A stretch of DNA of 64,000 nt from a virus. Taxonomy: Duplodnaviria > Heunggongvirae > Uroviricota > Caudoviricetes. A program made the position numbers and the translations under genes. The notes under the pieces are model-generated. The model saw only the letters and a list, made by a program, of their open reading frames with translations. It had not been told where the DNA came from and ran no database searches. The stretch lies in IMG/VR virus record IMGVR_UViG_2778261667_000017, one strand, 5' to 3'. Shown here one piece after another: positions 1-64,000 of this stretch. Within the stretch, counting starts at the first letter, position 1. Each line of letters begins with the position of its first letter.

Positions 1-1128
1 TCACAACGCTACTTTGATCCATCCTTTGCCTCGATCGTCATGATAACGATCGGTTTGCTGTTGTGTTTTATGACCAAGTAGTTTTTGTGTATCTAACCCC
101 TGTTCTTTGTACAGACGTTCAGATAAAGACCTTTGTTCATGGAATGTGGCAGGTGAACCTTCCCCCCAATCAATTCCTGCTAGATCCCTCGCTTTACTGA
201 AATTCATCGTCAATGTATTGGATTTAACCTGCGCGCCACGTTCGGCCTGTGAAGTAGTACGGAAAAAATGTACTAAGTATGGGCTGACTGCGTAGTCACG
301 GCAGCGGGCTACTACATCGCGTAAACTCCAGTTAATCGCGTTGAGACGAAGAGAAAGAGGAATTGCGATTTTGCTCCCGGTCTTTTCCTGAATGATATGG
401 AGATGATCATCCCAAATATCGCTAAATTTCATACGCGAGATATCACCTAACCTCTGACCGGTAACCAGTGCTAACAGCATGGCATTCCCCATATAACGAT
501 GACTGGCATCTGCGATATCAAAGATTTTTTGCCATTCTTCAAGGCTTAACCGTTGTCGGGTAATTTTTCTTCTGGGCTGTTTGGTCGCTAATGCTGGATT
601 ATAGCCAGGAGGGACCTCCCCATAGTGTTGTGCCTCCTTGAATACATCAATTAGAACGGAGCGGACTACTTGCGCCATCCTCGGTTGCCCAGCAGTGATA
701 TACTCGTCAAGCAATTGTGCTATATCCCTTACATCAACGGATGAAATTAACTTCATTCCTGCTCGTTCCCTGAGCAAGGATACTGGTTTGGCTTTCTGTT
801 TATAGGTGTTGAGCTTTATATCGCCACTTTTCAGTCTGTCATCCTGGATTGCTTGATAGCGATCTAACCAGGTTGACGTTGTGATTGCTTTTCCTTTGCT
901 GGTTGCGATCCTGTCACTGATAGCCAGAATCTGCCGGGTTCTTTGCTCAGCCAGGCGTGTATTGGCCTCAGTGGCAATAGCAATGGCTTCAGCTTCGTTT
1001 GCGCCCAAAGAATGAAACTTCCCGGTCACTGGATGCTTATATCGCCAATAGACTTTATTTACTTTTCTGCTATAGAGCGGATACAAGTTCGGGACTGAGA
1101 CATTATTTTTACGTGGTCTGGCTGCCAT
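1..1128 (-). CDS. int: Tyrosine integrase (e14 IntE-like), 375 aa
   Basis: 375-aa ORF; lambdoid integrase N-terminus and C-terminal catalytic region (HxxR...Y); sits at prophage end with xis upstream. Confidence 0.9.
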   Translation of the reverse strand: MAARPRKNNVSVPNLYPLYSRKVNKVYWRYKHPVTGKFHSLGANEAEAIAIATEANTRLAEQRTRQILAISDRIATSKGKAITTSTWLDRYQAIQDDRLKSGDIKLNTYKQKAKPVSLLRERAGMKLISSVDVRDIAQLLDEYITAGQPRMAQVVRSVLIDVFKEAQHYGEVPPGYNPALATKQPRRKITRQRLSLEEWQKIFDIADASHRYMGNAMLLALVTGQRLGDISRMKFSDIWDDHLHIIQEKTGSKIAIPLSLRLNAINWSLRDVVARCRDYAVSPYLVHFFRTTSQAERGAQVKSNTLTMNFSKARDLAGIDWGEGSPATFHEQRSLSERLYKEQGLDTQKLLGHKTQQQTDRYHDDRGKGWIKVAL

Positions 1129-1354
1129 TACTTAAAATCCTTTGTAGAATAATAGAATCACTTTTCTTGATGACAGGAGTAACTAATTCCCCAACTAACT
1201 CTGCGTCCTCACGTACTCGCCAGAGTCGACCTTGTTTCATTGCTGGTGGACAAAATAAATTCTGCTTAGCATAACGACGCAATGTGGACACACTTGGAGG
1301 ATTACTCCTAAATTTTTCCGCAGCCCATTCCTCAAGTGTCAGCATTTGAAGCAT
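1109..1354 (-). CDS. xis: Excisionase, about 81 aa
   Basis: Small ORF overlapping int start; Xis-like motif (TLEEW...RRYAKQ...PPA.K.GR.W); start chosen at internal ATG with GAGG 9 nt upstream. Confidence 0.75.
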   Translation of the reverse strand: MLQMLTLEEWAAEKFRSNPPSVSTLRRYAKQNLFCPPAMKQGRLWRVREDAELVGELVTPVIKKSDSIILQRILSNGSQTT

Positions 1355-1409
1355 TTTTGATAACCTCATTTCTTTTGCTACAAAACTATTTCACTAGTTA
1401 ATTTCGCTG

Positions 1410-1946
1410 TCAGGATTGTTTATGTATCTTATGCAGCTCTTTAAATCGTTCCATAAACATTCCGTAGGCATGACCCGGTGCCAGTGGAATCACTTTGAAC
1501 ATCTCTGTTGCCGGGATACCTTCCAGTACAGGCCAGAAAGAGCCATCATCAAGTCCGAGATCGCGGCGTTCGGTTGCCAGCATGATGAGATCGGCATATT
1601 TCACGGGCGTACTCATAACTGGGGGTAACCCGTATTTCTCACGGATTACGGCGTCTATTTTTTCTTCCATCCGTTTATAGTCAGGAAGAAGGTGTTTCAG
1701 TGGTGCGGGGATGTCCTGGCAATATGCTTCTGTTGCATCATGCATTAACGCTTCAAAAGCAAATTCCTGCGGTACCAGCTGGCTGCAAAGCACCGCATGT
1801 TGGGCGACGCTGTAGAAGTGTGAAAGATGTCCTGCAAAACGACAGATATTTGAAAGGGAAACCGCGATATCGTTAATAACGATGTCATCTTTATTTATCT
1901 TGTCATAATAAAAATGCTTCCCGGAAAAAGTTTTAATAAATGACAT
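1410..1946 (-). CDS. yfdR: HD-domain phosphohydrolase, YfdR-like, 178 aa
   Basis: H...HD motif (ALMHDATEAY); N-terminus MSFIKTFSGKHFYYD as remembered for CPS-53 YfdR. Confidence 0.8.
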   Translation of the reverse strand: MSFIKTFSGKHFYYDKINKDDIVINDIAVSLSNICRFAGHLSHFYSVAQHAVLCSQLVPQEFAFEALMHDATEAYCQDIPAPLKHLLPDYKRMEEKIDAVIREKYGLPPVMSTPVKYADLIMLATERRDLGLDDGSFWPVLEGIPATEMFKVIPLAPGHAYGMFMERFKELHKIHKQS

Positions 1947-2073
1947 TTTGTTCTCCACGTATATGCCCTGCACCGCGCTGAATTCTGGTAAAAAGAATCC
2001 CTTACCATCCGGCGATTATTGAGTAAATTACGTTTCCATAAATGCCCCCGCAGGGGCATTTGCAGTAATGAAA

Positions 2074-2898
2074 TCAGGCGGTGAAAGTACCAATAAAGGT
2101 TTCTACTTTGCTGTCTTTGAATTTCTCAACAAGCAGATCACGAAATTCGTTAGCCATTTCTTCCTGGACTGCTTCCAACTGAATAATGCGCAGAACCAGT
2201 ACAGGACGATCGCCAGTGATAATGCTGAGGCGTAATTTAAACGGACGTTCTTTCAGACCTTCAAACGGAACGCATTTAAATTCAAATGCCACTGGCATAA
2301 TATCTTTGGTCTTCGCTTCGACAGACTCCATCAGGGAGCGTTTTCCGCTGAAGTCATTATCTTCAAAATCAGCGGTCTGGTTTGCTTCAATCGTGATTTT
2401 ACGGACAGCCGCAGCCGCTTTTGTTGCCTGAATAGCGTCACCATTAGCATCAAAGCCTACAAGGTAGTCGGCCCAGTCTTCAATCCATTCTGCCAGTGAC
2501 TTCTGGGAGTTACGCTCGCCATTAACAGACAACAGAGCAGAGAACGGTGCTGTCTTTTTCAGTTTGAGAGTGGCGGTGTTATCTGCATGACCAGGTTCAT
2601 CAATAGTGCCTAGGTTAAGCACACTGACGGCTCGCATATTATCGGCATCGATAAAGCAGCGGGTGCCTTCATCTGCAAGATCTTTAGAATAACGGGTAAA
2701 GTCATCGATGCTGGCAGTGGAAAGCGCACCACGGAAACGGAAGCGATTTAAATTAAATTTTTCCAGATCATGAATGCGGAAATTTTCAGGTAATGCCACT
2801 GCGTCGGCACCAATCTTACTGATAATTTCATTAACACCCTGAGCAGAAATAAGGGCATGGATTTGATTAATTGCGGTTGCGTCTAAGTTCTGAGACAT
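2074..2898 (-). CDS. yfdQ: YfdQ-like protein (DUF2303), 274 aa
   Basis: 274-aa ORF matching remembered YfdQ length and sequence; conserved order yfdP-yfdQ-yfdR. Confidence 0.8.
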
Positions 2899-2963
2899 AA
2901 TAAGTCCTCACTATATAAAGATATTCAGTGATGAGGTAAATAATCAGTTAATTAAGAACGATA

Positions 2964-3326
2964 TTAATAACCTGCTGCGCGGAGTTTTCCGTCAGGTTCA
3001 CCGGCAAGAGTCAGTAATTGTCCCTGGTCTTCCTGCAGAATAGTCAGGCGACCACCGCGATTGACATACATCGGCGTTTCGGTGGTGTCTTCTTCGGAAA
3101 TTTTCCCGCGGTTAGTCGGGCGAACATATGAGAGTTTGTGTTTGATTTTCACACGGTTCTCATCAAATGGTTCGATTTCCAGGTTGAGTGAGACCTTACC
3201 TTTGGTTTTCGTGTTCATCACACCGGAAGCGACTTCACTGAGAACTGCACCGATTTTGGTTTCAAATACGCCGCCGTCCAGCTCCCCGATAAATGCCTGC
3301 ACATCAGTACTGCGTTCGCTAGCCAT
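2964..3326 (-). CDS. yfdP: YfdP-like protein, 120 aa
   Basis: Internal ATG (MASERSTD...) preceded by GAGGAG at 7-nt spacing; longer ORF-track N-terminus lies in the structured GC-rich region. Confidence 0.7.
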   Translation of the reverse strand: MASERSTDVQAFIGELDGGVFETKIGAVLSEVASGVMNTKTKGKVSLNLEIEPFDENRVKIKHKLSYVRPTNRGKISEEDTTETPMYVNRGGRLTILQEDQGQLLTLAGEPDGKLRAAGY

Positions 3327-3339
3327 TTTGCTGCTCCTC

Positions 3340-3790
3340 ATCATATCGACCCTGCAAGGCCGGTTGGTTTCTCCACAAAACAGAGAAGAACACCTGCGGT
3401 GGCAGCCGCCCGGATGGATTGGGTTATGAGCCCGTCGTCCGGTGATGCTCTTCTCTGTTTTGTAAAAAGGACGGTACCAGCCGGAAGCAAGGGTACAAGC
3501 TGGTACCGCCAAGACTACACACAGCATAAAGTTGTGGTGCCGGGCGCCTCCCGGTGCCTAGCGAAGGTTGCACACCAGGCGGGTGGGTATCCACAGAAGG
3601 TCGACTGTCAGCCTCAACCTTTACCCGCGTGCGCTGAGCCGCATTCACCACAACGCTAAGGATTCTCTCTGGTTGAAAATACTTAGCTGTTATGTGCCTG
3701 CTTTTAGCCACATCAGGCGAGGTGGACCTGGTTATTCCCCAACAACAAGGATTCGGTTAATCTGGTTATCCCCAACAACGCAAAAGGAAA
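3340..3790. other. GC-rich structured non-coding region with nested inverted repeats and two direct repeats; candidate ncRNA or early-left promoter region
   Basis: Perfect 15-bp inverted repeat 3375-3389/3449-3463; 10-bp inverted repeat 3472-3481/3499-3508; direct repeats ctggttat(t)ccccaacaac at 3728-3747 and 3762-3780; overlapping ORFs here have non-protein-like composition. Confidence 0.4.
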
Positions 3791-3794
3791 AGAA

Positions 3795-4229
3795 ATGTCC
3801 GGTAATATCTATACGCTGTACAAATCCCACTGTGAAAATGTTGGAAAGTATCGGGGCATTGAAATCAGTGGGGTAGTGTCATCAGTCGAAATAAGCAAAG
3901 TTGAATCAAGGGCAACATTACTTACTCTTCTGGACCTTGTCTTACATGAGCACCGGAAGAAATTCGGCACTCCCTATAATCAGTTGAATGGGAAAAAGGC
4001 TCTGGTTCACCTTATTCTGATGAAGCATCACTGGATGCCAAAACAGATTAATGAGATGAAATTTGATGAACTTCTTCTTTCAATTCAGGATGAACTCACA
4101 CTTGATAAAATAAGCGTAACCGCCCAGAAATTTTTAGATTATCGAGACTGGAGATCACAAATTCATCACTTTGATGATTTTGACGAAAATGAATGGGATC
4201 CTAATTTGTCTGCACAATATCTAAAGTAA
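3795..4229 (+). CDS. Hypothetical protein, 144 aa
   Basis: ORF with AAGGA-type RBS about 8 nt upstream; protein-like composition; no recognisable family. Confidence 0.6.
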   Translation: MSGNIYTLYKSHCENVGKYRGIEISGVVSSVEISKVESRATLLTLLDLVLHEHRKKFGTPYNQLNGKKALVHLILMKHHWMPKQINEMKFDELLLSIQDELTLDKISVTAQKFLDYRDWRSQIHHFDDFDENEWDPNLSAQYLK

Positions 4230-4407
4230 CATCCTGTGATAAAACCGTGATTTCCTGATCCAGTTTTTTTAAGGAGTCTATTGTTTTCTGTCGATAAGAC
4301 AGCACTTCACGAAGCTGGTTTATAGCTGCCAGCTTCTTTGCCATCCACTCGTAAATTTCCTCATTTGTGTATCCGGGCGCGACGATTTTTGGTTCTGTTT
4401 TGTGCAT
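4201..4407 (-). CDS. Hypothetical small protein, 68 aa, predicted helical
   Basis: ATG preceded by GAGGAGG at 6-nt spacing; convergent with the 144-aa gene, 3' ends overlap by 29 nt. Confidence 0.55.
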   Translation of the reverse strand: MHKTEPKIVAPGYTNEEIYEWMAKKLAAINQLREVLSYRQKTIDSLKKLDQEITVLSQDVTLDIVQTN

Positions 4408-4467
4408 TTCACACCTCCTCAAGTTATCAGTTACTTGTTGATGGGGACCAGATTGTTAAAGAGCTAA

Positions 4468-4497
4468 GCGTCCTGTAGGGCGCTTTTTTGTTGCTAA
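4468..4497 (+). terminator. Putative rho-independent terminator
   Basis: Imperfect hairpin (aagcgtcc...gggcgctt) followed by T-run ttttttgtt. Confidence 0.35.
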
Positions 4498-4565
4498 CGA
4501 ATCATCCTGGACTTCATATGCCCCAGGCGGCTACTTCGTGGGCGTCCTGCCTGTTTGTTGTTTTT

Positions 4566-4620
4566 AACACCTTTAAGTTGTAATTTAGTTGTGATTTTGA
4601 ACATTGTCAACAACTTTATG
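4566..4620. promoter_or_regulatory. Operator-like motifs shared with the cI-cro intergenic region (putative OL-type site)
   Basis: aacacctttaagttgtaa (4566-4583) and gtcaacaactttatg (4606-4620) match aacacctaaaagttgtga (6286-6303) and ttacaactttatg (6261-6273). Confidence 0.55.
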
Positions 4621-4673
4621 TGGTTTGAACGTGTAGTCAAGGAGTGCAAGGATTATCAAAAAAAGGAGGTTGT

Positions 4674-5564
4674 ATGGAAGACGCGCTTTACGCTTTTAAT
4701 TACACACAGAACCGGGACAAGTTATTTGCTAACTTGATTAGCATCATTGATGGAATCATTGCAGATGGAGTTGTCCGTGAAGAGGAGGTTCTTTACTTAG
4801 ATACATGGTTACTTGAAGCAAAGCAGATTATCAATAATGGAGTTATAAAAAGTCTATCAGCACGGGTGTCGGATATTCTTGCGGATGGAATAATCACATC
4901 AGAAGAACGTGATGACCTTAAAAATAGCCTTCTCCAAATACAGAGGGAAATTCTTGATATCCCTGAAATTGATTTTTACTCCAAGGATGTAGATGTCCAT
5001 TTACTTAATGGACTATGTAAAGGATTAATTGCTGATCGGAACTTAACTCAAGAAGAAATAAGATATCTTAATTGGTGGCTTGAGCAAAATGGAGCTTTGA
5101 AGAACAACTACCCAGGAAAAAAACTTTATGCACTTGTAAAGGAAATTCTTAAAGATGGGGTTATTACTGAAGATGAGAGTTTAACTCTACATAAGGCATT
5201 AGTAGACTTCACAGGATGTGACTTGGAAAGTGGGGTGGTGGATGGTTTGGCGACCAGGCTGCCTATTGATGTAGGGGCTTCGATAGAGTTAGAGGGTAAA
5301 ACCTATTGTCTTACAGGCACTTTTGTTGCAGGAAAGAGAGCCGTAGTTGAAAATTTGATTAAAAATGCTGGTGGGAACATCAGTAGTGGAATTACTCAAA
5401 AGTTGGATTTTTTAGTAATTGGGACGCTTTCCTCCCGTGATTGGAAATTCTCAAGTCACGGAAGGAAGATCGAAAAAGCTATATCTTATAGGGATGATAA
5501 TGGTGCAAAACTTAAAATTATTTCTGAAGAAATGCTTTTCGATGCATTACCAAGTTCGCGATGA
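4674..5564 (+). CDS. BRCT-domain protein with four N-terminal helical repeats, 296 aa
   Basis: AAGGAGG RBS 4 nt upstream of ATG; C-terminus GKTYCLTGTF...KLDFLVIG...KLKIISEEMLFDAL fits the BRCT pattern of NAD-ligase C-termini; four repeats of about 35 aa with D-G-[IV]-[IV]-x-x-E-E signature. Confidence 0.75.
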   Translation: MEDALYAFNYTQNRDKLFANLISIIDGIIADGVVREEEVLYLDTWLLEAKQIINNGVIKSLSARVSDILADGIITSEERDDLKNSLLQIQREILDIPEIDFYSKDVDVHLLNGLCKGLIADRNLTQEEIRYLNWWLEQNGALKNNYPGKKLYALVKEILKDGVITEDESLTLHKALVDFTGCDLESGVVDGLATRLPIDVGASIELEGKTYCLTGTFVAGKRAVVENLIKNAGGNISSGITQKLDFLVIGTLSSRDWKFSSHGRKIEKAISYRDDNGAKLKIISEEMLFDALPSSR

Positions 5565-6233
5565 CCAGAATACCCTACCTATAACATGAATTCTGGCTCG
5601 TCTATCTTCAAAGGTGAGTATTTCATCTGGGTACTCATCTTTGTTGAAGCTTCTAAGAATCAAGCCACCGTCAGGTAAGTTGATAAGTATTTTAACCCTT
5701 AGCAATACACCATCTCGTACGGCATAAAGATCGCCATCACGAATAGGAATGGTTTGAGAAATATCAACGGCAACAAGATCTCCATTATTGAGAACCGGTA
5801 ATAAACTGTTCCCCCATATTTTTACGATCTTGGCATTAGATGCACATACGCCAGATTTTCTCAAATCTGCTCTTCTTAACGGAAACCAGTCAATAGCTGA
5901 TTCAACTATTTCAGCCAGACATCCGTTACCTGCCGATAACTCGACATCTAAAACAGGAATGTTTACGAAAATATCGGGGTCTAATGCGGTGCTTTCTGCT
6001 TCTTTTACAACAAGATCAGGTATGGATGCGTTGTCTTCAATACCAAGTTGTAACCACTTTTGTGATACACCTAAAACTTTTGCAATTTCTTTAATTTTGC
6101 GCGGTTGTAGAGTTTCGCCATTCTCTATTTTGGCTACAGATTGTTGTGAAAGTCCAATTTTTTCAGCTAGTTGAGCTTGGCTCATGCCAGCTTTCTCTCT
6201 ACCTATCTTTAATCGTTCTGCCAGTGTTTTCAC
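5547..6233 (-). CDS. cI: CI-type repressor (XRE HTH + S24 LexA-like peptidase), 228 aa
   Basis: N-terminal HTH (MSQAQLAEKIGLSQQSVAKIENG), C-terminal S24 autopeptidase motifs; divergent from cro. Confidence 0.9.
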   Translation of the reverse strand: MKTLAERLKIGREKAGMSQAQLAEKIGLSQQSVAKIENGETLQPRKIKEIAKVLGVSQKWLQLGIEDNASIPDLVVKEAESTALDPDIFVNIPVLDVELSAGNGCLAEIVESAIDWFPLRRADLRKSGVCASNAKIVKIWGNSLLPVLNNGDLVAVDISQTIPIRDGDLYAVRDGVLLRVKILINLPDGGLILRSFNKDEYPDEILTFEDRRARIHVIGRVFWSSRTW

Positions 6234-6368
6234 AACATATCCCTCTCTTTTTTGATGAGGTTACAACTTTATGTTTTAGCTTTCCAACACCTAAAAGTTG
6301 TGATAAAAGTTGTTAATGTTGTATTCTTGCAACTCGTAACAACTTAACTACCTAAAAAGGAGAAAGCT
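6234..6368. promoter_or_regulatory. cI-cro intergenic operator/promoter region (OR-like)
   Basis: Divergent genes; repeated ACAACTTT/AAAGTTGT half-sites at 6261-6345. Confidence 0.65.
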
Positions 6369-6617
6369 ATGACACCTGAGCAATTAGCCTTATCGGAGGC
6401 AATCGCTCTGGCTGGTGGTCAATCAGAATTGGCTCGGAAGCTCACAGCCAGCAGCGGTCATTTAGTAAAGCAACAACATGTCTGGAACTGGTTGAACAGA
6501 GAAAAGCGTCCCCCTGCAAAGCTCTCGATATTCATTGAAAAGACCACTGGCATATCAAAAGAAAAATTACGTCCAGATATTTTTCAAAAGATTAAAGATT
6601 CATCAGATGAAAAGTAA
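6369..6617 (+). CDS. cro: Cro-like HTH regulator, 82 aa
   Basis: Small HTH protein divergent from cI; AGGAG RBS. Confidence 0.8.
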   Translation: MTPEQLALSEAIALAGGQSELARKLTASSGHLVKQQHVWNWLNREKRPPAKLSIFIEKTTGISKEKLRPDIFQKIKDSSDEK

Positions 6618-6639
6618 CCACAGTTTTAAGGAGATAGCC

Positions 6640-7197
6640 GTGGGTAAGCATCACTGGAAAGTAGAAAAACAGCCTAAGTGGTACGTGAAAGCTGTCAGAA
6701 AAACTATCGCAGCGTTGCCGGGGGGTTACGCTGAAGCAGCTGACTGGCTGGATGTAACAGAGAACGCATTATTTAATCGCCTTCGTGCCGATGGCGATCA
6801 AATTTTCCCGCTGGGATGGGCAATGATTTTACAACGTGCTGGTGGCACTCACTTCATTGCTGACGCTGTGGCGCAGTCTGCAAATGGCGTCTTTGTGTCT
6901 CTTCCTGACGTCGAGGATGTGGACAACGCCGATATTAACCAGCGTCTGCTGGAAGTCATTGAACAGATCGGCAGTTATTCAAAACAGATTCGTTCAGCAA
7001 TCGAAGACGGTGTAGTGGAACCGCATGAGAAGACAGCAATTAACGACGAGCTGTACCTCTCAATTTCGAAGCTGCAGGAGCATGCAGCACTTGTCTACAA
7101 AATTTTTTGCATTTCAGAAAGTAATGACGCCCGCGAGTGTGCAGCTCCGGGCGTCGTGGCGTCGATTGCTTCTGGTTGTGGAGAAACTAACGCATGA
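6640..7197 (+). CDS. CII/YdaT-like regulator, about 185 aa (GTG start)
   Basis: Position immediately after cro; AAGGAG 6 nt upstream of GTG at 6640; family assignment tentative. Confidence 0.55.
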
Positions 7198-7532
7198 ACA
7201 GTTTAACAACACACTACCGTCGCTCGCAACTGATTGCGCTTCCTGTACCGGGTGGAAAAGCGAAGGTGGAGTATTGCTATGCAGTGAATGTACCAGGTGA
7301 CAGGGAAATTGTAACCCACAGCTTTGCTGAGTGGGCTGTGGGTGATTTCAACCGGCAGAAGGAGACAGTCCTTTGCGACAAGTTAACCGCTGGTTCAAAG
7401 ATCACTACGGAGTGCCCGTCAGAGTCATTCGTTGGGAGCCGGAAACACAACGGGTTATCTACCTCCGTGAAGGCTATGAGCATGAGTGCTTCAGCCCGCT
7501 CGAACAGTTTCGTCGTAAATTCAGGGAAATAG
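7194..7532 (+). CDS. Hypothetical protein; frame uncertain in 3' half
   Basis: ORF-track frame is protein-like only in its first half; an alternative frame 7373-7552 reads more protein-like. Confidence 0.3.
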
Positions 7533-7541
7533 AGGTCGGTC

Positions 7542-8483
7542 ATGAGCACTAAATTAACCGGCTATGTATGGGATGGTTGCGCAGCGTCAGGCATGAAATT
7601 ATCCAGCGTGGCAATTATGGCCCGCCTGGCTGATTTCAGTAATGACGAAGGTGTGTGCTGGCCATCAATTGAAACTATTGCCCGTCAGATTGGCGCGGGG
7701 ATGAGTACCGTCAGGACGGCTATCGCACGGCTGGAAGCAGAAGGCTGGTTAACGCGTAAGGCGCGTCGCCAGGGTAACCGCAATGCGTCGAATGTTTATC
7801 AGCTTAACGTTGCGAAGCTTCAGGCAGCGGCATTTTCTCAACTGTCAGATTCTGACCCGTCAAAATCTGACGCATCAAAATCTGACCCGTCAAAATTTGA
7901 TGCGTCGAAATCTGGCAAAAAAGCGGGTTTTCACCCGTCAGAATCTGGCGGGGATCCGTCAGTAAAATCAAAACATGATCCGTCAGATAAAAAACCTTCT
8001 CGTCCGGACGCTTCGCAACCGGACACGCAGACGGATGAACAGGATTTTTTAACTCGCCATCCTGATGCGGTTGTATTCAGCCCTAAAAAGCGCCAGTGGG
8101 GGACGCAGGATGATTTGACCTGCGCACAGTGGCTTTGGAAAAAAATCATCGCCCTGTACGAGCAGGCCGCCGAATGTGACGGCGAGGTGGTTCGTCCCAA
8201 AGAACCTAACTGGACAGCCTGGGCAAACGAAATTCGCCTGATGTGTGTGCAGGATGGTCGTACTCACAAACAAATCTGCGAGATGTACAGCCGCGTCAGC
8301 CGCGATCCGTTCTGGTGCCGTAACGTGCTCAGCCCGTCGAAGTTGCGGGAAAAATGGGATGAGCTTTCCCTGCGCTTATCGCCGTCCGTCAGCACGCACA
8401 CAGAAAAACGTGAAGACCCGTACTTCAAAGCCAGTTACGACAACGTGGACTACAGCCAGATCCCGGCAGGATTTAGGGGGTGA
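7542..8483 (+). CDS. Replication initiator (winged-helix N-domain, lambda O-like C-terminal domain), 313 aa
   Basis: C-terminal region resembles the lambda O C-terminus also present at 48752-49651; internal iterons. Confidence 0.7.
   Translation: MSTKLTGYVWDGCAASGMKLSSVAIMARLADFSNDEGVCWPSIETIARQIGAGMSTVRTAIARLEAEGWLTRKARRQGNRNASNVYQLNVAKLQAAAFSQLSDSDPSKSDASKSDPSKFDASKSGKKAGFHPSESGGDPSVKSKHDPSDKKPSRPDASQPDTQTDEQDFLTRHPDAVVFSPKKRQWGTQDDLTCAQWLWKKIIALYEQAAECDGEVVRPKEPNWTAWANEIRLMCVQDGRTHKQICEMYSRVSRDPFWCRNVLSPSKLREKWDELSLRLSPSVSTHTEKREDPYFKASYDNVDYSQIPAGFRG
7845..7995. repeat. Iteron array inside the replication gene (putative ori)
   Basis: Seven degenerate copies of ccgtca(a/g)aatctg(a/g) followed by an A-rich stretch; encodes SKSDASKSDPSKFDASKSG linker. 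Confidence 0.55.
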
Positions 8484-8485
8484 TC

Positions 8486-8974
8486 ATGAGTCTGTTAAAT
8501 GACGTTCAGAAATTCATTGAAGCCCATCCGGGGTGCACTTCCGGAGACATTGCGGATGCTTTTGCTGGTTACTCACGGCAGCGCGTTCTGCAGTCAGCAA
8601 GCAAGTTACGTCAGAGTGGGCGTGTGGCTCACCGTTGTGAAGGAGATACACGCAGACATTTCCCGCGCCTGACTGAGAGAGCGCAGGAACCGGAACCACA
8701 ACCAGTTCGAGAAACCAGACCTGTGCGCAATTTCTATGTCGGCACTAACGATCCCCGGGTGATTTTGTGCCTGACCCGCCAGGCTGAAGAACTGGAGTCA
8801 AGGGGCTTATACCGTCGTGCTGCAACCGTGTGGATGGCGGCATTCCGTGAAAGCCACTCCCAGCCAGAACGAAACAATTTTCTGACGCGTCGTGAGCGGT
8901 GCTTACGGAAAAGCAGCAAGCGCGCTGCATCGGGTGAAGAGTGGTATCTGTCAGGGAATTACGTGGGGGCTTAA
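8486..8974 (+). CDS. Hypothetical protein, 162 aa
   Basis: ORF with AGGGGG RBS; position after the replication initiator; no confident family. Confidence 0.5.
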   Translation: MSLLNDVQKFIEAHPGCTSGDIADAFAGYSRQRVLQSASKLRQSGRVAHRCEGDTRRHFPRLTERAQEPEPQPVRETRPVRNFYVGTNDPRVILCLTRQAEELESRGLYRRAATVWMAAFRESHSQPERNNFLTRRERCLRKSSKRAASGEEWYLSGNYVGA

Positions 8975-9627
8975 TGAGTAATAAATATTGCCAGGCGCTG
9001 GTGGAACTGCGGAACAAACCAGCCCATGAACTGAAGGAAGTGGGCGATCAGTGGCGCACGCCGGACAACATTTTCTGGGGAATTAACACCCTGTTTGGCC
9101 CGTTTGTTCTGGATCTGTTTACTGACGGTGATAACGCCAAATGTGCCGCGTATTACACGGCGGAAGATAACGCGCTGGCGCATGACTGGTCAGAACGTCT
9201 TGCGGAGCTTAAAGGTGCTGCCTTTGGTAATCCCCCATACAGCCGCGCCAGTCAGCATGAGGGGCAATACATCACCGGCATGCGTTACATCATGAAACAT
9301 GCCAGTTCCATGCGTGATAAGGGCGGGCGCTATGTTTTCCTGATCAAAGCTGCCACCAGCGAAGTGTGGTGGCCGGAAGATGCGGACCATATTGCTTTTA
9401 TTCGCGGGCGTATTGGTTTTGAACTGCCTGTCTGGTTTATCCCGAAGGATGAGAAGCAGGTGCCGACAGGAGCGTTCTTCGCTGGTGCTATTGCTGTTTT
9501 CGATAAGACCTGGAAGGGAGCGGCAATCAGCTACATCGGGCGCGATGAACTTGAGGCATGTGGTGAGGCCTTTCTGGCGCAGGTTCGCCAGCAGGCAGAA
9601 AAACTGGTCAGGGAGATGGCGGCATGA
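8974..9627 (+). CDS. Phage-type DNA N6-adenine methyltransferase (Dam family), 217 aa
   Basis: Catalytic motif FGNPPYSR (NPPY) and overall family pattern. Confidence 0.8.
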   Translation: MSNKYCQALVELRNKPAHELKEVGDQWRTPDNIFWGINTLFGPFVLDLFTDGDNAKCAAYYTAEDNALAHDWSERLAELKGAAFGNPPYSRASQHEGQYITGMRYIMKHASSMRDKGGRYVFLIKAATSEVWWPEDADHIAFIRGRIGFELPVWFIPKDEKQVPTGAFFAGAIAVFDKTWKGAAISYIGRDELEACGEAFLAQVRQQAEKLVREMAA

Positions 9628-9950
9628 CGACGTTAACTCAATGCCAGCAGCAGGTGCTGGATATGCTGATTTCTTACCAGAAAGAGCGTGGCTTTCCGCC
9701 AACCAATCAGGAGGTGGCAACCATGCTGGGATACCGTTCAGTGAATGCAGCGGTGGAGCATCTTCGCGCACTGGAGAAAAAAGGCGTCATCACGATAAAG
9801 CGTGGCGTGGCCCGGGGTATCACTCTTCATACCGCGGTGAAGGACGACGACAGCGAGGCGGCCGGGATTATCCGCTCACTGCTTGCCGGTGAGGAAAACG
9901 CCAGGCTGCGTGCAGCCCACTGGTTACATGAGAGGGGCCTGAAAGTATGA
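9624..9950 (+). CDS. LexA N-terminal DNA-binding-domain-only protein, 108 aa
   Basis: LTQCQQQVLDMLISYQKERGFPPTNQEVATMLGYRSVNAAVEHLRALEKKGVI matches the LexA winged-helix; no S24 peptidase domain. Confidence 0.65.
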   Translation: MTTLTQCQQQVLDMLISYQKERGFPPTNQEVATMLGYRSVNAAVEHLRALEKKGVITIKRGVARGITLHTAVKDDDSEAAGIIRSLLAGEENARLRAAHWLHERGLKV

Positions 9951-10336
9951 AGCTGATTCTGCCGTTTCCGCCCAGCGTGAACACGTACTGGCGACACCCC
10001 AACAAAGGGGCGTTTGCAGGTAAGAGCCTGATAAGCGCGGCGGGGCGAAAATTCCAGAGCGCGGCGTGCGCAGCAATAGTTGAACAGTTACGTCGTCTGC
10101 CGAAACCAACGTCGGCACCTGCTTCAGTGGAGATCGTGTTGTTTCCTCCGGATAACAGGATCCGCGATCTGGACAACTATAACAAGGCGCTGTTTGACGC
10201 CCTGACCCACGCGGGGGGGTGGGAAGACGACAGTCAGGTGAAAAGAATGCTGGTGGAGTGGGGACCGGTTATCCCGGAAGGGAAGGTCGAGATCACTATC
10301 AGTAAGTATGAGAAACCGGCGGGTGCAGCCGCCTGA
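9947..10336 (+). CDS. RusA-family Holliday junction resolvase, 129 aa
   Basis: RusA-like motifs (PPSVNTYWRH, D..DLDN, FDALT..G.W.DDSQV). Confidence 0.8.
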   Translation: MKLILPFPPSVNTYWRHPNKGAFAGKSLISAAGRKFQSAACAAIVEQLRRLPKPTSAPASVEIVLFPPDNRIRDLDNYNKALFDALTHAGGWEDDSQVKRMLVEWGPVIPEGKVEITISKYEKPAGAAA

Positions 10337-10355
10337 TTAAGAGGAGAAACGAAGT

Positions 10356-11153
10356 ATGAATAATCTGATGGTTATTGATGGTATTGAAGTTCGTCGTGAT
10401 GCTTATGGGCGTTACAGCCTGAACGATCTGCACAGGGCTGCTGGTTCTCTGGATAAGCATAAGCCTGCATTCTGGCTCCGCAATGAGCAAACTGAGCGTT
10501 TAATAAGCGAGTTGCAGATTTGCAACTCGGTCAATATAGAGCCAGTTAACGTTATTCGTGGCGGAAATAACCAGGGGACGTATGTCTGCAAAGAACTGGT
10601 GTATGCCTATGCAATGTGGATCAGCCCGTCATTCCATCTGAAGGTGATCCGTACTTTCGACATGGTAACCAGCGCACCGGAAAAATTATCCGGGCAGGCT
10701 GCTGACAAGATGCAGGCTGGCGTGATCCTGCTGGACTTTATGCGCCGGGAGTTAAACCTGTCTAACTCTTCAGTGCTTGGTGCCTGTCAGAAACTCCAGG
10801 AGGCTGTTGGCTTACCGAATCTGGCACCGCGCTATGCCATTGATGCTCCTGCTGATGCACACGATGGCTCAAGTCGCCCGACACTGTCACTGAGTGCACT
10901 GCTGAAACAGTATGGTATCTGCCTGACGGCTAATCAGGCATATCACCAGATGGCGAAGCTGGGGATCGTCGAGCAGCGCGAACGATACAGCCGTACCGCG
11001 ATTAACAACATCAAAAAATTCTGGTCGCTGACAGCGAAAGGCTGCATGTTCGGCAAGAACATCACCAGTCCTGCAAATCCACGCGAGACGCAGCCGCATT
11101 TCTTCGAATCCCGATTCCCTGAGCTGTTAAAGCTGCTCGATACCGTTCATTGA
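10356..11153 (+). CDS. KilA-N domain protein (antirepressor-like), 265 aa
   Basis: N-terminal KilA-N-like segment (IDGIEVRRDAYGRYSLNDLHRAAG...KPAFWLRNEQT); GAGGAG RBS. Confidence 0.7.
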   Translation: MNNLMVIDGIEVRRDAYGRYSLNDLHRAAGSLDKHKPAFWLRNEQTERLISELQICNSVNIEPVNVIRGGNNQGTYVCKELVYAYAMWISPSFHLKVIRTFDMVTSAPEKLSGQAADKMQAGVILLDFMRRELNLSNSSVLGACQKLQEAVGLPNLAPRYAIDAPADAHDGSSRPTLSLSALLKQYGICLTANQAYHQMAKLGIVEQRERYSRTAINNIKKFWSLTAKGCMFGKNITSPANPRETQPHFFESRFPELLKLLDTVH

Positions 11154-11154
11154 G

Positions 11155-12150
11155 GTGACCGTGAGAGCACTACTGACCCCTGAAATTGCCCCGCGTATGG
11201 GGATCGTATTGTTCAGACCAGGTACAGAGCTGATGCCCCTGTTTATGCAGGGGCGTGTCCTGCTGGAGCCTGAGCCAGAACGTTATTCATCTTTCGCCAG
11301 TGGTGCCGTTCCGGCGGCATCACAACCGCTGGCGGATGATCCTGCCGTTCGGGCCGTGTTCCGCTATGAGGCAGTGATCCGTCGTGCTGGTGGCGTGGAA
11401 TGTCTTGAAAGCTGGTTACTTCGTGAAAAGGGCTGTCAGTGGCCTCATTCCGACTGGCACAGCGAGAACATGACCACAATGCGGCACGCTCCGGGAGCAA
11501 TCCGTCTGTGCTGGCACTGCGATAACCAGCTGCGCGATCAGTTCACGGAACGGCTGGAAACAATGGCAACGGATAACTGTGCCCGCTGGGTGTTGTCTGT
11601 TGTGCGTCGGGATCTCGGTTTTGATGACAGTCACGTTGTGACAATGCCGGAACTGTGCTGGTGGCTGATTCGTAATGATCTGGCGGATGCCTTACCGGAA
11701 AGTGCAGCCCGTAAGGCACTGAGATTACCGAAGCCTGTTGTGCCGTCTGTCACCCGGGAAAGTGACCTTGTGCCTTCGGTTCCTGCCACCAGCATCATCC
11801 TGGATAAGGCGAAAAAGGTGCTGGCGCTGAAAGTGGATCCGGAGTCGCCGGAGTCTTTTATGTTACGCCCCAAACGTCGCCGCTGGGTTAATGAAAAGTA
11901 CACGCGCTGGGTTAAGACACAGCCGTGTGCATGTTGTGGAAGGCCCGCTGATGATCCCCATCACCTGATAGGTTACGGTCAGGGTGGAATGGGAACAAAA
12001 GCGCATGACCTTTTTGTGTTGCCTTTGTGCAGAAAGCATCACGACGAGCTGCATGCGGATACCGTGGCATTTGAAGAGAAGTATGGCTCCCAGCTGGAGC
12101 TGATATTTCGTTTTATCGATCGTGCGCTGGCAATTGGCGTGCTGGCCTGA
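11155..12150 (+). CDS. DUF968-like phage protein with C-terminal Cys/His nuclease-like motif, 331 aa (GTG start, uncertain)
   Basis: C-terminal CACCGRPADDPHHLIGYG...CRKHHDELH motif; position before Q as in ydfU-type genes. Confidence 0.55.
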   Translation: MTVRALLTPEIAPRMGIVLFRPGTELMPLFMQGRVLLEPEPERYSSFASGAVPAASQPLADDPAVRAVFRYEAVIRRAGGVECLESWLLREKGCQWPHSDWHSENMTTMRHAPGAIRLCWHCDNQLRDQFTERLETMATDNCARWVLSVVRRDLGFDDSHVVTMPELCWWLIRNDLADALPESAARKALRLPKPVVPSVTRESDLVPSVPATSIILDKAKKVLALKVDPESPESFMLRPKRRRWVNEKYTRWVKTQPCACCGRPADDPHHLIGYGQGGMGTKAHDLFVLPLCRKHHDELHADTVAFEEKYGSQLELIFRFIDRALAIGVLA

Positions 12151-12167
12151 TTTTGTGGAGAAAGTTG

Positions 12168-12524
12168 ATGCGTGATATGTATGAAGTATTGGACCGCTGG
12201 GGAGCATGGGCTGCAGCAGAAAATAGTGGTGTGGACTGGCAGCCGATAGCGGCTGGTTTCAAGGGACTTTTACCACACGGTAAAAAGTCACGTCTCCAGT
12301 GTGATGATGATGAAGGCATCATGATAGACGGTTGTGTGGCTCGGTTGCGAAAGTATAAACCAGAGGAATATGAGCTGCTCATAGCTCACTTTGTTATTGG
12401 TATCTCATTACGCACTATTGCCAAGAAGAGAAGATGTTCAGATGGCACAATTAGGAAGGAATTGCAGACTGCCATGGGGTTTGTTGACGGCTGTTTAGCA
12501 ATGTTAGCTTATAGTATGGCATAA
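12168..12524 (+). CDS. Q: Late-gene antiterminator Q, 118 aa
   Basis: Paralogous to the second Q at 52486-52863 (shared MRDxxxVLxRWGAWAA, CxxC pairs). Confidence 0.8.
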   Translation: MRDMYEVLDRWGAWAAAENSGVDWQPIAAGFKGLLPHGKKSRLQCDDDEGIMIDGCVARLRKYKPEEYELLIAHFVIGISLRTIAKKRRCSDGTIRKELQTAMGFVDGCLAMLAYSMA

Positions 12525-13718
12525 AAAATAAAATAGATTTACTGCCGATTTTTCAAAAAAGACTGGGAACTGTTTATATCCAACGTAAATAAGGCCTCCA
12601 TAAAACATGGCTGATGCGAGATATTTAACAGTTCTCATCCTTTTTTTAGCTTTATCAATCAAACCTGTAATGCTACTCTTAATACTATCTGCATTATCTT
12701 TGATTTCTTTATTTTCTTCAAACTTTAAATACTTATCGAAAGCGGACTCCACTCGAGAACGTAAGTTGTCGAATGTTTCATTGAATATCTCAATAGAAAT
12801 GTAATTGACTTTTTTTATCATCCAAAGTCCTGCGATAATCAATATTGCTTCGGTTGTTTCATTAGCCTTCACTAAGCCACCAGCTGCTATTAATGCACCG
12901 GGAATAGTCAATGCTTTTGTCTGATTAGATGATATGAATTCGTTAATTTTACTCGTGAACTCAAGATTTTTCTCATCGAGTTCGTTAAGAATTTTATTTA
13001 CAGAAAACCTCTTTGTGTAAATCTCATATAGTTCATCATATTTTTTTCTGACGAGTTCAGTAGAGTTAAGCAAGTCAAAGAAATTGAATGTACCATTTGC
13101 TTTAAATACTTCGTTTATGGCTGAACGTATAACGAGCTTGCGCTCGCTTTTGTGTAAATCATTGATTTTTATTGTGTCGAGAAGCTCCTTTATAATTTCA
13201 TATTTAAGAGACGAGTTCGATAAGCGATTAATCTCGCTATATTGTAAAAAATGCGTGAGTTCGACTGTATAACTTTTGTCTTCATTGGTGAAAAATAAGA
13301 CAGAGCAGTCACTGTTATGATGATCAGCAATTAATGAAAGGATATCTTTCCACATAAAGAAAATATGGATTTTTTCGATGCTTTCATTCTTAGAAGTAGG
13401 GAGTATTAACGGCGTTCCGATGATATAATTTTTCGGAAGAGCGTTTTGGGTGTTTACTCTAGACCAAAAAGACTCAACATTCTCATAAATTATAGCGTCA
13501 TCCCAAGATGAAGCTTGGCGATCTAGCCAAATTTCATTATTTTCGATGCAGTTTGTTGCCTTTTTATAACCTATAGATTGTAACAGTCTAATTATTTCAG
13601 AACTATTTACAATAACAATGCTTTCTTCAAGACTTATGACAGTGTAGTAGCCCTCAACTCTGCTTGAGGCTCCGTTAATAATCTGCGCTAATCTTGATAA
13701 GTCATCAGCAATTGTCAT
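12504..13718 (-). CDS. Hypothetical protein with C-terminal transmembrane helices, 404 aa (candidate effector)
   Basis: AT-rich; soluble N-domain then predicted TM segments ALTIPGALIAAGGLV, AILIIAGLWMI, YLASAMFYGGLIYVGY; 3' end overlaps Q by 21 bp. Confidence 0.75.
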   Translation of the reverse strand: MTIADDLSRLAQIINGASSRVEGYYTVISLEESIVIVNSSEIIRLLQSIGYKKATNCIENNEIWLDRQASSWDDAIIYENVESFWSRVNTQNALPKNYIIGTPLILPTSKNESIEKIHIFFMWKDILSLIADHHNSDCSVLFFTNEDKSYTVELTHFLQYSEINRLSNSSLKYEIIKELLDTIKINDLHKSERKLVIRSAINEVFKANGTFNFFDLLNSTELVRKKYDELYEIYTKRFSVNKILNELDEKNLEFTSKINEFISSNQTKALTIPGALIAAGGLVKANETTEAILIIAGLWMIKKVNYISIEIFNETFDNLRSRVESAFDKYLKFEENKEIKDNADSIKSSITGLIDKAKKRMRTVKYLASAMFYGGLIYVGYKQFPVFFEKSAVNLFYFLCHTIS

Positions 13719-13720
13719 TA

Positions 13721-14896
13721 TTAGCTGTCTCTATATCTTTTGAGTTCATCATAATTTGCCTGACTCAATTTTATCACAATTTCGCATTTGTTGTCAGTGA
13801 GAATTACAGGCTTATTTGACTTTTCGTCTCCAATAGCTCCACGCATTATTTTCAACTTAAAATTATTGTCGTTATCTGCCACTTCAATTGTAAGCGCGCT
13901 TTCAGCTGCTTTAGGAGTTGGTTCAAATTGAGGATCAATCTGGAAACCATTAAGATTAACAAAATCGACAAACGTTCCCTTACATTTGTGTGAATCAGTC
14001 AGGCATGAGTCAATTATTTTTGAAATATCCTCTATCTTAACGGACTTATTTCCGTATTTATCTTTTGATTTTTTTTCCAGTAAGGATTTAACTTCATTGT
14101 CAATAGTATCACGCAGTACACGACCGAGTGAGTTTTTACTAGCAAAAATATCTATAGCACTGAATAATTGCTGAATGCTTCTTTTATTGTCCGAATCATG
14201 TCGGCAACCTAATGAGTCTTTGAAAAAATCGCTTTTAGATTTACCTTGCAAGAAATGTACATATGAGTCACCCTTGTTTTCTGGATAACTGGCTTCGAAT
14301 AAAGTTAAATCGAACATCGCAGCCTGCCGTAAGGCATCGGTATTAATTGGATTTAATCTTGTTGGGGTCAACTTATCCGAATCAAAGTCATAGGCGCTTT
14401 GTTTATCAACCATTACGATTAGAAGTTTTCCCAAATCCTCTGGTTCGGTAGACTTATAGTGGATGAAAACAACGCTCCCCCCCTGAAGTTGGGCAACTCT
14501 CGATTCGTTATTAGCATTATGTTTAAGCTTCTCTATTATAGCTCTAGATAAATCAATGAATTCATTATTTTTATTAATGTATTTTTTTAGGATCGTAGGA
14601 ATGGATGAAGGGTTGTGATCTGAGTCTAGGAAGTTATGAAATTTGTTTTTTCGGCTAAATTTTTTCTCAATTCTGGTTATGAATTCAGATGTGACTTCAT
14701 TTTTTAGATCCCAAACTTCACCTAATCGATAATCAAATGCTCTTGAATCATTTTTTTCAAGATTTGCTGTTACAGCACCAATAGGAAAGTACGATTGTTT
14801 GCCCAGCACTACAACATGAGGCGTGGCGCCGCATTTATCGCAAGCTACAGTTGGGTCGTCAAGAACATTGCCACATTCTAAACAAGTTATATCCAT
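13721..14896 (-). CDS. Zinc-ribbon + NdpA/YejK-like nucleoid-associated-protein-family protein, 391 aa (candidate sensor)
   Basis: N-terminal CLECG-x12-CDKCG zinc ribbon; GGSVVFIHY...MFDLTLFE...YVHFLQGKSKSDFF align to the remembered YejK core; AT-rich. Confidence 0.75.
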   Translation of the reverse strand: MDITCLECGNVLDDPTVACDKCGATPHVVVLGKQSYFPIGAVTANLEKNDSRAFDYRLGEVWDLKNEVTSEFITRIEKKFSRKNKFHNFLDSDHNPSSIPTILKKYINKNNEFIDLSRAIIEKLKHNANNESRVAQLQGGSVVFIHYKSTEPEDLGKLLIVMVDKQSAYDFDSDKLTPTRLNPINTDALRQAAMFDLTLFEASYPENKGDSYVHFLQGKSKSDFFKDSLGCRHDSDNKRSIQQLFSAIDIFASKNSLGRVLRDTIDNEVKSLLEKKSKDKYGNKSVKIEDISKIIDSCLTDSHKCKGTFVDFVNLNGFQIDPQFEPTPKAAESALTIEVADNDNNFKLKIMRGAIGDEKSNKPVILTDNKCEIVIKLSQANYDELKRYRDS

Positions 14897-15013
14897 TATA
14901 TATCCCGAATTATAAGAATGAATTTTTATGTGGCTGAAAATTCTATCAAAACACTAACGCGTACGCAAAAAATATCGTAATCTGTTAAGTGTGCTCACTT
15001 CGCCACACAGCTT

Positions 15014-15046
15014 AAACCCGCCATCGAGCGGGTTTTGTCGTTTCTG
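15014..15046 (+). terminator. Rho-independent terminator in the late leader (tR'-like)
   Basis: Hairpin aaacccgc-catcga-gcgggttt followed by ttgtcgtttct. Confidence 0.5.
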
Positions 15047-15187
15047 GGTCTGGGGATTCCTTGGTCCTAGCCTATCCCGCAGTTATCCATTGACTCGGCT
15101 TCTTTGACGTTTCCGCATCTGATTTGCGGTACATGATGTTTCCTCAATTTGCACCTGCTGTATCAGCGAGGTGAGAGATAACTACAA

Positions 15188-15514
15188 ATGCCTCATAACC
15201 CAAATACCTGGCTGGAGTTGGTCCAGAGCTGGTGGCGTGGAGACACACCGCTGGGCGCAGTGATTATGTCGATCGTTATGGCTGGCTTGCGCATTGCCTA
15301 TTTTGGCGGTGGTGGTGGCTGGAAACGAAAAACGCTCGAGATTTTGCTCTGTGGTGCTCTGACGCTGACTTTTGCATCCGCTCTTGAGTATGTCGGATGG
15401 CCTAAATCTCTTTCTGTTGCCATTGGTGGCGGCGTTGGGCTGATCGGGGTCGATGCTATTCGTGGGGCTGCAATGAGAGTAATCGGTAATAAGTTTGGTG
15501 GCTCTAAGGAGTAA
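15188..15514 (+). CDS. Holin, 108 aa
   Basis: Small membrane protein with TM segments and charged C-terminus, directly upstream of endolysin. Confidence 0.8.
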   Translation: MPHNPNTWLELVQSWWRGDTPLGAVIMSIVMAGLRIAYFGGGGGWKRKTLEILLCGALTLTFASALEYVGWPKSLSVAIGGGVGLIGVDAIRGAAMRVIGNKFGGSKE

Positions 15515-15517
15515 TTT

Positions 15518-15994
15518 ATGCAGGTACTAAATTCCCAGCGTAAAGCTTTCCTCGATATGGTGGCATGGTCAGAAGGAACGGATAACGGGCGACAACCGAC
15601 ACGTAACCACGGTTATGATGTTATTGTCGGTGGAGAACTCTTCACTGATTACTCCGATCACCCTCGCAAGCTTGTCACGCTAAACCCGAAACTCAAATCA
15701 ACAGCTGCAGGCCGTTATCAACTTCTTTCGCGCTGGTGGGATGCTTACCGCAAGCAGTTAGGGCTGACAGACTTCTCTCCTAAAAGCCAGGATGCTGTTG
15801 CATTACAGCAGATTAAAGAGCGTGGCGCTTTACCGATGATTGATCGCGGCGATATTCGTCAGGCTATCGATCGTTGCAGCAATATCTGGGCGTCGTTACC
15901 TGGTGCAGGTTACGGTCAGTATGAACATAAAATCGGTGACCTGATTTTCCGGTTTAAAGAGGCTGGTGGGGTGGTAAATGAAGTTGAGCTATAA
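15518..15994 (+). CDS. R: Endolysin, lambda R-like lytic transglycosylase, 158 aa
   Basis: Near-identity to remembered lambda R (QRKAFLDMVAWSEGTDNGRQ.TRNHGYDVIVGGELFTDYSDHPRK). Confidence 0.9.
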   Translation: MQVLNSQRKAFLDMVAWSEGTDNGRQPTRNHGYDVIVGGELFTDYSDHPRKLVTLNPKLKSTAAGRYQLLSRWWDAYRKQLGLTDFSPKSQDAVALQQIKERGALPMIDRGDIRQAIDRCSNIWASLPGAGYGQYEHKIGDLIFRFKEAGGVVNEVEL

Positions 15995-16304
15995 GCTGGC
16001 TATCTCTGCATTCATCTTTACTGTCATCGGTTCTTTCATCTGGTCTGCCAACCACTACTACAGCAAATATCAGCACGAAAAGAAACGTGCTGATGAGGCT
16101 GTACAAAATGCTGAATCTGCAACAGCCATTACCCGTAACGTCCTGCAATCACTGCAAATCGTCAATACAGTTATAGAGGTTAACCAGCATGCAAAACAGC
16201 AGATCGCACTGGAGTCACAGAGAACCCAGAAAGATATCAAAGTGGCTGTTGCGGATGATGATTGTGCTGCACGCCTTGTGCCTTGTGCCTGCTGCCGCTG
16301 CTGA
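15978..16304 (+). CDS. Rz-like i-spanin, 108 aa
   Basis: N-terminal TM helix then coiled-coil; overlaps endolysin end. Confidence 0.75.
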   Translation: MKLSYKLAISAFIFTVIGSFIWSANHYYSKYQHEKKRADEAVQNAESATAITRNVLQSLQIVNTVIEVNQHAKQQIALESQRTQKDIKVAVADDDCAARLVPCACCRC

Positions 16305-16519
16305 GCGGTTGCGGAAGTACGCGGACAGTTTACGTGAGCACTCCGGCTACAACATTACCGACTAGTCTGACTTCTGAAACACCTGTACCGTTCATACCAA
16401 ATCCTCTGACGTATGGTGCCAGCCTGGAGCTGAATGTGAGTCTGTTGTCTGCACTGGCTAACTGCAATCGGGATAAAGCTGATATTCGTAAAATAGATGC
16501 AGAGAGAACTAACCATTAA
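16262..16519 (+). CDS. Rz1-like o-spanin lipoprotein, start uncertain
   Basis: Lipobox LLSGC, proline-rich; overlaps 3' end of Rz in another frame. Confidence 0.5.
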   Translation: MCCTPCALCLLPLLSGCGSTRTVYVSTPATTLPTSLTSETPVPFIPNPLTYGASLELNVSLLSALANCNRDKADIRKIDAERTNH

Positions 16520-16540
16520 GCAATAAAATTGTCAAATTGA

Positions 16541-17167
16541 TCAGTTGTCAAATGAATATACGTTAAAGGTATATGTCGACATAATTTCACCAAGTACCTC
16601 AATACATATACTTTTTTTATGAAAATTACTGGGAAATGAACTTAGCTCTTCAAGGTATTGCACATAAGTGCTGATATCACTTGCATCACGTTCAAGGAAT
16701 TTCACTTGGCCAAAAGAAGGAGTATTAATCCTGGTTCTTTGCTGGATTATATGGATAAAATGTGTAGTTGGTGAAACTATTACTCTTGAAATATCGGAAA
16801 TGATGTCTTCTTGAACTTGCCGATAAAGTAAATCCTTTGGGTAATGGTGTTTTATCTCGATGGTTGCAACATTGCCATTATGTTCAGACGTTAATATCGA
16901 CTGGTTATAAAGTGATATGTCAACAGCGCCGATACCGAGTTTTGGATGCTCACTTAAAGCAGTTAGTGTGCTGATTTGATTGAGTATAACAACTAACTCA
17001 TCACGTATTTGTGTTTCATGTTTGCGATTGTAGAAGTAGCCATTCAGTTCATTTAACTTTTTATGCATCCTATCGTGACTAATTGCTTCGATCAGTAAAT
17101 CCTGAATCATACTTTTCTCTAGGTAATCCGAACGGTTGTAAGTGACAGTATTGTGCTGGCATGTCAT
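16541..17167 (-). CDS. Hypothetical protein, 208 aa (AT-rich cargo)
   Basis: Antisense to late operon between spanin and HNH; no recognisable domain. Confidence 0.65.
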   Translation of the reverse strand: MTCQHNTVTYNRSDYLEKSMIQDLLIEAISHDRMHKKLNELNGYFYNRKHETQIRDELVVILNQISTLTALSEHPKLGIGAVDISLYNQSILTSEHNGNVATIEIKHHYPKDLLYRQVQEDIISDISRVIVSPTTHFIHIIQQRTRINTPSFGQVKFLERDASDISTYVQYLEELSSFPSNFHKKSICIEVLGEIMSTYTFNVYSFDN

Positions 17168-17210
17168 TAATATGTAAAGGTATTGTGAATACCAGAAAGA
17201 TAACGAAGTA

Positions 17211-17564
17211 TCATCGATAGAAAAACTTTACAGCCCACTCGTAAACAGCTTTGTAAATCGGTTCATGGTAAATACTATCGATACTATTCAGATGTGCGAT
17301 CATCGCCTCCACAGTTGTAGTGGTTGTTTCTAATATTTCGATTATTGCAGGGCGGTCATCATCTTCATCGAAGTATTCGAACAGCAGTACAGGTTTACCA
17401 TGCCATTCAGCATCTGAGACTCTAAGGTTACAACTACCGCTCAACTCAAAGTGAATTTTGTAATTACCTTCTACAGAATGGCCTACGGGGAAAAAGTATA
17501 GGGTGTCATCTTTGTTCAAAAGCCATTCCCATTCATAACTATTCATTTGTGAACTCCTGTTCAT
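17211..17564 (-). CDS. Hypothetical acidic protein, 117 aa (AT-rich cargo)
   Basis: Upstream partner of 16541-17167 on the same strand; acidic stretch FEYFDEDDDRPAIIEILETTTTT. Confidence 0.65.
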   Translation of the reverse strand: MNRSSQMNSYEWEWLLNKDDTLYFFPVGHSVEGNYKIHFELSGSCNLRVSDAEWHGKPVLLFEYFDEDDDRPAIIEILETTTTTVEAMIAHLNSIDSIYHEPIYKAVYEWAVKFFYR

Positions 17565-17696
17565 TGAGTTTCAACAACTATCAACTACATCCAGCGAAGC
17601 ATAAAAGATCGTTTATGGCAAAACCGGAATGGAGTGCGATTCGATTCTGAGAAGGATGCCACGTATCGTACGCGAACCATCCAAGAGGATTATGCA

Positions 17697-18047
17697 ATGC
17701 CCCTACGAACCCCAAAAGCCTGCCGTGTTCGCGGCTGCCGCCATACCACTACTGACCCGTCAGGCTACTGCGAAAGCCACAAAAGCGAAGGCTGGAAGCA
17801 ATACAAGCCAGGCCAGTCCCGACACCAGCGCGGTTATGGTTCGAAATGGGATGTTATCCGTGAACGTGTGCTCAAGCGTGACAAAGGCCTGTGCCAGTTG
17901 TGCCTGCGTGCTGGTGTGGTGCGCGAGGCGAAAACCGTTGACCACATCATCCCTAAAGCGCATGGCGGCACTGATGCCGACTGTAATCTGCAGAGTCTGT
18001 GCTGGCCGTGTCATAAGGCGAAGACGGCCCGTGAACGGTTGAAGTGA
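17697..18047 (+). CDS. HNH endonuclease (terminase-associated), 116 aa
   Basis: Cys pairs and HNH motif (VDHIIPKAHGG...N...CWPCH); AAGAGGA RBS; immediately upstream of terminase. Confidence 0.85.
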   Translation: MPLRTPKACRVRGCRHTTTDPSGYCESHKSEGWKQYKPGQSRHQRGYGSKWDVIRERVLKRDKGLCQLCLRAGVVREAKTVDHIIPKAHGGTDADCNLQSLCWPCHKAKTARERLK

Positions 18048-18172
18048 TAATAATTCTCAACTGCCTGAGGGGAGGGGCGGGTCAAATCCCTGCGGCCTGA
18101 CGTCTTCCGGACTGCCCGCCCCATCGTTTTTTTATACCCGCGAAAAATGAAATTTAACCAGGAGTGCCGCAT

Positions 18173-18667
18173 ATGGCTGGAACGGCGGGGCGTTCCGGGC
18201 GTCGCCCCAAGCCAACGGCGCGCAAGGCGCTGGCCGGAAACCCCGGCAAGCGAGCCCTGAATAAAGATGAACCTGTTTTTACGCCCATCAAAGGTGTTGA
18301 GCCACCGGAGTGGTTCGCTGAAGAAGATCTCCCTCTCGCTACGATCATGTGGCAACTGACAACTAAAGAACTCTGCGGTCAGGGCCTGCTGTGCGTGACT
18401 GACCTCGCGGTGCTTGAGCGGTGGTGCGTGGCCTACGAGTTCTGGCGACGTGCCGTGAAAAATATTGCCAGACAGGGCAACACCATCACCGGTGCAATGG
18501 GCGGTATGGTCAAAAATCCGGAGCTGACCGCCAAAAAAGAACAGGAGTCCGAGATGAGCAGTACGGGGGCAATGCTCGGACTCGACCCCAGCAGCCGCCA
18601 GCGTCTGATTGGCCTGGCGGGGCAGAAGAAAGCCACTAACCCGTTTCTGAAAATCATCGAATCATGA
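18173..18667 (+). CDS. Terminase small subunit (P27 family)
   Basis: N-terminus [14 protein letters not shown] typical of P27-family TerS; AGGAG RBS. Confidence 0.8.
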
Positions 18668-20397
18668 GCCGGAAATCTTACCCCAACGTAAATGCTGCCA
18701 ATCAGTATGCCCGTGATGTCGTGCGCGGAAATATTGTGGCCTGCCAGTTTGTGATTCAGGCCTGCCAGCGCCATCTTGATGACCTGATGGCGGAAAAAAG
18801 TAAGTCGTTTCGTTACCGCTTCGACAAGGACCTGGCTGAACGGGCCGCCAAATTTATTCAGCTGTTGCCACACACCAAGGGGGAGTGGGCATTCAAGAGG
18901 ATGCCCATCACGCTGGAGCCGTGGCAGCTCTTTGTGATCTGCTGTGCGTTTGGCTGGGTCAATAAAGGTACCCGGCTGCGCCGCTTCCGGGAGGTGTATA
19001 CCGAAATCCCCCGTAAGAACGGCAAATCGGCAATCTCTGCCGGTGTCGCCCTGTATTGTTTTGCCTGTGATAACGAGTTTGGCGCGGAAGTGTATTCCGG
19101 TGCCACGACAGAGAAACAGGCGTGGGAAGTCTTTCGCCCGGCGCGACTGATGTGTAAACGCACACCCATGCTGACGGAAGCGTTCGGGATTGAGGTTAAC
19201 GCCTCAAACATGAACCGTCCGGAGGATGGCGCGCGGTTTGAACCGCTGATCGGTAACCCCGGTGATGGTTCATCACCCCACTGTGCGGTGGTGGATGAAT
19301 ATCACGAGCACGCCACCGATGCGCTTTACACCACGATGCTTACCGGGATGGGGGCGCGACGTCAGCCACTGATGTGGGCCATTACTACTGCAGGGTACAA
19401 CATTGAGGGGCCGTGCTACGACAAGCGACGGGAAGTTATCGAGATGCTCAACGGGTCGGTACCCAACGATGAACTGTTCGGGATCATCTATACCGTTGAC
19501 GAAGGCGATGACTGGACCGACCCGCAGGTGCTGGAAAAAGCCAACCCGAATATTGGCGTGTCGGTTTATCGCGAATTTTTGTTAAGTCAGCAGCAGCGTG
19601 CGAAAAATAACGCCCGTCTGGCAAACGTCTTTAAAACAAAACACCTCAATATCTGGGTGTCGGCGCGTTCGGCGTATTTCAACCTGGTGAGCTGGCAGAG
19701 CTGCGAGGATAAATCACTGACCCTTGAGCAGTTCGAGGGGCAGCCGTGCATTCTGGCCTTTGACCTGGCGCGTAAGCTGGATATGAACAGTATGGCGCGA
19801 CTTTATACCCGCGAGATTGACGGTAAAACGCATTACTACAGTGTGGCTCCGCGCTTCTGGGTACCGTATGACACGGTGTACAGCGTCGAGAAAAATGAAG
19901 ATCGCCGGACAGCCGAACGCTTTCAGAAATGGGTGGAAATGGGCGTTCTGACCGTTACCGCTGGTGCGGAGGTGGATTATCGCTACATCCTCGAGGAGGC
20001 CAAAGCGGCGAACAAAATCAGCCCGGTCAGCGAGTCACCCATCGACCCCTTCGGGGCGACCGGGCTCTCACATGACCTTGCTGATGAAGACCTGAACCCC
20101 ATCACTATCATTCAGAACTACACCAACATGTCCGACCCGATGAAAGAGCTGGAAGCGGCAATTGAATCGGGGCGCTTTCATCATGATGGCAATCCCATCA
20201 TGACCTGGTGTATCGGCAACGTGGTCGGCAAAACCATTCCGGGTAACGATGATGTGGTGAAGCCCGTCAAAGAGCAGGCGGAAAACAAAATCGATGGTGC
20301 AGTTGCGCTGATTATGGCGGTTGGCAGAGCCATGCTGTACGAGAAAGAAGACACGTTGTCTGACCACATTGAGTCCTATGGGATCCGCTCGCTTTAA
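18664..20397 (+). CDS. Terminase large subunit, 577 aa
   Basis: ATPase and nuclease region patterns; size; position. Confidence 0.9.
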
Positions 20398-20408
20398 CTG
20401 AGGTAATT

Positions 20409-20591
20409 ATGATCATGCTGATTCTCGCGCCTCTGGTGGGCGTGCTGGGGGCGCTTTTGCTGGCGTATGGTGCCTGGCTGATTTATCCCCCGGCGGGGTT
20501 TGTTGTTGCCGGGGCGTTGTGCCTGTTCTGGTCGTGGCTGGTGGCGCGATATCTTGACCGTACACAGTCGTCTGTCGGCGGAGGTAAATAG
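20409..20591 (+). CDS. Small hydrophobic protein, 60 aa
   Basis: Two predicted TM helices; fills the gap between terminase and portal. Confidence 0.4.
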
Positions 20592-21832
20592 TGTTCTTTT
20601 CGGGATTATTTCAACGAAAAAGTGACGCACCGGTGACCACGCCAGCAGAGCTGGCGGATGCTATCGGGTTGTCCTACGACACCTATACCGGAAAGCAGAT
20701 CAGCAGCCAGCGGGCCATGCGACTGACGGCGGTTTTTTCCTGTGTCAGGGTGCTGGCGGAGTCGGTCGGGATGTTGCCCTGCAACCTGTATCACCTGAAC
20801 GGCAGCCTGAAGCAGAGAGCCACTGGCGAACGTCTGCATAAGCTGATCTCCACGCATCCCAATGGCTATATGACGCCGCAGGAGTTCTGGGAGCTGGTGG
20901 TCACCTGTCTGTGCCTGCGGGGAAACTTTTACGCCTACAAAGTGAAAGCATTTGGCGAAGTGGCTGAACTGCTGCCCGTCGATCCCGGCTGTGTGGTACC
21001 GAAGCTTAACAGTAGCTGGGAGCCGATCTATCAGGTCACATTCCCGGATGGCTCCACGGATGTACTGAGCCAGGAGGATATCTGGCATGTGCGCACGCTG
21101 ACGCTGGACGGACTGGTGGGGCTGAATCCCATCGCCTATGCCCGCGAGGCAATATCGCTGGCAGCTGCGACCGAAGAGCACGGGGCCAGACTGTTCAGCA
21201 ATGGCGCGGTGACGTCGGGTGTGTTGCGTACAGAGCAGACGCTGTCAGATCAGGCTTATGAGCGCCTGAAGAAAGATTTTGAGGAGCGTCACACCGGGCT
21301 TGGCAATGCTCACCGCCCGATGATCCTTGAGATGGGGCTGGACTGGAAGTCGATGGCGCTGAACGCCGAGGACAGCCAGTTCCTGGAAACCCGCAAGTTT
21401 CAGCTTGAAGAAATCTGTCGTCTGTTCCGGGTGCCGTTGCACATGGTGCAGAACACCGATCGCGCCACCTTCAACAATATCGAAGAGCTGGGGCTGGGAT
21501 TTATCAACTATTCACTGGTGCCGTATCTGACCCGCATCGAACAGCGGATCAACACCGGACTGGTACGAAAAAGTAAGCAGGGCGTTTATTACGCCAAATT
21601 TAACGCCGGGGCGTTACTGCGCGGGGATATGAAGTCCCGTTTTGAAGCCTACGCCACCGGGATCAACTGGGGAATTTACTCTCCCAATGACTGCCGCGAC
21701 CTGGAAGATATGAATCCGCGTCCCGGTGGTGATGTCTATCTCACACCGATGAACATGACCACGAAACCCTCCGATGGCAGTAAGGCCGGTAAGCAGAAGG
21801 ATAACGCCAATGCAGACGAAACAACGTCTTGA
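20591..21832 (+). CDS. Portal protein (HK97 family), 413 aa
   Basis: Size and position after TerL; portal-like sequence. Confidence 0.9.
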   Translation: MFFSGLFQRKSDAPVTTPAELADAIGLSYDTYTGKQISSQRAMRLTAVFSCVRVLAESVGMLPCNLYHLNGSLKQRATGERLHKLISTHPNGYMTPQEFWELVVTCLCLRGNFYAYKVKAFGEVAELLPVDPGCVVPKLNSSWEPIYQVTFPDGSTDVLSQEDIWHVRTLTLDGLVGLNPIAYAREAISLAAATEEHGARLFSNGAVTSGVLRTEQTLSDQAYERLKKDFEERHTGLGNAHRPMILEMGLDWKSMALNAEDSQFLETRKFQLEEICRLFRVPLHMVQNTDRATFNNIEELGLGFINYSLVPYLTRIEQRINTGLVRKSKQGVYYAKFNAGALLRGDMKSRFEAYATGINWGIYSPNDCRDLEDMNPRPGGDVYLTPMNMTTKPSDGSKAGKQKDNANADETTS

Positions 21833-22460
21833 TGTACCGCTGAGTCTGAAATCTGTCAGTGACTCCGGTGAGTTTGAAGGGTATGGCTCCGTCTTTGGTG
21901 TAAAGGACAGCCACGATGATGTGGTGATGTCCGGGGCATTTGCTGCTTCCCTGCGGGCGTGGAGTGACAGAAAAGCGTTACCTGCGCTGCTCTGGCAGCA
22001 CCGCATGGATGAACCCATCGGTGTTTACACCGAAATGAAGGAAGACGATGTCGGGCTTTACGTCAGGGGACGGTTGCTTATTGATGATGATCCCCTCGCA
22101 AAACGCGCACATGCACACATGAAGGCCGGTTCGTTAACCGGCCTTTCTATTGGGTACGTCCTGAAAGACTGGGAATACGACCGGAGCAAAGAAGCCTTTC
22201 TGCTGAAAGAAATCGACCTCTGGGAAGTCAGCCTAGTGACGTTCCCGTCTAACGACGAGGCGCGGATCAGCGACGTCAAGAACGCACTGGCCCGCGGGGA
22301 AATCCCCGAACAGAAAAAAATCGAAAGAGTCCTGCGTGATGTCGGACTCTCCCGTACCCAGGCCAAAGCATTCATGGCCGGGGGCTATGGCGCACTGTCC
22401 CTGCGCGACGCTGAGGATGTGGGCTCTGCACTGAATGCACTGAAAAATCTGAACTTCTAA
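21810..22460 (+). CDS. Prohead protease (HK97 family), 216 aa
   Basis: HK97 protease-like motifs (GYGSVFGVKDSHDDVV); between portal and capsid. Confidence 0.85.
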   Translation: MQTKQRLDVPLSLKSVSDSGEFEGYGSVFGVKDSHDDVVMSGAFAASLRAWSDRKALPALLWQHRMDEPIGVYTEMKEDDVGLYVRGRLLIDDDPLAKRAHAHMKAGSLTGLSIGYVLKDWEYDRSKEAFLLKEIDLWEVSLVTFPSNDEARISDVKNALARGEIPEQKKIERVLRDVGLSRTQAKAFMAGGYGALSLRDAEDVGSALNALKNLNF

Positions 22461-22474
22461 TCAGGAGAAATACG

Positions 22475-23680
22475 ATGGCGGTTGATATTAAAGATGTCGA
22501 ACAGGTCGCGCAGGAGCTGCAGCAGAAGTTTGACGACTTCAAAGCAAAGAACGACAAGCGCGTGGATGCGATTGAGCAGGAAAAAGGCAAGCTTGCCGGG
22601 CAGGTGGAAACCCTGAACGGGAAACTCAGCGAGCTGGAAAATCTCAAAAGCGACCTTGAAAAAGAGCTGCTTGAGCTGAAACGTCCGGCAGGTGGAGCGC
22701 AAAATAAACTGGCCACCGAGCATAAAGAGGCGTTTGTGGGCTTCCTGCGTAAAGGCCGTGAAGACGGTCTGCGCGATCTGGAGCGTAAGGCATTGCAGGT
22801 GGGTACCGATGAAGACGGTGGCTACGCCGTGCCGGAAGAACTGGATCGCAACATTCTTAACCTGCTGAAAGATGAAGTTGTGATGCGTCAGGAAGCCACG
22901 GTGATCACCGTTGGCGGTTCCGACTACAAAAAACTGGTGAATCTGGGCGGTACGGCTTCCGGATGGGTGGGGGAAACGGATACGCGATCCCAGACTGCCA
23001 CCTCCAGACTGGAGCTGATTGAACCTCTCATGGGGGAAATCTACGGCAACCCGCAGGCTACCCAGAAAATGCTGGACGATGCCTTCTTCAACGTGGAGGC
23101 CTGGATCAACAGCGAGCTGGCAACCGAATTTGCCGAACAGGAAGAAATTGCCTTTACCTCAGGCGATGGCACCAAGAAGCCGAAAGGGTTCCTGGCGTAT
23201 GAATCCACCGATGAAACCGACAAGGTCCGGGCGTTCGGCAAACTTCAGCATATTGTATCCGGCGAAGCGACCGCGGTGACCGCAGACGCCATTATCAAAC
23301 TGATTTACACGCTGCGTAAGGCACACCGCACTGGCGCGAAGTTCATGATGAACAACAACAGCCTGTTTGCCATCCGTCTGCTTAAAGACAGCGAGGGTAA
23401 CTATCTGTGGCGTCCGGGGCTGGAACTGGGACAGCCGTCCTCTCTGGCGGGTTACGGTATCGCTGAAAACGAACAGATGCCGGATATCGCCGCTGATGCG
23501 AAAGCCATTGCATTTGGTAACTTCAAACGGGGTTACACCATCGTTGACCGTATCGGCACCCGCATTCTGCGTGATCCGTACACCAATAAACCGTTTGTCG
23601 GTTTTTATACCACCAAGCGCACCGGCGGGATGCTGGTCGATTCGCAGGCCATCAAACTGCTGAAGATTGCAGCGGCGTAA
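22475..23680 (+). CDS. Major capsid protein (HK97 fold), 401 aa
   Basis: N-terminal coiled-coil delta domain then HK97-like capsid region. Confidence 0.9.
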   Translation: MAVDIKDVEQVAQELQQKFDDFKAKNDKRVDAIEQEKGKLAGQVETLNGKLSELENLKSDLEKELLELKRPAGGAQNKLATEHKEAFVGFLRKGREDGLRDLERKALQVGTDEDGGYAVPEELDRNILNLLKDEVVMRQEATVITVGGSDYKKLVNLGGTASGWVGETDTRSQTATSRLELIEPLMGEIYGNPQATQKMLDDAFFNVEAWINSELATEFAEQEEIAFTSGDGTKKPKGFLAYESTDETDKVRAFGKLQHIVSGEATAVTADAIIKLIYTLRKAHRTGAKFMMNNNSLFAIRLLKDSEGNYLWRPGLELGQPSSLAGYGIAENEQMPDIAADAKAIAFGNFKRGYTIVDRIGTRILRDPYTNKPFVGFYTTKRTGGMLVDSQAIKLLKIAAA

Positions 23681-23729
23681 TCATTCAGGGGCGCGGAACC
23701 GCGCCCCCTGTCCTGACGGGTGAAGAATC

Positions 23730-23930
23730 ATGATCCTGAAACAAGATCTGAAATGGTCACCGGACGGTATGCGTGTTGAGGTCATTCGGGCCGGTGAGTA
23801 TGACGACGGGGCGCTTCCTGCCCGGGTGCAGGAGATTGCACTTCAGGCCGGGTTAGCTGAGCGCGGAACCAGTGCAAAAAGCAGTAAAGCGGCAAAAGAG
23901 AAAAAAGCCACGACCAGTAAAGAGAGCTGA
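23730..23930 (+). CDS. Hypothetical small protein, 66 aa
   Basis: ORF between capsid and connector genes. Confidence 0.4.
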   Translation: MILKQDLKWSPDGMRVEVIRAGEYDDGALPARVQEIALQAGLAERGTSAKSSKAAKEKKATTSKES

Positions 23931-23932
23931 GT

Positions 23933-24256
23933 ATGCTTCTGACAATGGAAGAGATTAAAGCCCAACTCCGGCTGGATGAGGATTTCGATGCTGATGACCG
24001 CCATCTGCAACTGCTGGCCTGTGCGGCGCAAAAGCGGACGGAAACGTATCTGAACCGGAAGCTCTATGCACCGGATGAATCCATTCCGGACAGCGATCCG
24101 GACGGACTGCACCTGCCGGATGATATTCGTCTGGGGATGCTGATGCTTATCAGCCATTTTTACGAAAACCGCTCGTCGGTTACGGAAGTGGAGAAACTCG
24201 ACATGCCGCAGAGTTTTGGCTGGCTTGTCGGCCCGTACAGGTACTTTCCGCAATGA
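23933..24256 (+). CDS. Head-tail connector protein (gp6-like), 107 aa
   Basis: Position and size; N-terminus MLLTMEEIKAQLRLD. Confidence 0.7.
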   Translation: MLLTMEEIKAQLRLDEDFDADDRHLQLLACAAQKRTETYLNRKLYAPDESIPDSDPDGLHLPDDIRLGMLMLISHFYENRSSVTEVEKLDMPQSFGWLVGPYRYFPQ

Positions 24257-24663
24257 AAATTCGTCAGGCGCAGACCAGCGCAACCTACATTCTGCCGGAC
24301 CCCGGTGAACTGAATAAACGCGTCCTGATCCGCCTGCGGGTGGATATGCCCGCGGATAACTTTGGCGTGGAGCCTCAATACCCGGTTACGTTCCGGACAT
24401 GGGCGAAGGTTATCCAGACCAGTGCCACCACCTGGCAGGAAACCGCGCAGACAGGGGACGCCATCACCCATTACATCACCATTCGTTATCGCCGGGGGAT
24501 CACCGCTGATTATGAGGTGGTCTGCGGTGACAGTGTGTACCGGGTGAAACGTCAGCGCGATCTGAACGGGGCGCGGCGCTTTCTGCTGCTGGAGTGTACG
24601 GAGCTGGGCGAATTTACGCAGAGTCACGGAGGCAGCAATGGCGACTCCCTTTTTTCACGTTGA
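24253..24663 (+). CDS. Head-tail adaptor / head closure protein, 136 aa
   Basis: Position and size in head-completion cluster. Confidence 0.65.
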   Translation: MKIRQAQTSATYILPDPGELNKRVLIRLRVDMPADNFGVEPQYPVTFRTWAKVIQTSATTWQETAQTGDAITHYITIRYRRGITADYEVVCGDSVYRVKRQRDLNGARRFLLLECTELGEFTQSHGGSNGDSLFSR

Positions 24664-25135
24664 TGTTCAGCAGCCCGCGGAGATGCGCTTTAACCGCGCC
24701 CGTGTCCGGCGGGCGTTTGTCACGATTGGGCAGCGTCATATGCGTGATGCCCGTCGGCTGGTGATGCGCCGTGCGCGGTCGGCACCAGGTGAAAACCCCG
24801 GTTATCAGACCGGACGCCTGGCTCGTTCGATTGGTTACATGGTGCCGGGAGCCAGTAAAAAGCGAGCCGGTTTTATGACACGCATTGCCCCTAACCAGCG
24901 CAACGGGAGGGGGAACCGGATGATCTCTGGTGACTTCTATCCGGCGTTTCTGTTTTTTGGTGTCCGGGGAGGAGCAAAACGTCGTCGCAGTCATCATCGT
25001 GGTGCATCCGGTGGCAGCGGCTGGCGACTGGCTCCACGTAATAACTTCATGGTGGAAACGCTTGAAAAGAACCGCAGCTGGACACGCTATTTTCTGGCGC
25101 GGGAATTGCGTAAATCACTGAAGCCGGAGCGATGA
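24638..25135 (+). CDS. HK97 gp10-family head-tail joining protein, 165 aa
   Basis: gp10-family pattern; position. Confidence 0.65.
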   Translation: MATPFFHVDVQQPAEMRFNRARVRRAFVTIGQRHMRDARRLVMRRARSAPGENPGYQTGRLARSIGYMVPGASKKRAGFMTRIAPNQRNGRGNRMISGDFYPAFLFFGVRGGAKRRRSHHRGASGGSGWRLAPRNNFMVETLEKNRSWTRYFLARELRKSLKPER

Positions 25136-25701
25136 CGCAGATGAAACTGACGCCTGTTATTGCTGCGCTGCGTGCCCGCTGCCCGTATTTTGAAAACCGG
25201 GTGGCAGGTGCGGCACAGTTCAAAAATCTGCCGGAGGTCGGAAAGCTGAAACTCCCGGCGGCGTATGTGGTACCGGGTGATGACTCTCCTGGAGAAAACA
25301 AAAGCCAGACCGACTACTGGCAGGAGCTGAAAGAGGGCTTCTCCGTGGTTGTCATACTGAGTAACGGGCGTGATGAGCGCGGTCAGTTTGCCTCGTATGA
25401 TGTGGTGGACGATGTCCGGCAGATGCTCTTTAAGGCCCTGCTGGGCTGGAACCCGGAAGCGTGCGGTAACCCGATTACCTATGACGGCGGCACGCTGCTG
25501 GATCTGAATCGTCATGAGCTGATTTATCAGTTCGATTTTTCGGTCATCAGCGAGCTGACCGAAGACGATACCCGCCAGCAGGATGATCTGAACAGTCTGG
25601 ATGAACTGCAAACGCTGGCGATTGATGTTGATTATCTCGAGCCCGGTAACGGGCCTGACGGCGATATCGAACATCACACCGAAATACCCCTTCCTTCCTG
25701 A
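25132..25701 (+). CDS. Tail completion / tail terminator-like protein, 189 aa
   Basis: Position just upstream of the sheath gene. Confidence 0.5.
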   Translation: MTQMKLTPVIAALRARCPYFENRVAGAAQFKNLPEVGKLKLPAAYVVPGDDSPGENKSQTDYWQELKEGFSVVVILSNGRDERGQFASYDVVDDVRQMLFKALLGWNPEACGNPITYDGGTLLDLNRHELIYQFDFSVISELTEDDTRQQDDLNSLDELQTLAIDVDYLEPGNGPDGDIEHHTEIPLPS

Positions 25702-25709
25702 GGATCATC

Positions 25710-25880
25710 ATGTTTGTCAAACCTGTTAAAGGGCGGTCAGTGCCTGACCCTGCCCGCGGTGACTTTTTGCCCGCCGAAGGGCGAAATGTTGACGAGAACA
25801 ACTACTGGCTGCGCCGTGAAGCAGCGGGTGATATCCGGCGCGTGAATAAAAAGGTGAACACCGATGACGATAAGCTTTAA
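25710..25880 (+). CDS. Small phage protein, 56 aa (below ORF-track cutoff)
   Basis: ATG with GAGGA RBS; translated from sequence; overlaps sheath start. Confidence 0.4.
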   Translation: MFVKPVKGRSVPDPARGDFLPAEGRNVDENNYWLRREAAGDIRRVNKKVNTDDDKL

Positions 25881-27360
25881 CACCATTCCGTCGAATACGC
25901 TGGTTCCGCTGTTTTATGCGGAAATGGATAACCAGGCGGCGAATACTGCACAGGACAGCGGAGCATCGCTGCTGATTGGTCATGCCAATAACGGTGCAGA
26001 GATTGTTGCCAACAGTCTGGTGCTGATGCCGTCGGCAGACTATGCACGCCAGATTTGTGGTGCGGGAAGTCAGCTGGCGCGTATGGTCGAGGCTTATCGC
26101 CAGACCGACCTGTTTGGCGAGCTGTATGTGATTGCCGTTCCGGAAGCCACAGGCGCGGCGGCAACGGTTACGCTGACGGTGACCGGGGAAGCAACCGAAA
26201 GCGGCACGGTGAATGTCTATGTGGGACGTACCCGCGTGCAGGCTCCGGTGACCAACGGCGATAACGTCACGACGATTGCCAGCAGTATCCAGGATGCCAT
26301 CAATGCCGTTCCGACTCTGCCGTTTACAGCTTCATCTTCAGCTGGTGTTGTCACGCTGACCGCGCGTCATAAGGGGCTTTGCGGGAATGAAATTCCTGTC
26401 AGCCTCAATTACTACGGCTTCGGTGGGGGCGAAGTGCTGCCAGCGGGCGTACAGATTGCCGTGGCGACGGGGACCGCCGGAACGGGCGCTCCGGTTCTCA
26501 CCGGCGCGGTGGCTGCAATGGCGGATGAGCCGTTTGATTATATCGGCCTGCCGTTCAACGACACGGCCTCCGTTAACACGCTGGTGACTGAGATGAACGA
26601 TACCAGCGGTCGCTGGAGCTATGCGCGTCAGCTGTATGGTCATGTGTATACGGCAAAGACCGGTACGCTGTCAGAACTGGTGACCGCAGGTGACCAGTTT
26701 AACCAGCAGCACATTACCCTGGCGGGGTACGAAAAAGAGACCCAGACGCCTGCCGACGAACTGGCGGCAAGCCGTACCGCCCGCGCAGCGGTGTTTATTC
26801 GCAACGATCCGGCACGTCCCACGCAGACCGGTGAGCTGGTGGGTATGCTGCCTGCGCCGAAGGGGAAACGGTTCACGATGACCGAACAACAGACCCTGCT
26901 GTCTCATGGCGTGGCAACGGCGTATGTCGAAAGCGGGGTACTGCGCATTCAGCGTGATGTCACCACGTACAGGAAAAACGCTTACGGGGTTGCGGATAAC
27001 AGCTACCTAGACAGTGAGACTCTGCATACCAGCGCGTATGTACTGCGCAAACTGAAATCCGTCATTACCAGTAAGTACGGGCGTCACAAGCTTGCCAGTG
27101 ACGGTACCCGCTTTGGTCCCGGTCAGGCAATTGTCACCCCGGCGGTGATCAAAGGGGAACTGCTGGCAACCTACCGTCAGCTTGAGCGTGCGGGGATCGT
27201 GGAAAACTACGAACTGTTTAAGCAGTACCTGGTTGTGGAGCGTGATGCCAGCGATCCGAACCGCCTGAACACGCTGTTCCCGCCTGACTATGTTAACCAG
27301 TTGCGTGTCTTTGCCGTGGTTAACCAGTTCCGTCTTCAGTATTCAGAGGAGTCTGCATAA
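25864..27360 (+). CDS. Tail sheath protein, 498 aa
   Basis: Size and sequence pattern of contractile-tail sheath; followed by tube gene. Confidence 0.9.
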   Translation: MTISFNTIPSNTLVPLFYAEMDNQAANTAQDSGASLLIGHANNGAEIVANSLVLMPSADYARQICGAGSQLARMVEAYRQTDLFGELYVIAVPEATGAAATVTLTVTGEATESGTVNVYVGRTRVQAPVTNGDNVTTIASSIQDAINAVPTLPFTASSSAGVVTLTARHKGLCGNEIPVSLNYYGFGGGEVLPAGVQIAVATGTAGTGAPVLTGAVAAMADEPFDYIGLPFNDTASVNTLVTEMNDTSGRWSYARQLYGHVYTAKTGTLSELVTAGDQFNQQHITLAGYEKETQTPADELAASRTARAAVFIRNDPARPTQTGELVGMLPAPKGKRFTMTEQQTLLSHGVATAYVESGVLRIQRDVTTYRKNAYGVADNSYLDSETLHTSAYVLRKLKSVITSKYGRHKLASDGTRFGPGQAIVTPAVIKGELLATYRQLERAGIVENYELFKQYLVVERDASDPNRLNTLFPPDYVNQLRVFAVVNQFRLQYSEESA

Positions 27361-27716
27361 TGGCCCGTATCGGGGGAACCTGTTATTTCAAAATTGACGG
27401 TCAGCAGCTATCGCTGGCCGGCGGCATTGAGGTGCCCATGAACAGGACGGTCAATGATGACATCATCGGCCTGGACGGTTCAGTGGACCGCAAGGAAACT
27501 CACCGTGCGCCTTATGTCAAAGGGACCTTCAAGGTGCCGAAGAATTTTCCGGTGAGCAAAATCACCTCGTCTGATGAGATGACCATCACTGCCGAGCTGG
27601 CGAACGGTCAGGTCTATGTACTGTCGTCTGCCTGGCTGCATGGCGAAGCGAACCATAATGCCGAAGAAGGCACGGTTGATCTTGAGTTCCACGGTGAAGA
27701 AGGGGATTACCAGTAA
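27360..27716 (+). CDS. Tail tube protein, 118 aa
   Basis: Follows sheath; size. Confidence 0.85.
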   Translation: MARIGGTCYFKIDGQQLSLAGGIEVPMNRTVNDDIIGLDGSVDRKETHRAPYVKGTFKVPKNFPVSKITSSDEMTITAELANGQVYVLSSAWLHGEANHNAEEGTVDLEFHGEEGDYQ

Positions 27717-27985
27717 TGAAAGAGCTTGAGTTAAAGAAACCGATCACTGCTCATGGCGAGACACTCTCCGTACTGGAGTTTGATGAGCCCACCGGGAAAG
27801 ATGTCCGCGAGCTGGGGTATCCCTACCAGATGAATCAGGATGAGTCCGTCAGACTTCTGGCGCATGTGGTGTCGAAATACATTGTGCGGCTGGCGAAAGT
27901 GCCGCAAAGCTCTGTCGACCAGATGTCTCCGGCAGACATGAATGCAGCGGCGTGGCTTGTGGCTGGTTTTTTCCTCCAGGCCTGA
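27716..27985 (+). CDS. Tail assembly chaperone, 89 aa
   Basis: Precedes tape measure; overlapped by ORF 27952-28134 in another frame (possible programmed frameshift product). Confidence 0.7.
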   Translation: MKELELKKPITAHGETLSVLEFDEPTGKDVRELGYPYQMNQDESVRLLAHVVSKYIVRLAKVPQSSVDQMSPADMNAAAWLVAGFFLQA

Positions 27986-28126
27986 CGGCTGAATACCTCA
28001 CTGATCGCTTCTTTGACTGCGCCAGCTACTGGCACATTAATCCCTTCGAATTGCTGAATATGCCGATCAGTGAAATTCCCTTACTGGTCAGTCAGGCAAA
28101 CAGGATAGAGCAGGAGAAACGCACAC

Positions 28127-29959
28127 ATGGCTGAATTTGAGCTTAAGGCGTTGATCACCGGTGTCGACAGGCTTTCTCCCGCGCTGTCGAAAATGCAAAA
28201 GAAAATCCGGGGATTTAAACGCCAGGCGGAAGAAGCGTCACAGGGTGGGCTGGCGCTTGGTGGCGGACTGGCTGCGGGTCTGACGCTTTCCCTGAAATCT
28301 TATGCCGATCAGGAAAACGCCGCCACCGGGCTGAAAGTTGCCATGATGGATGCGAACGGTGAGGTCGGAAAGAGCTTTCAGGACATCAATAAACTGGCTA
28401 TTGGTCTGGGTAACCAGCTACCCGGTACAACGGCTGATTTCCAGAACATGATGCAGATGCTGGTGCGTCAGGGGATCCCGGCAGAAAACATTCTGGGCGG
28501 TGTGGGTAAAGCGACAGCTTATCTTGCGGTACAACTGAAAAAAACACCGGAAGCGGCTGCCGAGTTTGCCGCAAAGATGCAGGATGCTACCGGAACGGCG
28601 TCAGAAGACATGATGGGGCTGTTCGACACTATCCAGAAGGCGTTTTATCTGGGCGTTGACGATACCAACATGTTGTCCTTCTTCACTAAAACCAGCTCTG
28701 TTCTGAAGATGGTGAACAAGGACGGTCTTCAGGCTGCACAGAGCCTTGCCCCCATCAGCGTCATGATGGATCAGATGGGGATGAACGGGGAATCGGCAGG
28801 TAACGCCCTGCGAAAAGTTATCCAGTCCGGATTAAGCGTTAAGAAAATCAGGGACGTCAATAAAATCATGGCCCGCCAGAAACTCGGGGTACAGCTCGAT
28901 TTTACTGACGGCAAAGGGAGTTTTGGCGGTCTTGATAACATGTTCAGGCAACTGGCAAAGCTGCGAAAACTGACCGACGTTAAGCGAACAGGTGTACTTA
29001 AGGCAATATTTGGTGATGATGCCGAAACCCTTCAGGTGGTCAATGCACTAATCGATAAAGGAAAGGATGGCTACGATCAGATCCAGCAGAAGATGAATAA
29101 ACAGGCCAGCCTGAATAAACGTGTGCAGGCACAGCTTGGTACGCTGTCCAACCTGTGGGAGGCAATGACAGGGACCGCAACTAACGGCCTTGCGGCTATT
29201 GGCGGCGCATTTTCTGGTGACGCTAAAAATATCACGCAATGGCTGGGGGAGTTGGGGGAGAAATTCACGAAGTTTGCGGATGAAAATCCCCGGGTTATTC
29301 GCGGCGTCGTCGGGCTTGCTGCCGGTCTTGCGATTCTGAAACTGGGATTGATGGGCGTTGGCGGTGCCATCAGTATTGTCAGCAGGATCATGTCGATGAC
29401 GCCGATTGGCATGATTGCGACGGCGATAGCCCTGGCTGCGGGATTAATTATCACTAACTGGGATGTTGTCGGACCTTATTTTAAGAAACTCTGGGAAACC
29501 ATTGGTCCTTATTTTGAGGCTGGCTGGGAACTCCTTAAGAAAGTTTTTGCCTGGTCGCCGCTGGGGATGGTGATCAATAACTGGGGGCCGGTTGTTAAGT
29601 GGTTTCAGGATATGTGGGACAAGCTGAAGCCAATTATTGAGTGGTTTACCGACAGTTCCGGTGACACGGACGATGCCATTAACTCTGCGCAGTGGGGCGC
29701 GGGTGCTTATGATGCTTATGGGACGGGAATACCGGCGCGGGGATACACACCTTATCAGGCGGTAGATCCGGCTCAGTCAAACAACGCCTCCGATGCCACA
29801 GGCCCGAATCCCTTCATGATCAACAAAGCTTCTGCGCCAAAAGTTGATGGTGAGATCAAGGTCTCTTTTGTGAATTCGCCTCCGGGTATGCGGGTTACGG
29901 AAACACGTTCCAGTGGCATTGATATTAATCACGATGTTGGGTACACCAGATTTAGGTAA
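28127..29959 (+). CDS. Tail tape measure protein, 610 aa
   Basis: Long helical protein with Gly/Ala-rich segments in canonical position. Confidence 0.9.
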   Translation: MAEFELKALITGVDRLSPALSKMQKKIRGFKRQAEEASQGGLALGGGLAAGLTLSLKSYADQENAATGLKVAMMDANGEVGKSFQDINKLAIGLGNQLPGTTADFQNMMQMLVRQGIPAENILGGVGKATAYLAVQLKKTPEAAAEFAAKMQDATGTASEDMMGLFDTIQKAFYLGVDDTNMLSFFTKTSSVLKMVNKDGLQAAQSLAPISVMMDQMGMNGESAGNALRKVIQSGLSVKKIRDVNKIMARQKLGVQLDFTDGKGSFGGLDNMFRQLAKLRKLTDVKRTGVLKAIFGDDAETLQVVNALIDKGKDGYDQIQQKMNKQASLNKRVQAQLGTLSNLWEAMTGTATNGLAAIGGAFSGDAKNITQWLGELGEKFTKFADENPRVIRGVVGLAAGLAILKLGLMGVGGAISIVSRIMSMTPIGMIATAIALAAGLIITNWDVVGPYFKKLWETIGPYFEAGWELLKKVFAWSPLGMVINNWGPVVKWFQDMWDKLKPIIEWFTDSSGDTDDAINSAQWGAGAYDAYGTGIPARGYTPYQAVDPAQSNNASDATGPNPFMINKASAPKVDGEIKVSFVNSPPGMRVTETRSSGIDINHDVGYTRFR

Positions 29960-29966
29960 AGACGAA

Positions 29967-29988
29967 CAGGGAGGGCCGCCCCTCCCTG
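29967..29988. terminator. Strong GC hairpin between convergent genes
   Basis: cagggaggg-ccgc-ccctccctg; no clear T-run on either side. Confidence 0.4.
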
Positions 29989-29991
29989 AAC

Positions 29992-30438
29992 TTACTGTGC
30001 GAACACGCAATTTCGGCCTGATGGGGAGCCGACAATTCTGGACATTTTTTCGCAAATAATAGTTACCTGTTCTCCTTTTTTAAGAGCAGCAGCTGTTGAT
30101 TTTTCAGAGTCTTGCATCTCCATTCTTGCTGGCATGAATTCATTTTCAGTTCTGAATTTAATAATTATAGAGTCAGTAAAGTCCTTATCAATGGATTGTA
30201 CGATACCTCTAACGGCGATTAATTTACCTTTTAACTGTTCATCGGTAGCGACTTCATTTTCTTCATACTCTTTAAACAGCTGTCGAGCAGTAGTGTTGTA
30301 GATTTCTTTTTGCGGTGCCGCAGCTTCCGTATCGGATGAGTATGAAGAATTAGAGCCTTTATCGTTATTGCCTGCAAAATATCCAATAATCACCAACCCG
30401 ATGAAAATATATAAAATCCATTTTAATAATTTCTTCAT
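29992..30438 (-). CDS. Membrane-anchored hypothetical protein with possible OB-fold domain, 148 aa (reverse-strand moron)
   Basis: N-terminal TM anchor (KKLLKWILYIFIGLVIIGYFAG); AT-rich; antisense within tail operon. Confidence 0.7.
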   Translation of the reverse strand: MKKLLKWILYIFIGLVIIGYFAGNNDKGSNSSYSSDTEAAAPQKEIYNTTARQLFKEYEENEVATDEQLKGKLIAVRGIVQSIDKDFTDSIIIKFRTENEFMPARMEMQDSEKSTAAALKKGEQVTIICEKMSRIVGSPSGRNCVFAQ

Positions 30439-30500
30439 GTTATCACCTTAATGCTAATAATTTATATGGTTACAAATGGTAATGGCTACCACTACAAATT

Positions 30501-31877
30501 ATGGCATTACCAGTAAATATTACTACTGATAATAAATATGGGAGTTATATGACGTGGAAAGACAGACTTCAGGACGCGTCATTTCGCGGTGTGTCGTTTA
30601 AGGTTGAAGAAGAAAGTGCGGGAACCGGCCGTCGTGTGGAAACACACGAATACCCGAACCGCGACAAACCCTATACCGAAGACCTGGGGAAAATCACTTT
30701 CCGCCCGTCCATCACGGCTTATGTGGTGGGAGATGACTGCTTTGACCAGCGCGATCGCCTGATTGACGCGCTGAATAAACCCGGTCCCGGCACGCTTGTC
30801 CATCCGACATACGGTGAACTGAAAGTCTGTGTTGACGGGGAAGTTCGGGTCAGCACATCGAAAAGTGAAGGACGTATTGTCCGCTTTGACCTGAAGTTTG
30901 TCGAAGCAGGAGAGCTCTCTTACCCCACATCAGGTGCGGCGACGGCGCAGACGCTGATGTCATCCTGTTCTGCACTGGATGACTGCATCAGTGACAGCTT
31001 CAGCGGTTTCAGTATCGATGGCGTGGCGGATTTTGTGCAGAACGACGTCGTTGGTAATGTCAGCACAATGCTTGGGTATGTTTCTGATGCGATGAAAGTG
31101 GTGGATTCTGCCGTATCGGATGCGGCCAGGCTGTTGCAGGGGGATATCTCGGTACTTCTGCCGCCACCATCGTCAGGCAAAAATTTCGTTGAGCAGGTGC
31201 AGAAAATGTGGCGTACCGGGAAACGCCTTTATGGTAACGCCAGCGACCTGGTCACCATGATCAAAACGCTTTCCGGTGTCAGCCTCGGCAGCGATCTGCA
31301 ACCGCGCGGCGTCTGGAAAACGGACAGTAAAACCACCGCCACGGCTACGCAGCAGCGTAACGTGGTTGCCAGCACCCTTCGTACGACCGCAATCAGCGAA
31401 GCGGCGTATGCCGTCACCCGATTGCCTGCGCCAACAACTTCCTCGGTGATGCAGAATGCCGCAGTGGGGCAGGCAACAACACCTGCGCAGAGCACTGGCT
31501 GGCCTTCCGTCACGCATCCGGCACTGAACAATGCACCGGCGGTGAAAAACACAGTTGACCTGCCGACGTGGGAAGAACTGACTGACATTCGCGACACACT
31601 GAATACGGCAATTGATAAGGAGTTGTCCCGTACAACCAGTGATGCGCTGTTTCTGGCGCTGCGCCGGGTGAAAGCAGATCTGAATGCGGATATCAACACG
31701 CGCCTTGAACAGTCTGCACGGATCATTCAGCGCACGCCGGATGAGGTTTTACCCGCGTTGGTGCTGGCGGCGACCTGGTTTGATAACGCGGCGCGTGACG
31801 CGGACATTATCCGGCGTAATGCCATTACGCATCCCGGCTTTGTGCCGGTGATCCCTCTGAAGGTGCCAGTGCAATGA
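30501..31877 (+). CDS. DNA circulation protein (Mu gp43-like), 458 aa
   Basis: Mu-like tail order; size. Confidence 0.8.
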   Translation: MALPVNITTDNKYGSYMTWKDRLQDASFRGVSFKVEEESAGTGRRVETHEYPNRDKPYTEDLGKITFRPSITAYVVGDDCFDQRDRLIDALNKPGPGTLVHPTYGELKVCVDGEVRVSTSKSEGRIVRFDLKFVEAGELSYPTSGAATAQTLMSSCSALDDCISDSFSGFSIDGVADFVQNDVVGNVSTMLGYVSDAMKVVDSAVSDAARLLQGDISVLLPPPSSGKNFVEQVQKMWRTGKRLYGNASDLVTMIKTLSGVSLGSDLQPRGVWKTDSKTTATATQQRNVVASTLRTTAISEAAYAVTRLPAPTTSSVMQNAAVGQATTPAQSTGWPSVTHPALNNAPAVKNTVDLPTWEELTDIRDTLNTAIDKELSRTTSDALFLALRRVKADLNADINTRLEQSARIIQRTPDEVLPALVLAATWFDNAARDADIIRRNAITHPGFVPVIPLKVPVQ

Positions 31878-32953
31878 ACGATAACGTCACGCTACGGGTA
31901 AATGGCCGGGAGTGGAATGGCTGGACATCGGTGCGCATCGGTGCCGGTGTTGAACGACTGGCGCGGGATTTCAGTGTGGAGATCACCCGCCAGTGGCCGG
32001 GAGATGAGGGGATCACCACGCTTCAGCCGCGCATTAAAAACGGTTCAAAAGTGGAAGTGCTGATTGGTGATGAGCTGGTGATCACCGGCTGGGTGGAGGC
32101 GACGCCCGTTCGTTACGATGCCCGTTCGGTCAGCACCGGTATTGCCGGACGCAGTCTGACCGCTGATCTGATTGACTGTGCAGCCGAACCGACACAGTTT
32201 AACGGACGATCGCTGGTACAGATTGCGCAGGCGCTTGCTGCGCCCTTCGGCATTGAGGTGGTGAACAACGGTGCGCCGTCGGGTGTTATTCCTGACGTCC
32301 AGCCTGATCACGGTGAAACGGTGATTGAGGTAATCAACAAAATACTCGGTCAGCAGCAGGCACTGGCTTACGACGACCCGCACGGCAGGCTGGTGATTGG
32401 CGGTATTGGCTCAACGCGGGCACATACTGCACTGGTACTTGGGGAAAACATCCTTTCCTGCGATACGGAGAAGAGTATCCGGGAGCGGTTTTCTGTTTAC
32501 CAGGTGGCGGGGCAGCGTGCCGGAAACGACGATGATTTCGGTGAGGCCACCACCACCGCGCTGCGGGCCCGCACAGAGGACGCATTTATTGCCCGTTACC
32601 GTCCGATGTATATCAGGCAGACAGGGCAGGCCACGGGGGCAGGCTGTATTGCGCGTGCTGACTTTGAAGCCCGGCAACGGGCGGCGCGGACGGATGAAAC
32701 CACCTATGTGGTGCAGGGCTGGCGACAGGGTAACGGTACGCTGTGGCAGCCCAACCAGCGGGTGATTGTCTTCGATCCGGTCTGTGGTTTTGACAATACC
32801 GAACTGCTTGTCTCGGAAGTCACGTTTACTCAGGACCAGAATGGCACCCTGACGGAAATCCGTGTCGGCCCGCCTGATGCTTATCTGCCTGAACCCGAAG
32901 ACCCCGGCGCGCGGAAAAAGAAAAAAGCCAGAGTACAGGAGGACCCGTTCTGA
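31874..32953 (+). CDS. Baseplate/tail protein (Mu gp44 / P-like), 359 aa
   Basis: Mu-like tail order; size. Confidence 0.8.
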   Translation: MNDNVTLRVNGREWNGWTSVRIGAGVERLARDFSVEITRQWPGDEGITTLQPRIKNGSKVEVLIGDELVITGWVEATPVRYDARSVSTGIAGRSLTADLIDCAAEPTQFNGRSLVQIAQALAAPFGIEVVNNGAPSGVIPDVQPDHGETVIEVINKILGQQQALAYDDPHGRLVIGGIGSTRAHTALVLGENILSCDTEKSIRERFSVYQVAGQRAGNDDDFGEATTTALRARTEDAFIARYRPMYIRQTGQATGAGCIARADFEARQRAARTDETTYVVQGWRQGNGTLWQPNQRVIVFDPVCGFDNTELLVSEVTFTQDQNGTLTEIRVGPPDAYLPEPEDPGARKKKKARVQEDPF

Positions 32954-33501
32954 TGAGGACGATTGAAGCCATGCAGCGACAACTCCTCGGCCTGATTGGG
33001 CGGGCCGTGGTGAAAAGCATCAGTGCCGCCACGAAATGTCAGACCGTGGATGTGTCCCTGATTGCCGGTGAACCCAAAGCCGGGATTGAACATCTTGAAC
33101 CCTACGGTTTTACCGCAAGGGCAAACAGCGGTGCGGAAGCGGTGGTGTTGTTTCCGGATGGCGACCGTTCTCATGCGGTGGTTGTTACGGTGTCGGACCG
33201 GCGCTACCGCCTGAAAGGGCTGCAGACGGGTGAGGTGGCTGTCTATGACGATCAGGGGCAGTCCGTGACGCTGACCCGGGAGGGGATCGTGGTGGACGGT
33301 GCAGGTAAAACGATCACGTTTCGCAATGCACCTGAAGCACGTTTTGAAATGGACCTGGAAGTGACAGGACAGGTGAAAGACCTGTGCGACTCCGGCGGCA
33401 CCACCATGTCAGCGATGCGGCTTGCCTATAACGGCCATCGTCACAGAGAGAACGGTCAGGGCAGTAACACCGATAAACCTGATAAAGCGATGGAGGCATG
33501 A
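32953..33501 (+). CDS. Baseplate assembly protein V (spike), 182 aa
   Basis: gpV-like pattern; position. Confidence 0.8.
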   Translation: MRTIEAMQRQLLGLIGRAVVKSISAATKCQTVDVSLIAGEPKAGIEHLEPYGFTARANSGAEAVVLFPDGDRSHAVVVTVSDRRYRLKGLQTGEVAVYDDQGQSVTLTREGIVVDGAGKTITFRNAPEARFEMDLEVTGQVKDLCDSGGTTMSAMRLAYNGHRHRENGQGSNTDKPDKAMEA

Positions 33502-33926
33502 TGGAACTGTGGCTGACGGTGAACGGTAAACGCACCTGCGCCAGCGCACCGCTGGATCCGCTGACCCGCGCCGTGGTGATTTCCCTGTTCACCTGGCGGC
33601 GGGCGGAGCCTGATGACAACGCCGACGTCCCGATGGGATGGTGGGGGGATTCCTGGCCTGCGGTACAGAATGACCGTTACGGTTCTCGACTGTGGCTGCT
33701 TCAGCGCAGCAAACTGACCAATCAGCTGGTACAGACGGTAAGGGGATATATCCGCGAATGCCTGCAATGGATGATTGATGATGGCGTGGTGTCCCGTATT
33801 GATCTGGATATCCGTCGCACCGGGATTAATGAGCTGGGTAACAGTATCACCCTCTGGCGTCGTGACGGACCGGTAATGATTTCTTTTGATGATCTGTGGA
33901 GTGCGATAACGCATGGCGGACAGTGA
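33498..33926 (+). CDS. Baseplate protein (Mu gp46 / gpW-like), 142 aa
   Basis: Position and size. Confidence 0.75.
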   Translation: MMELWLTVNGKRTCASAPLDPLTRAVVISLFTWRRAEPDDNADVPMGWWGDSWPAVQNDRYGSRLWLLQRSKLTNQLVQTVRGYIRECLQWMIDDGVVSRIDLDIRRTGINELGNSITLWRRDGPVMISFDDLWSAITHGGQ

Positions 33927-34971
33927 ATTTCAGCGCCCGACGCTGGCAGAAAATATCAGTATGCTCCGTAACGATTTATTCGCCAGGCTGGACGTCAGCG
34001 ACACGCTCCGGCGCATGGATGAAGACGTGCGGGCAAAGGTGTATGCGGCGGCGCTGCATACGGTTTACGGGTACATCGATTATCTGGCAATGAACATGCT
34101 GCCTGACCTGTGCGATGAGTTCTGGCTGGCGCGACATGCTGCGATGAAACGGTGTCCGCGCAAGGGTGCCACAGCTGCCAGCGGGTATATGCGCTGGGAA
34201 GGCGTCAGCGATGGCCTGAAGGTGACCGCCGGGAGTGTTATTCAGCGCGATGACCTGGTTCAGTACACGGCAACTGCCGATGCAACCAGCTCCGGTGGTG
34301 TCCTGCGCCTGCCGATCGCCTGTTCAACTGCAGGCGCGGTCGGTAACGCTGACGACGGTACGGCATTAATCCTGGTCACGCCGGTGAATGGTCTGCCGTC
34401 TTCCGGTGTGGCTGACACCCTGACAGGCGGATTTGATACTGAAGAGCTGGAAACGTGGCGCGCCCGCGTCATTGAGCGGTATTACTGGACGCCGCAGGGC
34501 GGGGCTGACGGGGACTATGTTGTCTGGGCTAAAGAAGTGCCCGGCATTACCCGCGCATGGACATACCGTCACTGGATGGGAACGGGAACTGTCGGTGTGA
34601 TGATTGCCAGCAGTGACCTGATTAATCCCATTCCGGAAGAATCAACGGAAACGGCAGCAAGACAACATATCGGGCCACTGGCCCCGGTGGCAGGCTCTGA
34701 TTTGTATGTATTCAGGCCGGTGGCGCATAAAGTGGATTTTCATATCCGCGTGACGCCGGACACACCAGAAATACGGGCTGCCATTACCGCGGAGTTGCGT
34801 TCGTTCCTGCTGCGTGATGGTTATCCGCAGGGAGAGCTGAAGGTGTCGCGTATCAGTGAAGCGATTTCCGGTGCGAACGGGGAATACAGCCATCAGTTGC
34901 TTGCACCGGCAGACAATATCTCCATTGCGAAAAACGAACTGGCGGTTCTGGGGACGATTTCATGGACGTGA
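33913..34971 (+). CDS. Baseplate J-like protein (Mu gp47), 352 aa
   Basis: Baseplate J pattern; position. Confidence 0.85.
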
Positions 34972-35546
34972 CAAACGATGATTACATCCGTCTGTTGTCA
35001 GCACTGTTGCCGCCCGGTCCGGCGTGGTCAGCCAGCGATCCGGCGATTGCCGGTGCAGCACCGTCATTAACCCGTGTTCATCAGCGTGCGGATGCCCTGA
35101 TGCGGGAGCTGGATCCGCGCACCACCACCGAACTGATAAACCGCTGGGAGCGTCTGTGCGGCCTGCCGGATGAATGTATTCCCGCAGGGACACAGACCCT
35201 TCGCCAGCGTCAGCAACGGCTGGATGCGAAGGTTAACCTGGCGGGCGGCATCAACGAGGATTTTTATCTTGCACAGCTTGCTGCCCTGGGCAGACCAGAT
35301 GCCACCATCACGCGATACGACAAAAGCACCTTCACCTGCTCATCGGCCTGTACTGACGCGGTGAATGCGCCGGAATGGCGGTATTACTGGCAGGTCAACA
35401 TGCCAGCTGCCACCAACACCACCTGGATGACATGTGGTGATCCCTGTGATTCCGCACTGCGTATCTGGGGCGACACCGTTGTCGAGTGTGTGCTTAACAA
35501 ACTCTGCCCTTCGCATACCTACGTAATTTTTAAATATCCGGAGTAA
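34962..35546 (+). CDS. Tail protein (Mu gp48-like, DUF2313), 194 aa
   Basis: Position before tail fibre; size. Confidence 0.75.
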
Positions 35547-35549
35547 TCC

Positions 35550-36212
35550 ATGCATCGTATAGACACGAAAACCGCGCAGAAGGATAAGTTCGGCGCGGGT
35601 AAGAGCGGTTTTACCCGTGGTAACCCCCAGACCGGCACACCTGCCACCGATCTGGATGATGACTACTTTGACATGTTGCAGGAAGAACTCTGCAGCGTGG
35701 TGGAGGCATCCGGTGTCAGCCTGGAGAAGGGGCGGCATGACCAGCTGCTTACCGCGCTTCGTGCGCTGCTGTTAAGCCGCAAGAATCCGTTTGGCGATAT
35801 CAAATCGGATGGCACGGTGAAAACGGCTCTCGAAAACCTTGGTTTGGGAGAAGCGGCAAAACGGGATGTGGGGACAGGGGAAAATCAGATACCGGACATG
35901 GCCTCTTTTGCCAGTGGTGATGGATGGATGAAATTACCCAACGGGAAAATCCTGCAATATGGTCGTGGTGCGGTTACGCCGACATTATCGACGCAAACAA
36001 TGAGAATTACATTCAGCATCCCTTTCCCCAAAAAAGCGGACTGCGCCATGCTTACTCATTCTGGTGATGGCGGTGCGCCTTTAGGCGCTGGGCGAGGGTT
36101 CGTGATGACTGCAGAAGGCCCAACGTTAACCGGCTTTAATTCTGCTTACAGAACGTCATCAACCAGCGACACGGTATCGATGAATTACAGTTGGTGGGCT
36201 GTTGGTGAGTAA
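35550..36212 (+). CDS. stf: Tail fibre protein; constant N-terminus fused to the currently expressed variable C-terminus, 220 aa
   Basis: Conserved Mu S / e14 StfE-type N-terminus ([37 protein letters not shown]); crossover site inside the gene. Confidence 0.8.
35834..35853. repeat. Left inverted repeat of invertible tail-fibre segment (pix/gix-like site)
   Basis: aaaccttggtttgggagaag; matches reverse complement of 37717-37736 at 19/20. Confidence 0.75.
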
Positions 36213-36223
36213 TTTTATTCAGG

Positions 36224-36676
36224 GTGATTTATATGAACGAATATGTTTATAGCGCAAGGCATAATGCTTTTTTCCCTGTGGATATGATTGATAAATATAA
36301 ATCAGAGGGATGGGATTTATCAGACGCTAAGGAAGTAAATCAAAATATTATCAGTGAGTTTATGGCTGAACCGCCACAAGGAAAAATCCGTATTGCCGGA
36401 GATGATGGGCTGCCTGCGTGGGCAGATATTCCTCCACCCACGCATGAAGAGCTTATTGAAATTACTGAATCAGAAAGACAGCTACTAATTAACCAGGCCA
36501 ACGAATACATGAACAGTAAGCAATGGCCCGGTAAAGCCGCTATTGGTCGTCTGAAAGGTGAGGAACTGGCGCAATATAATTTGTGGCTGGATTATCTGGA
36601 TGCACTGGAGCTGGTTGATACCTCCAGTGCGCCAGATATTGAATGGCCTACGCCTCCGGCAGTTCAGGCCAGATAA
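36224..36676 (+). CDS. tfa: Tail fibre assembly protein (current orientation), 150 aa
   Basis: Tfa-like C-terminus; follows tail fibre. Confidence 0.8.
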   Translation: MIYMNEYVYSARHNAFFPVDMIDKYKSEGWDLSDAKEVNQNIISEFMAEPPQGKIRIAGDDGLPAWADIPPPTHEELIEITESERQLLINQANEYMNSKQWPGKAAIGRLKGEELAQYNLWLDYLDALELVDTSSAPDIEWPTPPAVQAR

Positions 36677-37250
36677 CATCCGGCGCGGTGCTGGTATCTG
36701 TTGCCGTCACCGCGTCAATGTAATCCAGCACAGCGTTAAGTCTGGTTGTTTCTGCCTGCGTCAGTTTACGTCCGGCCTGCAATTTCAGTTGAATCAGACT
36801 GATGGAAGCCATTGCTGCATCAATCAGTGACTGGCGCTGTGCTTCTGCCGCTTCTACTGCGGCACCGTGTTGTGCCTCAGTATCTGTCACCCATTTTTCA
36901 CCATCCCATTTATCGTATGGCGTTAACGGGGCGATAGTGGTTGTATTTTCGGGATAGTCGCCTAGTGCTGTGATTCCTTTGGCATCTCCCGTTTCGGTGT
37001 TATAGACGATTTCACCGCGATGGTCTGACACATATTCCCATGATTTTAAATCCACAGAACGGCAAATTGTATAACCAGCCTTAGATGTACCAGGAGCGTC
37101 TAAACAGGAATATGCTGGAATACCGACACCCACTGCAAGATATTCAGTTGATGCAGAAATATATTCCCGCGTCTCACCATCATAGTTATAGACGGTAATA
37201 TTCCCCGCCTTCGTGGTAATAAGCTCGCTATTTAATACGGCGTTATCCAT
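36648..37250 (-). CDS. tfa: Tail fibre assembly protein (alternate orientation), 200 aa
   Basis: Tfa-like C-terminus shared with 36224-36676; convergent overlap typical of invertible segments. Confidence 0.8.
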   Translation of the reverse strand: MDNAVLNSELITTKAGNITVYNYDGETREYISASTEYLAVGVGIPAYSCLDAPGTSKAGYTICRSVDLKSWEYVSDHRGEIVYNTETGDAKGITALGDYPENTTTIAPLTPYDKWDGEKWVTDTEAQHGAAVEAAEAQRQSLIDAAMASISLIQLKLQAGRKLTQAETTRLNAVLDYIDAVTATDTSTAPDVIWPELPEA

Positions 37251-37771
37251 TATGCAGCCCTCACGATATAGTTAAATGCAATATTTCGTGGACGGGTTTC
37301 ACTCCCGCCAGTATTACCGATACTCCCTCGTGAATGAAGTGTCGGTGATGGGATCAGAGTTCCGCCTGCACTGGTAGCATCCAGCCCCTTGCCCTGTGTA
37401 TATGTATTTCGGAAGATTGTTGCCAGCTCCCATTCCTCTTTTGAATCATGCCCATCGTTAGCTACAACAAAATGACGGTGCTTTTCCAGCATTCCGGCCT
37501 GAATACTCAATAAAACACGTCCTGCATCAATACCGCGCCCGTCATCCCAGCCACGAATAAACTCACCGCGTAAATCAGGTAATTTATTTGTTGGATAAGC
37601 CTTTGCCAGTTCCGGGTATTCTTCAGCAGAAAATGCCGCACCGTTGCATTTCAGCCAGCCTGTTGGCGGTGTGACTGAAGACCATGGAACAGGCACACCA
37701 ACAGGTAATGCAGAGCCTTCTCCCAAACCAACGTTTATGAAAATGCAGAAATAACGAGCAAATGGCATCAT
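37250..37771 (-). CDS. Alternate tail-fibre variable C-terminal segment (fused to stf N-terminus after inversion)
   Basis: Tail-fibre C-terminal sequence; crossover site within its first codons. Confidence 0.7.
   Translation of the reverse strand: MMPFARYFCIFINVGLGEGSALPVGVPVPWSSVTPPTGWLKCNGAAFSAEEYPELAKAYPTNKLPDLRGEFIRGWDDGRGIDAGRVLLSIQAGMLEKHRHFVVANDGHDSKEEWELATIFRNTYTQGKGLDATSAGGTLIPSPTLHSRGSIGNTGGSETRPRNIAFNYIVRAA
37717..37736. repeat. Right inverted repeat of invertible segment (pix/gix-like site)
   Basis: cttctcccaaaccaacgttt; resembles remembered gix consensus; adjacent to pin. Confidence 0.75.
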
Positions 37772-37797
37772 TCCTGCTTTTGTCAGGGGGATCTACC

Positions 37798-38352
37798 ATG
37801 CTTATTGGCTATGTACGCGTATCAACAAATGACCAGAACACAGATCTACAACGTAATGCGCTGAACTGTGCAGGATGCGAGCTGATTTTTGAAGACAAGA
37901 TAAGCGGTACAAAGTCCGAAAGGCCGGGACTGAAAAAACTGCTCAGGACATTATCGGCAGGTGACACGCTGGTGGTCTGGAAACTGGACCGGCTGGGGCG
38001 CAGTATGCGGCATCTTGTCGTGCTGGTGGAGGAGTTGCGCGAACGAGGCATCAACTTTCGTAGTCTGACGGATTCAATTGATACCAGTACCCCAATGGGG
38101 CGCTTTTTCTTTCATGTGATGGGTGCCCTGGCTGAAATGGAGCGTGAACTGATTGTTGAAAGAACAAAAGCTGGACTGGAAGCTGCTCGCGCACAGGGAC
38201 GAATTGGTGGACGTCGTCCCAAACTTACACCAGAACAATGGGAACAGGCCGGACGATTAATTGCATCAGGAGTTCCTCGCCAGAAGGTGGCGATTATCTA
38301 TGATGTTGGTGTGTCAACTTTGTATAAGAGGTTTCCTGCAGGGGATAAATAA
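37798..38352 (+). CDS. pin: Serine DNA invertase Pin (e14 type), 184 aa
   Basis: Near-identical to remembered e14 Pin (MLIGYVRVSTNDQNTDLQRNAL...). Confidence 0.95.
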   Translation: MLIGYVRVSTNDQNTDLQRNALNCAGCELIFEDKISGTKSERPGLKKLLRTLSAGDTLVVWKLDRLGRSMRHLVVLVEELRERGINFRSLTDSIDTSTPMGRFFFHVMGALAEMERELIVERTKAGLEAARAQGRIGGRRPKLTPEQWEQAGRLIASGVPRQKVAIIYDVGVSTLYKRFPAGDK

Positions 38353-38458
38353 AGTTAAAGACACTTTGTGTACAAAAGAAAGTAAAACAACAGCAACTTG
38401 TTGCAATTTTATCAATAAAAGTAGTATTGTCGTGAAAAATTGATTAAAGATTAATATT

Positions 38459-39292
38459 ATGCATGTTTTTGATAATAATGGAATTGAACTGAAAGCTGAG
38501 TGTTCGATAGGTGAAGAGGATGGTGTTTATGGTCTAATCCTTGAGTCGTGGGGGCCGGGTGACAGAAACAAAGATTACAATATCGCTCTTGATTATATCA
38601 TTGAACGGTTGGTTGATTCTGGTGTATCCCAAGTCGTAGTATATCTGGCGTCATCATCAGTCAGAAAACATATGCATTCTTTGGATGAAAGAAAAATCCA
38701 TCCTGGTGAATATTTTACTTTGATTGGTAATAGCCCCCGCGAGATACGCTTGAAGATGTGTGGTTATCAGGCTTATTTTAGTCGTACGGGGAGAAAGGAA
38801 ATTCCTTCCGGCAATAGAACGAAACGAATATTGATAAATGTTCCAGGTATTTATAGTGACAGTTTTTGGGCGTCTATAATACGTGGAGAACTATCAGAGC
38901 TTTCACAGCCTACAGATGATGAATCGCTTCTGAATATGAGGGTTAGTAAATTAATTAAGAAAACGTTGGGTCAACCCGAGGGCTCCAGGAAACCAGTTGA
39001 GGTAGAAAGACTACAAAAAGTTTATGTCCGAGACCCGATGGTAAAAGCTTGGATTTTACAGCAAAGTAAAGGTATATGTGAAAACTGTGGTAAAAATGCT
39101 CCGTTTTATTTAAATGATGGAAACCCATATTTGGAAGTGCATCATGTAATTCCCCTGTCTTCAGGTGGTGCTGATACAACAGATAACTGTGTTGCCCTTT
39201 GTCCGAATTGTCATAGAGAATTGCACTATAGTAAAAATGCAAAAGAACTAATCGAGATGCTTTACGTTAATATAAACCGATTACAGAAATAA
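38459..39292 (+). CDS. mcrA: McrA type IV (modified-cytosine) restriction endonuclease, HNH, 277 aa
   Basis: Near-identical to remembered e14 McrA; C-terminal HNH (CENCGKNAP...HHVIPLSSGG...CPNCH). Confidence 0.95.
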   Translation: MHVFDNNGIELKAECSIGEEDGVYGLILESWGPGDRNKDYNIALDYIIERLVDSGVSQVVVYLASSSVRKHMHSLDERKIHPGEYFTLIGNSPREIRLKMCGYQAYFSRTGRKEIPSGNRTKRILINVPGIYSDSFWASIIRGELSELSQPTDDESLLNMRVSKLIKKTLGQPEGSRKPVEVERLQKVYVRDPMVKAWILQQSKGICENCGKNAPFYLNDGNPYLEVHHVIPLSSGGADTTDNCVALCPNCHRELHYSKNAKELIEMLYVNINRLQK

Positions 39293-39528
39293 AATTGTTT
39301 ATTAAAGTCACATTTAAGACGTAATACCCTACAGGGTAAAAATTTTCTCTGATCTTAACTTCTGCAAATGTTAACTGCTATTTTTATGCTAAAAATGGTT
39401 ATCAAAACTCAAAAACACATGTTTATAATCAATGAGTTATAGAAATGCTAAGGGCTAATGAGTTATATGCAAATTAGTAAAATTATGTTGCTATCTCAAA
39501 TAGTTACGATTTAGTCATCTAACTAATG

Positions 39529-39690
39529 CTGCGCCATATGGGTTGGACTGAAGCGGCTGACCTGATTGTTAAAGGTATGGAAGGCGCAATCAATGCCAAG
39601 ACCGTAACCTATGACTTCGAACGTCTGATGGAAGGCGCTAAACTGCTGAAATGTTCAGAGTTTGGTGACGCGATCATCAAGAATATGTAA
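39529..39690 (+). pseudogene. icd: icd 3'-terminal fragment (last 53 codons of isocitrate dehydrogenase) at prophage junction
   Basis: Translates to [53 protein letters not shown]; no icd 5' part upstream. Confidence 0.85.
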
Positions 39691-39713
39691 TCACTACATG
39701 TGTTAAATATTGA

Positions 39714-39745
39714 AACGGGCGTATAACACGCCCGTTGTTTTATGA
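39714..39745 (+). terminator. icd rho-independent terminator
   Basis: Hairpin aaacgggcg-tataaca-cgcccgtt followed by gttttatg. Confidence 0.65.
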
Positions 39746-39756
39746 TGATTTAAAAT

Positions 39757-39793
39757 CTTCCCCAAAACTTTCCCCAAAACCCTTCCCCAAAAC
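39757..39793. repeat. Three tandem copies of (c)ttccccaaaac between icd terminator and prophage-2 int
   Basis: cttccccaaaac / tttccccaaaac / ccttccccaaaac; possible arm-type or accessory-factor sites. Confidence 0.6.
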
Positions 39794-39803
39794 TGGCTAT
39801 TTT

Positions 39804-40946
39804 CTATGCTGTTTTGATATCTACGATAATCCAGTCTTTACCACGATCATCATTGTATCGGTCGGTCATTTTTCTGGATTTATGACCTAACAACTTTTGC
39901 GTATCCAGACCCTGTTCCCGATATAACCGTTCTGACAGAGATCGCTGCTCATGAAATGTGGGCGCAGTTCCTTGCTCCCATTTTATGCCACATTTTTCCC
40001 TGGCCTTTTTAAAAGCCGTTGTAAGAGTATTTGCAGACACCTGGTCTCCTCTGTTTGCTTGAGAGGTAGTGTGACGGTAATGGACCAGATATTTACTAAC
40101 AACAGCATCCCTGCACTGAGATATAACTTCACGAAGGGTAATATTCAGAGCATCGCATTTCAGGTTAAGCGGAATAGCAAGTTTTGAACCGGTTTTTTCC
40201 TGAGTAATGTGCAACATGTCGTCCCAGATATCAGAGAATTTCAAATTGCAGATATCGCCTAAACGTTGTCCAGTGACAAGAGCAAGTAGCATCCCGCATT
40301 TTAAATAGGGCTGCCGTCTGCTTACGCTGTCAAATATTGCCTGCCATTCGGGCAGTGATAATCTTTGGCGGTTTACTCGATTTCGCGGTTGTTTTGTTGC
40401 CTGCGCTGGGTTAAATCCTGGCGGAACATGTCCGGCGTGTTGTGCTTCTTTGAAGACGTCGATCAACACCATTCTCACGACTTGCGCCATCCTGTTATGA
40501 CCTTCAGCCTTTACAGCATCAATTATTTCGGCAATATCAAGTGCGGTAATATCCTTGAGGTGTTGCATTCCACAATGCTCACGGAAAAGACGAATGGGTT
40601 TGCCTTTTTGCCGATAGGAGTTGGGTCTTAGTTCATTATGTTGCAGCCTGTCCTCCTGGATAGAAATATATTTATCAAGCCATTCTGTCACCGTAATGTC
40701 TGAGCGCCTGCCTTTCATTCTTTCCAGACGCTCATTGACGCTTAATATTTGTCGGGTACGTTGTTCAGCAATAATGGTATTTGCTTCAGTAGCAACTTGT
40801 TTTGCTTCATTCTCATCAGTTCCTAAGCTATGAAAACGACCGGATAGTGGATGTTTGTATTGCCAATATACCTTTCCGGTTCGCTTATCTAATTTGCAAT
40901 ATAAATTGGGTATAGAGATTTTGTGAGATCGGGGGCTAGCAGCCAT
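39804..40946 (-). CDS. int: Tyrosine integrase of prophage 2, 380 aa
   Basis: Paralogous to integrase at 1-1128; adjacent to icd fragment and xis. Confidence 0.9.
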   Translation of the reverse strand: MAASPRSHKISIPNLYCKLDKRTGKVYWQYKHPLSGRFHSLGTDENEAKQVATEANTIIAEQRTRQILSVNERLERMKGRRSDITVTEWLDKYISIQEDRLQHNELRPNSYRQKGKPIRLFREHCGMQHLKDITALDIAEIIDAVKAEGHNRMAQVVRMVLIDVFKEAQHAGHVPPGFNPAQATKQPRNRVNRQRLSLPEWQAIFDSVSRRQPYLKCGMLLALVTGQRLGDICNLKFSDIWDDMLHITQEKTGSKLAIPLNLKCDALNITLREVISQCRDAVVSKYLVHYRHTTSQANRGDQVSANTLTTAFKKAREKCGIKWEQGTAPTFHEQRSLSERLYREQGLDTQKLLGHKSRKMTDRYNDDRGKDWIIVDIKTA

Positions 40947-41172
40947 CAGCGATTATCCGTTGGAGTTTTGGGTTTGCGTTTATTGGGAGTTGCGGTTCTG
41001 CAAGCGTTCCTACAAAACGGGAATTTCGGTCAATCATCCAGTAGCGACCAACTTTTATAGCGGGTGGGGCCATCATTTTCCCTTGCGCGTATTTTTTCAG
41101 AACTCGCTCACTTGGTGCTAAGTCCCCAAATTCTTCTTTAGCCCAGTCCTGTAAAGTGATTAGTCGAGACAT
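40936..41172 (-). CDS. xis: Excisionase, 78 aa
   Basis: Overlaps int start; Xis-like motif (LITLQDWAKEEF...LKKYAQ...PPAIKVGRYWM). Confidence 0.75.
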   Translation of the reverse strand: MSRLITLQDWAKEEFGDLAPSERVLKKYAQGKMMAPPAIKVGRYWMIDRNSRFVGTLAEPQLPINANPKLQRIIADGC

Positions 41173-41311
41173 TTGTCCTCCTCTTAGCTGCTGAGGGAGT
41201 TTGTGACCGATATATCTGACATGATATTAAGCTCATGGCAGGTACATCTCTTGACTGGTCATAGAGATAAATTTAATGCTGAGAAATGCAGTATTGAATT
41301 TATCAATTTTT

Positions 41312-41551
41312 CTATTTCCTGCGTATGGCACGTAACTTCTTAATGTGTTCTGCTGTATCGATCTCTTCGGCTATCCGCTCTGATTCCACTTTACTCACAG
41401 GTTCAAAGTCATGATTAAAGCGGAACATGCTGGCGATACATGTTCTGCCTTTTCGGATGTAGTGAACTTTGTTGTGGGTAGAACGCAGGATTTTGCAGGG
41501 AGTGCCGTGGTGGTCGACGTACCAGGTGTTAGGAAAAATGATTCTGAACAT
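41312..41551 (-). CDS. Hypothetical protein, 79 aa
   Basis: ORF in the lambda b/ea accessory region. Confidence 0.5.
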   Translation of the reverse strand: MFRIIFPNTWYVDHHGTPCKILRSTHNKVHYIRKGRTCIASMFRFNHDFEPVSKVESERIAEEIDTAEHIKKLRAIRRK

Positions 41552-41598
41552 TTTTACACCTCAGTTGGACGATGTTGAAATTTGCTGCTTTGAGGCCA

Positions 41599-41817
41599 TT
41601 ACAATCCCCATTGTTTGTTCTTAAGTTCGATCTCCTCCTGGCAACTTGCACAAGTCCGACAACCCTGAACGGCCAGGCGTCTTCGCTCATCTATCGGATC
41701 GCCACACTCACAACAATGAGTGGCAGATATAGCCTGGTGGTTCAGGCGGCGCATTTTTATTGCTGTGTTGCGCTGTAATTCTTCAATTTCTGATGCTGAA
41801 TCAATGATGTCTGCCAT
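41599..41817 (-). CDS. TraR/DksA-family C4 zinc-finger protein (lambda orf73-like), 72 aa
   Basis: C4 zinc finger CCECGDPIDERRR...CRTCASCQ. Confidence 0.75.
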   Translation of the reverse strand: MADIIDSASEIEELQRNTAIKMRRLNHQAISATHCCECGDPIDERRRLAVQGCRTCASCQEEIELKNKQWGL

Positions 41818-41915
41818 CTTTCATTAATCCCTGAATTGTTGGTTAATACGCTTGAGGGTAAATGCGAATAATAAAAAAGGAGCCTGTAGCTCCCTGATGA
41901 TTTTGCTTTTCATGT

Positions 41916-42197
41916 TCACCGTTCCTTAAAGACGCCGTTCAACATGCCGATCGCCAGGCTTAAATGAGTCGGTGTGAATCCCATCAGCGTTACCGTTTCG
42001 CGGTGCTTCTTTAGTACGCTACGGCAAATGTCATCGACGTTTTTATCCGGAAACTGCTGTCTGGCTTTTTTGATTTCAGAATTAGCCTGACGGGCAATGC
42101 TGCGAAGGGCGTTTTCTTGCTGAGGTGTCACTGAACAAGCCCCATGTCGGCAAGCATAAGCACACAGAATATGAAGCCCGCTGCCAGAAAAATGCAT
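41916..42197 (-). CDS. Hypothetical protein (lambda early-left accessory ORF), start uncertain
   Basis: ORF in lambda orf61 position. Confidence 0.4.
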   Translation of the reverse strand: MHFSGSGLHILCAYACRHGACSVTPQQENALRSIARQANSEIKKARQQFPDKNVDDICRSVLKKHRETVTLMGFTPTHLSLAIGMLNGVFKER

Positions 42198-42207
42198 TCA
42201 GTGGTTG

Positions 42208-42399
42208 TCATACCTGGTCTCTCTCATCTGCTTCTGCTTTCGCCACCATCATTTCCAGCTTTTGTGAAAGGGATGTGGCTAACGTATGAAATTCTTCGTC
42301 TGTTTCTGCTGGTATTGGCACAAACCTGACTCCAATTTGAGCAAGGCTATGTGCCATCTCAATACTCGTTCTTAACTCAACAGGAGATGCTTTGTGCAT
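42208..42399 (-). CDS. Hypothetical protein (lambda orf63-like), 63 aa
   Basis: Size and position match lambda orf63. Confidence 0.5.
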   Translation of the reverse strand: MHKASPVELRTSIEMAHSLAQIGVRFVPIPAETDEEFHTLATSLSQKLEMMVAKAEADERDQV

Positions 42400-42554
42400 A
42401 CCGCCTCCCGTTTATTATTTATCTTCTCAGCCAGCCGCTGTGCTTTCAGTGGATTTCTGATAACAGAAAGGCCGGGAAATACCCAGCCTCGCTTTGTAAC
42501 GGAGTAGACGAAAGTGATCGCGCCTACCCGGATATTATCGTGAGGATGCGTCAT
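42372..42554 (-). CDS. Hypothetical protein (lambda orf60a-like), 60 aa
   Basis: Immediately downstream of exo as in lambda. Confidence 0.5.
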
Positions 42555-43231
42555 CGCCATTGCTCCCCAAATACAAAACTAATTTCAGCCAGTGCCTCGT
42601 CCATTTTTTCGATGAACTCCGGCACCATCTCGTCAAAACTCGCCATGTACTTTTCATTCCGCTCAATCACGACATAATGCAGGCCTTCACGCTTCATGCG
42701 CGGGTCATAGTTGGCAAAGTACCAGGCATCTTTTCGCGTCACCCACATGCTGTACTGCACCTGGGCCATGTAAGCCGATTTTATTGCCTCGAAACCACCG
42801 AGCCGGAATTTCATGAAATCCCGGGAGGTAAACGGGCATTTCAGTTCAAGGCCGTTCCCGTCACTGCATAAACCATCGGGAGAGCAGGCGGTGCGCATAC
42901 TTTCGTCGCGATAGATGATCGGGGATTCAGTAATATTCACGCCGGAAGTGAATTCAAACAGGGTTCTGGCGTCGTTCTCGTACTGTTTTCCCCAGGCCAG
43001 CGCCTTAGCATTAACTTCCGGAGCCACACCGGTGCAAACCTCAGCCAGCAGGGTGTGGAAGTAGGACATTTTCATGTCAGGCCACTTCTTTCCTGAGCGG
43101 GGTTTTGCTATCACGTTGTGAACTTCTGAAGCGGTGATGACGCCGAGCCGTAATTTGTGCCATGCATCATCCCCCTGTTCGACAGCTCTCACGTCGATCC
43201 CGGTACGCTGCAGGATAATGTCCGGTGTCAT
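42551..43231 (-). CDS. exo: Lambda exonuclease (Red alpha), 226 aa
   Basis: Near-identity to remembered lambda Exo. Confidence 0.95.
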
Positions 43232-44013
43232 GCTGCCACCTTCTGCTCAGTGGCTTTCTGTTTCAGGAATCCAAGAGCTTTCACTGCTTCGGCCTGTGTC
43301 AGTTCTGACGATGCGCGAATGTCGCGGCGAAATATCTGGGAACAGAGCGGCAATAAGTCGTCATCCCATGTTTTGTCCAGGGCAATCAGCAGAGTGTTAA
43401 TCTCCTGCATGGTTTCATCGTTAACCGGAGTGATGTCGCGTTCCGGCTGACGTTCTGCAGTGTATGCGGTATTTTCGACAATGCGCTCGGCTTCATCCTT
43501 GTCATAGATACCCGCAAATCCGAAGGCCAGACGGGCACACTGAATCATGGCTTTATGCCGTAACATCCGTTTGGGATGCGACTGCCACGGCCCCGTAATT
43601 TCTCTGCCTTCGCGGGTTTTGAATGGTTCGCGACGGCATTCATCCATCCACTCGGTAACGCAGATCGGATGATTACGGTCCTTGCGGTAAATCCGGCATG
43701 TACAGGATTCATTGTCCTGCTCAAAGTCCATGCCATCAAACTGCTGGTTTTCATTGATGATGCGGGACCAGCCATCAACGCCCACCACCGGAACGATGCC
43801 ATTCTGCTTATCAGGAAAGGCGTAAATTTCTTTCGTCCACGGATTAAGGCCGTACTGGTTGGCAACGATCAGTAATGCGATGAACTGCGCATCGCTGGCA
43901 TCACCTTTAAATGCCGTCTGGCGAAGAGTGGTGATCAGTTCCTGTGGGTCGACAGAATCCATGCCGACACGTTCAGCCAGCTTCCCTGCCAGCGTTGCGA
44001 GTGCTGTACTCAT
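43228..44013 (-). CDS. bet: Bet single-strand annealing protein (Red beta), 261 aa
   Basis: Near-identity to remembered lambda Bet. Confidence 0.95.
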
Positions 44014-44018
44014 TCGTT

Positions 44019-44315
44019 TTATACCTCTGAATCAATATCAACCTGGTGGTGAGCAATGGTTTCAACCATGTACCGGATGTGTTCTGCCATGCGCTCCTGA
44101 AACTCAACATCGTCATCAAACGCACGGGTAATGGCTTTTTTGCTGGCCCCGTGGCGTTGCAAATGATCGATGCATAGCGATTCAAACAGGTGCTGGGGCA
44201 GGCCTTTTTCCATGTCGTCTGCCAGTTCTGCCTCTTTCTCTTCATGGGCGATCTGCTGGTAGTGACGCGCCCAGCTCTGAGCCTCAAGACGATCCTGAAT
44301 GTAATAAGCGTTCAT
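44019..44315 (-). CDS. gam: Gam (short form GamS), RecBCD inhibitor, 98 aa
   Basis: Near-identity to lambda GamS; CAGGAG RBS; upstream long-form ATG at 44434-44436 is out of frame. Confidence 0.9.
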
Positions 44316-44390
44316 GGCTGAACTCCTGAAAATGGCTGTGAAAATATCGCCCGCGAAATGCCAGGCTGATTAGGAAAACAGGAAAGGGGG

Positions 44391-44534
44391 TTAGTGAATG
44401 CTTTTGCTTGATCTCAGTTTCAGTATTAATATCCATTTTTTATAAGCGTCGACGGCCTCACGAAACATCTTTTCATCGCCAATAAAAGTGGCGATAGTGA
44501 ATTTAGTCTGGATAGCCATAAGTGTTTGATCCAT
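44391..44534 (-). CDS. kil: Kil, 47 aa
   Basis: [47 protein letters not shown] matches remembered lambda Kil. Confidence 0.8.
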
Positions 44535-44667
44535 TTTTTGGGACTCCTGGCTGATTAAGTATGTCGATAAGGCGTTTCCATCCGTCACGTAATTTACGGG
44601 TAATTCGTTCAAGTAAAGATTCGGAAGGGCAGCCAGCAACAGGCCACCCTGCAATGGCATATTGCAT
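44503..44667 (-). CDS. cIII: CIII (FtsH inhibitor), 54 aa
   Basis: Translated from sequence: MQYAIAGWPVAGCPSESLLERITRKLRDGW...; GGAG RBS; overlaps kil by 32 nt as in lambda. Confidence 0.8.
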   Translation of the reverse strand: MQYAIAGWPVAGCPSESLLERITRKLRDGWKRLIDILNQPGVPKNGSNTYGYPD

Positions 44668-44739
44668 GGTGTGCTCCTTATTTATACATAACGAAAAACG
44701 CCTCGAGTGAAGCGTTATTGGTATGCGGTAACGCCGCGT

Positions 44740-45108
44740 TCAGGCGGCTTTGATAGTCATATCATCTGAATCAAATATTCCTGATGTATCGATATCGGTA
44801 ATTCTTATTCCTTCGCTACCATCCATTGGAGGCCATCCTTCCTGACCATTTCCATCATTCCAGTCGAACTCACACACAACACCATATGCATTTAAGTCTT
44901 TCGAAATTGCTATAAGCAGAGCATGTTGCGCCAGCATGATTAATACAGCATTTAATAAAGAACCGTGTTTATTTAGTCGGTATTCAGAGTCTGACCAGAA
45001 ATTATTAATCTGGTGAAGTTTTTCCTCTGTCATTACGTCATGGTCGATTTCAATTTCTATTGATGCTTTCCAGTCGTAATCAATGATGTATTTTTTGATG
45101 TTTGACAT
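44740..45108 (-). CDS. Hypothetical protein, 122 aa, in the ea10/ssb accessory slot
   Basis: AT-rich ORF between cIII and ral; no recognisable domain. Confidence 0.6.
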   Translation of the reverse strand: MSNIKKYIIDYDWKASIEIEIDHDVMTEEKLHQINNFWSDSEYRLNKHGSLLNAVLIMLAQHALLIAISKDLNAYGVVCEFDWNDGNGQEGWPPMDGSEGIRITDIDTSGIFDSDDMTIKAA

Positions 45109-45307
45109 CTGTTCATATCCTCACAGATAAAAAATCGCCCTCACATTAGAGGGCAAAGAAGATTTCCAATAATCAGAACAAGTCGGCTCCTGTTTAGTTA
45201 CGAGCGACATTGCTCCGTGTATTCACTCGTTGGAATGAATACACAGTGCTGTGTTTATTCTGTTGTTTATGCCAAAAATAAAGGCCGACTATGCGGCCTG
45301 AAATTAC

Positions 45308-45752
45308 TTAACCAATGATGCTGCATATTCGATAAGGTAAAGCTTTGGGGCCAGCCAAATTTTTAACCAAGTCATATTGGTTACTACACCAATAATAAAA
45401 ATCCCCCACAGAGTCAAAACTCCAACCAATGGCTGATAAGAAGGTTAATATCTCCTTTGCTATCCCAAACCATTGTCGGCCTGTATTTGGGATTTCCCCT
45501 CTCCCATGAGTATCCTTCATCACCGATTTTACCTGTCTCAACTCTTTGGCACTGCTTCTTCATAAACCAGAAAACCAGTGGGATTGTTAGAATGGCTATT
45601 AATGTTTTAATCAGACTGTCAACCATATTCCATAGCAGCAACTGATGAACAACATCAGGAATCTGCGCTTGGCTGAATGAAACAGCCGCGTCTATTCCAT
45701 TGCTGGCTTTTTGCAGTAGTTCTACGAGAATCTTGTTTGCTTGTTCTTCCAT
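45308..45752 (-). pseudogene. Possible frameshifted membrane-protein gene (two overlapping ORFs in different frames)
   Basis: ORF 45414-45752 has an N-terminal soluble region plus TM helix; ORF 45308-45541 overlaps it by 128 nt in another frame. Confidence 0.3.
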
Positions 45753-45811
45753 ATATCCCCTTGATTGTAATAAGCATGAAATTATTTACGGCCAAAAAAT
45801 AAAGGCCACCA

Positions 45812-46012
45812 TCAGGCAGCCTTGTTATTCTGTTTACCAAGTTCTCTGGCAATCATTGCCGTCGTTCGTATTGCCCATTTATCGACATATTTCCCATCTT
45901 CCATTACAGGAAACATTTCTTCAGGCTTAACCATGCATTCCGATTGCAGCTTGCATCCATTGCATCGTTTGAATTGTCCACACCATTGATTTGTATCAAT
46001 AGTCGTAGTCAT
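45812..46012 (-). CDS. ral: Ral (restriction alleviation), 66 aa
   Basis: Sequence matches remembered lambda Ral; position left of N. Confidence 0.75.
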   Translation of the reverse strand: MTTTIDTNQWCGQFKRCNGCKLQSECMVKPEEMFPVMEDGKYVDKWAIRTTAMIARELGKQNNKAA

Positions 46013-46225
46013 ACGGATAGTCCTGGTATTGTTCCATCACATCCTGAGGATGCTCTTCGAACTCTTCAAATTCTTCTTCCATATATCACCTTAAATAGTG
46101 GATTGCGGTAGTAAAGATTGTGCCTGTCTTTTAACCACATCAGGCTCGGTGGTTCTCATGTACCACTACAGCGAGAAATCGGATAAACTCTATTCACCCC
46201 TACAGAGAGCAAAAGAGAAACGCCG

Positions 46226-46807
46226 ATGAACAACTCATGGTGGCAGGAACTAATGCATTTTTTCCTGCAAGGAATGACACTTAAACAGTTGATTCATATG
46301 CTAATCATCCTGATCATATTGATTATTGTTATGCCGGTAAGCGTAAAAGAATGGATAAACCTGCATAATCCAGAAATCCTTCCTCATTACTGGATGTATT
46401 ACATCCTGTTGTTTTGCGTTAGCTATGTGCTTAACGGCGTTGTTAATTCCGCTTATCACGCTGTGACTGAAAGAATTGAGGTATCCGCTGCTCAGAAGCG
46501 CAAATCTAAAGAAGAAAAATATGTGCAAGATTTGTTTGATTCATTAACTCTTGGAGAAAGAGCGTATTTGGCATTTGCTGTAGCCGCTAATAACCAGCTA
46601 CAAACGGAAAAGGGAGCTCATGAATCAATTTCATTGCTCAAAAAAGGACTCCTCGCTCGAAGGCCTCCTGCTGTTGGATATCCTGATACCGACCGTTTCG
46701 TTATCCCTGAAAGCTATAGACATGAGTGCTACATTAGGTTTGCCGGGAAGGCAGACAGCCTTATGGATGAACTTATCGCTCAGGATAAGCATGGCAAAAA
46801 CAAGTAA
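46226..46807 (+). CDS. sieB: Superinfection exclusion protein SieB, 193 aa
   Basis: Hydrophobic N-terminal half with TM helices; size and position match lambda/P22 sieB. Confidence 0.75.
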   Translation: MNNSWWQELMHFFLQGMTLKQLIHMLIILIILIIVMPVSVKEWINLHNPEILPHYWMYYILLFCVSYVLNGVVNSAYHAVTERIEVSAAQKRKSKEEKYVQDLFDSLTLGERAYLAFAVAANNQLQTEKGAHESISLLKKGLLARRPPAVGYPDTDRFVIPESYRHECYIRFAGKADSLMDELIAQDKHGKNK

Positions 46808-46823
46808 TTAGCAAATGAATTTA

Positions 46824-47096
46824 TCATCTCGCCGTCAGTTGTTTTGATTTCCGGTAGCCTGCCGCGTAAATGGCTACGTTTGGCAGGCAAATACTTCCAC
46901 TGCATTCATCTGCCTTCTTGCAGCGAAGGCTTCCGAGTGATGCTGCTTTGTCTGCTCTGACGCAACCAGAGAGCTTTAGCGCAATTTTTCGCGCCAGTCG
47001 CTGTTCTTGCATTGCCTGCTCACGTTGAGCCTGTCTGCGTGCTCTGCGGCGATTTCTGGCGTTATCGTCAGCCAGATATGTAATGACTACTGCCAT
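46824..47096 (-). CDS. N: N-type antiterminator (P22 gp24-like), 90 aa
   Basis: Arginine-rich RNA-binding motif NARNRRRARRQAQ; C-terminus LPNVAIYAAGYRKSKQLTAR; first gene left of the immunity region. Confidence 0.75.
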   Translation of the reverse strand: MAVVITYLADDNARNRRRARRQAQREQAMQEQRLARKIALKLSGCVRADKAASLGSLRCKKADECSGSICLPNVAIYAAGYRKSKQLTAR

Positions 47097-47395
47097 GTTG
47101 ACCTCCGATGATTGACTTTGGCGGTGACGCGCCGGGTGCTTATCTTCCGGTTGCCGTCGTGCAGCTGCACTTCACGTCACCCCACCCCAAAGCCAACTAC
47201 TCTTTGGTTCCCGCATTTCGGCGGGACAATCCCATCAATGTTAAAGAGCCTGCCAATCTGTTCCGTTTGGCTACCAGCGTCCTGCTGATGACTTAAATTT
47301 AAGATTTCTTTAATTGCTGGTCAAGGGTGTTTTTGAAGAAAACTTAAATTTTATTGCGAAGTTTAAGTTTTGCTTTGATTTTTAAAGGAAAGAAA

Positions 47396-47420
47396 AAAAG
47401 GGGCGAATGCCCCTTATGGA
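47396..47420 (-). terminator. Rho-independent terminator directly after the repressor stop
   Basis: On minus strand: ggggc-attc-gcccc followed by tttttttt. Confidence 0.55.
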
Positions 47421-48064
47421 AGGTTTGCTATTTTTGCATCGACAACTACACCGATGATTTTGCAGTTCCCGTTGATCTCAATCATCGGATATTGTGGGTT
47501 AAGTGGTTTTAGAAACCTTCTGCCAGCATCAATAACTAACTTCTTGAAAGTTGCCTCGTTTTCTCCTTCGAGCTTTGCCACTACCAGCTTCCCATTACGA
47601 GGTTCTACTTCAGGATCGACTAGTATTATCATCCCTTCCGGGATGCTAAGACCGGCTGGAGCCGTCATCGAATCACCCTTTACGTCCAGCCAAAACGAAT
47701 CTTCTGAACAATCTACGGTTGTATCGTACCAGTTATCTATTGCACGCTTATGATATGGCTCTACAGCTTCCATCCAACATCCTGCGCTTACCCAACTAAT
47801 TAGAGGATACGAACCTCTTGGATCATGCCTGCTGTGATAGGCAATGTTTGAAAGACTATCTTCTCCTTTCAACAAGTAATCAGGGGAGCACTGTAAAGCC
47901 TTGGCTAAAGCCAATAGGTTTTCGCCATTGGGCTCAGTTTCAGAACGCTCCCATTGGGAAATAGCAACATTAGACACGCCAACCATCTTGCCAAGGGCAG
48001 CCTGCCTAATCTTAAGTTCTTTTCTGCGAGCGCGAATACGCTCACCCATCAGTTGTGTATTCAT
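47414..48064 (-). CDS. c2: P22 C2-type repressor (HTH + S24 peptidase), 216 aa
   Basis: Near-identity to remembered P22 C2 N-terminus (MNTQLMGERIRARRKELKIRQAALGKMVGVSNVAISQWERSETEPNGENLLAL). Confidence 0.95.
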   Translation of the reverse strand: MNTQLMGERIRARRKELKIRQAALGKMVGVSNVAISQWERSETEPNGENLLALAKALQCSPDYLLKGEDSLSNIAYHSRHDPRGSYPLISWVSAGCWMEAVEPYHKRAIDNWYDTTVDCSEDSFWLDVKGDSMTAPAGLSIPEGMIILVDPEVEPRNGKLVVAKLEGENEATFKKLVIDAGRRFLKPLNPQYPMIEINGNCKIIGVVVDAKIANLP

Positions 48065-48144
48065 AGTTAAGACATCTTAAATAAACTTGACTTAAGATTC
48101 CTTTGATAGATAATTTAAGTATTCTTTAATTTCGGAGCGAGTCT
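48065..48144. promoter_or_regulatory. OR operator/promoter region (PRM/PR) of prophage 2
   Basis: Divergent c2-cro intergenic region; operators inferred from position. Confidence 0.6.
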
Positions 48145-48330
48145 ATGTACAAGAAAGATGTTATCGACCACTTCGGAACCCAGCGTGCGGTAGCTAAAGC
48201 GTTAGGCATTAGCGATGCAGCAGTCTCTCAGTGGAAGGAAGTCATCCCAGAGAAAGACGCCTATCGACTGGAAGTCGTTACAGCTGGCGCCCTGAAGTAT
48301 CAAGAAAGTGCTTATCGCAAAGCGGCATAA
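48145..48330 (+). CDS. cro: Cro (P22-type), 61 aa
   Basis: Small HTH protein divergent from c2; GGAG RBS. Confidence 0.9.
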   Translation: MYKKDVIDHFGTQRAVAKALGISDAAVSQWKEVIPEKDAYRLEVVTAGALKYQESAYRKAA

Positions 48331-48438
48331 GCAAATTGCTCTTTAACAGTCATGGTCCTTATTCCCGCCGAAATGCGGGAATACAACGCGCATCAGTTGG
48401 TGCGTATAACTTCTTATTTGTTAAGGAAATACTTACAT

Positions 48439-48717
48439 ATGCAACTTACAAGTACTCGCAAGAAAGCGAATGCAATCACAAGCAACATCCTGAATCGAAT
48501 TGCTGTACGTGGTCAGCGAAAGGTTGCTGATGCATTAGGGATTAATGAATCGCAAATTTCGCGATGGAAAGACAGCTTTATCCCAAAGATGGCCATGCTT
48601 CTGGCTGTGCTGGAGTGGGGTGTTGAAGACGAGGAATTAGCAAAGCTAGCAAAGAAAGTAGCCATGGTGCTGACAAAAGAAAAGCCTCAAGACTGCTGCA
48701 ACAGTTTTGAGGCCTGA
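48439..48717 (+). CDS. c1: C1 (CII-like activator), 92 aa
   Basis: MQLTSTRKKANAITSNILNRIAVRGQRKVADALGINESQISRWK matches P22 C1; AAGGA RBS. Confidence 0.85.
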   Translation: MQLTSTRKKANAITSNILNRIAVRGQRKVADALGINESQISRWKDSFIPKMAMLLAVLEWGVEDEELAKLAKKVAMVLTKEKPQDCCNSFEA

Positions 48718-48751
48718 TGTAGAAAGACTGGATCAATCCACAGGAGTCATT

Positions 48752-49651
48752 ATGACAAATACAGCAAAAATACTCAACTTCGGCAGAGGTAACTTTGCCG
48801 GACAGGAGCGTAATGTGGCAGATCTCGATGATGGTTACGCCAGACTATCAAATATGCTGCTTGAGGCTTATTCAGGCGCAGATCTGACCAAGCGACAGTT
48901 TAAAGTGCTGCTTGCCATTCTGCGTAAAACCTATGGGTGGAATAAACCAATGGACAGAATCACCGATTCTCAACTTAGCGAGATTACAAAGTTACCTGTC
49001 AAACGGTGCAATGAAGCCAAGTTAGAACTCGTCAGAATGAATATTATCAAGCAGCAAGGCGGCATGTTTGGACCAAATAAAAACATCTCAGAATGGTGTA
49101 TCCCTCAAAACGAGGGAAAATCCCCTAAAACGAGGGATAAAACATCCCTCAAATTGGGGGATTGCTATCCCTCAAAACAGGGGGACACAAAAGACACTAT
49201 TACAAAAGAAAAAAGAAAAGATTATTCGTCCGAGAATTCTGGCGAATCCTCTGACCAGCCAGAAAACGATCTTTCTGTGGTTAAACCGGATGCTGCAATT
49301 CAGAGCGGCAGCAAGTGGGGGACAGCAGAAGACCTGACCGCCGCAGAGTGGATGTTTGACATGGTGAAGACTATCGCACCATCAGCCAGAAAACCGAATT
49401 TTGCTGGGTGGGCTAACGATATCCGCCTGATGCGTGAACGTGACGGACGTAACCATCGCGACATGTGTGTACTGTTCCGCTGGGCATGCCAGGACAACTT
49501 CTGGTCCGGTAACGTGCTTAGCCCGGCCAAACTCCGCGACAAGTGGACCCAGCTCGAAATCAACCGTAACAAGCAACAGGCAGTCGTGACAGCCAGCAAA
49601 CCAAAACTCGACCTGACAAACACAGACTGGATTTACGGGGTGGATCTATGA
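48752..49651 (+). CDS. O: Replication initiator O (lambda), 299 aa
   Basis: Near-identity to remembered lambda O; contains ori iterons. Confidence 0.95.
   Translation: MTNTAKILNFGRGNFAGQERNVADLDDGYARLSNMLLEAYSGADLTKRQFKVLLAILRKTYGWNKPMDRITDSQLSEITKLPVKRCNEAKLELVRMNIIKQQGGMFGPNKNISEWCIPQNEGKSPKTRDKTSLKLGDCYPSKQGDTKDTITKEKRKDYSSENSGESSDQPENDLSVVKPDAAIQSGSKWGTAEDLTAAEWMFDMVKTIAPSARKPNFAGWANDIRLMRERDGRNHRDMCVLFRWACQDNFWSGNVLSPAKLRDKWTQLEINRNKQQAVVTASKPKLDLTNTDWIYGVDL
49100..49230. repeat. Lambda origin of replication: four iterons plus AT-rich region inside O
   Basis: Repeats of tccctcaaaacgaggga-type 18-19-mers followed by an A-rich tract. Confidence 0.8.
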
Positions 49652-50349
49652 AAAACATCGCCGCACAGATGGTTAACTTTGACCGTGAGCAGATGCGTCG
49701 GATCGCCAACAACATGCCGGAACAGTACGACGAAAAGCCGCAGGTACAGCAGGTAGCGCAGATCATCAACGGTGTGTTCAGCCAGTTACTGGCAACTTTC
49801 CCGGCGAGTCTGGCTAACCGTGACCAGAACGAACTGAACGAAATCCGCCGCCAGTGGGTTCTGGCTTTCCGGGAAAACGGGATCACCACAATGGAACAGG
49901 TTAACGCAGGAATGCGCGTAGCCCGTCGGCAGAATCGACCATTTCTGCCATCACCCGGGCAGTTTGTTGCATGGTGCCGGGAAGAAGCATCCGTTATCGC
50001 CGGACTGCCAAACGTCAGCGAGCTGGTTGATATGGTTTACGAGTATTGCCGGAAGCGAGGCCTGTATCCGGATGCGGAGTCTTATCCGTGGAAATCAAAC
50101 GCGCACTACTGGCTGGTTACCAACCTGTATCAGAACATGCGGGCCAATGCGCTTACTGATGCGGAATTACGCCGTAAGGCCGCAGATGAGCTTGTCCATA
50201 TGACTGCGAGAATTAACCGTGGTGAGGCGATCCCTGAACCAGTAAAACAACTTCCTGTCATGGGCGGTAGACCTCTAAATCGTGCACAGGCTCTGGCGAA
50301 GATCGCAGAAATCAAAGCTAAGTTCGGACTGAAAGGAGCAAGTGTATGA
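49648..50349 (+). CDS. P: Replication protein P (DnaB loader), 233 aa
   Basis: Near-identity to remembered lambda P. Confidence 0.95.
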   Translation: MKNIAAQMVNFDREQMRRIANNMPEQYDEKPQVQQVAQIINGVFSQLLATFPASLANRDQNELNEIRRQWVLAFRENGITTMEQVNAGMRVARRQNRPFLPSPGQFVAWCREEASVIAGLPNVSELVDMVYEYCRKRGLYPDAESYPWKSNAHYWLVTNLYQNMRANALTDAELRRKAADELVHMTARINRGEAIPEPVKQLPVMGGRPLNRAQALAKIAEIKAKFGLKGASV

Positions 50350-50636
50350 CGGGCAAAGAGGCAATTATTCATTACCTGGGGACGCATAATAGCTTCTGTG
50401 CGCCGGACGTTGCCGCGCTAACAGGCGCAACAGTAACCAGCATAAATCAGGCCGCGGCTAAAATGGCACGGGCAGGTCTTCTGGTTATCGAAGGTAAGGT
50501 CTGGCGAACGGTGTATTACCGGTTTGCTACCAGGGAAGAACGGGAAGGAAAGATGAGCACGAACCTGGTTTTTAAGGAGTGTCGCCAGAGTGCCGCGATG
50601 AAACGGGTATTGGCGGTATATGGAGTTAAAAGATGA
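50346..50636 (+). CDS. ren: Ren, 96 aa
   Basis: Size, position and sequence match lambda Ren. Confidence 0.9.
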   Translation: MTGKEAIIHYLGTHNSFCAPDVAALTGATVTSINQAAAKMARAGLLVIEGKVWRTVYYRFATREEREGKMSTNLVFKECRQSAAMKRVLAVYGVKR

Positions 50637-50659
50637 CCATCTACATTACTGAGCTAATA

Positions 50660-50695
50660 ACAGGCCTGCTGGTAATCGCAGGCCTTTTTATTTGG
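50660..50695 (+). terminator. tR2-like rho-independent terminator
   Basis: Hairpin aggcctgc-tggtaatc-gcaggcct followed by ttttatttg, between ren and ninB. Confidence 0.7.
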
Positions 50696-50709
50696 GGGAG
50701 AGGGAAGTC

Positions 50710-51150
50710 ATGAAAAAACTAACCTTTGAAATTCGATCTCCAGCACATCAGCAAAACGCTATTCACGCAGTACAGCAAATCCTTCCAGACCCAACCAAAC
50801 CAATCGTAGTAACCATTCAGGAACGCAACCGCAGCTTAGACCAAAACAGGAAGCTATGGGCCTGCTTAGGTGACGTCTCTCGTCAGGTTGAATGGCATGG
50901 TCGCTGGCTGGATGCAGAAAGCTGGAAGTGTGTGTTTACCGCAGCATTAAAGCAGCAGGATGTTGTTCCTAACCTTGCCGGGAATGGCTTTGTGGTAATA
51001 GGCCAGTCAACCAGCAGGATGCGTGTAGGCGAATTTGCGGAGCTATTAGAGCTTATACAGGCATTCGGTACAGAGCGTGGCGTTAAGTGGTCAGACGAAG
51101 CGCGACTGGCTCTCGAATGGAAAGCGCGATGGGGAGACAGGGCGGCATGA
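50710..51150 (+). CDS. ninB: NinB (recombination mediator), 146 aa
   Basis: Near-identity to remembered lambda NinB. Confidence 0.9.
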
Positions 51151-51323
51151 GACGACAGCGACGAAGTATCACCGACATCATCTGCGAAAACTGCAAATAC
51201 CTTCCAACGAAGCGCTCCAGAAATAAACGCAAGCCAATCCCAAAAGAATCTGACGTAAAAACCTTCAATTACACAGCTCACCTGTGGGATATCCGGTGGC
51301 TAAGATATTGTGCGAGGAAATGA
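51147..51323 (+). CDS. ninE: NinE-like small protein, 58 aa
   Basis: [52 protein letters not shown] as remembered for nin-region small ORF; follows ninB directly, so ninC appears absent. Confidence 0.7.
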
Positions 51324-51325
51324 CA

Positions 51326-51667
51326 ATGGATTATTCACAGTTAAGTGATTTTGAAATTAACAGAATGGTAGGAGACATAATTTTTAAAGGCCTTTGGGCA
51401 AGTAAACCGGAAACATCAGGGAATAACACCAACAAATGGTATTACGGAAATGCTGATACAACTTTTGAGCCATTAAATCATTTGCCTGACTACTGCAATG
51501 ATCCGAGCGCTTCATGGCCGATTATTGAGAAATACAGGATTTCTATCTTAGACCAGTTAACTGAATGGTGTGTGGATGCAAAAGGCGTAAGCCCAATATT
51601 TGATACCAGACCTCTCCGCGCCGCCATGATTGTCTTTCTCCTGATGCAGGAGGCCAATAATGCTTAG
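51326..51667 (+). CDS. Hypothetical nin-region protein, 113 aa
   Basis: ORF with GAGGA RBS; family uncertain. Confidence 0.55.
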
Positions 51668-51881
51668 CCCATCTCAATCCCTTCAATCCCTTCAATCCCT
51701 TCAATCCCTTCAATACCTGAAAGGAAGCATAGAGCGGGCTTCAATGTGCACAGAGTGGATTCTATCTAGGTTTAGCGCATACAGAAGATTGCCGGTAAAG
51801 GGCATGCCAAGCAAGTCGATGCTGCATATGCAAAAGAATGCGCGCTGGAAGGTATGGCGAGAACACAGGTTATCTGGCTGA
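51660..51881 (+). CDS. Hypothetical small protein containing an in-frame 9-bp tandem repeat
   Basis: Five tandem copies of ttcaatccc-type unit (51674-51718) encoding (SLQ)n. Confidence 0.45.
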
Positions 51882-51900
51882 AAGAGGGGGTTATTAAGGC

Positions 51901-52263
51901 GTGAATACCTACAGCATCACATTACCCTGGCCTCCGAGCAATAATCGCTATTACCGCCATAATCGCGGGCGCACGCACGTCAGCGCAGAGGGGCAGGCAT
52001 ACCGCGATAACGTCGCCCGAATCATTAAAAACGCAATGCTGGATATCGGCCTGGCTATGCCTGTGAAAATCCGCATTGAGTGCCACATGCCGGATCGCCG
52101 TCGCCGTGACCTGGATAATCTGCAAAAAGCCGCTTTTGACGCACTCACTAAAGCAGGTTTCTGGCTGGATGATGCTCAGGTCGTTGATTACCGCGTTGTG
52201 AAGATGCCTGTTACCAAAGGTGGGAGGCTGGAACTGACCATCACCGAAATGGGGAATGAATGA
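51901..52263 (+). CDS. rusA: RusA Holliday junction resolvase, 120 aa
   Basis: Matches remembered DLP12 RusA. Confidence 0.95.
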
Positions 52264-52400
52264 TGTTTGAGTTTAATATGGCAGAACTTCTTCGCCACCG
52301 CTGGGGGCGTCTGCGCTTATATCGTTTCCCCGGTTCTGTTTTGACCGATTACCGAATACTGAAGAATTACGCCAAAACACTGACAGGAGCAGGAGTATGA
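52260..52400 (+). CDS. ylcG: YlcG-like small protein, 46 aa
   Basis: Translated from sequence ([46 protein letters not shown]); overlaps rusA stop. Confidence 0.65.
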
Positions 52401-52485
52401 AGTCAGAGATAACAATCAACTAATACTGTTTTGTTGATTTTTGCTTGTAATTGGCGTTCTGGTCTGAGTTTTGTGGAGTAAGTTG

Positions 52486-52863
52486 ATGCGTGATATTCAG
52501 ATGGTTCTTGAGCGTTGGGGAGCGTGGGCGGCTAATAATCATGAAGATGTGACCTGGTCGTCCATTGCCGCCGGTTTTAAGGGATTAATTCCTTCAAAAG
52601 TAAAATCTCGCCCACAATGTTGTGACGATGACGCGATGATCATTTGCGGGTGCATGGCCCGTCTGAAAAAGAACAACAGCGATTTGCATGATTTATTGGT
52701 GGACTATTATGTCGGCGGCATGACTTTTATGGCGCTTGCACGTAAGCATGGGCGATCTGATTGTTGGGTTGGCAGGATGCTCCAGAAAGCTGAGGGCGTA
52801 GTGGAGGGTATGCTGATGGTGTTGGATCTCCGATTGGAGATGGATGCTGATTGTTCGAAATAA
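52486..52863 (+). CDS. Q: Late antiterminator Q (QuuD-like), 127 aa
   Basis: Matches remembered DLP12 QuuD; precedes late promoter/terminator. Confidence 0.9.
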
Positions 52864-52959
52864 TTAAAGGAAAAGTTGCTGTCTGATTGTCATTAGTCTA
52901 ACATTTTAAATGTTGGAATCGCAACGTAGTTATTATCATATAACAGCTTGTTTCCTGAT

Positions 52960-52990
52960 TTAGCCAGCCTCCCCAAAGGCTGGTTTTTTT
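52960..52990 (+). terminator. tR'-like terminator downstream of Q
   Basis: Hairpin ccagcc-tccccaaa-ggctgg followed by ttttttt. Confidence 0.55.
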
Positions 52991-53018
52991 CTAATAAGTA
53001 TTATTTCGAGTAGGGATT

Positions 53019-53543
53019 TTATTGTTTAACCCATAATAATTCATTGACATTGAATCCCAACTTTTGAGCGGTTCGCACATAGTCTGCTTTTACTTTATCT
53101 GGAATAGTTGGGGTCCTTGCCAGAATCCATAGGTATTCTCTGTTCGGACCACTGACAAGAGCATACTTATACTCATCATCCAGTTTGATTACATTATAGC
53201 CACCATAGAAGGGGCCAAAAAACGAAACCTTCAACGCTGCAGTTTTAGTATCTCCAGTAAAGTATGCTTTACCTTCGCTCTCGCTCCATTTATTTTTCGT
53301 TGGATCGTATCCACGGTTAAGTACACGAATCCCTCCGTCGTTCCGTTTTCCATAAGTAGCGCTGACCTGTTCCAGACCACGTTCGAACCGGTTCTCGAGG
53401 CGAGCTATTTCATACCACTTTCCGAGGTAGCGGTTGGCGTCAAAATTTGTAATCGGCTGCACACCTTTAGGTGGTGTCGGGGCCTTACATGCTATAAGAG
53501 TGAAAGAGAGTGCAATGCCAGTCAACACAGGCCATAACATCAT
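53019..53543 (-). CDS. Blc-like bacterial lipocalin lipoprotein, 174 aa (moron)
   Basis: Lipoprotein signal with lipobox (LIAC) and lipocalin motifs (NRYLGKWYEIARL). Confidence 0.85.
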   Translation of the reverse strand: MMLWPVLTGIALSFTLIACKAPTPPKGVQPITNFDANRYLGKWYEIARLENRFERGLEQVSATYGKRNDGGIRVLNRGYDPTKNKWSESEGKAYFTGDTKTAALKVSFFGPFYGGYNVIKLDDEYKYALVSGPNREYLWILARTPTIPDKVKADYVRTAQKLGFNVNELLWVKQ

Positions 53544-53735
53544 AATAAATCCTGTACTTTTGATAGTTGAGAGTAAGTATGAAAGATAGATGATTACGAC
53601 CGATCACTTAAAGAACTTTCATACTATATTAGGAATAGTCCATAACAGAAAAATTGTCAGTGATGACGCCATAAAGGCAATTTAGTCCGTGCACTACACA
53701 GTTTATGTGTTAATGAATTAGTCAAGGGGGAGGAT

Positions 53736-54695
53736 ATGATAAAAAAACCTGTGATTGGAATCAGCGGTTGTTTGGCCGGTTCTGCTGTTCGTTTTGATGG
53801 TGGTCACAAAAGAGCTGACTTTTTAATGGACAAATTAGTGGAATGGGTAACATTCAGACCAGTATGTCCGGAAATGGCTATAGGGCTGCCAGTTCCGCGT
53901 CCTGCTCTACGTCTTGTGCGCTCGACGCAAGGAAATATACGGATGTGTTTCAGCCACGACCAGAATGAGGATGTGACAGAGAGAATGACAGAGTTTAGTC
54001 GTTCTTATATGGACAAATTAAAGGATGTATCGGGGTTTGTGGTTTGTGCTAAATCTCCCAGCTGTGGCATGGAGCGCGTGCGTGTCTATGATGAAAATGG
54101 TAATCGAGGTCGTAAAGATGGAGTGGGACTATTTACGAGCACTTTGATGGAAAAGTTTTCCTGGCTACCGGTTGAAGAGGATGGGCGATTACATGATCCA
54201 GTGCTTCGTGAGAATTTTGTTGAAAGAGTTTTTGCTTTGCATGAGCTCAATCACCTTTACAAGGAGAAATTATCAAGAAGAGAGTTATTAGCTTTTCATA
54301 GTCGTTATAAGCTTCAGTTGTTGGCGCATAGTCAGGCAGGCTATAAAGATATGGGACCATTTGTGGCTGCAATACACGAGTGGGCGGACCTTGAATCATA
54401 CTTTGAGGTGTATCGTGATAAGCTGATGGCGATTCTCAGAAAACCTGCATCACGTAAAAATCACACGAATGTGCTGATGCATATACAGGGGTATTTTAGT
54501 AACTACTTAAGTACACGCCAGCGTAAAGAGTTGAGCGAGGTTATACTTAACTATCGTTCTGGCACATTACCTCTTCTTGCGCCGTTGACTCTGCTGAAGC
54601 ATTATCTGGGTGAGTATCCTAATGATTACTTGCTTACACAGAATTACTTCGATCCCTATCCGGACGAACTGGCTCTAAGACTGATGGTAAATTAA
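53736..54695 (+). CDS. DUF523 (TudS-like thiouracil desulfurase) / DUF1722 fusion protein, 319 aa (moron)
   Basis: N-terminal Cys motifs (GISGCLAG, CPEMAIGLPVPRP, CAKSPSCG) typical of DUF523; YbgA-like C-terminal half. Confidence 0.7.
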   Translation: MIKKPVIGISGCLAGSAVRFDGGHKRADFLMDKLVEWVTFRPVCPEMAIGLPVPRPALRLVRSTQGNIRMCFSHDQNEDVTERMTEFSRSYMDKLKDVSGFVVCAKSPSCGMERVRVYDENGNRGRKDGVGLFTSTLMEKFSWLPVEEDGRLHDPVLRENFVERVFALHELNHLYKEKLSRRELLAFHSRYKLQLLAHSQAGYKDMGPFVAAIHEWADLESYFEVYRDKLMAILRKPASRKNHTNVLMHIQGYFSNYLSTRQRKELSEVILNYRSGTLPLLAPLTLLKHYLGEYPNDYLLTQNYFDPYPDELALRLMVN

Positions 54696-55036
54696 TTGTA
54701 TGCGATATCATCCAAAAGGATGAGTTCCTGCATGCAGGATATTTACAATCGTAAAAACCACACTATGATACCCAGAGTGTCAGTTTGTATAAAAACTCTG
54801 TTTACGCTGAAGAAACAATTGAGATGCAACTTAAAGTTGGTAAACATGCCAGTCAAAATATATAATATTATGATTCCACGCAGCTATATATAATATAACA
54901 GATTGGTTTAATAATTTGTCTTTGTGAGTTAAATACATAATTTTATACTTGTGATGCAATGAAATTTTCCTTATTGTTGAACTGGCGAATATTGATTTTC
55001 CACCTATACTTACCTGTGTAACCCCAATGATATCAG

Positions 55037-55777
55037 GTGGATAATATGCCATACATATGTTCTATCATTTTGGTGTTGAACTCGTTTGATGTCCGAATTG
55101 GTAAAGAAGATATTTTGTTTAAAAAAGGAAGTGCTGTTCTCATTGATTACAATTTAAAAGATTTTTTTTCATCAAATATAGATCATGTAATGATCGTAGA
55201 TGTTGAAGAGAAAACAGTTAATGATTTCTTTAAAAGCAACACACTCTCACCTTTTTCTGTAAGAAGGTTTTATCCGGCATACTTGATGGTGGAATGTGAA
55301 GATTTTTCATTGTTAAAGAACTTGATTGCATGCTTGAATTGTGATGGCAGAACTGTGGATTTTGTTAGAAATCAAATATCACTTGCATGTCTTGCTATCT
55401 TATCTTCAGAGAAAATAGTGCAAAGTTTTTTATTTGGATGTCTTAATAGTTTAGGAAGTAAAGTTAAGGCTATTATTCACACGGATATATCTGCAGCATG
55501 GAGACTTTGTGATATATCTTCAAGACTGTATCTGAGTGAAAGTCTGTTAAAAAGAAAATTAAAGCACGAAGGCTTATCATTTAGTAAGTTAATTCTTGAA
55601 GAGCGAATGGTGATGGCGGAAAGGTTATTAAGCTACAATTTATATTCTGTTGGAAAAGTTGCTGAGATATGCGGTTATGAAAACACGTCATATTTTGTAA
55701 GTGTTTTCAGAAGGTATTTTGGTGTTCCTCCCCATCAATATTCATCAAGATTTTTTTTAGAAAAAGACATGATGTAA
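55037..55777 (+). CDS. AraC-family transcriptional regulator, 246 aa (moron)
   Basis: C-terminal AraC-type HTH (VGKVAEICGYENTSYFVSVFRRYFGVPPHQY); AT-rich. Confidence 0.8.
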   Translation: MDNMPYICSIILVLNSFDVRIGKEDILFKKGSAVLIDYNLKDFFSSNIDHVMIVDVEEKTVNDFFKSNTLSPFSVRRFYPAYLMVECEDFSLLKNLIACLNCDGRTVDFVRNQISLACLAILSSEKIVQSFLFGCLNSLGSKVKAIIHTDISAAWRLCDISSRLYLSESLLKRKLKHEGLSFSKLILEERMVMAERLLSYNLYSVGKVAEICGYENTSYFVSVFRRYFGVPPHQYSSRFFLEKDMM

Positions 55778-55964
55778 CGTGATGCGTTTTAATGATTTTG
55801 TAATTTTCGTATTTGATAATTGTATGATGCTTTCAGCTACGCCAGAATAATCGCGGCGTTTTTCTTTTTGAATAGATGTTCAAGCCTTACGCTAATGTAA
55901 CTTCTATACCTTTCCTCTTCGTTCCGAACCGTGTACACCATCCGTTATTTGCGGAGGTGAGGCT

Positions 55965-56180
55965 ATGAAATCCATGGATAAGTTAACAACGGGCATTGCC
56001 TACGGCACCTCCGCAGGCAGTGCTGGCTACTGGTTTTTACAGCTGCTCGATAAAGTCACGCCCTCACAGTGGGCAGCAATAGGTGTGCTGGGTAGCTTGG
56101 TATTTGGCCTGCTGACGTACCTGACAAACCTTTATTTCAAGATTAAAGAAGATAAGCGCAAGGCTGCGAGAGGTGAATAA
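55965..56180 (+). CDS. Holin (EssD/lambda S-like class), 71 aa
   Basis: Small two-TM protein with charged C-terminus directly upstream of lysozyme. Confidence 0.8.
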
Positions 56181-56677
56181 TGCCTCCATCATTACGAAAA
56201 GCCGTTGCTGCTGCTATTGGTGGCGGAGCAATTGCTATAGCATCAGTGTTAATCACTGGCCCAAGTGGTAACGATGGTCTGGAAGGTGTCAGCTACATAC
56301 CATACAAAGATATTGTTGGTGTATGGACTGTATGTCACGGGCATACAGGAAAAGACATCATGCTCGGTAAAACGTATACCAAAGCAGAATGCAAAGCCCT
56401 CCTGAATAAAGACCTTGCCACGGTCGCCAGACAAATTAACCCGTACATAAAAGTTGATATACCGGAAACAACGCGCGGCGCTCTTTACTTGTTCGTTTAC
56501 AACGTGGGCGCTGGCAATTTCAGAACATCGACGCTTCTTCGCAAAATAAACCAGGGCGATATCAAAGGCGCATGTGATCAGCTACGTCGCTGGACATATG
56601 CTGGCGGTAAGCAATGGAAAGGTCTCATGACTCGTCGTGAGATTGAGCGTGAAATCTGTTTGTGGGGTCAGCAATGA
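56180..56677 (+). CDS. Endolysin (T4-lysozyme-type muramidase), 165 aa
   Basis: Lysozyme family pattern; position in lysis cassette. Confidence 0.85.
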
Positions 56678-57135
56678 ACAGAGTAACCGCGATTATCTCC
56701 GCTCTGGTTATCTGCATCATCGTTTGCCTGTCATGGGCTGTTAATCATTACCGTGATAACGCCATTACCTACAAAGCCCAGCGCGACAAAAATGCCAGAG
56801 AACTGAAGCTGGCGAACGCGGCAATTACTGACATGCAGATGCGTCAGCGTGATGTTGCTGCGCTCGATGCAAAATACACGAAGGAGTTAGCTGATGCGAA
56901 AGCTGAAAATGATGCTCTGCGTGATGATGTTGCCGCTGGTCGTCGTCGGTTGCACATCAAAGCAGTCTGTCAGTCAGTGCGTGAAGCCACCACCGCCTCC
57001 GGCGTGGATAATGCAGCCTCCCCCCGACTGGCAGACACCGCTGAACGGGATTATTTCACCCTCAGAGAGAGGCTGATCACTATGCAAAAACAACTGGAAG
57101 GAACCCAGAAGTATATTAATGAGCAGTGCAGATAG
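56662..57135 (+). CDS. Rz: Rz i-spanin, 157 aa
   Basis: N-terminal TM then coiled-coil; contains embedded Rz1. Confidence 0.85.
56894..57076 (+). CDS. Rz1: Rz1 o-spanin lipoprotein (embedded in Rz), 60 aa
   Basis: Lipobox VVGC and proline-rich [15 protein letters not shown], matches lambda Rz1. Confidence 0.8.
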
Positions 57136-57166
57136 AGCTGCCCATATCGATGGGCAACTCATGCAA

Positions 57167-57460
57167 TTATTGTGAGCAATACACACGCGCTTCCAGCGGA
57201 GTATAAATGCCTAAAGTAATAAAACCGAGAAATCCATTTACGAATGTTTGCTGGGTTTCTGTTTTAACAACATTTTCTGCGCCGCCACAAATTTTGGCTG
57301 CATCAACAGTTTTCTCCTGTCCAATTCCCGAAACGAAGAAATGATGGGTGATGGTTTCCTTTGGTGTTACTGCTGTCGGTTTGTTTCCAACAGTAAACGT
57401 CTGTTGAGCACATCCTGTAATAAGCATTGCCAGAGCGGCAGAAAACAACATTTTTTTCAT
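57167..57460 (-). CDS. bor: Bor lipoprotein (serum resistance), 97 aa
   Basis: Matches remembered lambda Bor; lipobox ITGC. Confidence 0.9.
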   Translation of the reverse strand: MKKMLFSAALAMLITGCAQQTFTVGNKPTAVTPKETITHHFFVSGIGQEKTVDAAKICGGAENVVKTETQQTFVNGFLGFITLGIYTPLEARVYCSQ

Positions 57461-57627
57461 CTTATTATCCTGCATTGTTAAAAACGGCAGAATCCTATGT
57501 GACAACAATTAAACGATAGTTAAATGGATTGATGAAAATTAAAACTATATAGGTGGATGCTCAGCCTATTGGAGGAGGGGGGGCACTCAGAATCCTGTGG
57601 AATGAAATAAACCGCTCTATCTGTCCA

Positions 57628-57852
57628 TTACCCTTTTAGCTGCGCTGTATCGTCGCCGTATTCCCGCATTAACCATGACCGTAGCCCGACGGGGAATTCC
57701 TTCTGCGTGAGTGTGCGGGAATAATCAAAAACGATGCTCACCGGGTTTTTACCGCGTTTATGGTTCGCGGGGGTGTCCCTCATGCTCGCCAGTCCTGTGC
57801 GGGGGTGGAAGAAACAGGACGTGTATTCAGGTCTGTGTGACTGTGGTCGCAA
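57628..57852 (-). CDS. Hypothetical protein (lambda p78 position), 74 aa
   Basis: ORF between bor and cos as in lambda. Confidence 0.35.
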   Translation of the reverse strand: MRPQSHRPEYTSCFFHPRTGLASMRDTPANHKRGKNPVSIVFDYSRTLTQKEFPVGLRSWLMREYGDDTAQLKG

Positions 57853-57879
57853 GACTTTTGTCGTTCAGCTATGAAATCC

Positions 57880-58120
57880 CATTACGAAGTAGACCAGAAC
57901 GGCCAACGGGTCCTTTCCGGCGATCCGACAGGTTACGGGGCGGCGACCTCGCGGGTTTTCGCTATTTATGAAAATTTTCCGGTTTAAGGCGTTTCCGTTC
58001 TTCTTCGTCGTAACTTAATGTTTTTATTTAAAATACCCCCTGAAAAGAAAGGAAACGACAGGTGCTGAAAGCGAGCTTTTTGGCCTCTGTCGTTTCCTTT
58101 CTCTGTTTTTGTCCGTGGAA
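57880..58120. other. cos: cos site (cosQ-cosN-cosB); 12-nt cohesive end GGGCGGCGACCT at 57938-57949
   Basis: Matches remembered lambda termini (...CGACAGGTTACG | GGGCGGCGACCTCGCGGGTTTTCGC). Confidence 0.85.
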
Positions 58121-58126
58121 TGAGCA

Positions 58127-58646
58127 ATGGAAGTCAACAAAAAGCAGCTGGCTGACATTTTCGGTGCGAGTATCCGTACCATTCAGAACTGGCAGGAACA
58201 GGGAATGCCCGTTCTGCGAGGCGGTGGCAAGGGTAATGAGGTGCTTTATGACTCTGCCGCCGTCATAAAATGGTATGCCGAAAGGGATGCTGAAATTGAG
58301 AACGAAAAGCTGCGCCGGGAGGTTGAAGAACTGCGGCAGGCCAGCGAGGCAGATCTCCAGCCAGGGACTATTGAGTACGAACGCCATCGACTTACGCGTG
58401 CGCAGGCCGACGCACAGGAACTGAAGAATGCCAGAGACTCCGCTGAAGTGGTGGAAACCGCATTCTGTACTTTCGTGTTGTCGCGGATCGCAGGTGAAAT
58501 TGCCAGTATTCTCGACGGGATCCCCCTGTCGGTGCAGCGGCGTTTTCCGGAACTGGAAAACCGACATGTTGATTTCCTGAAACGGGATATCATCAAAGCC
58601 ATGAACAAAGCAGCCGCGCTGGATGAACTGATACCGGGGTTGCTGA

Positions 58647-58672
<26 letters not shown>
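58127..58672 (+). CDS. Nu1: Terminase small subunit Nu1, 181 aa
   Basis: Near-identity to remembered lambda Nu1. Confidence 0.95.
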
Positions 58673-62353
<3,681 letters not shown>

Positions 62354-62373
<20 letters not shown>

Positions 62374-63685
62374 TCTCCCGCATATTGCCAGCATGGCCTT
62401 TAATGAGCCGCTGATGCTTGAACCCGCCTATGCGCGGGTTTTCTTTTGTGCGCTTGCAGGCCAGCTTGGGATCAGCCGCCTGACGGATGCGGTGTCCGGC
62501 GACAGCCTGACTGCCCAGGAGGCACTCGCGACGCTGGCATTATCCGGTGATGATGACGGACCACGACAGGCCCGCAGTTATCAGGTCATGAACGGCATCG
62601 CCGTGCTGCCGGTGTCCGGCACGCTGGTCAGCCGGACGCGGGCGCTGCAGCCGTACTCGGGGATGACCGGTTACAACGGCATTATCGCCCGTCTGCAACA
62701 GGCTGCCAGCGACCCGATGGTGGACGGCATTCTGCTCGATATGGACACGCCAGGCGGAATGGTGGCGGGGGCATTTGACTGCGCTGACATCATCGCCCGT
62801 GTGCGTGACATAAAACCGGTATGGGCGCTGGCCAACGACATGAACTGTAGTGCAGGTCAGCTGCTTGCCAGTGCCGCCTCCCGGCGTCTGGTCACGCAGA
62901 CCGCCCGGACAGGCTCCATCGGCGTCATGATGGCTCACAGTAATTACGGTGCTGCCCTGGAGAAACAGGGTGTGGAAATCACGCTGATTTACAGCGGCAG
63001 CCATAAGGTGGATGGCAATCCCTACAGCCATCTTCCGGATGACGTCCGGGAGACACTGCAGTCCCGGATGGACGCAACCCGCCAGATGTTTGCGCAGAAG
63101 GTGTCGGCATATACCGGCCTGTCTGTGCAGGCTGTGCTGGATACCGAGGCTGCAGTGTACAGCGGTCAGGAGGCCATTGATGCCGGACTGGCTGATGAAC
63201 TTGTTAACAGCACCGATGCGATCACCGTCATGCGTGATGCACTGGATGCGCGTAAATCCCGTCTCTCAGGAGGGCGAATGACCAAAGAGACTCAATCAAC
63301 AACTGTTTCAGCCACTGCTTCGCAGGCTGACGTTACTGACGTGGTGCCAGCGACGGAGGGCGAAAACGCCAGCGCGGCGCAGCCGGACGTGAACGCGCAG
63401 ATCACCGCAGCGGTTGCGGCAGAAAACAGCCGCATTATGGGGATCCTCAACTGTGAGGAGGCTCACGGACGCGAAGAACAGGCGCGCGTTCTGGCAGAAA
63501 CCCCCGGAATGACCGTGGAAACGGCCCGCCGCATTCTGGCTGCAGCACCACAGAGTGCACAGGCGCGCAGTGACACTGCGCTGGATCGTCTGATGCAGGG
63601 TGCACCGGCACCGCTGGCTGCAGGTAACCTGGCATCTGATACCAATAAAGAATTACTTAATACACCTGAAGCTTTACCGGTATAA
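62354..63685 (+). CDS. C: Head protease/scaffold C (Nu3 nested in its 3' part), 443 aa
   Basis: GTG start after GAGGAGGAG RBS; TAELRNLPHIASMAFNEPLMLEPAYAR matches lambda gpC. Confidence 0.9.
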
Positions 63686-63695
63686 GAGGCAGTTA

Positions 63696-64000
63696 TGGCG
63701 ACAAAAGAAGAGTTTAACCATTACCAGCCGCTGGGTAACAGTGATCCGGCTCATACAGCAATTGCGCCTGGCGGATTGAGTGCGAAAACGCCTGCAATGA
63801 CCCCGCTGATGCTGGATGGCACTACCCGTAAGCTGGTTGTGTGGGATGGCACCACCGACGGTGCAGCCGTTGGCATTCTGGCGGTTGCTGCTGACCAGAC
63901 CAGCACCACACTGACGTTCTACAAGTCCGGCTCGTTCCGTTATGAGGATGTGCTCTGGCCGGAGGCTGCCAGCGACGAGACGAAAAAACGGACCGCGTTT
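63696..64000 (+). CDS. D: Head decoration protein D (3' end beyond window)
   Basis: [22 protein letters not shown]... matches lambda gpD; truncated by window edge. Confidence 0.85.

Follow-up and report, generated by a model that had tools for sequence, protein, structure and literature searches.

The interval between the immunity region and the yfdP-like gene of this prophage is probably a minus-strand leader that makes an STnc100-class small RNA (sRNA) with an RprA seed, attenuates the operon behind it and continues into a cis-acting leader hairpin. The window, meaning the whole stretch of 64,000 nucleotides that was analysed (Caudoviricetes, IMG/VR record IMGVR_UViG_2778261667_000017), begins within a lambdoid prophage whose left arm is encoded on the minus strand. 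The structured region lies in this early-left arm, and the features considered are the following.

1-1128, minus strand: int, in the left arm of the lambdoid prophage at the window start
1109-1369, minus strand: xis, same arm
1410-1973, minus strand: yfdR-like gene, same arm
2074-2898, minus strand: yfdQ-like gene, same arm
2964-3329, minus strand: yfdP-like gene, same arm, ATG at 3329
3330-3374, minus strand: conserved GGAGAAAC box, hairpin HP3 and Shine-Dalgarno sequence, directly before yfdP
3339-3334, minus strand: yfdP Shine-Dalgarno sequence GAGGAG
3362-3347, minus strand: HP3, a small hairpin with the loop UUGCAG
3375-3463, minus strand: hairpin-2, a three-way junction of a 20-bp basal stem, P2 and P3
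3421-3433, minus strand: apical hairpin GGG-CUCAUAA-CCC, within the invariant ACGGGCUCAUAACCCAAUC
3464-3510, minus strand: predicted intrinsic terminator and Hfq-type 3' module, stem GGCGGUACCAGC/GCUGGUACCGUC, U5 at 3468-3464
3511-3526, minus strand: predicted seed UGCUGUGUGUAGUCUU, single-stranded, identical to E. coli RprA nt 62-77
3531-3654, minus strand: multibranch core with closing stem GUUGUGGUG (3654-3646)/CACCACAAC (3539-3531)
About 3462-3684, minus strand: predicted STnc100-like sRNA unit (body, seed and terminator), to which the whole Rfam model aligned
3696-3725, either strand: 30-nt block TGCCTGCTTTTAGCCACATCAGGCGAGGTGG (plus-strand reading) with CCAC-N10-GTGG inside
3728-3780, plus strand: direct repeats UUAUUCCCCAACAAC and UUAUCCCCAACAAC, a duplicated C/A-rich element before the ATG at 3795
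3795-4229, plus strand: 144-aa gene, right of the structured region
4407-4201, minus strand: 68-aa gene, beyond the 144-aa gene
Right of the 68-aa gene, plus strand: BRCT-domain gene
4570-4625, minus strand: predicted early-left promoter and operators (pL/OL), TTGACA-17-TAAATT, 10/12 matches
5547-6233, minus strand: S24/HTH CI-type repressor; a cro-like gene also lies farther right

Results

Structure and strand of the region

A preliminary description of 3340-3790 had called the region GC-rich, listed its repeats and proposed that it encodes a structured sRNA or carries the promoter and regulator sites of the leftward operon. The GC content of 3300-3700 was indeed 0.54-0.59, compared with 0.35-0.45 in the flanks. 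The 15-bp inverted repeat (3375-3389/3449-3463) is perfect and extends to 25-nt arms (3375-3399/3439-3463) with 84% complementarity; it is the basal stem of hairpin-2, which is 20 bp in full. The 10-bp inverted repeat (3472-3481/3499-3508), also perfect, forms about 13 bp as RNA, is followed by a minus-strand UUUUU (3468-3464) and corresponds to the predicted terminator stem. The direct repeats ctggttat(t)ccccaacaac (3728-3747 and 3762-3780) were present as described, and the repeat search returned them in a shifted register at 79%. These repeats are non-random.

The folding and covariation checks that the preliminary description had proposed both came out in favour of RNA: relative to shuffles, the minus strand folded with z = -4.47 and the plus strand with z = -2.72, and both inverted repeats are kept with compensatory changes in many phages. 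Because the STnc100 matches, the terminator U-tract, the wobble pairs and the better folding all fall on the minus strand, the RNA was assigned to this strand, and the inverted repeats are parts of minus-strand RNA structures, not protein-binding sites of a leftward promoter. Thus, the sRNA half of the original proposal is borne out by the STnc100 homology, the 3' module and the covariation, while the half that placed the leftward promoter and regulator sites here gives way to pL/OL at 4570-4625.

An STnc100-like body

Scanning against Rfam, as had also been proposed, gave a divided result: no match in the region at gathering thresholds, and a sub-threshold STnc100 match in a permissive scan. 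The latter covered model positions 1-206 of 206 of RF02076 at 43.2 bits (E 5.4e-8; gathering score 47 bits), on the minus strand only. The corresponding position in e14, SfV, ST64B and Cronobacter phage phiES15 also gave sub-threshold STnc100 matches, with relatives at 29-41 bits; canonical STnc100 copies elsewhere reach 62-90 bits. The multibranch STnc100 fold is present in the window, with the closing stem, a 5' hairpin, a CCGGG-loop-CCCGG hairpin and the 3' terminator; in the folds, the core consisted of a 5' hairpin UGCG/CGCA and a 3' hairpin CCGGG-AGGCG-CCCGG. A consensus from 12 diverse sequences, comprising this type, Rac-prophage copies and a canonical STnc100, contained 23 pairs, eight of them with compensatory changes, such as GC<->UA (6:6) in the 3' hairpin and UA<->CG and UA<->AU in the closing stem.

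The element thus has the closing stem, the GUGAAU junction and the CACCGGGAGGCNCCCGGCACC hairpin in common with STnc100/PasD (RF02076; EcOnc27 and EcOnc05 in EHEC), as well as an intrinsic terminator end, a prophage location and many copies per genome. It differs in having another seed and a DicF/RprA-type 3' end, and in its early-left position, whereas STnc100 belongs to the late region (downstream of Q/pR', stx or tRNAs, near lysis genes). Canonical relatives of STnc100 are Hfq-bound sRNAs in EHEC and EPEC (PMC4104026; bioRxiv 10.64898/2026.05.13.724894; PMC12711010). PasB was also considered as the identity of the sRNA and was rejected because it is located among structural genes.

A seed identical to part of RprA

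The seed was recognised as RprA nt 62-77 through a full-text sequence search (RprA sequence from PMC5606850 and PMC7311995). The window matches RprA over 16 contiguous nucleotides; relatives do so over as many as 26, and the 26-nt identity (L018) runs into an RprA-like terminator stem. The window element also has the RprA-type single-stranded segment UGCUGUGUGUAGUC directly 5' of the terminator. The seed was found across elements of E. coli, Salmonella, Klebsiella, Citrobacter, Cronobacter, Mixta and Buttiauxella, and is retained while the upstream body (at least six unrelated designs) and the terminator vary. In the scan of viral contigs the search pattern required the seed, which makes its invariance there partly a matter of construction; in an independent set, selected through hairpin-2, the seed allele occurred in 16 of the 25 loci. 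Judged from sequence, an invariant seed amid exchanged neighbouring helices is the signature expected of pairing in trans.

Since the seed equals RprA nt 62-77, RprA targets, among them the csgD 5'UTR, are the expected pairing partners of the sRNA. The csgD 5'UTR at -99 to -83 is a perfect complement of the seed, and the predicted duplex is 13-15 bp long, with a weak shuffle control in which 19 of 300 shuffles did as well. No target for the seed was found inside the window. The HP0 loop was tried as a target and set aside (8 bp in e14, absent in the window), and the 11 nt that 3525-3535 has in common with the OR operator seem a coincidence, as phages with other immunities have this sRNA sequence too.

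The likeness to RprA therefore concerns the position of the seed, directly 5' of the terminator, and the same csgD 5'UTR duplex, but not the 5' hairpins of RprA and its rpoS-pairing segment (CCCCUGAG...AACGAAUU), which are missing from the window element. Where RprA has CCCCUGAGUGAAACAACGAAU in the segment that pairs with the rpoS leader (around C42 to nt 61), the window has CACCACAACUUUA, and CAACGAAU of RprA is kept only in some relatives (L104). The RprA model (RF00034; gathering score 70 bits) had no match in the window at E <= 10, and relatives scored a sub-threshold 37.9-41 bits. RprA is moreover a core-genome, Rcs-controlled sRNA, while the window element is phage-borne and has no assigned RcsB-dependent promoter.

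The terminator and its likeness to DicF

In the window, the stem of this strong predicted terminator runs from 3510 to 3470. Across the sequences compared, about 50 distinct hairpin segments follow the seed; some were cut short at U-runs inside loops, and the correctly cut ones range from roughly -14 to -33 kcal/mol. The median dG of the post-seed hairpins was -20.6 on the sense strand and -16.9 on the antisense strand. The terminator entry sequence UUGGCGGUACCAG resembles DicF, an sRNA of the Qin prophage, and the DicF model (RF00039; threshold 48) gave 19.4 bits in the window, 28.5 in e14 and 39.1 in a Rac-type element (L031). Both elements sit in a repressor-controlled leftward operon of a lambdoid prophage and enter the terminator through ..UUGGCGGUA(U/C)CAG.., and both probably combine termination with processing of the operon transcript. 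DicF differs in its seed, and its ftsZ-pairing loop is missing from the window element. Since none of the STnc100, RprA and DicF models was matched at threshold, we file the predicted sRNA as a variant among the known prophage Hfq-type sRNAs (STnc100/PasD, DicF, RprA-like).

Hairpin-2 and the end of the leader

Beyond the terminator lies hairpin-2, in which P2 (CCGGACG/CAUCCGG) bears the apical element and P3 is small and variable. In an alignment of 30 sequences from at least eight genera, 94.9% of positions expected to pair did so and 11 of the 32 pairs had compensatory changes; none of 500 shuffles reached this level, and slid controls gave 37-54%. A U.G wobble was conserved in 25 of the 30 sequences and would be a C.A mismatch on the opposite strand. 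This wobble fits the minus strand only.

Alignment with MG1655 metY showed that 14 nt of the tip (CGGGCTCATAACCC) are identical to the tRNA-fMet anticodon arm, CAU and the three G-C pairs among them. The 19-mer of the tip occurs in at least seven unrelated flank contexts, each of which keeps a 7-bp helix, and all seven P2 pairs covary; it was also found in an Acidobacteriaceae MAG and in more than 120 metagenome contigs. Two ideas about this hairpin were rejected. A phage ileZ (tRNA-Ile, CAU) as its source has the arm GCGACUCAUAAUCGC and not GGG/CCC; and base pairing between the CUCAUAA loop and the Shine-Dalgarno/AUG region of yfdP amounts to 5 bp in the window but is not kept in the ST64B or Klebsiella copies. 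No Rfam family covers the hairpin-2 motif and a full-text literature search for its sequence returned no paper, so that it is apparently a leader motif undescribed so far. Whether it is, beyond this, a cross-phylum phage leader motif whose tip ACGGGCUCAUAACCCAAUC acts as a functional initiator-tRNA anticodon-arm mimic engaging a universal host factor is a speculation that we regard as rather doubtful.

Between hairpin-2 and yfdP, the stems of HP3 covary between phages (CGGCC/GGUCG, UGGCGG/CCGCCA, AACGCC/GGCGUU, GCCCC/GGGGC), and HP3 of the window has a G.U pair that is workable on the minus strand only. A conserved upstream ORF after hairpin-2 (GUG/AUG GAG AAA ...) is doubtful: most leader copies have a short ORF ending at the Shine-Dalgarno sequence, but neither its frame nor its peptide is conserved.

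Distribution of the cassette and a purely cis-acting role

The element was present in 2780 of 5426 complete E. coli genomes, about half. In other phages the hairpin-2 motif is located just upstream of holin/endolysin genes, with a phage tRNA-Thr and/or a canonical STnc100 (78-90 bits) in front of it, and in the Rac-type order the seed and terminator come first, followed by an STnc100-like core and then kilR. In cdtI, Stx2a/2c, phiNP and Klebsiella phages the leader measures about 600 nt and contains T-arm-like motifs, in some together with other seed alleles. The sRNA-plus-hairpin cassette is thus mobile and moves between early-left and late-lysis operons.

The same observations could be read as a leader acting purely in cis on processing, stability or antitermination (by tRNA-like punctuation, by admitting RNase III/E, or through a put-like effect of the RNA on RNA polymerase), in which the RprA-like stretch is kept for a cis function and no sRNA acts in trans. 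The order of STnc100 and hairpin-2 recurs 5' of two kinds of long phage operon, early-left and late lysis; T-arm-like GGTTCGATTCC motifs occur in the related leaders of Kp4866, phiNP and Stx2a phages; the hairpin-2 basal stem has a length of 20 bp; and no N-like protein is encoded beside pL in these phages. However, a comparison with the HK022 pL-nun interval gave no sequence similarity to putL, and a HK022-type put antiterminator was rejected for want of a put-like sequence and because the element lies about 900 nt from pL, not just downstream of it. Hairpin-2 is located beyond the terminator and therefore cannot help RNA polymerase to pass it. ARAGORN found no tRNA or tmRNA in the window or in four relatives, and Rfam gave no tRNA match either. 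The seed, moreover, is invariant while all of its neighbouring helices are exchanged. We thus consider a purely cis-acting leader unlikely, though it is the alternative that fares best.

Expression evidence and the plus strand

Evidence on expression comes from the e14 homologue in K-12, which lies in the intE-xisE-ymfH operon and belongs to the YmfT i-modulon (PMC12133099). The one K-12 read published for the e14 site, a 35-mer (GAAAAAACTGGTACCGCCAAGACTACACACAGCAT, labelled '(+st)'), is among the two most abundant e14-derived small RNAs (PMC4398507, which prints reads in RNA sense). It maps to the MG1655 plus strand within ymfH, antisense to the predicted seed and terminator 5' arm, and counts against the minus-strand reading.

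This read raises the alternative that the functional RNA is made from the plus strand, either as an anti-sRNA whose CCAAGACUACACACAGCA sponges RprA in the manner of AgvB/AsxR or as one half of a sense/antisense pair. The read holds the same 13 nt as the csgD target site, and prophage anti-sRNAs are an established class (PMC4104026). Yet it comes from a single dataset with low coverage of prophage reads, and no plus-strand promoter is evident upstream of its 5' end, which falls in a hairpin loop. A plus-strand mimic would also have neither a terminator nor a conserved 3' module, the downstream sequence differing with each cassette type, and the wobble pairs, the STnc100 homology and the RprA-like terminators of relatives (26 nt in L018) favour the minus strand. 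We therefore rate this alternative slightly below the purely cis-acting one.

It also counts against the minus-strand sRNA that Shinhara et al., in surveying the small RNAs of E. coli K-12, have no entry at ymfH; their ECS009 and other candidate sRNAs are of unrelated sequence. EcOnc08/21 in the Sakai prophage Sp4 belong to the late region, and no EcOnc peak lies in the Sp4 early-left arm; this arm differs from that of the window, and the EHEC Hfq-CRAC table is thus not informative on the element. Directly upstream of the sRNA, the minus strand contains no convincing sigma-70 promoter. Its 5' end would thus have to derive either from pL, about 900 nt away and beyond the convergent 144-aa gene, or from an unrecognised promoter within the conserved block.

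Promoters, the conserved block and the direct repeats

A single good sigma-70 match, TTGACA-17-TAAATT at 4610-4582, lies nearby on the minus strand. ACAACTT(T/A)A repeats that are common to the cI-cro intergenic operators (6225-6375) overlap it, and 9- to 12-mers (ACAACTTTATGT, AGTTGTGAT and ACAACTTAA) also occur in both pL/OL and the cI-cro intergenic region 6225-6375. Such sharing between 4570-4625 and the cI-cro interval is the signature that OL and OR would leave. Within 3680-3800, neither an ACAACTT(T/A)A repeat nor a promoter match on either strand was found.

The 30-nt block hardly varies among more than 50 loci that differ in repressor and flanks. A second copy is present in the window at 46121-46145, within a cassette copy (46121-46230) that precedes the sieB-like gene of a second, lambda-like prophage. 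Sequence 3696-3725 is a candidate compact promoter/operator region between two divergent units. Three promoter assignments were tried and rejected: a sigma-70 promoter for the sRNA inside the block had no match; for a sigma-54 promoter, the spacing is GG-N10-GC in copies of the window type and N11 in those of the e14 type; and a TTCACC-16-TAT(N)CT promoter on the plus strand is plausible in the e14, SfV and phiES15 types and absent in the window type.

At most loci there is a single copy of the C/A-rich element; it makes up the loop of a hairpin whose stems covary, and this directly abuts AAGGAA and the ATG of an opposite-strand gene. The gene behind it varies (ymfI in e14, the 144-aa gene here, others elsewhere), and in L040 the hairpin stem has a G.U pair on the plus strand only. 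Because the cassette abuts varied opposite-strand genes elsewhere, the repeats were assigned to the promoter/5'UTR cassette of the plus-strand gene, and they most likely lie in the 5'UTR of the 144-aa gene. The earlier idea that they are phage-specific regulator sites did not hold, as the cassette is kept among phages with different repressors and stands before moron genes.

These results leave little room for the view that the whole region is a DNA-level control region, with a leftward promoter, operators and repeats that bind the 144-aa and 68-aa proteins. The block with its CCAC-N10-GTGG palindrome does lie between divergent units, window-type copies have the sigma-54-like GG-N10-GC, and Reg-Seq placed a YhaJ site near -55 of the predicted e14 intE-xisE-ymfH promoter. 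Against this stand the pL/OL at 4570-4625 with the phage's own operator repeats, the lack of promoter matches on both strands of 3680-3800, the N11 spacing of e14-type copies, the conservation of block and repeats across unrelated repressors and beside unrelated genes, and the covariation of the inverted repeats as RNA helices. We consider such a role improbable.

Coding potential

The longest ORF in the region (3424-3711, minus strand, 95 aa, GTG start) is the homologue of K-12 e14 ymfH. The preliminary description had seen no credible ORF here, and comparison of homologues agrees: among 36 close homologues of the 95-aa ORF, 1-nt indels make the longest ORF jump frame even between near-identical copies, e14 YmfH, set against the window ORF, is a chimera of frames, no equivalent ORF exists in ST64B, a copy with 98.9% identity is labelled 'frameshifted' by PGAP, and searches of Pfam and PHROG with the 95-aa ORF found no family. 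That the region encodes a small YmfH-like protein, which the K-12 annotation calls ymfH and many genomes list as hypothetical, is hence very improbable, since the GTG start also has no Shine-Dalgarno sequence, the product is rich in Arg, Pro and Gly, and the ymfH clone that triggered the retron-Sen2 toxin in an overexpression screen (bioRxiv 10.1101/2020.06.22.160242) would express the RNA too.

Discussion

Our preferred reading is a minus-strand leader that yields an sRNA and then a leader hairpin. Under it, 3340-3690 would be transcribed leftward as a non-coding leader before yfdPQR-xis-int, and this leader would be a mobile RNA cassette. Transcripts that stop at the terminator would be sRNAs about 220 nt long whose 3' end is of the typical Hfq-binding kind, the domain order being read from sequence and covariation. 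RNase E-type processing may free a fragment of about 65 nt starting at the seed, as for DicF and RprA. The sRNA would then act as a phage-borne mimic of RprA on RprA targets, a regulatory role suggested by the observed identity, and would do so without rpoS pairing. The terminator may double as an attenuator that limits expression of yfdPQR-xis-int. RNA that reads through would enter hairpin-2, whose 20-bp stem is of RNase III size and whose tip copies the initiator-tRNA anticodon arm, and hairpin-2, HP3 and the Shine-Dalgarno sequence together may form a cis-acting leader that sets the processing or translation of the first gene. Separately, 3690-3790 would be the promoter/5'UTR cassette of the divergent 144-aa gene.

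Two further known systems are comparable. Like the RNase III hairpin of the lambda N-leader and HK022 put, the element has a large conserved structure, here with a 20-bp basal helix, that separates the promoter-proximal region from the first early-left gene; in contrast to both, hairpin-2 comes after a terminator and has a tRNA-fMet-like tip. AgvB and AsxR are likewise short prophage modules in which a variable or transplanted recognition segment is joined to a conserved terminator and which interface with the core sRNA network, but they mimic an mRNA target and sponge a core sRNA, whereas the conserved strand of the window element carries the sRNA's own seed; a sponge would be consistent with the plus-strand read alone.

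Should the sRNA act via the seed it has in common with RprA, the temperate phages of many enterobacteria would have direct access to the RprA regulon, which includes csgD, curli and biofilm, and c-di-GMP signalling. This would be a phage copy of a host sRNA seed, the mirror image of the known prophage anti-sRNAs. STnc100/PasD, DicF and RprA, which are filed separately, would be linked as exchangeable modules of one mobile cassette, and re-reading the K-12 ymfH protein annotation as RNA would correct a y-gene. As an RNA motif, the initiator-tRNA-like hairpin is both compact and strongly conserved; if its tip is a true mimic, candidate host factors are the 30S P site with IF3, MetRS and a VapC-type tRNA-fMet-cleaving nuclease, and the motif may control translation of the first operon gene or protect initiator tRNA during infection.

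Ends of the predicted RNA

The 5' end of the predicted minus-strand RNA, CAGGCACAUAACAGC (window 3687-3700, minus strand), is partially complementary to the RprA-like seed at 3511-3526 (minus strand). When the 471-nt region is folded, the minimum-free-energy structure contains this pairing and the centroid structure lacks it. It could act as an auto-inhibition that is relieved by processing.

Beyond hairpin-2, the e14- and SfV-type copies carry UGUGGAGAAACUAAC, in place of which the window has UGUGGAGAAACCAAC (3374-3360, minus strand). UGUGGAGAAACUAAC is seen again at the ymfL/ymfM junction; in the window, this recurrence (~7170-7197, at the end of the ymfL-like ORF) was inferred only from the ORF translation. 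In K-12, an antisense sRNA candidate, ECS003, has been reported at this junction (probe sequence in PMC3175480).

Immunity region of the first prophage

The following features lie to the right of the RNA element:

Window 4570-4625, minus strand: pL-like promoter, TTGACA-17-TAAATT
Window 4644-5564, plus strand: gene for a 306-aa BRCT-domain protein
Window 5547-6233, minus strand: CI repressor gene

The BRCT-domain gene lies between cI and pL, the position held by rexAB in lambda, and is convergent with the CI repressor gene, whose 3' end it overlaps by 18 nt. Operator-like repeats, ACAACTT(T/A)A, overlap the pL-like promoter and also occur between cI and cro (intergenic region 6225-6375). The stretch joining core and seed in the sRNA also shows an 11-nt identity, ACAACTTTATG, with an OR operator repeat (3525-3535 versus 6263-6273); this match is probably a coincidence, since phages with other immunities also have the sRNA sequence.

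Second prophage in the window

The conserved block recurs in a second, lambda-like prophage, the early-left arm of which is marked by a cIII thermoregulator element:

Window 44622-44680, minus strand: lambda cIII thermoregulator element (Rfam RF01804, 88.5 bits)
Window 46121-46230, read on the minus strand: second copy of the block with two CUGUAGGGGU-type repeats
Window 46226-46807, plus strand: sieB-like gene
Window 46824-47096, minus strand: N-like Arg-rich protein
Window 47414-48064, minus strand: CI-like repressor

The sieB-like gene is directly downstream of this block and repeat copy, after which no seed, terminator or hairpin-2 was found.

Other RNAs in related phages

On the rightward side of four related phages, isrK was identified (Rfam RF01394, 60-65 bits):

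L003 5236-5312: isrK
L008 5081-5157: isrK
L020 1241-1315: isrK
L104 3613-3689: isrK

A C4 antisense RNA lies next to isrK in L020 and L104, and L003 and L008 gave only sub-threshold c4-a1b1 matches; these phages have several sRNA systems. Klebsiella Kp4866-6, Citrobacter phiNP and Stx2a/2c phages have 600-nt leaders with two T-arm-like GGTTCGATTCC motifs (L005 2700-3100, L007, L009), and ARAGORN called no tRNA in the two long leaders scanned (L005 and L007).

Homologous element in K-12 e14

A 35-nt small RNA is abundant in K-12, both intracellularly and extracellularly (PMC4398507). We mapped it to MG1655 1,201,223-1,201,257 (plus strand), homologous to window 3494-3527, where it reads antisense to the seed and terminator arm predicted here; 13 nt of it are the same as in the RprA site of csgD.

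The e14 protein annotation overlying the homologous element is:

L001 (K-12 e14) 4002-4313: ymfH

The retron-Sen2 RcaT toxin is reported to be triggered when a 'ymfH' clone is overexpressed (bioRxiv 10.1101/2020.06.22.160242). Given that this clone includes most of the core along with the seed, terminator and hairpin-2, the active agent triggering RcaT could be the RNA.

Follow-up and report, generated by a model that had tools for sequence, protein, structure and literature searches.

We analysed a 64,000-nucleotide stretch of the Caudoviricetes record IMGVR_UViG_2778261667_000017, referred to below as the window, at a site where two genes converge (Table 1). The host element is an SfIV/SfV-type E. 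coli prophage, and the locus is its OL/PL region. An earlier note, made from the sequence, had described a 144-aa plus-strand ORF and a 68-aa minus-strand ORF overlapping by 29 nt at their 3′ ends beside an operator region, with a GAGGAGG site ahead of the smaller ORF, and each of these observations was confirmed. The large ORF begins with ATG in both the ORF listing and the sequence, and AAGGAA lies 5 nt ahead of that start. The small ORF begins at the ATG at 4407, within an open frame extending from 4201 to 4422, and the segment common to both ORFs includes both stop codons.

Table 1. Features of the convergent gene pair and its surroundings (window coordinates)
Feature	Position	Strand	Family or basis
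Upstream region of large gene	3728..3794	+	direct repeats, AAGGAA 3784-3789
Large gene, 144 aa, ECs1072-family phage-associated protein	3795..4229	+	NF033230, phrog_5286
Weak terminator-like hairpin inside large ORF, ~75 nt past the stop of the small gene	4111..4126	-	pattern match only
TGGGATCCTA, degenerate copy of palindrome TGGGATCCCA	4194..4203		direct sequence reading and comparison of versions
3′ overlap of both coding regions, 29 nt	4201..4229
Small gene, 68 aa, acidic, hydrophilic, probable coiled coil	4201..4407	-	phrog_1744
Shine-Dalgarno GAGGAGG of small gene, 6 nt before ATG	4414..4420	-
GCTCTTTAACAA, boxA-like, in PL leader between hairpin and small gene	4453..4464	-
G+C-rich hairpin between A-run and T-run	4466..4485	both
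Conserved structured 5′ leader RNA (block B), directly downstream of PL-like promoter	4496..4563	-
OL/PL: promoter TTGACA-17-TAAATT (4610-4582) with operator half-sites	4566..4625	-

The overlap differs in length between versions of the pair, from 53 to 194 nt in other subfamilies to 0 for a 67-aa Proteus copy. In the Serratia, ST64B and Klebsiella versions, either strand of the palindrome TGGGATCCCA codes for Trp-Asp-Pro. Its degenerate copy in the window reads TAG on the minus strand, which brings the small ORF to an early end.

Transcription signals around the pair

The half-sites ACAACTT/AAGTTGT stand on either side of the PL promoter (4566-4581 and 4610-4625) and recur in the cI-cro intergenic region (OR, 6263-6302), which bears out the adjacency to the operator region. 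Behind the cI-controlled PL of the window, the small gene is the first ORF to be reached; in Yersinia and Pectobacterium the small ORF likewise follows directly after TTGACA-17-TAATAT (TAGATT in Yersinia) and a leader RNA. The hairpin of block B has two compensatory pairs, and sequence comparison assigns this leader RNA to the phage backbone and not to the gene pair. Further along the leader, the boxA-like GCTCTTTAACAA is an exact match to what we take to be the consensus of the E. coli rrn-type boxA. It was the only exact match in the search, where 0.38 matches with at most one mismatch are expected per window, and it is kept in all SfIV-type loci and in PhiR29_1.

The G+C-rich hairpin at 4466-4485 can be read in two ways. 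On the plus strand it is a strong predicted intrinsic terminator, the only convincing one for the mRNA of the large gene, and it lies beyond the whole of the small ORF. This mRNA can only end there and would therefore be antisense to the entire small ORF; the antisense transcription across the partner's end foreseen in the earlier note is thus inherent in the layout. Read on the minus strand, the same hairpin immediately precedes the boxA-like sequence of the PL leader, with which it may form an rrn-like hairpin-boxA leader as well. Its sequence varies between alleles while the pairing is kept. Equivalents of the terminator of the large gene are present in other versions of the pair; in those located between Q and holin, terminators lie just upstream of the ribosome-binding site of the small ORF.

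Two direct repeats, CTGGTTAT(T)CCCCAACAAC, lie ahead of the large gene at 3728-3746 and 3762-3779. No consensus sigma-70 promoter was found upstream of this gene (3795) in the window, and the region upstream of the Klebsiella homologue gave only a 9/12 promoter match.

Two protein families under purifying selection

Homology and structure searches, which the earlier note had proposed, placed both proteins in catalogued sequence families and returned no structural relative of the large protein. The earlier judgement that neither product is recognizable thus stands as to function, none being known for either family, and falls as to family membership. The large protein matches the NCBIfam model NF033230 (ECs1072 family phage-associated protein) with 157.8 bits against a cutoff of 70, over residues 4-144, and phrog_5286 over its full length (E = 1.5e-90, residues 1-144). 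Its family comprises 76 cluster representatives, of which the full-length ones are nearly all 143-157 aa long. Comparison with a 78%-identical allele gives a dN/dS of 0.19-0.22, indicating purifying selection. The AF2 model is a confidently predicted all-helical fold (pLDDT 94.1) with no structural neighbour in the PDB or BFVD, and a profile search of PDB sequences with the family returned nothing. The founding gene of the family, ECs1072, gave array signal in uninduced cultures of O157 Sakai (PMC2241611). A literature search found no functional study of ECs1072, of either PHROG family or of sb50.

The small protein matches phrog_1744 over its full length (E = 2.6e-34, residues 1-68). Its Serratia counterpart matches phrog_3501 (5.6e-25) and, with E = 0.0038, phrog_1744; alignment of the window protein to the Serratia, ST64B and Klebsiella partners with hhalign gave 73% probability (P = 3.1e-5). 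These alignments indicate that the phrog_1744 and phrog_3501 families are homologous. In the window lineage the small gene has, outside the overlap, a dN/dS of 0.18, lower than in any of the other five frames, and its frame is the only one of the six free of stops. Homologous small ORFs in seven other genera have dN/dS values of 0.05-0.12 at saturating dS (dS at least 1 in the five other pairs compared). Within the dual-coded overlap dS is lowered, and the overlapped tail of the small protein is weakly constrained. All small proteins tested are hydrophilic and acidic (GRAVY -0.29 to -1.01, pI 4.5-5.7). A profile search of the PDB with the small family returned only coiled-coil-type matches, which were judged to be noise; these matches are the support found for the helical character that the earlier note had predicted for the 68-aa product. 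PGAP annotates both genes in RefSeq genomes and calls the small one in every complete genome sampled.

Searches of Pfam and PADLOC gave no match for either window protein, and NCBIfam gave only NF033230, a family without assigned function; for the Klebsiella and Serratia homologues, Pfam and PHROGs returned nothing beyond families without known function. Neither protein has a recognizable DNA-binding domain, and Pfam detected no helix-turn-helix or other nucleic-acid-binding signature in either of them or in their homologues.

A lambda N-like antiterminator was considered for the small protein because its gene is the first behind PL. This identity was rejected: the N-terminus, MHKTEPKIVAPGYTNEE, lacks an arginine-rich motif; members of the family are found in contexts other than PL too, after Q and within a P2-like operon; and the hairpin precedes boxA, where an N-type nut site has boxA and then boxB.

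Distribution, insertion sites and polarity

The pair co-occurs in ~408-415 of 5,426 complete E. coli genomes, about 8%, and ~408 of the ~415 genomes with either gene have both. An opposite-strand small-family ORF accompanies the large gene in 98 of 99 surveyed loci, a sample dominated by one Klebsiella/Salmonella subfamily and amounting to ~8 independent lineages, not ~100. Six further loci with the pair were found in Yersinia, Pectobacterium, Proteus and Pantoea. Together with Escherichia/Shigella, Salmonella, Klebsiella and Serratia, this places the pair in eight or more genera. The small-family ORF was never seen without the large gene in 110 loci, and one lineage whose large protein is 56% identical (L008) has no detectable small partner. 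The convergent pair is kept down to ~25-35% identity of the large protein and 15-21% of the small. Full-length family matches, PGAP annotation, purifying selection and co-occurrence in E. coli genomes thus make the pair more than a product of chance.

Three insertion contexts were found, each inside a lytic transcription unit: the PL leader beside cI, as in the window prophage; the gap separating Q from holin, seen in the examined loci of Klebsiella, Serratia and the Salmonella ST64B type; and, in a P2-like phage of Pantoea, the early operon after cox. Polarity is constant in all three: the small gene shares the direction of the lytic operon, and the large gene faces the other way. Since the convergent overlap is conserved over genera and over three contexts, we infer that the two genes form a functional module. 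That much of the earlier interpretation, a convergent arrangement that is not accidental, stands; its likening of the pair to toxin/antitoxin modules does not, as discussed below.

Other cargo occupies the site in SfV, SfII, PhiR29_1, mEp460_4F5, ST64B and 118970_sal3. The flanks at 2900-3725 and 4496-4563 are common to these six phages and the segment 3726-4495 is not; its first part, 3726-3779, also occurs in PhiR29_1, there with a different plus-strand cargo gene. The mosaic boundaries seen here fall outside the pair and not between its two genes. Because close relatives carry other cargo in the same slot, this comparison indicates that the pair makes up an accessory cassette that moves among temperate phages of the Enterobacterales. 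Absence of the ORFs from related prophages, which the earlier note would have counted against them, was indeed found in SfV, SfII, PhiR29_1 and mEp460_4F5; it marks the genes as accessory cargo, not as unreal. In a Yersinia prophage SieB adjoins the cassette.

Either gene can be disrupted alone, although some of these cases may be assembly errors. Only the small ORF is disrupted in ~8-9 loci (types L009, L030, L035, L039, L065 and L072) and only the large ORF in ~2-3 (L078, L103). Those with the small ORF disrupted and the large intact comprise ~7 Klebsiella-type loci and one E. albertii contig, in which the small homologue is frameshifted at an A7 run.

Interpretation and comparison with known systems

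The fixed polarity relative to the lytic operon points to one protein that the lysogen produces and a partner that appears upon induction. Our preferred reading, to which we give a probability of about 0.4, is that the cassette pairs an accessory protein, expressed in the lysogen, with a small partner of the lytic phase that turns it off by convergent transcription and possibly also by direct neutralization. In the lysogen PL would be repressed, and only the large gene would be transcribed, from a putative promoter of its own. By analogy with other reverse-oriented genes beside the immunity region, its product would be a lysogen-phase factor, most plausibly one for superinfection exclusion or defence, or for host modulation. 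Upon infection or induction, transcription that starts at the lytic promoter and resists termination would traverse the cassette and shut down the large gene through head-on transcription and RNA duplex formation. The same transcript would yield the small acidic coiled-coil protein, which is proposed to bind and neutralize the pre-existing large protein and so spare the phage's own lytic growth. Loss of the small ORF beside an intact large gene fits a partner needed only for lytic growth. The SieB neighbour in Yersinia and, as indirect evidence of expression from the prophage, the array signal of ECs1072 in uninduced cultures also speak for this reading. Against it stand the failure to find a consensus promoter ahead of the large gene in the window, the searches that matched no known defence, exclusion or toxin-antitoxin family and no structural neighbour, and the lineage L008 with its large gene alone. 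A bolder version, which we hold to be doubtful, makes the ECs1072-family protein, with its new fold, the effector of an undescribed prophage-encoded system for exclusion or abortive infection. The small gene would then be its dedicated self-antidote, made from the phage's own lytic promoters only, and the convergent overlap an RNA-level off-switch; the whole would be a portable cassette of defence plus self-immunity that fits into any lytic operon.

The pair may be one of mutually interfering regulators, as the earlier note also suggested. A separate reading is a phage developmental switch, in which the large protein would promote or sustain the lysogenic state, for instance by holding down the lytic operon that it faces, the small early protein would counteract it and the convergent promoters would act as a toggle, comparable to the face-to-face pR and pL of coliphage 186. 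The convergent transcription intrinsic to the layout suits this, as does the position of the cassette, always just downstream of a lytic promoter or antitermination region (in the PL leader, after Q or after cox) and, in the window, directly adjoining OL/PL and cI. We nonetheless rate a switch as rather unlikely. Related phages with the same regulatory backbone do without the cassette, which is therefore dispensable for the lysis-lysogeny decision; it accompanies unrelated immunity regions and three types of operon, which would be hard for a specific regulator; and nucleic-acid-binding signatures are missing from both proteins.

Alternatively, the two genes could be unrelated and merely share a bidirectional terminator, the small one being an ordinary early lytic gene and the large one an independent accessory gene. 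The variable overlap (29-194 nt, with none in the 67-aa Proteus copy), the poorly constrained tail of the small protein and the lineage with the large gene alone all speak for such independence. Yet the linkage has outlasted the divergence of both proteins, the pair is unsplit in three unrelated contexts with no small gene found on its own, and the mosaic boundaries spare it, all of which makes independence distinctly unlikely.

The toxin/antitoxin-like module of the earlier note fared less well. Such an addiction module, whether type II-like or type I/III-like with 3′-overlapping antisense control, would have one toxic product restrained by the other, a protein or an antisense RNA, and would stabilize the prophage or act in abortive infection. 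In its favour are the tight convergent linkage, as in 3′-overlapping type I systems of prophages, the near-complete co-occurrence of the genes in E. coli and their movement between phages as a small unit. Even so it is quite improbable, and a classical toxin-antitoxin module is unlikely. The genes are convergent rather than co-directional as in type II systems, with no match to a toxin fold or to a DNA-binding antitoxin domain; Pfam and PADLOC searches, homologues included, found no toxin-antitoxin or defence family, and PADLOC-DB 2.0 gave no known anti-phage defence match for either protein. As to type I, the small proteins are hydrophilic and acidic, unlike membrane-active toxins, and neither partner is a non-coding RNA because both are under protein-level selection, the partner of the small gene being a 144-aa protein gene with dN/dS of 0.2. 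Addiction would not tolerate loss of the antidote alone, but loci with only the small or only the large ORF disrupted exist, as does a lineage with the large gene alone. Finally, the small gene lies behind a repressor-controlled lytic promoter, so that joint production in the lysogen is not expected.

The idea that the 68-aa ORF is no gene but a frame left open by chance, either in the PL leader or in the 3′ untranslated part of the large gene's mRNA, is close to refuted: although the ORF is short, was left unannotated by the depositors of SfIV and is frameshifted in the E. albertii contig, it has a strong ribosome-binding site, the sole stop-free frame and the lowest dN/dS of the six, constrained homologues in seven other genera, PGAP calls throughout the sampled complete genomes and membership in a group of two PHROG families.

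Both proteins are annotated only as hypothetical, despite their presence in ~8% of complete E. coli genomes and in many prophages of Klebsiella, Salmonella, Yersinia, Serratia, Proteus, Pectobacterium and Pantoea. Once they are seen as a single unit whose polarity relative to lytic transcription is fixed, two orphan ORFs become a system open to testing. If the preferred reading is true, a large protein for exclusion or host modulation in the lysogen joined to a lytic off-switch would be a new design in prophage accessory biology, in which the phage supplies an antisense-encoded protein antidote through a transcript of its own, early or late, and it would offer a compact tool for lifecycle-dependent gene control. 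Otherwise there is still a correction to annotation, as several phage records lack an entry for the small gene, and those of ST64B and of the two annotated Klebsiella phages examined leave out the large one.

Several known systems resemble the cassette in part. The face-to-face promoters of coliphage 186 and P2 likewise set convergent lysogen-phase and lytic-phase units against each other, and by analogy the stronger lytic promoter would be expected to win after derepression. Those promoters form the core immunity switch and their units encode repressors, whereas the cassette is dispensable and has no recognizable DNA-binding protein. The type I modules txpA/RatA and bsrG/SR4 of B. subtilis prophages are also convergent units with overlapping 3′ ends and mutual antisense RNAs. 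In those modules a small, hydrophobic toxin peptide of the membrane is paired with a non-coding RNA, whereas the cassette has two soluble proteins, each under purifying selection.

Closer are the morons and lysogenic-conversion cassettes such as lambda rexAB, sieB and bor and P2 old, tin and fun. Like them, the cassette is present or absent among collinear phages and sits beside cI and PL, where exclusion genes such as sieB are also found, and its large gene runs against the lytic operon with its own terminator, which by analogy would be classic signs of expression from the prophage. Unlike them, it comprises two convergent protein genes, one of them on the lytic transcript, and it has no sequence or fold similarity to any of them. 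In its proposed logic, a lysogen protein with a self-sparing element, the cassette would resemble BstA/aba of Salmonella phage BTP1 and SieB/Esc of P22 and lambda; BstA, SieB and, by analogy, the proposed large protein would share a gene next to the repressor and harm to phage growth. Unlike BstA and SieB, the ECs1072 family has no known defence phenotype. Of the self-sparing elements, aba is a stretch of DNA within bstA and Esc is made in frame from inside sieB, whereas the candidate antidote here is a distinct small protein with its gene on the other strand.

The two genes and their products

The convergent pair described in the earlier note is present, with 29 nt common to the 144-aa ORF (large gene) and the 68-aa ORF (small gene), and with GAGGAGG 6 nt 5′ of the small ORF's ATG. 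The note's view that neither product is recognizable stands as regards function, but both match catalogued families. The large product falls in NCBIfam NF033230 ('ECs1072 family phage-associated protein'; 157.8 bits, cutoff 70) and phrog_5286, and the small product hits phrog_1744 from end to end; these families have no known function. PGAP annotates the small product in RefSeq genomes. The small gene is unannotated in SfIV, and the large gene in ST64B and in both annotated Klebsiella phage records examined (KPP5665-2 and ST846-OXA48phi9.2).

Purifying selection on the small ORFs is strong outside the overlap. For the window genes the reference allele was a homologous locus (L013, 78% identical), from which the large gene shows 40.5 synonymous and 51.5 non-synonymous differences (dN/dS 0.22) and the non-overlapping part of the small ORF 9 and 7 (0.18); the small ORF frame is the only stop-free one of the six and has the lowest ratio. 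In five independent pairs the non-overlap part of the small ORF has dN/dS of 0.05-0.12, with dS of 1 to 2.8. Within the overlap, small-ORF dS drops to 0.06-0.56 and dN/dS climbs to 0.5-3, as expected if the large-gene frame dominates the dual-coded segment.

The large protein has an all-helical AlphaFold2 model (48-sequence alignment; mean pLDDT 94.1, pTM 0.88), with near-invariant residues L50, R54, L64, G66, A69, H72 and W134. No relative was found by Foldseek in the PDB (best E = 0.59) or BFVD (best E = 0.66), nor any match by profile search of PDB sequences. The small proteins, which are hydrophilic and acidic (pI 4.5-5.7), match coiled-coil entries only. Pfam and PADLOC gave nothing significant for either protein. 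The cassette encodes a small partner protein and a large protein whose modelled fold lacks a known structural relative. A literature search found no paper on the family; the only mention found was of ECs1072, as one data point on arrays of uninduced O157 Sakai (PMC2241611).

Conservation, polarity and insertion sites

An HMM search of 1.84 billion representatives gave 76 clusters for the large protein, with nearly all full-length members at 143-157 aa. Copies of the large gene were found at 29-32% identity in Salmonella phage ST64B and several Klebsiella phages (tblastn, phage genomes) and at 35% in Serratia (genome scan), all with a small minus-strand ORF converging on and overlapping the large gene's 3′ end. 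These partners (beginning MDKNEPYFFNPDLSSEQLEDWL... in Serratia and MQQPYFFNPGMTTQQLEDWL... in Klebsiella; sb50, with an over-long annotated start, in ST64B) have the N-terminal pattern M-x-K-x-E-P-x4-P-x9-W in common with the 68-aa protein. Small-protein homology across genera is supported by hhalign at 73% probability (P = 3.1e-5), and the Serratia protein matches both phrog_3501 and phrog_1744. Scanning with HMMs for the two families located the large gene in 99 of 104 loci and an opposite-strand small-family ORF in 98 of those 99, in a set drawn mostly from one Klebsiella/Salmonella subfamily and so not of independent samples. Six further loci (Yersinia, Pectobacterium, Proteus and two P2-like prophages of Pantoea) have the partner as well.

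Among the loci surveyed only L008, whose large gene is 56% identical, lacks the small partner. Downstream of its large gene is a 124-nt element that occurs at ~86% identity in unannotated DNA of 934 E. coli genomes, with a boxA-like TGCTCTTTAAAAA nearby. The Proteus prophage L107 has two small-family copies, one a free-standing 67-aa gene closely like the window's 68-aa protein and the other inside a 190-aa ORF whose overlap with the large gene is ~227 nt.

Overlap length differs by subfamily (29, 53, 62, 71-83, 74, 95 and 194 nt). In the Serratia, ST64B and Klebsiella versions one palindrome, TGGGATCCCA, encodes Trp-Asp-Pro in both proteins; its window counterpart is TGGGATCCTA, so that the minus strand reads TAG and the small protein ends at 68 aa rather than 80-85.

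The cassette occupies three sites unrelated to one another: between the early-left genes and cI/PL (Escherichia, Shigella, Yersinia, Pectobacterium, Proteus), in the interval from the Q antiterminator to holin (ST64B, Klebsiella, Serratia), and within the cox-to-A early operon of P2-like Pantoea prophages. At all three the small gene runs along the lytic operon and the large gene opposes it. The pair is real and more structured than was visible from sequence alone, being a conserved, mobile, convergent two-gene cassette of fixed polarity relative to lytic transcription.

Six phages (SfV, SfII, PhiR29_1, mEp460_4F5, ST64B and 118970_sal3) keep the left flank (yfdP and an STnc100-like RNA) to 3725 or 3779, and also the 68-nt leader RNA block; between these flanks they have unrelated cargo without known function. 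Of 5,426 complete E. coli genomes, 415-421 have the large gene and 412-416 the small gene, with both on one stretch in 408. Two direct repeats lie 5′ of the large gene. The segment 3726-3779 is common to the window and PhiR29_1, where another plus-strand cargo gene follows, which suggests a candidate regulatory or recombination module shared by cargo of this slot.

Prophage setting and transcription

At its left end the window carries a lambdoid prophage of SfIV/SfV/KplE1 type (table), and 2900-4563 has 98-99% identity with Shigella phage SfIV and many E. coli prophages.

Features of the cassette region and of homologous loci, with window genes in gene order
Feature	Position	Strand	Remarks
Integrase	1-1128	-	prophage left end
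Excisionase			after integrase
yfdR-like HD hydrolase			between excisionase and yfdQ
yfdQ (DUF2303)	2074-2898	-
yfdP	2964-3326	-	before cassette locus
STnc100-like RNA	3461-3684	-	below Rfam gathering score
Direct repeats	3728-3746, 3762-3779	+	CTGGTTAT(T)CCCCAACAAC
Large gene	3795-4229	+	144 aa
Small gene	4407-4201	-	ATG at 4407, stop 4201-4203
GAGGAGG	4420-4414	-
boxA match	4453-4464	-	GCTCTTTAACAA
Hairpin	4466-4485	+	strong terminator; AAGCGTCCTGTAGGGCGCTT then TTTTGTTG
Leader RNA	4496-4563	-	GAACAGGCAGGACGCCCACGAAGTAGCCGCC...GGATGATTCG
PL promoter	4610-4582	-	TTGACA-17-TAAATT
PL flanks	4566-4581, 4610-4621		AACACCTTTAAGTTGT, ACAACTTTATGT
BRCT-domain gene	4644-5564	+	after cassette locus
cI	5547-6233	-	HTH plus S24 peptidase
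Repeated half-sites	6263-6302		between cI and cro
cro-like gene	6369-6617	+	replication genes next
L021, STnc100-like RNA	2028-2223	-	STnc100/PasD type
L027, STnc100-like RNA	1188-1421	-	STnc100/PasD type
L001, SfIV_34 and SfIV_35	3665-4345, 4233-4577		long hypothetical CDSs
L007, pseudogene	4642-4952		PGAP
L008, 124-nt element	4635-4758
L107, small-family copies	3233-3805, 3849-4082	-
SfV (L002), isrK and C4 antisense RNA	7014-7202	+	early-right region

The neighbouring operator region of the earlier note is real. Near the small gene is a flanked minus-strand promoter, and the half-sites are found again between cI and cro; the region is therefore OL/PL and the 68-aa ORF the first ORF of the leftward early transcript. 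Between OL/PL and cI sits the 306-aa BRCT gene (phrog_3989), which has its BRCT domain at the C-terminus and a partial, weak match to PADLOC candidate PDC-S48, and which overlaps the convergent cI by 18 nt. SfIV and MB19-type relatives lack this gene, which makes it a second accessory gene of an immunity-adjacent hotspot.

No terminator other than the hairpin was found 3′ of the large gene in the window, so large-gene mRNA should continue for ~250 nt beyond the stop codon and cover the entire small ORF in antisense. In the PL leader this hairpin is followed by an exact match to what we take to be the rrn-type boxA. Hairpin then boxA is the rrn order, not that of lambda nut. Among alleles the hairpin sequence varies and its pairing is maintained. 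Hairpin and boxA may form an N-independent antitermination site that doubles as the large gene's terminator.

The small ORF is preceded within ~100 nt by the conserved leader and a near-consensus promoter in Pectobacterium (TTGACA-17-TAATAT) and in Yersinia (TAGATT as -10). In Q-holin versions the strand of the small gene has an intrinsic terminator 15-25 nt 5′ of the ribosome-binding site, and the gene would then be reached mainly by termination-resistant polymerase.

The leader RNA (~60-68 nt), immediately downstream of PL-like promoters, is conserved in phages of Escherichia, Shigella, Salmonella, Klebsiella, Citrobacter, Yersinia, Pectobacterium and Pantoea that differ in their immunity regions; one of its hairpins has two compensatory base pairs. 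In position and size it is reminiscent of putL, the processive antitermination RNA of HK022 (PMC9378689).

Directly downstream of the cassette along lytic transcription is a structured prophage sRNA of the STnc100/PasD type (bioRxiv 10.64898/2026.05.13.724894). It scores 43.2 bits in the window, slightly below the Rfam gathering score of 47, and 108 bits beside a homologous Klebsiella phage cassette, and it is also found in SfV and PhiR29_1, both without the cassette. Its 3′ end is a terminator-like hairpin, and it may be transcribed from a promoter of its own that diverges from the large gene. This G+C-rich region is annotated as a 'frameshifted hypothetical protein' pseudogene in L007 and as two CDSs in SfIV (L001), which are probably mis-called non-coding RNA. 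The adjacent isrK and C4 antisense RNA matches of SfV (64 and 82 bits) have no counterpart detected in the window's first 12 kb.

Possible roles and known systems

Constant polarity, placement behind lytic promoters under repressor or antiterminator control, the layout of the terminators and the accessory distribution all argue for expression of the two genes in separate phases. Large-gene expression would, we infer, come from the prophage, and that of the small gene from the lytic transcript. Firing of the lytic promoter would then silence the large gene through convergent transcription and fully complementary RNAs. The small gene is conserved at the protein level and should therefore also act as a protein, most economically by neutralizing large protein left from lysogeny. 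A role in exclusion, defence or host modulation is suggested by the large gene's position next to cI, a site of sieB-type exclusion genes; SieB adjoins the cassette in one Yersinia relative. A lysogen effector with a lytic antidote is the best-supported hypothesis, to which we tentatively give a probability of about 0.4.

The layout is like that of 3′-overlapping type I toxin-antitoxin loci, and the earlier note had likened the pair to toxin/antitoxin-like modules in general. A classical toxin-antitoxin module is disfavoured, since the genes are not in a co-directional operon, known toxin-antitoxin families give no match, the small protein is soluble and acidic, and loci with just one partner disrupted exist. 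A core lysis-lysogeny switch is disfavoured by close relatives without the cassette.

Functionally, the cassette comes nearest to the reverse-oriented accessory genes of prophages (morons) and to BstA/aba and SieB/Esc, abortive-infection genes with self-immunity built in; the face-to-face promoters of phage 186 are also among the nearest analogues. The cassette belongs to none of these systems, nor to the type I loci.

Follow-up and report, generated by a model that had tools for sequence, protein, structure and literature searches.

The intergenic region at positions 4566-4624 raises two questions, namely whether it is the left operator (OL) of a lambdoid prophage and, if so, whether the repressor that would bind there also governs the gene for a BRCT-domain protein that starts just to the right of it. 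The prophage lies at the start of the window, by which we mean the whole 64-kb stretch of DNA that was analysed. It carries an integrase gene (1-1128, minus strand), a leftward early arm of yfdP/Q/R-like genes (minus strand), an ECs1072-family gene (3795-4229, plus strand), a 68-aa gene (phrog_1744; 4201-4407, minus strand), the BRCT gene (4674-5564, plus strand; 296 aa), the gene of a cI repressor with HTH_3 and S24 peptidase domains in Pfam (5547-6233, minus strand), cro, which encodes a YdaS-family helix-turn-helix protein (6369-6617, plus strand; Pfam PF15943, 7.8e-15), and a CP76/YmfL-type cII (6640-7197, plus strand). The leftward 68-aa and rightward BRCT reading frames are as they had been described in an earlier note made from the sequence, and the start codon of the BRCT gene is the ATG at 4674, and not 4666. 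The window also holds a second, lambda-like prophage (43500-47000) with homology to bet, gam, kil, cIII, ea10 and sieB, and Rfam detects the lambda cIII thermoregulator element at 44622-44680 on the minus strand (88.5 bits).

The earlier note had pointed out that the strings at 4566-4583 and 4606-4620 closely match others in the cI-cro intergenic region, and that its reading would fail if the motif were a common and unrelated sequence. The strings are in place and the match holds, 4566-4583 being identical to 6286-6303 at 15 of 18 bases and 4608-4620 to 6261-6273 at 11 of 13, and the exact 12-mer ACAACTTTATGT is common to both control regions. Nor is the motif a common one: the heptamer AAGTTGT occurs 15 times in the 64 kb, and six of these copies fall within the two intergenic regions, which together measure 386 bp and would be expected to hold 0.05 (Poisson P about 3e-11), an enrichment of about 100-fold across the two control regions. 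The consensus operator is a 15-bp dyad, ACAACTT-N-AAGTTGT, and a search of the window for ACAACTTNAAGTTGT with at most three mismatches returned 10 matches against 3.0 expected, a count that was reached in 0 of 100 shuffles. The best-placed matches are two OL and two OR sites with one or two mismatches each, the left and right regions carrying the same repressor-site motif (four dyads with two or fewer mismatches to ACAACTTNAAGTTGT; enrichment P about 4e-9). Two further candidates were set aside. The sequence AAGTTGTAACC within cI (6045-6055) was rejected as an extra operator, not being kept in one lineage (L002), and ACAGCATAAAGTTGT at 3521-3535, about 1 kb left of OL with two dyad mismatches, was taken as a probable chance match because it falls within an early-left ORF that is frameshifted, in the flank common to other immunity types.

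On the left, OL-a (ACACCTT-T-AAGTTGT, 4567-4581; one dyad mismatch, mean identity 88.6% over 12 lineages) covers the start region of a predicted leftward promoter, PL, and OL-b (ACAACTT-T-ATGTGGT, 4610-4624; two dyad mismatches, 97.1%, with 14 of 15 columns invariant in the 12 lineages) has the -35 hexamer of PL on one side and that of a candidate BRCT promoter on the other. On the right, OR-a (ACAACTT-T-ATGTTTT, 6263-6277; mean identity 95.1%) falls in the predicted PRM, over its spacer and -10, and OR-b (ACACCTA-A-AAGTTGT, 6287-6301; 92.7%) adjoins the -35 of PRM and overlaps that of PR. By analogy, the position of OR-a would be OR3-like and that of OR-b OR2-like; in its sequence OL-b is closer to the OR3-like OR-a than to OR-b. 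The strong halves of OR form two pairs with an equal start-to-start spacing of 32 bp. There are also heptamer copies without a dyad partner, which do not fit the dyad model: s2 (TAGTTGT, 4586-4592, plus strand) overlaps the PL -10 at a position fixed in 12/12 lineages, and s6 (6307-6313), s7 (6316-6322) and s9 (6339-6345) are likewise at fixed positions in the 12 lineages, s9 being 100% conserved. These lone half-sites may be Cro sites or auxiliary half-sites for cI.

The conservation of these elements was read from loci collected by a cI search (one genome per species) and a BRCT protein search of IMG/VR, with cI proteins 57-100% identical. All loci returned carry a BRCT-cI-cro cassette of this kind, its BRCT gene and cI being convergent and overlapping. 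The alignment was restricted to 12 diverged lineages (cI 57-93% identical) whose spacers are near random identity. Over these lineages the operator and promoter blocks have a mean pairwise identity of 88-100%, whereas the spacers have 27-38%. Thus OL-a stands at 89%, the PL -10 together with s2 at 88%, the PL -35 at 95%, OL-b at 97%, OR-a at 95%, OR-b at 93% and s9 at 100%, against 31% in the PL spacer, 27% in the left flank and 30% at 6328-6338. In addition, the imperfect half of OL-a swaps sides by lineage, from ACAcCTT-T-AAGTTGT here to ACAACTT-T-AAGgTGT in others, a mirror-image substitution that is expected for a symmetric site. One of the collected cassettes (L004), on a contig labelled Pseudomonas lundensis, is of the Enterobacterales type and near-identical to an IMG/VR locus (L040), probably owing to mis-binning, contamination or a very recent transfer.

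The predicted PL consists of TTGACA (4610-4605, minus strand; mean identity 94.9%), 17 nt and TAAATT (4587-4582, minus strand; conserved in the 12 lineages), and matches 10 of 12 consensus positions in the promoter scan, a score that reflects consensus match only. It is bracketed by the two operators: OL-a lies over the predicted start near 4575, and OL-b touches the -35. A second leftward promoter called by the scan, TTGACT-16-TAAAGT (4640-4613), was rejected, its -35 not being conserved. The first gene of the leftward PL transcript is the 68-aa gene, which is outside the immunity module in a flank common to SfIV. Similarity to prophages of other immunity (SfIV, SfV, SfII and e14 of K-12) ends at ~4563 and resumes at ~6630, just past cro, and therefore delimits a module of ~4564-6630, which is an uncharacterised lambdoid immunity module made up of OL, the BRCT gene, cI, OR and cro. 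OL is at the left boundary of this module, OL-a beginning 3 nt past the end of the shared flank, and SfV has at the same junction a motif of its own, GGTACA, which is present both in its OL and in its annotated operator region.

Given the dyad symmetry, the 12-lineage footprint, the near-consensus and operator-flanked PL, the position at the module edge and the OR-type motif of SfV at the same junction, 4566-4624 is very probably the ordinary OL/PL of its immunity module, which upholds the OL-equivalent reading of the earlier note. The same note had called the layout unusual; the operator itself is ordinary, and it is the second output toward the BRCT gene that is mildly unusual.

Some features of the surroundings of OL deserve mention on their own. 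The ~70 nt of the PL leader (4493-4563) are 89-100% identical in about 2000 E. coli genomes, and the genomes that share it include those of other immunity regions (e14 of K-12, SfV, SfII and SfIV). A put- or nut-like RNA in this leader was considered and rejected, since its fold is no better than that of shuffles (z = 0.01) and the one stem position that varies does not covary; the leader also has no Rfam match. Between the ECs1072-family gene and OL there is a strong intrinsic terminator on the plus strand (4466-4485, an 8-bp stem followed by a T-run), located 5' of OL, which would keep rightward transcription from reading through into OL and the BRCT promoter. Read on the minus strand, the same element is a hairpin without a U-tract within the PL leader.

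In regards to the right operator, the predicted PRM (6258-6287, minus strand) consists of TGGAAA (6286-6281; mean identity 97%), a 17-nt spacer and TAACCT (6263-6258; 82%), the -10 being TAACCT or TAATCT in the relatives. The register of OR-b followed by TGGAAA, 17 nt, the -10 and the cI leader is kept in 10/12 lineages; in the two most distant ones (L005 and L006) the best PRM -10 hexamer is 1 nt further downstream. The predicted PR (6298-6327, plus strand), as read from the alignment, consists of TTGTGA, an 18-nt spacer and TATTCT, which is TATAAT in most relatives. The predicted start sites of PR and PRM are about 83 bp apart, and those of PR and PRM in lambda are 82 bp apart.

The second question depends on how the BRCT gene is transcribed. 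Only 49 bp separate OL-b from its start codon, and they hold a putative -35, TTGAAC (4625-4630, plus strand; TTGATT in most relatives; mean identity 89.9%), and a putative extended -10, TGc AAGGAT (4645-4653, plus strand; 91.9% for the hexamer at 4648-4653). The two are separated by 17 nt without indels in 12/12 lineages, with a spacer only 38.5% identical, and TGN is found 5' of AAGGAT in 10/12 lineages. This TTGAAC-17-TGcAAGGAT element, which abuts OL-b, is the only conserved promoter candidate for the BRCT gene. With 7/12 consensus positions and the TGN it is under the threshold of the promoter scan; the PRM of lambda is about as weak. The layout of operator, hexamer, 17 nt, hexamer and short leader is the same at OL-b and the BRCT promoter as at OR-b and PRM, and about 85 bp lie between the predicted start sites of PL and of the BRCT promoter. 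The predicted elements are thus those of a PRM-type promoter, with a weak core, a repressor site abutting the -35 and a back-to-back arrangement with a lytic promoter. PL, PR and PRM have an operator element inside the core promoter, whereas the core of the BRCT promoter has no conserved operator, the centre of OL-b being near -44. A site of this -44 type is the position from which the lambda and 434 repressors activate PRM. The repressor of CP-933P also activates its PRM from such a position (PMC8630535). By eye, neither a LexA box nor, at the BRCT -35, a YdaT-type TTGATT-N6-AATCAA site was found. A paralogy of the BRCT leader with the cI leader (ATCAAAAAA...) was dropped as evidence, as it holds in the closest lineages only.

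On this architecture OL would be a second back-to-back switch, and we somewhat favour the view that PL and PR are shut in the lysogen and that the BRCT gene is expressed there. In the proposed mechanism, cI dimers at OL-a, OL-b, OR-a and OR-b would silence PL and PR in the lysogen. The dimer at OL-b would sit between two -35 hexamers as the dimer at OR-b does, and given this shared placement cI at OL-b could turn PL off and would permit, and probably stimulate, the weak rightward BRCT promoter. In that case the BRCT protein would be cargo made in the lysogen, its gene occupying the place that rexAB has in lambda. To judge by the architecture, BRCT expression that is both lysogenic and stimulated by cI has at best an even chance of being correct, and the promoter geometry argues for cI-stimulated or cI-tolerant expression in the lysogen over repression. 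The proposed wiring of the BRCT gene into the lysis-lysogeny switch is supported as far as architecture goes, the gene being co-inherited with cI and its promoter candidate abutting OL-b. The sequence itself shows the shared motifs with their enrichment, symmetry and conservation, the promoter-like elements with their registers, and the gene linkage; binding, the sign of regulation and the role of the protein we infer. A more far-reaching version is possible but doubtful: OL could be a full second genetic switch, in which one OL-b dimer silences PL and activates a PRM-like promoter, and the BRCT protein could belong with the repressor module as its dedicated partner and not be a passing moron.

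The BRCT protein (phrog_3989) has two helical domains followed by a C-terminal BRCT domain of the NAD-ligase/RFC1 type, according to Pfam, an AlphaFold2 model and Foldseek. Pfam BRCT (PF00533) is matched at 1.3e-6, with 29 bits against a cut-off of 21.3, and the N-terminal 200 aa have no Pfam match. Foldseek matches it to the BRCT domains found in RFC1, XRCC1 and LigA, at target-normalised TM-scores of about 0.56-0.61, and in PDB and BFVD the fold searches gave matches to the BRCT domain only. The PADLOC profile of the candidate defence gene PDC-S48 is matched in part only, its positions 239-377 (of 411) by residues 119-251 of the protein (E = 2.4e-7), and a literature search for BRCT with prophage or defence found nothing relevant. 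On the far-reaching version given above, the protein could act in the lysogen against phages or in exclusion, or it could instead sense DNA ends or nicks and feed back on prophage maintenance or induction, to which the convergent transcription of the BRCT gene and cI could add a built-in feedback.

The BRCT gene is present in 47/5426 complete E. coli genomes and co-occurs with cI in every homologous locus found. One E. coli lineage (L002 4160-4310, and L054; about 24 genomes) has a ~0.75-kb internal deletion of the BRCT gene and keeps its start codon and 3' end along with OL-a, OL-b, cI and cro; the BRCT gene is therefore not needed for the switch itself. In this lineage the -10 block of the BRCT promoter has decayed, to which we give little weight as it is a single event with ambiguous changes. 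In an Oceanimonas prophage of other repressor specificity (L059), with the operator ATAAGTATGCTTAT, an exact 15-mer common to the local OL and OR and a P22-type Cro, a BRCT homologue is likewise read rightward from the local OL, and no convincing equivalent of the BRCT-promoter register was found there. The convergent layout of the BRCT gene and cI is found in this prophage and in L061; in L061 and L062, where the gene calls are ambiguous, the sequence upstream of the BRCT gene has no k-mers in common with the presumed control region of cI. The Aeromonas prophages have the homologue in the interval from the cI operon to OL/PL, in the direction of cI and bracketed by terminators, a placement which by analogy resembles that of a moron in the rexAB slot. 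Finally, an orphan homologue in Aeromonas veronii (L060 3501-4412) is found beside LacI, PTS and SIS genes with no recognisable prophage, and belongs to a cluster of 111 member sequences.

Some of these observations run against the favoured model of lysogenic expression. The BRCT gene and cI are convergent with an 18-nt overlap (5547-5564) that is kept in all lineages, and activity of both at once would cause transcriptional interference. The cI strand has no predicted terminator. Further, the BRCT promoter has 7/12 consensus positions and was not called by the scan, OL-b is closer to OR-a than to OR-b, the lone half-sites fall outside the dyad model, the lineage with the deleted BRCT gene keeps cI, cro and OL, and in Aeromonas a terminator stands before the homologue, which makes its co-transcription with cI uncertain.

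In the most probable of the rivals the site is still OL and the BRCT gene is an early lytic gene: cI at OL-b, possibly looped to OL-a or OR, would silence the BRCT promoter in the lysogen, and the BRCT transcript made on induction would be antisense to cI and would aid commitment to lysis. The convergent overlap speaks for it, as does the terminator scan, in which the minus strand from the cI stop to OL has no predicted terminator and the BRCT stop is followed by no more than a weak terminator-like site (5596-5619). The convergent layout, moreover, comes back in L059 and L061, and the operator touches the BRCT -35 hexamer. However, the core from -36 to +1 is without a conserved operator element, its spacer being only 38% identical, and a site centred near -44 is in an activator or neutral position, as OR2 is for PRM in lambda, and not in that of a repressor. 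The Aeromonas homologues, being co-directional with cI and flanked by terminators, indicate that an antisense role is not general, and an orphan copy is kept outside prophages. We consider an early lytic BRCT gene unlikely.

Quite unlikely, in our view, is that OL controls PL alone and that the BRCT promoter is weak and constitutive, sitting beside OL-b through the compactness of the intergenic region, with a match to the PRM register that would be coincidental. The TGN extended -10 and a -35 with 4/6 positions could work without an activator, PL requires OL-b at its place in any case, and L059 has no convincing equivalent register that can be read. Against this stand a BRCT-promoter register that is free of indels in 12/12 lineages and matches the PRM register in 10/12, and the strict co-inheritance of the BRCT gene with its cI. 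That the shared strings are due to chance or to generic AT-rich promoter sequence is highly improbable: both regions are AT-rich, the shared 12-mer holds a -10-like TAAAGT and the scan did call a chance leftward TTGACT-16-TAAAGT, but the enrichment statistics, the dyad symmetry, the contrast in conservation between blocks and spacers, the unconserved TTGACT hexamer and the different immunity-specific motifs of SfV at the same junction all speak against it.

Operator sets at OL and OR, and the recognition of an OL by its likeness to OR, are already textbook knowledge. What is added here is the operator code of this immunity type, a BRCT gene fixed in the module, and evidence that OL is organised as a second OR whose further output resembles PRM. 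An immunity type that is carried by ~1% of complete E. coli genomes and is found across Enterobacterales thus has its operator code, its predicted promoters and its limits defined. The design is simple and testable, a left operator resembling the right operator of lambda, with one repressor site serving a lytic and a lysogenic promoter, and, if true, it would give a handle on a conserved BRCT-domain prophage protein in the slot of the RexAB exclusion system of lambda. In a literature search that was not exhaustive, we found no description of an OL with a PRM-like output toward a BRCT gene.

Among known systems, lambda has the same general plan, with repressor sites common to the left and right control regions (~1.7 kb apart here, 2.3-2.4 kb in lambda), operators that overlap the early promoters, back-to-back promoters at OR (~83 bp here) where one operator lies directly beside the maintenance promoter's -35, and an accessory gene between cI and OL as in cI-rexA-rexB. 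The dyads here are 15 bp, however, against 17 bp in lambda, and each region has two full dyads along with lone half-sites. The accessory gene is inverted with respect to that of lambda, being convergent with cI, and its predicted promoter is its own and back-to-back with PL, so that OL looks like a second OR; in addition, no cI-strand terminator is predicted after cI.

In its DNA-binding domain the repressor is closest to that of phage 434, which is the best PDB match of the cI N-terminal domain (phmmer, 1PER/2OR1, 4.2e-13). The start of the recognition helix, SQQSV, aligns with TQQSI of 434, and (S/T)QQ(S/A) is kept in all lineages; the sixth residue of the helix is a lysine here and a glutamine in 434. 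The operators of phage 434 are ACAA-N6-TTGT, and the sites here also begin with ACAA and end with TTGT, but they are 15-bp dyads of ACAA-N7-TTGT with a conserved inner CTT/AAG, compared with 14 bp in 434, so the repressor-operator pair would work as that of 434 does, with a specificity that is related and not identical.

The switch of CP-933P from E. coli O157:H7 (PaaR2, YdaS, YdaT), in which low repressor levels activate PRM and OL/PL was also identified by likeness to OR, shares with our prophage a YdaS-family Cro, an OR with mixed inverted and direct repeats and, if the favoured reading is right, lysogen cargo tied to the repressor gene (PMC8630535). It differs in the family of its repressor and in its motif, GTTTAGTAA, and its toxin-antitoxin (TA) cargo is co-transcribed with the repressor (PMC8630535), whereas the BRCT gene would be read divergently from OL. 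SfV, SfIV and e14 share the flanking modules and have a near-identical PL leader up to ~4563, a cII-like ymfL to the right of cro and an OL at the same place; they have, however, another cI, another cro and another operator motif (GGTACA in SfV), the interval from OL to cI is free of genes, and cI is followed by a terminator.

Follow-up and report, generated by a model that had tools for sequence, protein, structure and literature searches.

What is the AT-rich gene pair that runs antisense between the Q antiterminator gene and the first late lysis gene of this lambdoid prophage, and what does it do for its host? The window, i.e. the whole stretch of 64,000 nt of viral DNA that was analysed, carries at this position two minus-strand genes with an intergenic gap of 2 nt (...AGC TAA TA ATG...), and the last 21 bp of Q are overlapped by the 3' end of the downstream gene (Table 1). 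The preliminary description had given both ORFs at exactly these coordinates, with the upstream stop 2 nt before the downstream ATG. It had also noted the overlap with Q, with which the ORF coordinates agree, and the AT-richness of both genes, which is borne out by a GC content of 0.33-0.37 across the pair vs 0.49-0.58 in the flanks.

Table 1. Features of the DS-1 cassette and its flanks (positions in the window).
Feature	Position	Strand	Basis	Remark
DS-1B gene	12504..13718	-	ORF, 404 aa	proposed membrane effector
DS-1B C-terminal hydrophobic helices, residues ~365-403	12510..12626	-	AF2	hydrophobic 13-mer 367-379
DS-1B conserved core, residues 219-300	12819..13064	-	conservation, AF2	long helix 219-269 and hydrophobic hairpin 270-300
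DS-1B N-terminal alpha/beta domain, residues 1-218	13065..13718	-	AF2 secondary structure	
DS-1A gene	13721..14896	-	ORF, 391 aa	proposed sensor
DS-1A NA37 (YejK) domain, residues 64-376	13769..14707	-	PF04245	
DS-1A zinc ribbon, residues 5-22	14831..14884	-	sequence	CxxC-x10-CxxC
Cassette-specific upstream region, ~50 bp	14897..14947	-	sequence	presumed location of the DS-1 promoter
Q antiterminator gene	12153..12524	+	PF06530, E 2.6e-47	flanking
tR'-like intrinsic terminator, late leader	15014..15045	+	terminator scan	prophage backbone
lambda-S-type holin gene	15188..15514	+	PF05106, E 5.7e-25	first late lysis gene

With regard to the edges of the cassette, the C-terminus of Q departs from that of SfII Q at the cassette junction, and homology to phage SfII resumes at ~14948, the upstream edge. 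The tR'-like terminator is common to SfII and E. coli MLI107, and the MLI107 counterpart of the holin is annotated 'phage holin, lambda family'. SfII, SfIV and mEp460 carry variable cargo in the same slot between Q and the late leader. The TATAAT reported ahead of the first ATG is present, 12 nt away from it (14914..14909, minus strand), and a TTGATA at 14949-14944 of the same strand falls on the upstream cassette junction. On this strand, a consensus scan gave TTGATA-16-AAAAAT (9/12 matches), and consensus scanning found no plus-strand promoter (pR') in the 291-bp gap between the cassette and the holin gene. The cassette is an AT-rich cargo gene pair (moron) of a lambdoid prophage, with a promoter presumed to be its own, and this mobile AT-rich unit occurs in ~2% of E. 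coli genomes. Its position had been likened to that of stx, and it does occupy the lambdoid slot after Q; however, it is flanked by Q on one side and by the tR'-like terminator on the other, which puts it ahead of the late leader, whereas stx comes after the leader in textbook maps of Stx phages. This analysis also newly identifies the slot between Q and the leader as a hotspot for cargo.

Judged by protein identity, the pair is the known prophage-borne anti-phage system DS-1, with working id D390 and the proteins WP_000355468.1 (DS-1A) and WP_000150292.1 (DS-1B) (DeWeirdt, Mahoney & Laub, DefensePredictor, bioRxiv 10.1101/2025.01.08.631726; Science 2026, PMC13092281). The upstream protein is identical to DS-1A at 390/391 residues, with Y281 instead of H, and the downstream protein to DS-1B at 398 of the 399 compared residues of the 404-aa protein, with N55 instead of T. 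The gene order (nucleoid-associated protein, NAP, first), the protein lengths and the 2,393 bp of the two-gene unit are the same as in published DS-1. Both curated NCBIfam equivalog models of the system were passed, NF053868 (DS1_1_antiphage) with 451.2 bits (cut-off 330; residues 10-377 of DS-1A, positions 3-369 of the 369 of the model) and NF053869 (DS1_2_antiphage) with 375.4 bits (cut-off 315; model 1-337 of 337), and DS-1B also matches phrog_5023. E. coli MLI107 encodes the exact DS-1 proteins, likewise between Q and a lambda-type holin. The genes are real, and they almost certainly give their host protection against other phages.

The pair had been taken for an undescribed one matching no named system, a view that the database search proposed along with it overturned, since the named system DS-1 was found. 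PADLOC-DB v2 (2023) has no model of, and gave no match to, either protein; this database is older than DS-1, so that its lack of a match is uninformative on novelty, and because it has no model, a reader with older knowledge was unable to name the pair. As DS-1 is published and experimentally validated and has curated annotation models, the locus is not a discovery. In the GenBank phage collection, no match to the system was obtained by megablast and none by tblastn with DS-1B. The occurrences of DS-1 were in prophages; the sequenced free phages searched had none.

The DefensePredictor paper gives the phenotype of DS-1 and no mechanism, its sole text on the matter being 'YejK nucleoid-associated domain' (bioRxiv 10.1101/2025.01.08.631726; PMC13092281). 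There, a low-copy plasmid carried DS-1 under its native promoter region, and the phenotype was seen again on replication (PMC13092281). It abolished plaques of Bas1, the plating of which was down 10^7.6, and the -log EOP was 7.6 for Bas1, 2.7 for Bas26, 1.7 for Bas3, 1.7 for T3, 1.0 for T5 and 0.9 for T7, with small plaques (Table S7, PMC13092281). This phenotype belongs to published DS-1, which is one residue per protein off from the present sequence. Bas01 is a member of the Drexlerviridae (T1-like) and Bas26 of the Markadamsvirinae (T5-like). From the BASEL numbering, we take Bas3 to belong to the 13 isolates of Drexlerviridae. T7 degrades the host genome through gp3 and gp6. The host genome is degraded by T1 and T5 as well (Li et al., Discussion, bioRxiv 10.64898/2026.04.06.716658).

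DS-1A belongs to the NdpA/YejK family at the HMM level, as had been proposed, with 84.2 bits against Pfam NA37 (PF04245; cut-off 24.6, E 1.4e-23), and the three core motifs singled out beforehand align with their equivalents in E. coli YejK (PDB 9be2). A phmmer comparison with 9be2 gave E 1.3e-9. The AF2 model of DS-1A (pLDDT 86, pTM 0.81) had 9be2 as its sole Foldseek match in the PDB at E <=0.001 (E 7.2e-14, probability 1.0), and the TM-score of 0.43-0.49 indicates that the domain arrangement of DS-1A differs. Conservation peaks at residues 131-235, and the RK segment of GRVGRKVADFF in YejK has its aligned counterpart in a basic patch of DS-1A, G218-K219-S220-K221...K226. By analogy, DS-1A is proposed to be a non-specific DNA-binding, nucleoid-associated sensor. 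The possibility that it is the housekeeping YejK was rejected, as it scored 80.7 bits against the YejK equivalog NF001557, below the cut-off of 341; DS-1A is a paralogous member of the family.

The N-terminal zinc ribbon described earlier is present, although its spacing is CxxC-x10-CxxC (C5, C8, C19 and C22), not x12. Pfam zinc-ribbon matches to the N-terminus are weak and all sub-threshold, the AF2 model has low pLDDT there (~57-64), and conservation is weak (0.34); HHpred found the ribbon NinF-like with a probability of 86 (Table S5, PMC13092281). The enterobacterial clade retains all four cysteines, as do the NAPs of Pseudoalteromonas and Pseudoteredinibacter, and Pseudomonas-type NAPs lack them. 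Going by these cysteines, the predicted ribbon is clade-specific, which is new from this analysis. It was rejected as a marker of NAPs paired with the DS-1B family, as ribbon-less NAPs pair too: the genes for those of Pseudomonas (L009) and of a second locus, L011, have clear DS-1B homologues after them (hhalign probability 100; E 3.6e-56 and 7.9e-44).

The AF2 model of DS-1B (pLDDT 85) shows helices at residues 220-269, 271-284, 288-331, 337-383 and 385-403. The core, comprising the long helix and the hairpin (TIPGALIAAGGLVK-ANETTE-AILIIAGLWMI), is where conservation within the family peaks (0.73 and 0.67) and where the majority of invariant residues fall. The N-terminal domain has the lowest conservation of the protein (0.35-0.43) and is mildly acidic, with a net charge of -8 over 218 aa and a pI of 5.3; it is net negative in 33/33 DS-1B homologues examined. 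By analogy with PANGU, it is a candidate NAP-binding surface. DNA mimicry by this domain is not evident from its composition. Two to three transmembrane helices had been predicted for DS-1B, and three hydrophobic stretches do exist (270-282, 289-301 and 367-379), but they are ~13 aa each, lie within very long helices and are atypical of constitutive transmembrane segments. Every window of 19-21 residues scores at least +5 kcal/mol (position-independent Hessa scale, simple sum). As predicted from sequence, these segments are short and marginal as transmembrane helices. No toxSAS or other Pfam domain was found in DS-1B, and its sequence had no match among PDB chains, even at E up to 10. DS-1B has no significant solved structural relative, which is also new from this analysis.

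The partner family is large, with 782 clusters at 50% identity, another new result. A gene of the B family lies directly downstream of the YejK-like gene in all seven relatives in which that gene was identifiable. The pairing was seen in relatives from Pseudoalteromonas, Pseudoteredinibacter, Serratia, Pseudomonas and metagenomes, down to a profile E of ~1e-17, and some of the paired relatives adjoin AbiEii, AAA_21/AAA_15, BstA, ResIII or integrase genes. These gene neighbourhoods indicate that the DS-1A/DS-1B-type pair behaves as a unit.

A mechanism is suggested by Type II PANGU, which consists of a NAP (Pag2A) and a transmembrane effector (Pag2B) and is represented by PANGU-Ecu from UPEC E. 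coli (Li et al., bioRxiv 10.64898/2026.04.06.716658). In that type, the NAP quits the chromosome when it is degraded by phage nucleases, binds its membrane partner and aborts the infection; the acidic N-terminal 'DMK' domain of Pag2B binds Pag2A at 19 nM, and no activity was assigned to Pag2B (bioRxiv 10.64898/2026.04.06.716658). Both genes of PANGU-Ecu are needed, neither is toxic alone and the phenotype is abortive (bioRxiv 10.64898/2026.04.06.716658). Type II PANGU has its YejK-like NAP in a bicistronic operon, genes with a gap of <40 bp being counted as an operon in that work; the present pair has an NA37 domain and a 2-nt gap. Likened by build and description, not by sequence, DS-1 probably has the architecture of Type II PANGU.

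We consider it probable, overall, that DS-1 works by abortive infection with a NAP as sensor and has this architecture. In the lysogen, the cassette's own promoter would drive its transcription, which would run against the direction of the late operon. DS-1A would sit non-specifically on the host chromosome, with DS-1B inactive at the inner membrane, until an infecting phage degrades the chromosome and DS-1A, having lost its DNA, becomes free. Free DS-1A would then bind DS-1B at its N-terminal, mildly acidic domain, upon which the helix and hydrophobic-hairpin core of DS-1B would switch to a membrane-damaging state, stopping phage production. For this locus, we infer the steps from the resting state to this switch, and also that the effector acts by damaging the membrane. 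Published work has demonstrated, with a near-identical sequence, defence against T1-like, T5-like and T3/T7 phages. The need for both genes, the lack of single-gene toxicity, the abortive phenotype, the departure of the NAP from the nucleoid on infection and nanomolar binding of the NAP to the N-terminal domain of its partner have been demonstrated in PANGU-Ecu only and would apply to DS-1 by analogy. It counts against this explanation that the 10^7.6 drop in Bas1 plating exceeds what many abortive systems give, that DS-1 and PANGU-Ecu have different phage spectra, that the N-terminal domain of DS-1B is no more than mildly acidic and that its hydrophobic segments are short and marginal. The preliminary description, working from raw sequence alone, had guessed at an anti-phage module made of a nucleic-acid-binding sensor and a membrane partner, and this guess was correct; recovering the right function and the sensor-plus-membrane-effector logic in this way is a useful check of the method.

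The same drop, with no plaques, would fit a direct exclusion, in which DS-1B, located at the inner membrane and aided by DS-1A, keeps the genomes of specific siphoviruses and podoviruses from entering, or arrests these phages at an early step, and the infected cell survives. Many superinfection-exclusion proteins are prophage-encoded and membrane-associated, as is DS-1, and the spectrum of DS-1 is unlike that of PANGU-Ecu. However, T7, T5 and T1-like phages, all of which are restricted, differ in their receptors and entry routes. An entry blocker would also leave unexplained its strict co-inheritance with a cytoplasmic DNA-binding protein of YejK fold (seven relatives checked), and the equivalent PANGU-Ecu is abortive and needs both genes, so that we regard exclusion as unlikely. 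The difference in spectra could also reflect another trigger, with DS-1A sensing, for example, a protein of the phage or the ends of its DNA via the zinc ribbon, which is added relative to YejK and Pseudomonas-type NAPs, and then activating DS-1B. Nevertheless, B-family partners also go with NAPs that lack the ribbon, which means that the ribbon is not needed for core coupling, and the ribbon is modelled with low confidence and weakly conserved. The phages restricted by DS-1 are, moreover, all known degraders of host DNA (Li et al. and general knowledge), and such a trigger appears quite improbable.

A tightly coupled two-gene operon with the membrane protein gene downstream might suggest toxin-antitoxin behaviour, a mode in which several abortive systems act (Li et al., introduction, bioRxiv 10.64898/2026.04.06.716658, and general knowledge): DS-1A would restrain a membrane toxin, DS-1B, which would be released when the phage shuts off host transcription or when DS-1A is degraded. 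In PANGU, from which (not from DS-1) the opposing evidence comes, single-gene constructs are non-toxic and both genes are needed for defence, and the NAP is an activator, as DNA-binding-dead Pag1A is toxic when co-expressed with Pag1B (bioRxiv 10.64898/2026.04.06.716658). We hold this reading to be very unlikely. A role outside defence, such as prophage or chromosome silencing or maintenance by a NAP-like protein, with the plasmid phenotype as an over-expression artefact, is hardly credible. [quoted passage not shown]

Abortive infection through a NAP sensor, which we favour, has an extended form that we hold to be doubtful. DS-1 might be a functionally distinct branch of NAP sensors, in which the ribbon-bearing NAP responds to the destruction of host DNA that T1-, T5- and T7-like phages bring about, and not to the EndoII pathway of T4, and in which the partner is an alpha-helical membrane pore that is gated by the NAP and has not been classified before. 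If this is true, the opening mechanism of the partner, once solved, would define a new effector class.

Several known systems resemble parts of DS-1. Its alpha/beta head, stalk helix and hydrophobic hairpin make DS-1B recall CorA/Mrs2/ZntB channels and ClyA-family alpha-pore-forming toxins (MakA, SmhB and AhlB), which are among the nearest known systems. Membership of the CorA family was rejected, as no CorA Pfam match was obtained (E up to 1) and the GMN motif is absent; the Foldseek similarity to the CorA fold is non-significant. YejK/NdpA shares with DS-1A the domain family, the fold and the motifs GGxVxFxHY, DLTxxE and FLxG...DFF, but identity is ~19%, and DS-1A adds the N-terminal zinc ribbon, an operon coupled to an effector and a prophage cargo cassette. 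Type II PANGU shares with DS-1 the bicistronic order of a YejK-like NAP gene ahead of a partner gene; the N-terminal domain of DS-1B, which is net negative, and its C-terminal hydrophobic helices would correspond to the acidic and transmembrane parts of Pag2B, and both are E. coli systems of widespread families with relatives linked to defence islands. The differences concern the spectrum, since PANGU-Ecu blocks T4 and is ineffective on T1 and T5, whereas DS-1 acts on T1-like, T5-like and T3/T7 phages and has no entry for T4; the expression, which was by IPTG induction for PANGU-Ecu and from the native promoter on a low-copy plasmid for DS-1; the ribbon of DS-1A, the word 'zinc' appearing 0 times in the text of the preprint; and the N-terminal domain of DS-1B, which is only mildly acidic. 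In Type I PANGU (Pag1A NAP and Pag1B GRel toxSAS), a soluble alarmone synthetase serves as effector, in contrast to the proposed membrane partner DS-1B, but the sensor is of the same class as DS-1A and the proposed logic is the same, a NAP freed from a degraded chromosome binding the DNA-mimicking domain of its effector.

The two-gene cassette is DS-1, an anti-phage system that has already been described, named and validated. Its upstream product (DS-1A) passes the NCBIfam model NF053868 'DS1_1_antiphage, nucleoid-associated anti-phage protein' (451 bits, cut-off 330) and its downstream product (DS-1B) passes NF053869 'DS1_2_antiphage' (375 bits, cut-off 315), both being equivalog models of NCBIfam release 20; neither protein has a match in PADLOC-DB v2 (2023). 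DS-1 was named by DeWeirdt, Mahoney & Laub ('DefensePredictor', bioRxiv January 2025; Science 2026, PMC13092281), whose Table S6 gives it (working id D390) as a unit coding for WP_000355468.1 (391 aa, YejK/NA37) and WP_000150292.1 (404 aa). The window cassette (12504-14896) and this unit are of equal length, 2,393 bp, and the window proteins are identical to the published pair at 390/391 and 398/399 compared residues, respectively. The preliminary description had presented the pair as undescribed, which the model matches and this near-identity contradict; its functional reading as an anti-phage module was largely right.

Positions of the features discussed, in the window and in compared loci and genomes
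Feature	Location	Strand	Description
KilA-N and DUF968/HNH-like genes	window 10356-12150	+	265 aa and 331 aa, 5' of Q
Q antiterminator gene	window 12153..12524	+	PF06530, E 2.6e-47
DS-1B gene	window 12504..13718	-	404 aa
DS-1B/Q overlap	window 12504-12524		convergent genes
DS-1A gene	window 13721..14896	-	391 aa
TATAAT	window 14914-14909	-	12 nt ahead of ATG
tR'-like terminator	window 15014-15035
Holin gene	window, from 15188		lambda-S type, PF05106
Second AT-rich island	window 16541-17564	-	GC ~0.36; ORFs of 208 aa and 117 aa
Published DS-1 unit	NZ_RRVY01000002.1 220602-222994
JB2 match (hit H19)	NZ_CP182203.1 3133945-3137537		DS-1 in two pieces
SfII_49/50	L006 1841-3455	antisense	hypothetical genes, 340 and 194 aa
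SfIV gp48/49	L007 1922-3344	antisense	hypothetical genes, 356 and 108 aa, plus transposase
mEp460 slot	L008 851-1777	antisense	hypothetical gene, 308 aa, plus Dam methylase
P0059 (DS-1B homologue)	L002 8001-9584		Pseudoteredinibacter, 527 aa
Pseudomonas aeruginosa pair	L009/L010 1-7422		beside Pf-like genes
Distant B-family locus	L013 950-7194		upstream gene cut by contig end

The ORF list contains both minus-strand genes as first described, and most of the proposed layout holds. A gap of 2 nt separates the stop of the upstream gene from the start codon of the downstream one, the 3' end of the downstream gene overlaps that of the plus-strand Q gene by 21 bp, the pair is AT-rich (GC 0.33-0.37 versus 0.49-0.58 in the flanks), and the TATAAT is present. 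The proposed slot is correct as regards the antisense position beside Q, but is to be narrowed: as the cassette lies 5' of the tR'-like terminator, it is located between Q and the late leader. No minus-strand terminator was found downstream of DS-1B in the terminator scan, so transcripts of DS-1 may run on into Q in antisense. At the cassette junction, the C-terminus of Q is unlike that of phage SfII Q. The KilA-N and DUF968/HNH-like genes have the same order in SfII and in E. coli MLI107, and are therefore ordinary backbone. The second AT-rich island, immediately past the lysis cassette, is possibly a further candidate for cargo or defence; neither of its ORFs has a match in Pfam, NCBIfam or PADLOC, and MLI107 has iss at the equivalent position.

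The DS-1 cassette is present at ≥99% identity in 106 of 5,426 complete E. coli genomes and was not found in the GenBank phage set. In every match listed from these genomes, the cassette overlaps an 'antiterminator Q family' gene, and MLI107 encodes the exact DS-1 proteins between Q and a lambda-family holin. In E. coli JB2, the match is split around an IS5-like ISKpn26 transposase, which is a natural disruption of DS-1. The late leader and holin of SfII match the window from 14948 onward with 95% identity, and only about 50 bp 5' of DS-1A are specific to the cassette. SfIV and mEp460 also have this late leader and holin. As all three phages carry other cargo in the same slot, the Q-to-leader interval is a variable cargo hotspot, and their slots offer candidate cargo genes; the SfII pair has no NCBIfam match.

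With regard to DS-1A, the assignment to the NdpA/YejK family was borne out by the Pfam HMM check (NA37 domain, 84 bits, cut-off 24.6). Its AF2 model is confident (pLDDT 86, pTM 0.81), and the sole significant PDB match of this model is E. coli YejK 9be2 (Foldseek E 7e-14), which is also found by sequence (phmmer E 1.3e-9). With a score of 81 bits against a YejK equivalog cut-off of 341, DS-1A is a paralogue rather than YejK proper. The zinc ribbon is N-terminal as proposed, but its spacing is CxxC-x10-CxxC instead of x12, and it is modelled with low confidence. The enterobacterial clade has this ribbon, as do the nucleoid-associated proteins (NAPs) encoded at the loci from Pseudoalteromonas and Pseudoteredinibacter, whereas Pseudomonas-type NAPs exhibit acidic N-terminal tails in its place.

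The AF2 model of DS-1B (pLDDT 85) places an alpha/beta domain at the N-terminus (residues 1-218) and, after it, very long helices at 220-269, 271-284, 288-331, 337-383 and 385-403. The two to three transmembrane helices initially assigned to DS-1B correspond to hydrophobic segments that are short and atypical for such helices. Conservation peaks in the helix 219-269 (0.73) and in the hydrophobic hairpin 270-300 (0.67), and is lowest in the N-terminal domain (0.35-0.43). Residues invariant within this helix and hairpin include N241, K242, K268, P273, A275 and A278. The net charge of the N-terminal domain is negative in 33/33 homologues, though only mildly so (-8 in the window DS-1B). The homologue P0059, labelled 'SH3 domain-containing' in its source annotation, has a C-terminal extension of ~120 aa, and several others have low-complexity lysine-/glutamine-rich tails past the last hydrophobic helix.

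At E ≤ 1e-3, a DS-1B profile search retrieved 782 clusters (50% identity), of which 372 have E ≤ 1e-10, and nearly all members of this B family among the matches listed have 380-450 aa. A YejK-like (NA37) gene lies directly 5' of the B-family gene in all seven loci with an identifiable upstream gene: L001 (Pseudoalteromonas), L002 (Pseudoteredinibacter), L003 (Serratia), the distant metagenomic L012 and L014, and, with a ribbon-less NAP, L009 (Pseudomonas) and L011 (metagenome). The NAP gene and its B-family partner form one evolutionary unit, and the B family is a large one. Genes near related loci include integrases, AbiEii, AAA_21/AAA_15, BstA_C and ResIII. The Pseudomonas aeruginosa pair adjoins Pf-like filamentous prophage genes (Zot, DUF2523), so filamentous prophages may also carry the system. 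In the eighth locus, L013, genes for a glycosyltransferase and for a >1,300-aa protein with an RVT_1 reverse-transcriptase domain, a possible defence-island neighbour, come after that of the B family.

The published -log EOP values for DS-1, which carries the replicated flag, are 7.6 for Bas1, 2.7 for Bas26, 1.7 for Bas3 and for T3, 1.0 for T5, 0.9 for T7 and about 0 for SECphi27, with small plaques for Bas26, Bas3, T3, T7 and SECphi27; neither the bioRxiv nor the Science version gives a mechanism (PMC13092281). Bas01 belongs to the Drexlerviridae (T1-like) and Bas26 to the Markadamsvirinae (T5-like). From the BASEL numbering, Bas3 is presumed to fall among the 13 isolates of Drexlerviridae. 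T7 and T3 degrade host DNA via gp3 and gp6. The host genome is also degraded by T1 and T5 (Li et al., bioRxiv April 2026, 10.64898/2026.04.06.716658).

The same preprint, which does not cite DS-1, describes PANGU, bicistronic operons around a YejK-like NAP. In Type I, the NAP is paired with a toxSAS enzyme; DNA is threaded through the pore of the NAP dimer, which binds only DNA of at least roughly 400 bp, and a DNA-binding-dead NAP renders the system toxic. In Type II, the partner is a 'transmembrane effector' bearing an acidic DNA-mimicking (DMK) domain at its N-terminus and a TM domain at its C-terminus. In PANGU-Ecu, from E. coli, both genes are required and either alone is non-toxic, infected cultures stall in an abortive-infection pattern, and T4 escapes via denA (EndoII) mutations. 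On infection, the NAP fusion Pag2A-GFP departs from the nucleoid, and Pag2A binds the N-terminal domain of its partner with a KD of 19 nM; how the partner then acts is undetermined according to the authors (Li et al.). DS-1 is likened here to PANGU-Ecu by description, not by sequence comparison. The defence and integrase neighbours of DS-1 relatives likewise fit the PANGU 'Cluster 2' description, which does not prove that they are the same.

The most likely mechanism for DS-1 is abortive, by NAP release and membrane damage. DS-1A would coat the host chromosome and be set free by phages that destroy host DNA; free DS-1A would then engage the N-terminal domain of membrane-bound DS-1B, whose conserved helix-hairpin core would damage the membrane and abort the infection. 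This is supported by the fact that the phages restricted by DS-1 all belong to host-DNA-degrading groups. The main tension is the contrast in spectrum: PANGU-Ecu stops T4 and not T1 or T5 (Li et al.), whereas DS-1 restricts T1-like and T5-like phages and has no T4 entry (PMC13092281). This leaves room for another explanation, in which the ribbon-bearing NAP clade may sense something other than host-DNA loss. The contrast between the spectra of DS-1 and PANGU-Ecu could also stem from differences in expression level or in sequence.
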